Source: Chiloscyllium plagiosum (lineage: Eukaryota). From it: 21,130 bases of DNA. Below, piece after piece: positions 1 to 21,130 of the stretch (position 1 is its first letter; each line of letters starts with the position of its first letter). The stretch lies in contig NC_057718.1 of NCBI RefSeq assembly GCF_004010195.1, forward strand, positions 68,892,449 through 68,913,578, read 5' to 3'. The position numbers were made by a program, and so were the translations under genes. The notes below the pieces were generated by a model, which saw nothing but the letters and a program-made list of their open reading frames with translations, made no database searches and was not told where the DNA came from.

Positions 1-196
1 CAGATGGTGTTTATTGTAAAGAGGGTTGGAATATAAAAGTAGGGATTTTTGACTGCAGTTGTTAAGGGTTTTGGAGGCTGGGTCATTGAATTTATCCAAA
101 GCTGAGTTAGGAGTTATGGAACCGCATCTGAAACTGGAGTTGAGACCACTGTTAGATCAATCATTCATCAATTATTGAATGGTGGATATGCTTGAT
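1..196 (+). mobile_element. Old degraded CR1 LINE 3' region, resuming at about 1022-1060 after a nested insertion
   Basis: CR1-like 3' tail 'gatcaatc...ttattgaatggtggatatgcttgat' continues as 'ggctgaatggtcaattcctgctcctaatt' at 1022. Confidence 0.6.
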
Positions 197-1016
197 AGAA
201 TGGTGGATAGGTGTTTGATAAGGTTCCCCATGGTATGCTGATGGAGAAAATGAAGTCGCATATGGTCCAGGGTGTACTAATTAGATACATAGAGAACTGG
301 CCGGGCAGCAGAAGACAGAGAGTAGTAGTGGAAGGGAGTTTCTCAAAATGGAGAACTGTGACCAGCGGTGTTCCACAGGGATCCATTTTGGGACCACTGT
401 TGTTTGTGATATACATAAATGATTTGGAGGAAGGTGTAGGTTGCCTCATTCAACAAGTTTGCAGATGACACTAAGAGTGGTGGAGTAGCAGATGATGAAG
501 GGACTGTCAGAGAATACATCAGAATATAGATAGCTTGGAAAGTTGGGCAGAGAAATAGCAGATGGAGTTCAATCCGGGCAAATACGAGGTGATGCATTTT
601 GGTAGATCCAATTCATGAGCGAACTGTACGGTAAATGGAAAAGCCCTGGGGATAATTGATGTACGGAGAGATCTGGATGTTCAGGTCCATTGAACCATGA
701 AGGCCTCAACGCAGGTTGATAGTGTGGTCAAGAAGGCATCCGGCATGCTTTCCTTCATTTAGGGGTGGGGGGATGTGGTGGGGGGGAGTTCTTTACGCAG
801 ATGGTGGCAGGTGCCTGGAATGCATTGCCAGCGGAGGTGGTAGAGGCGGGCACGATAGTGTCATTTAAGATGTATTTAGACAGATACATGAATGGGCAGG
901 GAGCAGAGGGATACAGATCCTTAGAAAGGTTTAGATAGAGGATCTGGATTGGCGCAGGTTTGGAGGACCGAAGAGCCTGTTCCTGTGCTGTAATTTTCTT
1001 TGTTCCCTTTTGTTCT
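197..1016 (+). mobile_element. 5'-truncated CR1 LINE (RT C-terminal half plus 3' tail) with an internal deletion near 760-790
   Basis: ORF 211-468 has FDKVPH...[25 protein letters not shown] follows after a frameshift; tail 'gagcctgttcctgtgctgtaa...tgttct'; candidate TSD 'ttgat' at 192-196 and 1017-1021. Confidence 0.85.
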
Positions 1017-1069
1017 TTGATGGCTGAATGGTCAATTCCTGCTCCTAATTACTTTGTTTGTATTTCCCA

Positions 1070-1460
1070 ACTGCTGATCATATCTCTTGATTTCCTCAGC
1101 AACAAACAAAATCTACCTCAGCTTTAAATATGGTCAGCAAAGGAGCATGATAAAATAATCTGGGTTAGATAATTCCAATGACTTGCAACTCTTTCGGAAA
1201 GTCTCAGCATCAATCCTGTCAAGTCTGTACATAATCTTGCATGTTTCAATAAGATCAGCTCCATTCTTCTAAACTTCAGAAGGTATCTTATCATATGACA
1301 ACCTTCATCACAAAATTACAGAATTGTTGAAGTATCTTAGAATCATTATTCCACAAACCACTGAACCTTTACTGCATTGCATCCAATACAAGTACGTCTT
1401 TAGACCAAACCTATGCACAGTTTGTATAGTCTTACCAAAACCCTGTACCATCTTAACAAC
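1070..1460 (-). mobile_element. Highly degraded CR1 3' fragment
   Basis: Patchy resemblance to the reverse complement of CR1 3' regions ('catgtttcaataagatcagctccattcttctaaact'). Confidence 0.4.
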
Positions 1461-1816
1461 ACCCTTGTTGCAACTGCTACCTCTGGAAGCAGGCATCAGA
1501 TAGCAGTTAAGGTGGGTGAATGACAAGGCCAACAAGCCGTGGAGGTGTACCACTCTTTATTGCAACAGTAACCCAATTGTATTGAACAGTACCATTCCTC
1601 ATCCCTAAGCCCCATCCTTATTAAATGCCTGTGTCCCATAGTCACTCTTAGTACTCCACATCACTCCACACCCATTCCTGTGCTACCTCTTACTTCCATT
1701 GTCCTTTCATGTCCCCTTCATATCACCTGCCTCTTTAAGGTTTTCTCCATATTCTGATAGCCACATCCAGTATCCACAACAGGTAGAGTTCAGGAACATG
1801 TCTTTGAAATGAATTA

Positions 1817-2269
1817 GGAGAAAGTGAGGACTGCAGATGCTGGAGATCAGAGCTTAAAAATGTGTTGTTGGAAAAGTGCAGCAGGTCAGGCAGCATCAAA
1901 GGAACAGGAGAATCGATGTTTTGGGCATAAGCCCTTCTTCAGGATTCTCACAGGAATATACAGACCTTGAACTCTACCTATTTCACCTTTAAAGGCTTGC
2001 TGGAGGTACCTTTGCCAGCAAACAAACTACTCCAATCAACACCTGCCCACTCCTGGTCTATATCCCTCCAAACCTTTCCTATTCATGTATCCATCCAAAT
2101 GTCTTTTAAACATTGTAATTGTACCTGCATCCAGAACCTTCTCAGGAAGTTCATTCCACACTTAAATCGCCCTTTGTAGGAAGAAGGGCTTAAGCCCGAA
2201 ACGTCGATTCTCCTGTTCCTTTGATGCTGCCTGACCTGCTGCGCTTTTCCAGCAACACATTTTTAAGCT
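1817..2269 (-). mobile_element. Penelope-like inverted-terminus insertion with a captured local segment
   Basis: Arm 1817-1944 and arm 2180-2269 are inverted copies; flanked by 'ctttgaaatgaat' at 1802-1814 and 2268-2280; same family as 17694-17935 and 20492-20592. Confidence 0.85.
1944..2178 (-). repeat. Inverted duplicate of 3940-4174
   Basis: Manual alignment: 235 bp, no indels, 9 substitutions; ORFs 1967-2179(+) and 3939-4220(-) give near-identical peptides. Confidence 0.95.
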
Positions 2270-2314
2270 TTGAAATGAATGAGGAAAAAAAAATTCTATC
2301 GATTTAAAAGAGTG

Positions 2315-2761
2315 GACTCAATGGTCTGAGTTATCGGGAGAGGTTGGACAAGCTAGGACTCTTTCCTAAGAACATAGGAAACTGACGGGGGATCTTGTAG
2401 AAGTGTATAAGATCATGAAATGCATTGTTAGGATAATTGCACTCTATCTATTTCCCAGGTTTGGGGAATTGAGGACTAGAGGGCATCGGTTTAAGGTTAG
2501 AGGGAAAAGAATAAAAGGGAACCTGAGGAGCAACTTATTGACACAGAGGGTGGTACGCATATAGAATGAGCTGCCAGCAGAAATGGTTGAGGTGGGTACA
2601 ATAACACCATTTAAAAGGCATTTGGACAAATACGTAGATAGAAAAGGATTAGAAGGATATGGGCCAACAGGGGAATGGGATTAGCGTGGACGGACATTTT
2701 GGCTGGCATGGACCAGTTTGGGCTAAGGGCCTGTCTGTGCTGTAGAACTCAATGATTCTAT
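2315..2761 (+). mobile_element. Short CR1 3'-end copy
   Basis: 'gagaggttggacaagctaggactc...gggcctgtctgtgctgtag' tail; candidate TSD 'gagtg' at 2310-2314 and 2762-2766; resembles 5714-6150. Confidence 0.8.
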
Positions 2762-2989
2762 GAGTGCTCATTAAAAACATGTGTATTTTCAAAAAAGCTC
2801 CAGACCCATTCAAAATGGTAAATCTTCTCTGAGCAAGTTACCCAAAAGGTGGATGATGACACAGTAGTAGATGTTGTTTATTTGAATTTTCAGGAACTGT
2901 TGCATGGTCAGGTGCTGAGGAAGGAGACGTGGTTGTAGTATGGGTCTGCTTCAGGACTTGGTTGAAGAGGTTCAGGGTAGAGGAAATGA

Positions 2990-4078
2990 CCTGCAGTAAA
3001 GCCTTTGACAAGGTCTGCATGGTAGACTAATTAGTAAAGTTAGGTCACATGGAATTCAGGCCGCGCTTGCCAATTGGATACATAATTGGCTTAACAGCAG
3101 GAGACAGAGTAATGGTGGTGGAGGGTTGCTTTTCAGACTGGAGGCCTATGACCAACAGTATACCACAGGGATTGGTTCTGCATCCTGTTTTGTTTGTCAT
3201 TGCATTAAATGATGTGGATGAGAATATAGAAGGCATGGTTAGTAAGTTTGTGAATGACACCAAAATTAGTGTCATAGTAGACAATGAAGAAGGTTTTCTG
3301 AAGTATTAAAGGGATCTTGATCAAATGGGTCAATGGGTGAAAAATGGCAAATGGAGTTCAATCCGGGTAAATGTAAGGTTTTATATTCTGCTACAACAAA
3401 CATGGGTAGGATACATGCAATAATGGTAGGGCCTTGGGTAGTGTTATAGAACAGAGGAACCGAGAGGTGCAGGGACATAATTCTTTAAAGTTTGCTTCAC
3501 ATACAGACAGCGTGGTTAAAAGGCATTTGGCACTCTTGACGACTTTGTTCGGTCCTTTAAGTATAGGACTTGAGAAGTCATGTTGAGGCTGTACAAGACA
3601 TTGGTGAGACCTCTTCTGGAATACTGCATCCAGTTCTGGTCACCTAGTTACAGTAAGGATATTATTAAACTGGAGAGGGTTTAGAAGAGATTTACCAGCA
3701 ATTTGCTGGGTATGGAAGGTTTGGGTTATAAAGAAAGGCTGGACAGGTTGAGACATTTTTCACTGGAGTGTAGGAGGTTGAGAGGTGACCTAATAGAAGT
3801 TTATAAAATAATGAGTGGTACAGGTAGAATTGATAATAGTTGTCTTTTCCCAGAGATGGGGAATTTCAAGACTAGGGCGCATGTTTTTAAATTGAGGGGT
3901 GAGAGATTTAAAAAGACATAAGAGGCAGTTGTTTTTTTTTACAAAGGGTGATTTAAGTGTGGAATGAACTTCCTGAGAAAGTGCTGGATGCAGGTACAAT
4001 TACAATGTTTAAAAGACATTTGGGTGGACACATGAAAAGGAAAGGTTTGGAGAGATATAGACCAGGAATGGGAAGGTG
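2990..4078 (+). mobile_element. 5'-truncated CR1 LINE; its 3' tail resumes at about 6151-6232
   Basis: Degraded RT peptides (IPQGLVL, FVNDTKI, YKERLDRL...RLRGDLIEVYKIM); sequence breaks after 'aggtg' at 4074-4078 and continues 'aggtgggactagtttag' at 6151. Confidence 0.85.
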
Positions 4079-6150
4079 TTGATTGGAGTAGTTTGTTTGC
4101 TGGCAAAGGTACCTCCAGCAAGCCTTTAAAGGTGAAATAGGTAGAGTTCAAGGTCTGTATATTCCTGTGAGAATGAAAGGAAAGGCAACGTTGACAGGAA
4201 TAGGGAACCCTGGCTGTCAAGAGATATTGAGGCTTTGACCAGAAAAAAGGAGGTAACTGGGATCAAGGGAATCCCTGAGGATATATAGGGGTTACAGAAG
4301 TTAACTGAAGAAGGAAATTAGGAAGATGAAAAGAGGGCGTGAGATAACTTTGGCTGGGAAGGTTAGGGTGAATCCAAAGAGGTGTTTTAAGTATGTTAAA
4401 AGAAAAAGAATAACTAGAGAGAGAATAGGACCCCTCAAGGATCGTAGTGGACATATATGTGTAGAACTGCAGGAGATGGGTGACGTCCTCAATGAATACT
4501 TTTCCTCCGTGGGGAAAGACATGAAGAGTTGGGAACTTAGGGAAAATAGTGGTCATTTCTTGGAGGCAGTCCATATCACAGTAGAGGAGGTGTTGGATGT
4601 AATAGAATGTATGAAGGTGTATCAACCTCCTGGTCTTGACCAGATATATCCAAGAACACTGCAAGAGGTTCGAGAAGATGACTGATATTTGTCATCATTG
4701 TTAGCCATGGGTGAGGTCCTGGAATATTGAAGGGTAGCGAATGTTGTGCCCTTATTCAAGGAGGGCTGCAAAGAAAAACCTGGGAACTACAGACTAGTAA
4801 GCCTAATGTCTGTGATAGGTAAGTTACTTGAGAAGATTCTGAGAGATAAGATGTACATGCATTTGGAATGACAGGGTTTGATTAGGGATAGCCAGCATGA
4901 CTTTGTGGGAAATCATGCCTAACAAATTTGTTAGAATTCTTTGAAGTGACCAGGAAAGTAGGGCAGGGCAAAAGACATAATGTATAAGAATTTCAGTACG
5001 ACCTTTGATAAGGTTCCACATGGTCGGCTGCTCTGGAAGGTTAGATCACATGGAATCCAGGAGGAACTGGCAAATTGGATGCACAATTTGCTTAATGGAA
5101 GGAAGCCGAGGGTAATAATGGAAGGATGCTTGTCAGACTGGAAACCTCTAACGAGTGGAGTGCCTCAGGGGTCGGTGCTGGCCCCATTGTTGTTTGTTAT
5201 CTTTATCAATGATTTGGATGAGAATGTACAAGGCATGATTAGTAAGTTTGTAGATAACACTAAAATAGGCAGTATCGTGGACAGTGAGGAAGGTTTTCAG
5301 AAATTGCAGCTGGACCTTGATCAGCTGGGGAAGTTGGCCAAGAAATGGCAAATGGAGTTTAATATAGATAAGTGTGAGGCCTTGCATTTTGGAAAGTCAA
5401 ATCAAGATAGGAGTTTCATGGTGAATGTTGAGGCCTTAAGGAGTGTAGTGGAACAAAGGGACCTTGGAGTGGAAGTGCACAGTTCTCTGAAAGTGGAGTC
5501 ATAGGTAGGTAGGGCAGTGAAGAAGGCTTTTGGCACACTGGCCTTCATCAGTCAGGGCATTGAGTATAGAAGGTGGGAAGTTATGTTGCAGTTGTACAGG
5601 ATGTTGGTGAGGTCGCAATTGGAATATTGTGCTCAATTTTGTTCACCTTGTTAGTGGAAGGATGTTATTAAACTGGAAAGAGTACAGAAGAAATTTTGCA
5701 AGGATGTTGCCAGGACTCAACAGTATGCGTTCTAGCGAGAGATGGGATAAGCTAGGACTTCTTTCTTTAGAGTTAGGAGACTTAAGGGGGAGCTTATAGA
5801 AATGTATGAGATCATGAGAGGAATGAATCGGGTAAATGCACTCAGTCTTTTTCCCAGGGTTGAGGACTAGACAGCATCGGTTTAAGGTGAGAGGGGAAAG
5901 AATAAAAGGAACCTGACTGGCAACGTTTACACAAAGGATGGTGAAACATGGGATGAGTTGCCAGTGGAAGTAAAGTTCGCTGCATTAACAACATTTAAAA
6001 GTCATTTGGACAAATACATGGATAGAGAAGGTTTAGAAGAATATGGGCCAAGTGCAGGGAAATGGGGTTAGCGTGGATGGACATTTTGGCCGGCATGAAT
6101 GAGTTTGGGCCAAAGGGCCTGTCTCTGTGCTTTAAGACTTCTCTGACTTT
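4079..6150 (+). mobile_element. Nested 5'-truncated CR1 LINE (ORF2 linker, RT and 3' tail)
   Basis: ORF 4326-4685 (NPKRCFKYV...PGLDQIYPRTL) and ORF 4980-5504 ([25 protein letters not shown]); TSD 'aggtg' at 4074-4078 and 6151-6155. Confidence 0.9.
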
Positions 6151-8920
6151 AGGTGGGACTAGTTTAGATTGCGGTTATGTTTGGCATGGACTGGTTGGTC
6201 TTAAGGGTCTGTCTCCCTGCTGTATGATTCCATAAGTGTGTCTTGCAGCAAATGCTGATGAGATAGTTGGTGGCAGCTGAACCAAAGTTTCAAAGTGACT
6301 GTTTAAGGCACAAAATCATCCCATTTGCAGTTATGTAGAATTAAAAAGGGGTGGGTGGAGATATTTGGAAAAGAGGTTAGTCTGTTAACTTGGAAAATTG
6401 CCCAGGAGCAAAACTTTCTTGTGCACTTTGGAGTTTAAATATTTGGCTCTTGGCTGCATTGTTTTCTAGGTAAAGGTAAGAGTAATTGTTTAAGTATTCT
6501 AAAATCTGATTACCCCTAACAACTCCACATTCTCCACAGCTAGGGTTTTTCTCACTTCCAGAAGTCTGCAGTTCGTATTCCTTGCTCTCTAGCAAATATT
6601 CTTGCCTCATATTTTCTATTTGCATGATTGTACAAGAGGACCGTTGAAAAAAATTCTCATGATATCAAAATTCCAAATGTAAAGTTGATTCTTGCAAATC
6701 AAATTTATTTCAGATAGCATTCATTATTCATCTCAATTGACTGACAAGTTGGTTAATTTAAATTCAGAGGTGTTAAGCAGCATGGAAATACGCCCATTGG
6801 ACAAATTAGTGTGTGCCAACCAGGGTTCCTAAACTGAATGAATTCCATTTGTTCCTGTTTGGCCCATATCCCTTGAAACATTTCCTATCGGTGTTCCTGT
6901 CCAAATGTCTTTTTAGCATTGACCACTTCCTCTGGCACTTCAATCTATATATGTACCACCCTCTGGGGGAAAACATTGCTCCTCATGTCCTTTTAAAATC
7001 TTTTTTCCTCTCACCTTTCAACCTATGCCCTCTAGTTTTGAACTCCTCCCTATCTTGGGTAAAGACCTTGGCTATTCACCTCATCTATACCCCTCACGAT
7101 TTTATGAATCTTTGCGATCTCCCCTCAGGGTCCGATGCTCCAGAGAAAGAAGGCTTCAACCTAACCAACCTCTCCGTACAACTCGAACCTTCCAGTTTTG
7201 GCAACATTCTTATAAATCATTTTTGCGCCCTTTCCTGTTTAGTACCATTCTTTCTATAGCAGAGCGATGAGAATTGTATGCAGTAGTCTAAATGTGGCCT
7301 TACCAATGTCTTGAACAGCTGTAACATGACATCCCAACTTCTATACTCAGTGCTCTGACCAATGAAGGCAAGGATGCCAAACACCTTTGGCATCACACTG
7401 TCTATCGGTAATGATACTTTCAAGGAAATATATACTTGTACTCCTATGTCTCTCTGTTCAACAACACTCCCCAGGGCCCTGTGCCATTAACTGTCCAAGT
7501 CCTGCCCTAGTTTGTGTTTCCAAAATGCAACACCTCACACTTATCTGAATCAAACTCTATCTGCCATTTCTCAGCCTACTGATCATGATCCCGTTGCAAT
7601 CTGAGATAACCTTCTTCATTGTCCTCTAAAACACCAATTTTGGTGTCTCACACAAACTTATTGACATCCCTCCTGTATTCTCATCCAAATCATTTATATA
7701 AATGACAAACAACAGTGGACCCAACACCAATCTTTGGGGTACACCACTGGTCCCAGGCACCCAGTTTGGAAAAACAACTATCTAGCATCACTCACTGTTT
7801 CCTACATTGATGCCAATTTTGTATCCAATAGGCTAGCTCTCCCCTGGATTCCATGTGATCTAACGCTACCAATTTCATCTACCATGCAGTATCTTGTCAA
7901 AGGCCCTGTTAAAGTTTCTGTAGATAAAGTCTATCATGCTGTCATCTATCTTCTTGATCATCTTTTTAAAAAACTCAATCAAATTAGTAAGACATGATTT
8001 CCCACACACAAAGCCATGCTGACTATCCTTAATCAGTATTGCTTTTCCAAATGCATGTAAATCCTGTCTCTCAGAATCCTCTCCAACAACTTCCCACCAC
8101 TGACATTAGGCTTATTGGTCTGCAGTTGCCAGTGTTTTCCTTACAGTCTTTCTTAAATAATGGCACAACAATAGCCACCCTCTAGTCTACTGGCACTTCA
8201 CTCGTGGCTGTTGATTATACAAATTATCTCTGTAGTGGCCATGCAATTTCTTCCCTTGCTGCCCATAATGTCTTAGATCAGGTTCTGGGGATTTATCTAC
8301 CTTTATGCATTTTAAGACATCCAGCACCTTCTCTTCTGCAATGCAGACTCTTTTCAAGACTTTACTGTTTACTTCCCTGAGTTCTCTAGTTTCCATGTTT
8401 CATCCATGGTAAATGAGAAATATTTGTTTAGGATCTGACCCATCTACCTTGGCTCGAGATGACCTCACTTATCTTTTAAGGGGCCTTATTCTCTCCATAG
8501 TTACTCTTTTGCCTTTAATATGCTTGTAGAATCTCTGGATTCTCCTTAACCTCATCTGGCAAAGCTATTTTATGTCCCCTTTTTGCCCTCCTGATTTCCC
8601 TCTTAAGTGTACACCTGCAACCACGATTCTCCTCAAAAGATTCACTTGATCCCAGCTGCCTCCTTTTTCTTGACCGAAGTCTCAATTTCTGGAGGCATCC
8701 AGCGTCCCCTATTCCTACCAGCCTTGTCCCTTACACCAATAGGAAGTGGTCCAGGACATTCAGCCTCGGACCTTCGGGCGACCATCCTCCAAGGTGGACT
8801 TCGGGACAGGCAGTAGAGGAACGTGGCCGAGCAGAGGCCGATAGCTAAGTTCGGTACCCACAGGGAGGGCCTCAACCGGGACCTTGGGTTCATGTCACAT
8901 TACAGGTGATCGCCATTGCA

Positions 8921-8949
8921 CCACACGCACGCACGCACGCACACACACA
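8921..8949. repeat. (CACG)n/(CA)n microsatellite within the PLE 3' region
   Basis: 'cacacgcacgcacgcacgcacacacaca'. Confidence 0.9.
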
Positions 8950-9017
8950 ATACTTTCAGTTACATCACACTGCAGATCTGTGCAATAAATTCTGTGTTAC
9001 GATCAAGCCCTCTGCAA

Positions 9018-9056
9018 ACACCTGATGAAGGAGCGTCATTCTGAAAGCTATTGTGC
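9018..9056 (+). ncRNA. Minimal type I hammerhead ribozyme motif, degenerate
   Basis: CTGATGA 9022-9028, imperfect stem II, GAAA 9043-9046, palindromic AGCT stem III, CUA triplet, potential cac/gtg stem I offset by 2 nt. Confidence 0.65.
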
Positions 9057-11480
9057 TTCCAATTAAACCTGTTGGACTATAACCTGGTGTTGTGTGATTT
9101 ATAACTTTGTACACCCCAGTTCAACACCGGCATCTCCGAATCATATCTCACTGATGAAAGCTTTCCACTTGCTAGACATCCCTTTATGGTGAACAGCCTC
9201 CCACAATTGACTTTTGAAACTTCCTGTTTAAAACCATCAAAATTGGCCTCTCCCCGATTTAGAACTCTAACTTGTAGACCAGATCTATTCTCTTCACAAC
9301 TATTTTAACACAAAGGGAATTATAGTTACTGGTCCCAGAGAGCTCCCCCACTAAATACCTCAGTCACTTGCCCTGGCTTATTTCCCAAAAGTCTTGCCCC
9401 TTTACATTCTCAAAATTTTTGATTGAGAAACTTTTCCTGAACACATTTAACAAATTCCTCTCCATCCAAGTCCTTAACACAGTCCCAGTCTATGTTTGAA
9501 AAGTTAAAATCCTGTACTGTTACAACCCTATTATTCTTAAATCTATCTGTGATCTCCCTACATAATTGCTCATCAATTTCCTGCTGACTATTGGGGGGAC
9601 CTATTGTAAACTCCCATGAAAATAATCACCCCTTCTTATTTCTTAGCACCATCCATTTAGCTTCACTGGACAATCCCTCAGTAATATCCTCTCTAAGTAC
9701 TGCCATGATGTTTTCCCTCATTAAAAAAAAATGACATTCCTCTCCTCTCTTGCTTCCCCTTCTATCCTTCCTAAGGCATCTGTAACGCGGAGCATTGAAT
9801 TTCCTATCCCATCCCTCCCTCAGTTGTTTCTACAATAGCTATTAAATCCCAATCCAATGTACCCATTCATGCCCTGCGTTTATCTGTCTTCCCTGTCAGG
9901 CCTCTTGCGTTGAAATAAATTCAGTTTATTCATCAGTCTTCCCTTATTCCATGCATACTCTTGCCTTCCTTGTCTGTTTAACTTCTGTGCTAACCTCAAC
10001 CTTCTCCTTTTCCTCACTACTTCTGGTCAGACTTGTTTAAACCCTCCCGAGTAGCTCTAGCAAATTTCCCTGCCAGGATATTAGTCCCCCAGAGGTTCAG
10101 GTGCAAGCTGTCCCTCTTGTACAGGTCACCTCTAATCCAGAATAGATTCCGATGATTGCAAAATCTGAATCCTGCACCAGTTCCTCAGCCATGTGTTCAT
10201 CTGCCCTATTCCTGTTCCTACTATGACTAGCACGTGGCACTGTGAGCAATCCCCTCGAGGGGATCCTGCTTTTTAATCTTATGCCTAATTCCCTATATTC
10301 ATTCTGCAGGATGTCATCTCTTTTTTTTTAACCTATGTCATTGGTACAAATGTGTACAGCGACCTTTGGCTGCTCATGCTCCACTTTGAGTAATTGCTGC
10401 AATCGCTCAGAGCCATCCTTAGTCTCAACACTAAGAAGGCAACAAACCATTCTGGAGTCTCTCTAATGGCTACAGAAATGCCTGTCTGTGGCCCTGACTA
10501 GATAACCCCTATCACAGTTGCCTATTTGGAGTTTGCCATAGCCTGCATTACAACAGAGCTAGTCATGGTGTCATACACCTGGGTGCTGCTACTATTTTTC
10601 CCTGAGAGACTGTTTCCCCCAACAGTATCCAAAATAGTATTTGTTTGAGAGGTGGAGAGCCACAGGAGATTCCTGCACTACCTGCCTATCTCTCCTTGTG
10701 GCTGTCCATCTCCCTGACTGAACCTGCCGTGTGACTGCTTCTCTGAAGCTATTATTTATCACACTCTGTATGCATCTAACTGCTGCTCCAACCAATGCAG
10801 TTTGAGAGGAGCTTCAGCCAGACACTTCCTGCAGACTTGGTTTTCAGGCACAGTTGACTGCCATCTGATCTTCCACATCTGGCAGGAGGAGCGTACCACT
10901 CCACTGACTGTCATCTCTGGCCCTTTTAAAAACTAATCAACTTAGGAGGTGAAACAAAACTCTTACCTTGCAGTTATGTTGTTGCTGTCCGCCCTCGTAA
11001 ACAATGCCCATTCTTCACATAACCCCATAACAGCAGCACTTAGACTGTAAAGCAGCCGCTATCAAAAATGGCCCCACTACTAGAGCCTGCCTACCTTTTG
11101 TTCACTGGTGAAACTAACAGCTGCATATCTTTTTAAGCCTTGCAAGTCTCCAAAACTGCTCCTCTTTGCTCCCTGGGCAGATACTGGTGAAACTTAGAGC
11201 AATCCAAATATTAATTTGGGGATTTACTTGAAGTGTTTCGAAAAATGAAGCATGGGAGTAATGTCTGTTTTTAATATGTCTCTATAATGGCTGAAAATGT
11301 GGTTGAGGTTACTCTTTTAGAGGTAAACAACAATCTACACTGAGTTAGGGGTTAGATGGCTGTGTTGGAGTAGCAAAAAGGTGAAAATTGCAACAGTATT
11401 CTGTCCCATTTTGCATTTGTCCACATTGAAACAACTGAGGTTGCCAACTGTCATCAATTTACACAATTGAGATATTTTGC

Positions 11481-11658
11481 AACAAAAACAGAAATTGTTG
11501 GAGAAACACAGCAGATCTGACAGCATCTATAGAGAGAACACAGTTCACATTTTGACTCCAGTGACCCTTCTTCTGATGCTGCCAGACTTGTTGAGTTTCT
11601 CTAACAATTTCTATTTTTGCTTCAGATTTCCAGCACCTTCATATCTTTGTTTTATTTA
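11481..11658 (+). mobile_element. Older Penelope-like inverted-terminus remnant (third family)
   Basis: 'aaaaacagaaattgttggagaaacacagcagatctgacagcatc' is inverted against 'gatgctgccagacttgttgagtttctctaacaatttctatttttg'; flanks 'agatat(t/g)ttgc' at 11470-11480 and 11659-11669. Confidence 0.75.
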
Positions 11659-11669
11659 AGATATGTTGC

Positions 11670-12200
11670 CAACGCCCTTTTGGGAAACACATTCCAGGTA
11701 ATCATAACTTGCTGCATTTAAAATGAAGTTCCCCAGTTTTTTTGACAATCATCTTATTTGCTGCCTGCTAATAAAAGCCATTTCTCTCTTTATTCATTTT
11801 ATCTTGTCCACTCCCTTATACCTGTGCCATTTTAGCATTTATAACACCTTTCCAGACGAGTGCAGCTCACATTTGACACAATACTGTTGCTGAGGCCTAG
11901 ACAGTGATTTAAAAAGTCTTATTCAAGTACTAAAACTTTCTTTTGCACTGTATGTGTTTGTTTTGGAAAACACAAAGTCCCCTATGCTTTAACTGCCTGA
12001 TCATCTTCAAAAATTGTAGACTTATTTCCCAAGGTCCCACTTTACACCTTTGAAATTGCGCATTAATTTATATTGCTTCTTTTTCATTTCAAAATGCGTC
12101 ACTTCAAATTTCTCTAGATTAAATTCCTCTGATGTATTTTGCCCATTTCTTGATTCTGTATGTTAACCAATTTGGATCCACATAGCTACTGTCCTTGACA
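11670..12200 (-). mobile_element. Very old CR1/L2-like 3' fragment
   Basis: Patchy similarity to reverse-complement LINE RT C-terminal DNA ('gcgtcacttcaaatttctctagattaaattcctctg'). Confidence 0.35.
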
Positions 12201-14373
12201 AATCCATTATATGCTCAGATACTTGCTGAAAGTTCATAGAATAACAATTGCACTGCTTTTGTCAATCCTCTGGTTATTTTATTAATGCGCTCATGTTTTT
12301 GAAAAGGCATATAACATTTGCAACTCTTGATTCTTCCAACACCATGCGTCTTCATTTTATCCACTGGTCAGTCTTCTCTGTTGACTGCTCTAAATGAACT
12401 TTTCAATTCTCCTCTGTACTCTCCATATCCTCCTTAATTCTCGAAGATAATATGATTGCAGTATTAATAACAAACTTGACAATTCTGTTTGCTTTTAATT
12501 CCAGTTTCTTTGGCCAACTAGAAAACTGTAGTCTTACTCCAAATATCTGCCTTTGGCCTATATCCTTTAACATTTGTTTAACAAAAATGATCTAAACCAG
12601 ATTTAAATTTGAGAATTGATCAAGCATCAACTGCAGGTTAGAACATAGAACAATACAGCGCAGGACAAGCCCTTCGGCCCTTGATGTTGCGCCGACCTGT
12701 GGACTATTCTCAGCTCGTCCCCCTACACTATCCCAAAATTATCCATGAGCTTATCTTAAGATTGTTTAAATCTCCCTAATGTGGTTGAGTTGACCACCTT
12801 AACAGGTACGGCATTCCATGCCCTTACCACTCTCTGCGTAAAGAACTTGCCCCTGACATCAGTCTTAAATCTATCACCCCTCAATTTGTAGTTATGCCCT
12901 CTCGTACAAGCTGACGTCATCATCCTGGGAAAAAGTCTTTCTCTGTCTACCCTATCTAATCCTCTGATAATCTTTTATGTCTCTATCAAATCCCCCCCCT
13001 TAGCCGCCTTCTTTCCAATGAGAACAGACCCAAGTCTCTCAGCCTTTCCTCATAAGACTTTCCCTCCAGACCAGGCAACATCCTGATAAATCTCCTCTGC
13101 ACCTTTTCCAATGCTTCCACATCCTTTCTGTAATGGGGCGACCAGAACGGTACACAATATTCCAACTGTGGCCGCACCAGCATTCTGTATTGTTGCAGCA
13201 TGATATTGCGGTTCCGGAACTCAATCCCAAAATCCCTAACACATGTATGCCTTCTTAACAGCACTATCCACCTGCGTGGCAACTTTCAGGGATCTATGCA
13301 CATGGACTCCAAGATCCCTCTGCATATCCACACTACCAAGAATCTTTCCATTGACCAAGTACTCTGCCATCCTGTTATTCTTCCCAAATTGCATCACCTC
13401 ACATTTAGCTGCATAGAACTCCATTTGTCACCTCCCAGCCCAATTCTGCAGTTTATCCACGTCCCCCTGCAACCCGTAACATTCTTCCAAACTGACCACT
13501 ACTCCGACTTTAGTGTTGTCTGCAAATTTACTAATCTATCCACCTATGCCTGTGCCTAAGTCATTTATAAAAATGACAAACAGCAATGGTGCCAAAACAG
13601 ATCCCTGTGGAACACCACTAGTAACTGTACTCCAGACTGAATATTTTCCATCAACCATCACTCGCTGCCTTCTTCCAGAAAGCCAGTTTCTAATCCAAAC
13701 TGCTAAATCACCCTCAATTTCATGCCTCTGCATTTTCTCCATCAGCCTACCATGTGGAACCTTATCATAGGCTTTACTGAAGTCCAACTATACCATGTCA
13801 ACTGCCCTACCCTCATCTACATGCTTGGCGACCTTCTCAAAAAACTCAATGAGGTTTGTGAGACATGACCTGCCCTTGACGGAACCATGTTGACTATCTG
13901 AAATAAAATTGTTGCTTGCTAGATGATTATAAATCTTATCTCTTATAATCCTTTCCAAAACCTTTCCTACAACAGAAGTAAGGCTCACTGGTCTATAATT
14001 ACCTGAGTCATCTCTGCTGCCCTTCTTGAACAAGGGCACAACATTTGCAATCCTCCAGTCCTCAGGTATTAAACCCGTAGAAAATGACAACTCAAATATC
14101 AAAGCCAAAGGCTCTGCTATCTCCTCTCTAGCTTCCCAGACAGTCCTCTGATAAATCCCATCTGGCCCAGGGGACTTTTCTACTTTCACTCCTCCTAGAA
14201 TTGATAACACCTGTACGTAACTAACCTCAATCCTTTCTAGTCTAATATCTCGTATCTCATTCTTCTCCTCCACAATATTCTCCTTTTCCTGAGTGAACAC
14301 CGATGAGAAATGTTCATTTAGCACCTGTCCAATCTCTACAGGGTCCACACTCAATTTCCACTTTCCATCCTAA

Positions 14374-14692
14374 CGGTGGCACAGTGGTTAGCACTGCTGC
14401 CTCATAGCGCCAGAGACCCGGGTTCAATTCCTGCATCAGACGACTCTCTGTGTGGAGTTTGCACATTCTCCCCGTGTCTGGGTGAGTTTCCTCTGGGTGT
14501 TCCGGTTTGCTCCCACAATCCAAAAATGTGCAGGTTAGATGAATTGGCCATGCTAAATTGCCCGTAGTGTTAGGTGAAGGGGTAAATGTAGGAGTATAGG
14601 TCTGGGTGATATACGCTTCGGCGGGTCGGTGTGGACTTGTTGGGCCGAAGGGCCTGTTTCCACACTGTAAGTAATCTAATCTAATCTAATCT
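14374..14692 (+). mobile_element. HE1-type tRNA-derived V-SINE, full length, inserted in CR1 ORF2
   Basis: A box 'tggcacagtgg', B box 'ggttcaattcc', V-domain 'gtggagtttgcacattctccccgtgtctg', LINE-like tail 'gggccgaagggcctgtttccacactgta', (TAATC)n end. Confidence 0.92.
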
Positions 14693-14895
14693 TTGACTGG
14701 CCCTATTCCTACCCTAATCATCCTTTTATTCCTCACATACCTATAGAAAGCTTTAGGGTTCTCTTTTATTCTATTTGCTAAAGACTGCTCGTGTCCTCTC
14801 TTTGCTTTTCTTAACTCTCTCTTTAAATCCTTCCTAGCTGATCTGTAACTCTCCATCGTCTCATCTGTACCATCTTGCCTCATCAACACATAAAC

Positions 14896-14975
14896 CTCCT
14901 TCTTCTTCTTAACAAGGGATGCAATTTCTGTCGTACTCCTTCTTCTTCTTAACAAGGGATGCAATTTCTGTCGTA
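14896..14975. repeat. Perfect 2 x 40-bp tandem duplication
   Basis: 'ctccttcttcttcttaacaagggatgcaatttctgtcgta' at 14896-14935 and 14936-14975. Confidence 0.97.
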
Positions 14976-15217
14976 AACCATCGTTCCCTTACCTTATCAC
15001 TTCCTCCCTGCCTGACAAGGACATACCTATCAAGGACACACAATATCTGTTCCTTACGTCAGCTTCACATTTCCATTGTCCGCATCCCCTGCATTTTGCT
15101 ACCGTATTCTGTGCATCCTAATTCTTGCCTTTGCCCCATCGATAACTCTTGACCTGTGGCATGTACTGATCCCTTTCCATTGCTAAACTAAACGTAACTG
15201 AATTATGGTCACTCTCT

Positions 15218-15731
15218 NNNNNNNNNNNNNNNNNNNNNNNNNNNNNNNNNNNNNNNNNNNNNNNNNNNNNNNNNNNNNNNNNNNNNNNNNNNNNNNNNNN
15301 NNNNNNNNNNNNNNNNNNNNNNNNNNNNNNNNNNNNNNNNNNNNNNNNNNNNNNNNNNNNNNNNNNNNNNNNNNNNNNNNNNNNNNNNNNNNNNNNNNNN
15401 NNNNNNNNNNNNNNNNNNNNNNNNNNNNNNNNNNNNNNNNNNNNNNNNNNNNNNNNNNNNNNNNNNNNNNNNNNNNNNNNNNNNNNNNNNNNNNNNNNNN
15501 NNNNNNNNNNNNNNNNNNNNNNNNNNNNNNNNNNNNNNNNNNNNNNNNNNNNNNNNNNNNNNNNNNNNNNNNNNNNNNNNNNNNNNNNNNNNNNNNNNNN
15601 NNNNNNNNNNNNNNNNNNNNNNNNNNNNNNNNNNNNNNNNNNNNNNNNNNNNNNNNNNNNNNNNNNNNNNNNNNNNNNNNNNNNNNNNNNNNNNNNNNNN
15701 NNNNNNNNNNNNNNNNNNNNNNNNNNNNNNN
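15218..15731. other. Assembly gap (514 N)
   Basis: Run of N; sits where the end of ORF1 and most of the APE domain are expected. Confidence 1.
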
Positions 15732-16631
15732 NCACCAGCAAATTTCCCACCCAGGATATTAGTACCCCTCTGGTTCAAGTGAAGACTCCTATTCGTATAA
15801 GTCCCACCTTCCCCAGAATGAGCCCCAATTATCCAAAAACCTGAAACCCTCCCTCCTGTCCCATCCTTTCAGCCACATGTTTAGCTGATATCTCTCCCTA
15901 TTCCTTGCCTCGCTATCACATGGCATGGGTAATAATCCAGAGAAAACAACTCTGTTTGTTCTAGCTCTCAACTTCCACCCCAGCTCCCTGAAATCCTGCC
16001 TTACATCCCTATCCCTCTTTCTACCTATGTCATTGGTACCTACATGGACAACGACTTGAGGCTGCTCACCCTCTCCCTTCAGGACCCCAAAGTTATGATC
16101 CAAGACGGCACAGACCCTTGCACCTGGGAGGCAACACACCAACTGCGAGTCTCGTTCGTTCCCTACAAACCTTCTATCTGAGCCTCTACCTATTGAGTCC
16201 CCAATGACTAACATTCTCCTCCTTTCCCTCCTTCCCTTCTGTGCAACAGGGATGGCTCTGTGCCAGAGACCTGGGCCCTACTGCATACTCCTGGTAAGTC
16301 GTTCCCCCTCAACAGTATCCAAAACGTTATACATGTTTTTCAGGGGAACGACCAGAGGGGATCCCTCCAATGACTGTTTTTTCCCCCTTCGAACAGTCAC
16401 CCAACTCTCCTCTTGCCCAAGAGTAACTACTTCCCTGTAACTTCTGTCTATCACAACCTCTGCCTCCCGAATGATCCGAAGTTCATCCAGCTCCCGCTCC
16501 AGTTCCCTAGCATGGTCTTGGAGGAACGAGAGTTGGGTGCACTTCCTGCAGATGTACTTGGATGGGACATTATTGGCATCCCTGACCTCAACCATCCTGC
16601 AGGAAGAACATTGCTCTCCCTGTACTGCCAT
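15732..16631 (-). pseudogene. CR1 ORF1 (zinc finger, coiled coil, SGNH esterase), frameshifted
   Basis: MAVQGEQCSSC...CRKC, ARELERELDELRII, then LVIGDSI, VVVHVGTND and NQRGTNILGGKF in different frames. Confidence 0.9.
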
Positions 16632-17751
16632 CCCTGCTAGTCCCCTAGTCACGAAGTATAAAAGAAGAGACACTTGCCTAATATGTCCCTGGTTTTTAAG
16701 GTTAGAGGAGGTGGTTGGGTGGGAGGCCCTGCAAAGGTAGGGTCTCGGGTTGAGAAGACACCGACTTATATAGCAGGACAGAAATAAAAATAAGAAGTCC
16801 CTCCTTTCCCAGAAACCTCTGCTCTCTGACTTCAACTTTAAAAGCACAAATCAATGACTCACTGCTCCCAGCAGTCCCCTGGTGCAAGCTGCCGCCCTTC
16901 GAGTTGCTGCTGCCACTGCCGCTTAAAAACAGGTTGTGAAAGAGAATTCCAAACCTCTGTCATCCTTTGTGTGTAGAAGTGCTTCATCACGTCATTCCTG
17001 ATAATTTCCTACTTTTTGGACTATGCCCCTGTGTTACAGAATCTTCAACCAGTGAAATAATTTATCTTTGTCTATTCTGTCTTTTTCTGTTACTATTTTG
17101 AAGACTTCAATCAGATTATCCTTTAACCTTCTAAATTTCAGAGAAAACAGCCTAATTTATATAATCTGTCCTCATTACTTAACCCCTGAAGTCCAGGCAT
17201 CATCCTTATAAATCTAGGTTGTACACCTTCCAAGGCCAATGCATCCTTCTTAAGGTATGATGCCAGATCTACTCACAGTCCTTGAAGTATCTTCATCTAT
17301 GGTTATTCTTTTCCATTGCAGCAATAAACCTAATATTGTGATTAATGTTTCCATATTCTGCTTGCATTTCTCTTTTGTCTGATTCCTTCAGATTTCTGAG
17401 CAACTGTTTATTCTCGTGCCAATTGTTTCTCTGCCTTTAATATTGTTCCTCTCTGCTTCATCTTGGCTCTCTTTCCCCTTCCAAATTAGTTTAAGTTGCT
17501 TTTGGTATACTGCTCTTAATTCAAGTAGTGCAGTGGGATATTTTATGCTAACCTTAGAGGGCTGATGATACCTTGGTTTGACATCTCAGGTAGAAAATTA
17601 CTACTGTGATAGTGCAGCATTTCCTCAGTATTGCACTGAAGTGTCAGACTAGATTCTGTGCTCAAGTTCTGAGGTTGGAATTGAATCCATAATAGCTGAA
17701 AATGTGTTGCTGGAAAAGCGCAGCAGGTCAGGCAGCATCCAAGGAACAGGA

Positions 17752-17789
17752 GAATCGACGTTTCGGGTATAAGCCCTTCTTCAGGAATG
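17752..17789 (-). ncRNA. Minimal hammerhead ribozyme motif, core intact
   Basis: Reverse complement reads cattc-CTGAAGA-agggcttataccc-GAAA-cGTC-gattc. Confidence 0.75.
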
Positions 17790-17805
17790 CCCGAAACATC
17801 GATAT

Positions 17806-17843
17806 CATTCCTGAAGAAGGGCTTATGCCCGAAACGCTGATTC
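17806..17843 (+). ncRNA. Minimal hammerhead ribozyme motif, cleavage triplet mutated
   Basis: CTGAAGA 17811-17817, gggc-ttat-gccc stem II, GAAA 17831-17834, then cGCT instead of cGTC. Confidence 0.65.
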
Positions 17844-18167
17844 TCCTGTTTCTTGGATGCTGCCTGACCTGCTGTGCTTTTCCAGCAACACATTTTCAGC
17901 TCTGATCTCCAGCATCTGCAGTCCTCACTTTCTCCATTGAATCCATAATATCCAAACTCGGAATGCTTCCATTGTGTGACGGCTGAAATTTATACAAAAT
18001 GTATTTATAATGTACATTTATATCTATGATACACATGACTTTATGTATTTTTAAATGTGAAAAATGAATATTAGATTATAATGCTTACTTTTGTATAGTA
18101 TATGTGCATAATCATTGCACCTGGCCATCTATGAAGTGAATAAAATGCATTGACTGTGATTTTGCAG

Positions 18168-18264
18168 GCATTTGATTTTGCTGAGACAGCAGTATGGGAG
18201 TCAAGTCATTGTTAACCTGCTAAGAATTAAAGGAGGAGAGGAGGTTCTTAGCAGGGCTTTTAAG
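18168..18264 (+). CDS. SYNJ2: Internal coding exon of synaptojanin-2 (SAC phosphatase domain)
   Basis: 'ttttgcag|G ... AAG|gtaggg'; 97 bp, phase 2 to phase 0; from 18169 translates [32 protein letters not shown], close to human SYNJ2 as recalled ([32 protein letters not shown]) and closer than to SYNJ1. Confidence 0.9.
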
Positions 18265-18545
18265 GTAGGGATGTCATCAGTGAAAACTTTGTCTGAAACA
18301 TTTTGTATGCACTGTAGAGATGTGGATTGTTTAGTGAGTTAGTCACTATCTTACTGCAGAATCTCAACGGTCTATAACTTTTGGGAATTGAATTTAAACC
18401 TGAATTTAAATTTGGGTAGGGAAAAATACGGCATGAAATTATTTGCCAAGAAGGGTTGGTGAACTGCCGTTCGGCTTCAAGTCATGGGTTTGACCCGATT
18501 CCGTTGTGTGGGAGTTCCAATTGAAAAAGGCACATTGTTCTTGAC

Positions 18546-18662
18546 ATAAAAGCAAAATAGAACAGACACAAATTCCATGAAAACAGGATATTCAGATAAT
18601 ATGGAACAGATTTGGTAGCAACTGTGGAAAGAGAAAGAGACTAAACATTTCAAGTCAATGAC
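18546..18662 (-). mobile_element. Very degraded Penelope-like terminal arm
   Basis: 'cagatttggtagcaactgtggaaagagaaagagactaaacatttcaagtcaatgac' resembles the arm at 11481-11573. Confidence 0.45.
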
Positions 18663-18864
18663 TAAGCTAGCCTAAAGAGAGAGCGACCCATTTGTGGCTA
18701 AACAAGGAAGTTAAGTATAAAAGAAGTTGATTAAATTTGAAAGAAAAAGCATGGAAGGAAGGAAAACAAAATAGAATTCAGCAAAAGAGGTCTAAAAAAA
18801 GTTGCAACATTGGGTAGAATAATTGTAGATTGGGAAAGAGGAAGTTAGAATTTGATATTTCTAA

Positions 18865-19672
18865 AATTGTAAAAAGTGGGGGGAACATTATGTGGTTCTT
18901 TGAAAAGGTGGTGTTTTTTCAGTGCTTGGATGTCTGTAAACAGTTTTAAAGTTTGCAGCAACAGAGAGCACTTGAACTGAAACATTTGTATTGAAAAACC
19001 ATACAGTTAGCAGGCCAAGCAACAGTTTTCATTAAGGTAACAGGTTTTAAATTTAGCCAATCAACTTAAGTTAGGCCCTTACATACCAAGCACCTATTAA
19101 ATTTAAATCTGATGGTTTTGACAAGATAGGACCAATCCTATATGTCATCAAGAGTATAAAAGAGAGGGGCAATTAGACAAAGACCCCAGAGCTGACTGCC
19201 ATCGCCTGAGCTAACAGCCCTCAATTCTAGAGAGAGAAATTAGCTCTCATAGTCATCTATGCTTTCGAGAAAGCGTCATCTAAAATATAACAGTACCAAT
19301 GACGGTGAAAGAGTTACTGACAGAAGAATCAACAGAAGAAGGCACGTAATGTTCTGAAAGACACACAACCTAGCTGTAATTGTGAGAGAATAAATCCTAT
19401 TTTTTCGTATATGAGTGGGACTGGTATTTATTGGAACAGCATGCCATTAGAATCTTGTCTTATTTGGGAATATTTAGTAGTTAGAAGGGTTTTATTCTGT
19501 CTGTTAATAATTTAGTTAATTCACTGTTAGATTTAGATGAATAAATTGTTGCTTGTTAATTTTAAAGTGAGTGTCAGGGATTTATTTTATTTAACCAGGA
19601 AGTTGCTGAAGAGCAGGTTACACCACCTTTCACACTCTTTTTACCGATTATAGGGCGAGATGTTCCTCTTTG
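18865..19672 (+). mobile_element. LTR-like segment interrupting an old CR1
   Basis: CCAAT at 19057 and 19132, TATAAAA at 19155, AATAAA at 19389 and 19540, in LTR order; CR1-like linker sequence on both sides; no clear TG...CA termini or TSD. Confidence 0.45.
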
Positions 19673-20765
19673 GAGAGAGAAAGTAATCTACGAGGCCAAA
19701 TTAACAAGGAATATAAAAACTGACAGTAAGAGCTTCTTTAAATATATAAGAAGAAATAGAAAAGGTCAAAATGAACATAAGCCCTTTAGAGCTAGAATCT
19801 AGGGAAATAGTTTTGGGGAATGAGAAAATGGATATTTTGTACTCATCTGATATGGTAAAAAATACTTGGAGCATCTCAGTAAATATAAAAACATAGGGGA
19901 GGAATTATTTTCTCAACATCACTTGAGAAATAGTAATGAGACAAACTAATGGGGCTAAAGGTAGGTAAGTGTCCTGACCCTGATGGCTTGCACTCGAGGA
20001 TCTGAAAAGAGGTAGCCACAGAGATAGTGGATACATTGTTGTTACATTCTAGAAATCTTTGGATCTTGGAGAAATACCTGAGGATTGGAAAAGTGTCATG
20101 TGACACCTAAATTCAATAAAGGAGAAAAGTAAGGGAAAAAGTGCATAACTGTAGGCTGATTAGCCTAACATCTATTGTTGGAATTATTATGGAGGAAATG
20201 ATAGCTGCAGATTTGGGAAATCATTAATCAAGCAGAGTCAGCATAGCTTCATAAAAAGGAAATCATATCTGACTAATTTATTATTATTTTTCAAGCAAGT
20301 CTCAACCAAAGTTGACTGAAGGGAACCAATACATATGTTGTATTTGGACTTCCAGAAGGTGTTCAACAAGATATCTCACAAAAGGTTGAGTGATAGGGTG
20401 TTCGAGGCAGTATAGGCATGGATGGAGAATTGGCTGATGGGCAGGAAACATCAGTGGGGATAGAGTTTTTTTAGCTTGGCACTCTGTAAACCATTCCTGA
20501 TGAAGGGCTTATGCCCGAAACGTTGACTCTTCTGCTCTTTGCATACTGCCTGACTGGCTGTGCTTTTCCAGCGCCACACTTTTCGACCCTGACCAGGTGG
20601 GGTTCCACAGAGATCCGTGTTGGGACCGCATTTGTTTACAACATATTATTGACTTGGAGGAAGGAAGCAAATGTACAATAGCCAGATTTGCAGATGATAT
20701 AAAAATTGGTGGATAGGCAAGTTGCGAGAAGAATATAAACCGTTAACGAGGATAGATTGATATTT
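19673..20765 (+). mobile_element. Old CR1 ORF2 fragment (probably continuing from about 18670-18860)
   Basis: Degraded DNA for KCPDPDGLH, YLDFQKVFNK, GVPQRSVLGP and FADDIK motifs. Confidence 0.8.
20492..20592 (+). mobile_element. Solo Penelope-like terminal arm with intact hammerhead core, inserted in CR1
   Basis: cattc-CTGATGA(20497-20503)-agggcttatgccc-GAAA-cGTT-gac; 'acca' on both flanks (20490-20493, 20592-20595); CR1 resumes with 'gtggggttccacag'. Confidence 0.85.
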
Positions 20766-20773
20766 GAGAATTT

Positions 20774-20850
20774 CATAGAATCCCTACAGTGTGGAAACAG
20801 GCCATTCGACTCAACAAGTTCACACTGAATCTACGAAAAGCATTCCATCC
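20774..20850 (-). mobile_element. 3' end of an HE1-type SINE, interrupted by a PLE
   Basis: 'ccctacagtgtggaaacaggccattcgactcaacaagttcacactga' is a diverged reverse complement of the SINE tail at 14625-14669. Confidence 0.8.
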
Positions 20851-20860
20851 GGAATGGTCG

Positions 20861-21130
20861 GACGTTTACACCGCTGAGGCTAAACGCCAGCTCACGGACA
20901 CCTCCTCCTACTGCCCCCTTGACCATGACCTCACCCCCCACCACCAAACCATCATCTCCCAGACCATCCATAACCTCATCACCTCAGGGGATCTCCCATC
21001 CACCGCCTCCAACCTCATAGTCCCACAACCCCGCACCGCCTGTTTCTACCTCCTGCCCAAAATCCACAAACCTGACTGCCCCGGCCGACCCATTGTCTCA
21101 GCCTGCTCCTGCCCCACCGAACTCATCTCT
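20861..21130 (+). mobile_element. 5'-truncated Penelope-like element, RT N-terminal region, running off the window
   Basis: 90 uninterrupted codons: DVYTAEAKRQLTDTSSY...FYLLPKIHKPDCPGRPIVSACSCPTELIS, with the PLE RT motif LPKIHK...RPIVS. Confidence 0.92.

What the first reader, a model, noticed from the sequence alone, without database searches (positions are those of the whole stretch)
1802..4174. Penelope inverted termini enclosing a captured, inverted copy of DNA from about 2 kb away
Seen: TSD, long PLE arm (1817-1944), 235-bp reverse complement of 3940-4174, short PLE arm (2180-2269), TSD. The copied segment spans the junction at 4078/4079 where one CR1 inserted into another, so it should come from this locus rather than from a dispersed CR1 copy. 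Established: PLEs often leave an inverted 5' pseudo-LTR. Inference: during a single integration the PLE RT or a repair polymerase jumped from the element to neighbouring DNA (or the host pre-mRNA) and back. This would be a PLE-driven local capture mechanism that makes MITE-like cassettes with host cargo; I do not know of it being described.
Basis: partly seen in the sequence, partly recalled or inferred. Interest (0 to 1): 0.75.

Follow-up and report, generated by a model that had tools for sequence, protein, structure and literature searches.

The report
Neighbouring DNA trapped in Penelope fold-back
An old, dead stub of a Penelope-like jumping gene carries, between its two mirror-image halves, a 235-base backwards copy of DNA from about 2 kb away, most likely picked up when a polymerase briefly borrowed a nearby template while the insertion was being sealed, a kind of slip known for other retrotransposons but hardly documented for this class.

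Summary
The anatomy is as described: 13-15-nt target duplication, long arm 1817-1944, 235-bp inverted copy of 3940-4174 (226/235 identical, ungapped), short arm 2180-2269. The copy crosses a nested-LINE junction (4078/4079) that sits at single-copy depth in a public run, so its source is this locus. Contigs from three species labels join the left flank to the arm, so the insertion is old. No listed contig covers the two inner junctions, so the spacer itself is not read-verified. The arms fit the known PLE 'inverted copy plus 34-nt tail' pattern. New here: a 7-nt snap-back-like word with a 6-nt microhomology at the arm/spacer junction, and a + strand SacI-domain exon, which makes host pre-mRNA a template of the right polarity. 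Best reading (0.62): two target-primed cDNAs were joined after one end copied local DNA or nascent RNA. Main rival (0.22): a later repair patch at the centre of an already inserted palindrome. 'MITE-like cassette' is not supported. Local templated and pre-mRNA captures are published for L1, and cargo between pLTRs for rotifer PLEs. A kilobase-range local source inside a PLE fold-back was not found in my searches. New variant of a known kind.

The parts
1802..1816 (+). Left target-site duplication (13 nt exact, 1802-1814; probably 15 nt with one later substitution; 80% A+T)
1817..1944 (-). Long arm: 3' module of a PLE-type repeat, sense on the - strand, with a decayed minimal-hammerhead core near 1912-1942 and a 34-nt tail at 1817-1850
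   Evidence: 122-164 contigs per listed row with unrelated AT-rich loose ends before 1815-1816 mark the family end
1943..1949 (+). Arm/spacer junction word: reverse complement of arm-internal 1908-1914; its last 6 nt are also the donor end 4169-4174 (snap-back-like signature and effective 6-nt microhomology)
   Evidence: 112 of 12942 simulated junctions reach 7 nt or more; post hoc
1944..2178 (-). Captured spacer: inverted copy of 3940-4174
2179..2179 (+). One base that belongs to neither donor nor arm; no exact microhomology at this junction; the donor end abuts a T run
2180..2269 (+). Short inverted arm, lacking the 34-nt tail; shares two variants with the long arm that both arms of the second window copy lack
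2268..2282 (+). Right target-site duplication (13 nt exact, 2268-2280)
   Evidence: contig X4 2241-2346
3940..4174 (+). Donor segment: 139 nt of LINE copy A plus 96 nt of LINE copy B
   Evidence: contig X14 4031-4247 bridges the A/B junction
4079..6150 (+). 5'-truncated LINE copy B (CR1-like, name recalled) nested in copy A; the rest of A follows at 6151-6235
17680..17950 (+). Second copy of the same family: 15-nt exact TSD, short arm, short self-templated centre, long arm with the same 34-nt tail; internal control without foreign cargo
18168..18264 (+). Probable coding exon of a SacI-domain host gene (recalled resemblance: synaptojanin-2); indicates host transcription on the + strand
   Evidence: Pfam Syja_N E 2.5e-4 and 7.3e-5, below the curated cut-off; splice-like AG/GT ends seen

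Best explanation
One PLE integration made the whole cassette. The element's endonuclease cut both strands about 15 nt apart in A+T-rich DNA. Each 3' end primed reverse transcription on a short hammerhead-bearing PLE RNA, one at the tail end and one 34 nt inside, giving two cDNAs of the same sense growing towards each other (inferred from the known two start sites). These ends are not complementary and had to be joined. One end first paired with cDNA and gained about 5 nt, which created a 6-nt match to 4169-4174; 235 nt of the neighbourhood were then copied as far as a T run, and the ends were sealed with one extra base. The template was either local DNA (for example the right-hand end folding back on its own resected strand, or strand invasion) or the nascent + strand host pre-mRNA copied from the left-hand end; I put these at about 55:45. 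Shown: anatomy, local source, common template variant of both arms, old age. Inferred: twin priming, capture in the same event, the enzyme, the template. The product is an inert scar, not a mobile unit.
For: Ungapped 226/235 match across a locus-specific junction, at single-copy depth in X14 (27.1 against 22.8-28.4 for three flank contigs) and X2 (16.8 against 14.3-14.4). The cargo sits exactly between the arms, with both arms nearly complete at their inner ends. Both arms share two variants absent from the second window copy, and the family-wide loose-end consensus behind 2263 differs from both arms. Both window copies have the same 34-nt tail offset, matching the two RT start sites and two-strand extension shown for the anole PLE (PMC11167929). 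14 of the 15 joints shown (of 1465) are arm-to-arm joints with varying second coordinates, so the centre differs between copies. Copy 2 has a self-templated centre. Ages agree: spacer/donor 3.8% (CI 1.8-7.1), arm/arm 5.6% (1.8-12.5), flank against species C 4.0% (2.7-5.9), with the left junction present in all three species labels. Mismatches split 3 spacer-derived, 4 donor-derived, 2 unclear. Precedent in L1 and R2.
Against: 0 of the 32 listed contig pieces (384164 more not shown) cover the spacer or its inner junctions, and the outer-junction contigs hold only 20-29 nt of arm, short of the tool's 31-letter bridging rule. The confidence intervals are wide enough for the spacer to be younger than the arms. 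All 9 mismatches lie in 3949-4073 and none in the last 101 nt (Fisher 0.012 for the A/B split, 0.057 as a scan), which a single copying event does not predict. The spacer/short-arm junction has no exact microhomology. The 7-nt word was noticed after the fact and could be part of a variant arm. Published L1 templated insertions are typically within 15 bp of the site, not 2 kb.
Confidence: 0.62

Rival explanations
1. Two steps. The PLE first inserted as a near-perfect 90-bp palindrome. Later its centre broke (hairpin or cruciform cleavage) and host repair patched it with a templated copy from 2 kb away, which also stabilised it. The PLE only supplied the fragile site.
For: Palindromes provoke breaks and are stabilised by central rearrangements or spacers (review PMC8701086, passages). 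Templated inverted insertions at breaks arise without any retroelement (PMC11724301, passages). Spacer/donor divergence (3.8%) is nominally lower than arm/arm (5.6%). TSD and shared arm variants do not discriminate.
Against: In the mouse palindrome cited there, 93% of 118 rearrangements were deletions and spacer inclusion was uncommon. The arms here lost only a few bases at the centre relative to other copies. Three of the five arm mismatches are CpG transitions (read), so the arms need not be older.
Confidence: 0.22
2. The spacer came from another copy of the nested junction (a segmental duplicate or an amplified chimeric LINE), or was already part of the PLE RNA template, so the 2-kb proximity is incidental.
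For: No genome was available, so copy number was not counted. The uneven mismatch distribution could reflect a composite origin.
Against: The contigs over the junction are at single-copy depth in 2 of 4 runs. In 19 of 79 columns where the window paralogues agree, donor and spacer both differ from them. A distant source landing 2 kb from its twin is unlikely.
Confidence: 0.07
3. Assembly artefact: a fold-back chimera joined the arms to nearby sequence.
For: The spacer is not seen in the listed contigs; 101 nt are identical to the donor; the window has a gap of Ns.
Against: Nine differences, four of which restore the state of the paralogues, cannot be produced from the donor by error. Both outer junctions are approached by contigs of other samples or species. 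The X2 donor contig ends at 4103, exactly 30 nt past the last donor/spacer mismatch, as expected if a second copy joins there (weak: other repeats also break contigs).
Confidence: 0.05

Closest known systems
EN+ Penelope-like element insertions with inverted 5'-truncated copy and one-sided 30-40-bp tail (PMC8557442 passages; PMC3846280; PMC11167929)
   Same: TSD, inverted arms, 34-nt one-sided tail, minimal hammerhead core, A+T-rich target.
   Different: The arms are separated by 235 bp of non-PLE DNA from the same locus; no ORF.
Host DNA between pLTRs in Adineta vaga (PMC3846280)
   Same: Unrelated sequence between PLE terminal repeats, whole unit inside a TSD; template jumps proposed for internal inserts.
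   Different: There the main case is a gene between two direct pLTRs, read as mobilisation in trans to a new site; sources were not shown to lie next to the target. Here the cargo is at the inverted junction and comes from 2 kb away.
L1 templated insertions and co-inserted vicinal pre-mRNA (bioRxiv 10.1101/2024.08.27.596794 section 4; PMC10191854 passages)
   Same: Non-element template under 250 bp copied during integration; one L1 case from pre-mRNA transcribed near the site; fold-back synthesis of 52-220 bp; twin priming.
   Different: Different retroelement class; the 22 L1 templates lie typically within 15 bp of the site; somatic events, whereas this one is fixed or shared across three species labels.
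R2 snap-back and 'extra template' 5' junctions (PMC11371274 passages)
   Same: cDNA 3' end primes further synthesis on itself or, less often, on nearby target DNA before the junction forms.
   Different: Engineered system, single cDNA, site-specific target.
Templated inverted insertions at double-strand breaks (PMC11724301 passages)
   Same: Fold-back on resected DNA, synthesis, release and end-joining give an inverted local copy.
   Different: Mostly 5-34 bp, next to the break, no retroelement.

Membership tests
EN+ PLE insertion unit | Inverted 5'-truncated copy next to the sense copy | tested here: met
   85 of 90 complementary; same in copy 2
EN+ PLE insertion unit | One-sided 30-40-bp tail | tested here: met
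   34 nt in 2 of 2 paired copies
EN+ PLE insertion unit | TSD at an A+T-rich target | tested here: met
   13 and 15 nt exact, 80% A+T
EN+ PLE insertion unit | Minimal hammerhead in the pLTR (core boxes, helix II, palindromic 15.2-16.2, helix I) | tested here: inconclusive
   Core boxes and helix II are visible and fit the description in PMC4209133; only the 20492 copy has the canonical first box; helix I is not formed in the other copies; folds are weak (z -0.5 to -1.6, one positive); Rfam gave no hammerhead hit
EN+ PLE insertion unit | Linked ORF with telomerase-like RT and GIY-YIG endonuclease | not testable with these tools
   No ORF is attached to the arms and no genome was held. The ORF piece at 20840-21130 has no Pfam or PDB hit; the Atlas gives DUF8422; its PLE RT likeness is recalled
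Templated insertion made during retrotransposition | [quoted passage not shown] | tested here: met
Templated insertion made during retrotransposition | Cargo and element arrived together (no allele with arms only) | tested here: inconclusive
   Inner junctions not shown; divergences overlap
Templated insertion made during retrotransposition | Microhomology or untemplated bases at the switch points | tested here: inconclusive
   1 nt strict, 6 nt if the snap-back word is counted; 1 extra base at the other end
MITE | Multi-copy unit of conserved length and interior, mobilised by a DNA transposase through its TIRs | tested here: not met
   Centres differ between the two window copies and among family joints; arms are unequal retroelement ends; cargo junction at single-copy depth
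pLTR-mediated mobilisation of host DNA in trans (rotifer type) | Cargo framed by direct pLTRs and copied to an unlinked site | tested here: not met
   Cargo lies between inverted arms, 1.8-2.2 kb from its source

The most novel reading that the evidence does not exclude
PLE twin-primed integration regularly leaves two free cDNA ends whose joining samples the local nascent transcript or chromatin loop at kilobase range. The very abundant fold-back stubs of this genome would then be a fossil library that records how PLE integration is resolved and whether the RT reads host pre-mRNA, and a steady source of small inverted local duplications, some of which could be re-mobilised between pLTRs.
Probability: 0.3. 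Interest if true: 0.68.

Novelty: new variant of a known kind. Interest (0 to 1): 0.42.

Why it matters
How PLEs make their inverted ends and close the 5' junction is stated to be unresolved (PMC8557442, PMC11167929). A cargo with a known local source marks the junction as a site of open 3' ends and template search. Its strand, its side relative to the long arm and its distance give a direct genome-wide test of RNA against DNA templating. As a single locus it is an inert scar with no evident function; the 235-bp inverted repeat could pair within the intron RNA, but nothing here shows an effect.

Tried and rejected
No whole genome was held, so the genome BLAST and the genome-wide spacer survey could not be run. 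An exact 24-nt arm pattern found 0 matches in metagenome contigs and 0 in viral contigs. Rfam gave 1 chance-level hit and no hammerhead. No RNA holder was listed among the runs; this says nothing on expression, and no RNA run was laid. Raised depth of contigs over 4078-424x (X2 24.9, X4 29.6, X9 9.5) fits a collapsed second copy, but other repeat contigs are equally raised (X9 13.3 and 15.8; X4 24.6 and 28) and X14 shows little rise, so I do not count it. Absence of spacer contigs from the listing is not counted as absence: the list is cut and bubbles are collapsed. A Pfam scan of 112 stop-free + strand stretches outside the main repeats found no second SacI exon (2 chance-level hits), so the gene's upstream exon is not located; my own splice-site scan missed the exon that Pfam supports and was dropped. 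PDB search of the exon gave only designed repeat proteins. Alignment A4 was uninformative. Sequence and near-place look-ups of earlier findings returned nothing. PMC12016303 had none of the 5 terms; the retrozyme preprint had nothing on capture. Rejected: MITE; ribozyme cleavage as cause (the junction lies upstream of the core, not at the cut site); independent LINE insertion into the palindrome (no LINE 3' tail, no own TSD, crosses a private junction).
Full report
Observation. The repeat scan lists the spacer/donor pair as the longest inverted repeat of the window. Base by base, 1944-2178 matches the reverse complement of 3940-4174 at 226 of 235 positions without gaps; of the 11 BLAST rows only the self hit and the donor cover the whole spacer, and the next is 78% over 63 nt. 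Among 29 self-matches of the window, no other pair outside the arm family exceeds 78.5%. The short arm 2180-2269 pairs with 1851-1940 at 85 of 90. An exact 13-mer flanks the unit (1802-1814, 2268-2280), extending to 17 of 18; random pairs never exceeded 9 nt in about 3000 draws.

The donor junction. The LINE piece ending at 4078 continues at 6151: both halves map end to end on an uninterrupted paralogue, with the same 5-mer at 4074-4078 and 6151-6155. Both copies give RVT_1 hits on the + strand (3 of 17 stretches). So copy B is nested in copy A, and the junction combines a truncation point with a target site. 'CR1' is my recalled label. I laid 4 of 24 listed runs (all assembled contigs; X2 may come from the study behind the assembly). 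The junction is therefore not part of a high-copy consensus. A genome-wide count was impossible.

Read support and age. Contigs run from the unique left flank into the arm in 3 of 4 runs: X2 to 1836 (0 differences in 635), X9 to 1841 (20 in 616), X14 to 1841 (26 in 642); X4 stops at 1595. One contig (X4 2241-2346, 2 differences, 1 gap) crosses the right junction. These hold 20-29 nt of arm, under the 31 that the tool asks for. Taken at face value, the insertion is shared by three species labels that differ by 3-4%. None of the 32 listed pieces (384164 not shown) covers the spacer or its inner junctions, so these rest on the assembly. Against an artefact: of the 9 mismatches, 4 have the paralogue state in the spacer, 3 in the donor and 2 are unclear, as expected for two old copies drifting apart. 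Spacer/donor 3.8% (CI 1.8-7.1), arm/arm 5.6% (1.8-12.5) and flank against species C 4.0% (2.7-5.9) overlap. Unexplained: all 9 mismatches lie in 3949-4073 and the last 101 nt are identical (Fisher 0.012 for the A/B split, 0.057 as a scan); chance, later gene conversion or consensus polishing are possible.

The arms. A second copy at 17680-17950 has a 15-nt exact TSD and the same 34-nt offset between long and short arm. The two arms of the finding share two variants that both arms of copy 2 lack, so they derive from one template variant. In the runs, more than a hundred contigs per row have unrelated A+T-rich ends just before 1815-1817, and 14 of the 15 joints shown (of 1465) link 1939-1944 to varying positions 2181-2244. 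These joints have at most 27 nt on the short side and belong to other copies; they show that direct arm-to-arm joins with variable centres are common. This is the published PLE pattern: an inverted 5'-truncated copy and a one-sided 30-40-bp tail (PMC8557442, passages; PMC3846280, parts 1-4 of 5). The anole PLE protein cuts and extends both strands and starts at two sites that bound the tail (PMC11167929, parts 1-2 of 4). A minimal hammerhead core is visible (PMC4209133, parts 1-2 of 4), but Rfam has no hit and no PLE ORF is linked, so membership rests on architecture and motif.

The junctions. Strictly, the long arm and the donor share 1 nt. But the 7-mer at 1943-1949 is the reverse complement of 1908-1914 inside the arm, and its last 6 nt are the donor's end; 112 of 12942 simulated junctions (0.9%) reach 7 nt. 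It appears as a 7-bp stem in the fold. Copy 2 has a centre copied from its own arm through a 3-nt match. I read this as brief self- or cDNA-to-cDNA priming that created a 6-nt microhomology. It was noticed after the fact, and a variant arm end would look the same. At the other junction there is one extra base, no exact homology, and the donor end abuts a T run.

Host context. An open stretch at 18168-18264 with AG/GT ends matches Pfam Syja_N (E 2.5e-4 and 7.3e-5, below the curated cut-off). It covers profile positions 245-279 of 305, so upstream exons should exist; none was found in 112 other stretches. The cassette probably lies in an intron of a + strand gene (inference). An inverted cargo is what the left, long-arm end would make from + strand pre-mRNA. 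It is also what the right, short-arm end would make by folding back on its own resected strand. One locus cannot separate these.

Mechanism and rivals. Best reading (0.62): two target-primed cDNAs, a template jump onto local DNA or nascent RNA, then end-joining. Main rival (0.22): the palindrome inserted first and was patched later; palindromes are fragile, though the cited mouse case gave 93% deletions (PMC8701086, passages), and inverted templated inserts form at plain breaks in yeast (PMC11724301, passages). A distant or pre-formed source (0.07) and an artefact (0.05) are unlikely.

What is known. For L1, 22 templated insertions, typically under 250 bp and within 15 bp of the site (bioRxiv 10.1101/2024.08.27.596794, passages and section 4 part 2); one co-insertion of pre-mRNA transcribed in the vicinity and fold-back synthesis of 52-220 bp (PMC10191854, passages); templated genomic insertions in L1-expressing clones (PMC11702581, passages); chimeras by template switch or twin priming (PMC13174262, passages). 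For R2, snap-back on cDNA or nearby target DNA (PMC11371274, passages). For PLEs, host DNA between pLTRs within TSDs in a rotifer. I found no report of a kilobase-range local source at a PLE inverted junction in searches; the library lacks most subscription papers, and I saw no figures or supplements, so the distance in the L1 pre-mRNA case is unknown to me.

Earlier notes of this scan (unchecked, leads only) mention four more local captures in PLE stubs of this genome, 85-236 bp from 0.7-1.3 kb, one capture of an R2 piece, and a PLE-independent inverted exon copy. I could not test them. They make a genome-wide survey worthwhile but add no support here.

Verdict. Real in the assembly, local in origin, old, most likely a by-product of PLE integration. 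Not a MITE and not shown to be mobile. New variant of a known kind; interest 0.42, rising to about 0.68 if the survey shows a regular kilobase-range, transcription-linked capture.

Noticed in passing
window 18168-18264 (+): Probable exon of a SacI-domain gene (Pfam Syja_N, below cut-off); resemblance to synaptojanin-2 is recalled.
   Followed up: partly
window 17680-17950: Second fold-back copy of the same family with a 15-nt TSD and a short centre copied from its own arm.
   Followed up: yes
window 1944-2044 vs 4074-4174: 101 identical bases while the remaining 134 carry all 9 mismatches; the boundary falls at the 5-nt duplication of the nested LINE. Unexplained.
   Followed up: partly
window 20492-20592: Single, more diverged arm of a related subfamily with the canonical first hammerhead box, inserted in a LINE fragment.
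   Followed up: partly
window 11483-11619: Older inverted pair (72% self-complementary) of another PLE-like family, without a spacer.
   Followed up: no
window 9015-9140: Hammerhead-like short repeat of a third family (label recalled).
   Followed up: no
window 20840-21130 (+): 97-aa open frame cut by the window end; no Pfam or PDB hit, Atlas neighbours carry DUF8422; looks like the N-terminal part of a PLE reverse transcriptase (recalled).
   Followed up: partly
window 14896-14975: Perfect 40-nt tandem duplication inside a LINE fragment, about 240 nt from the N gap.
   Followed up: no
window 14370-14680: tRNA-like head followed by a LINE-like tail, probably a SINE (recalled).
   Followed up: no
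table 5c, run X14, 3877 to 1816: A high-depth contig joins LINE sequence like 3877 to the arm's tail end: probably an amplified arm insertion in another LINE copy.
   Followed up: no
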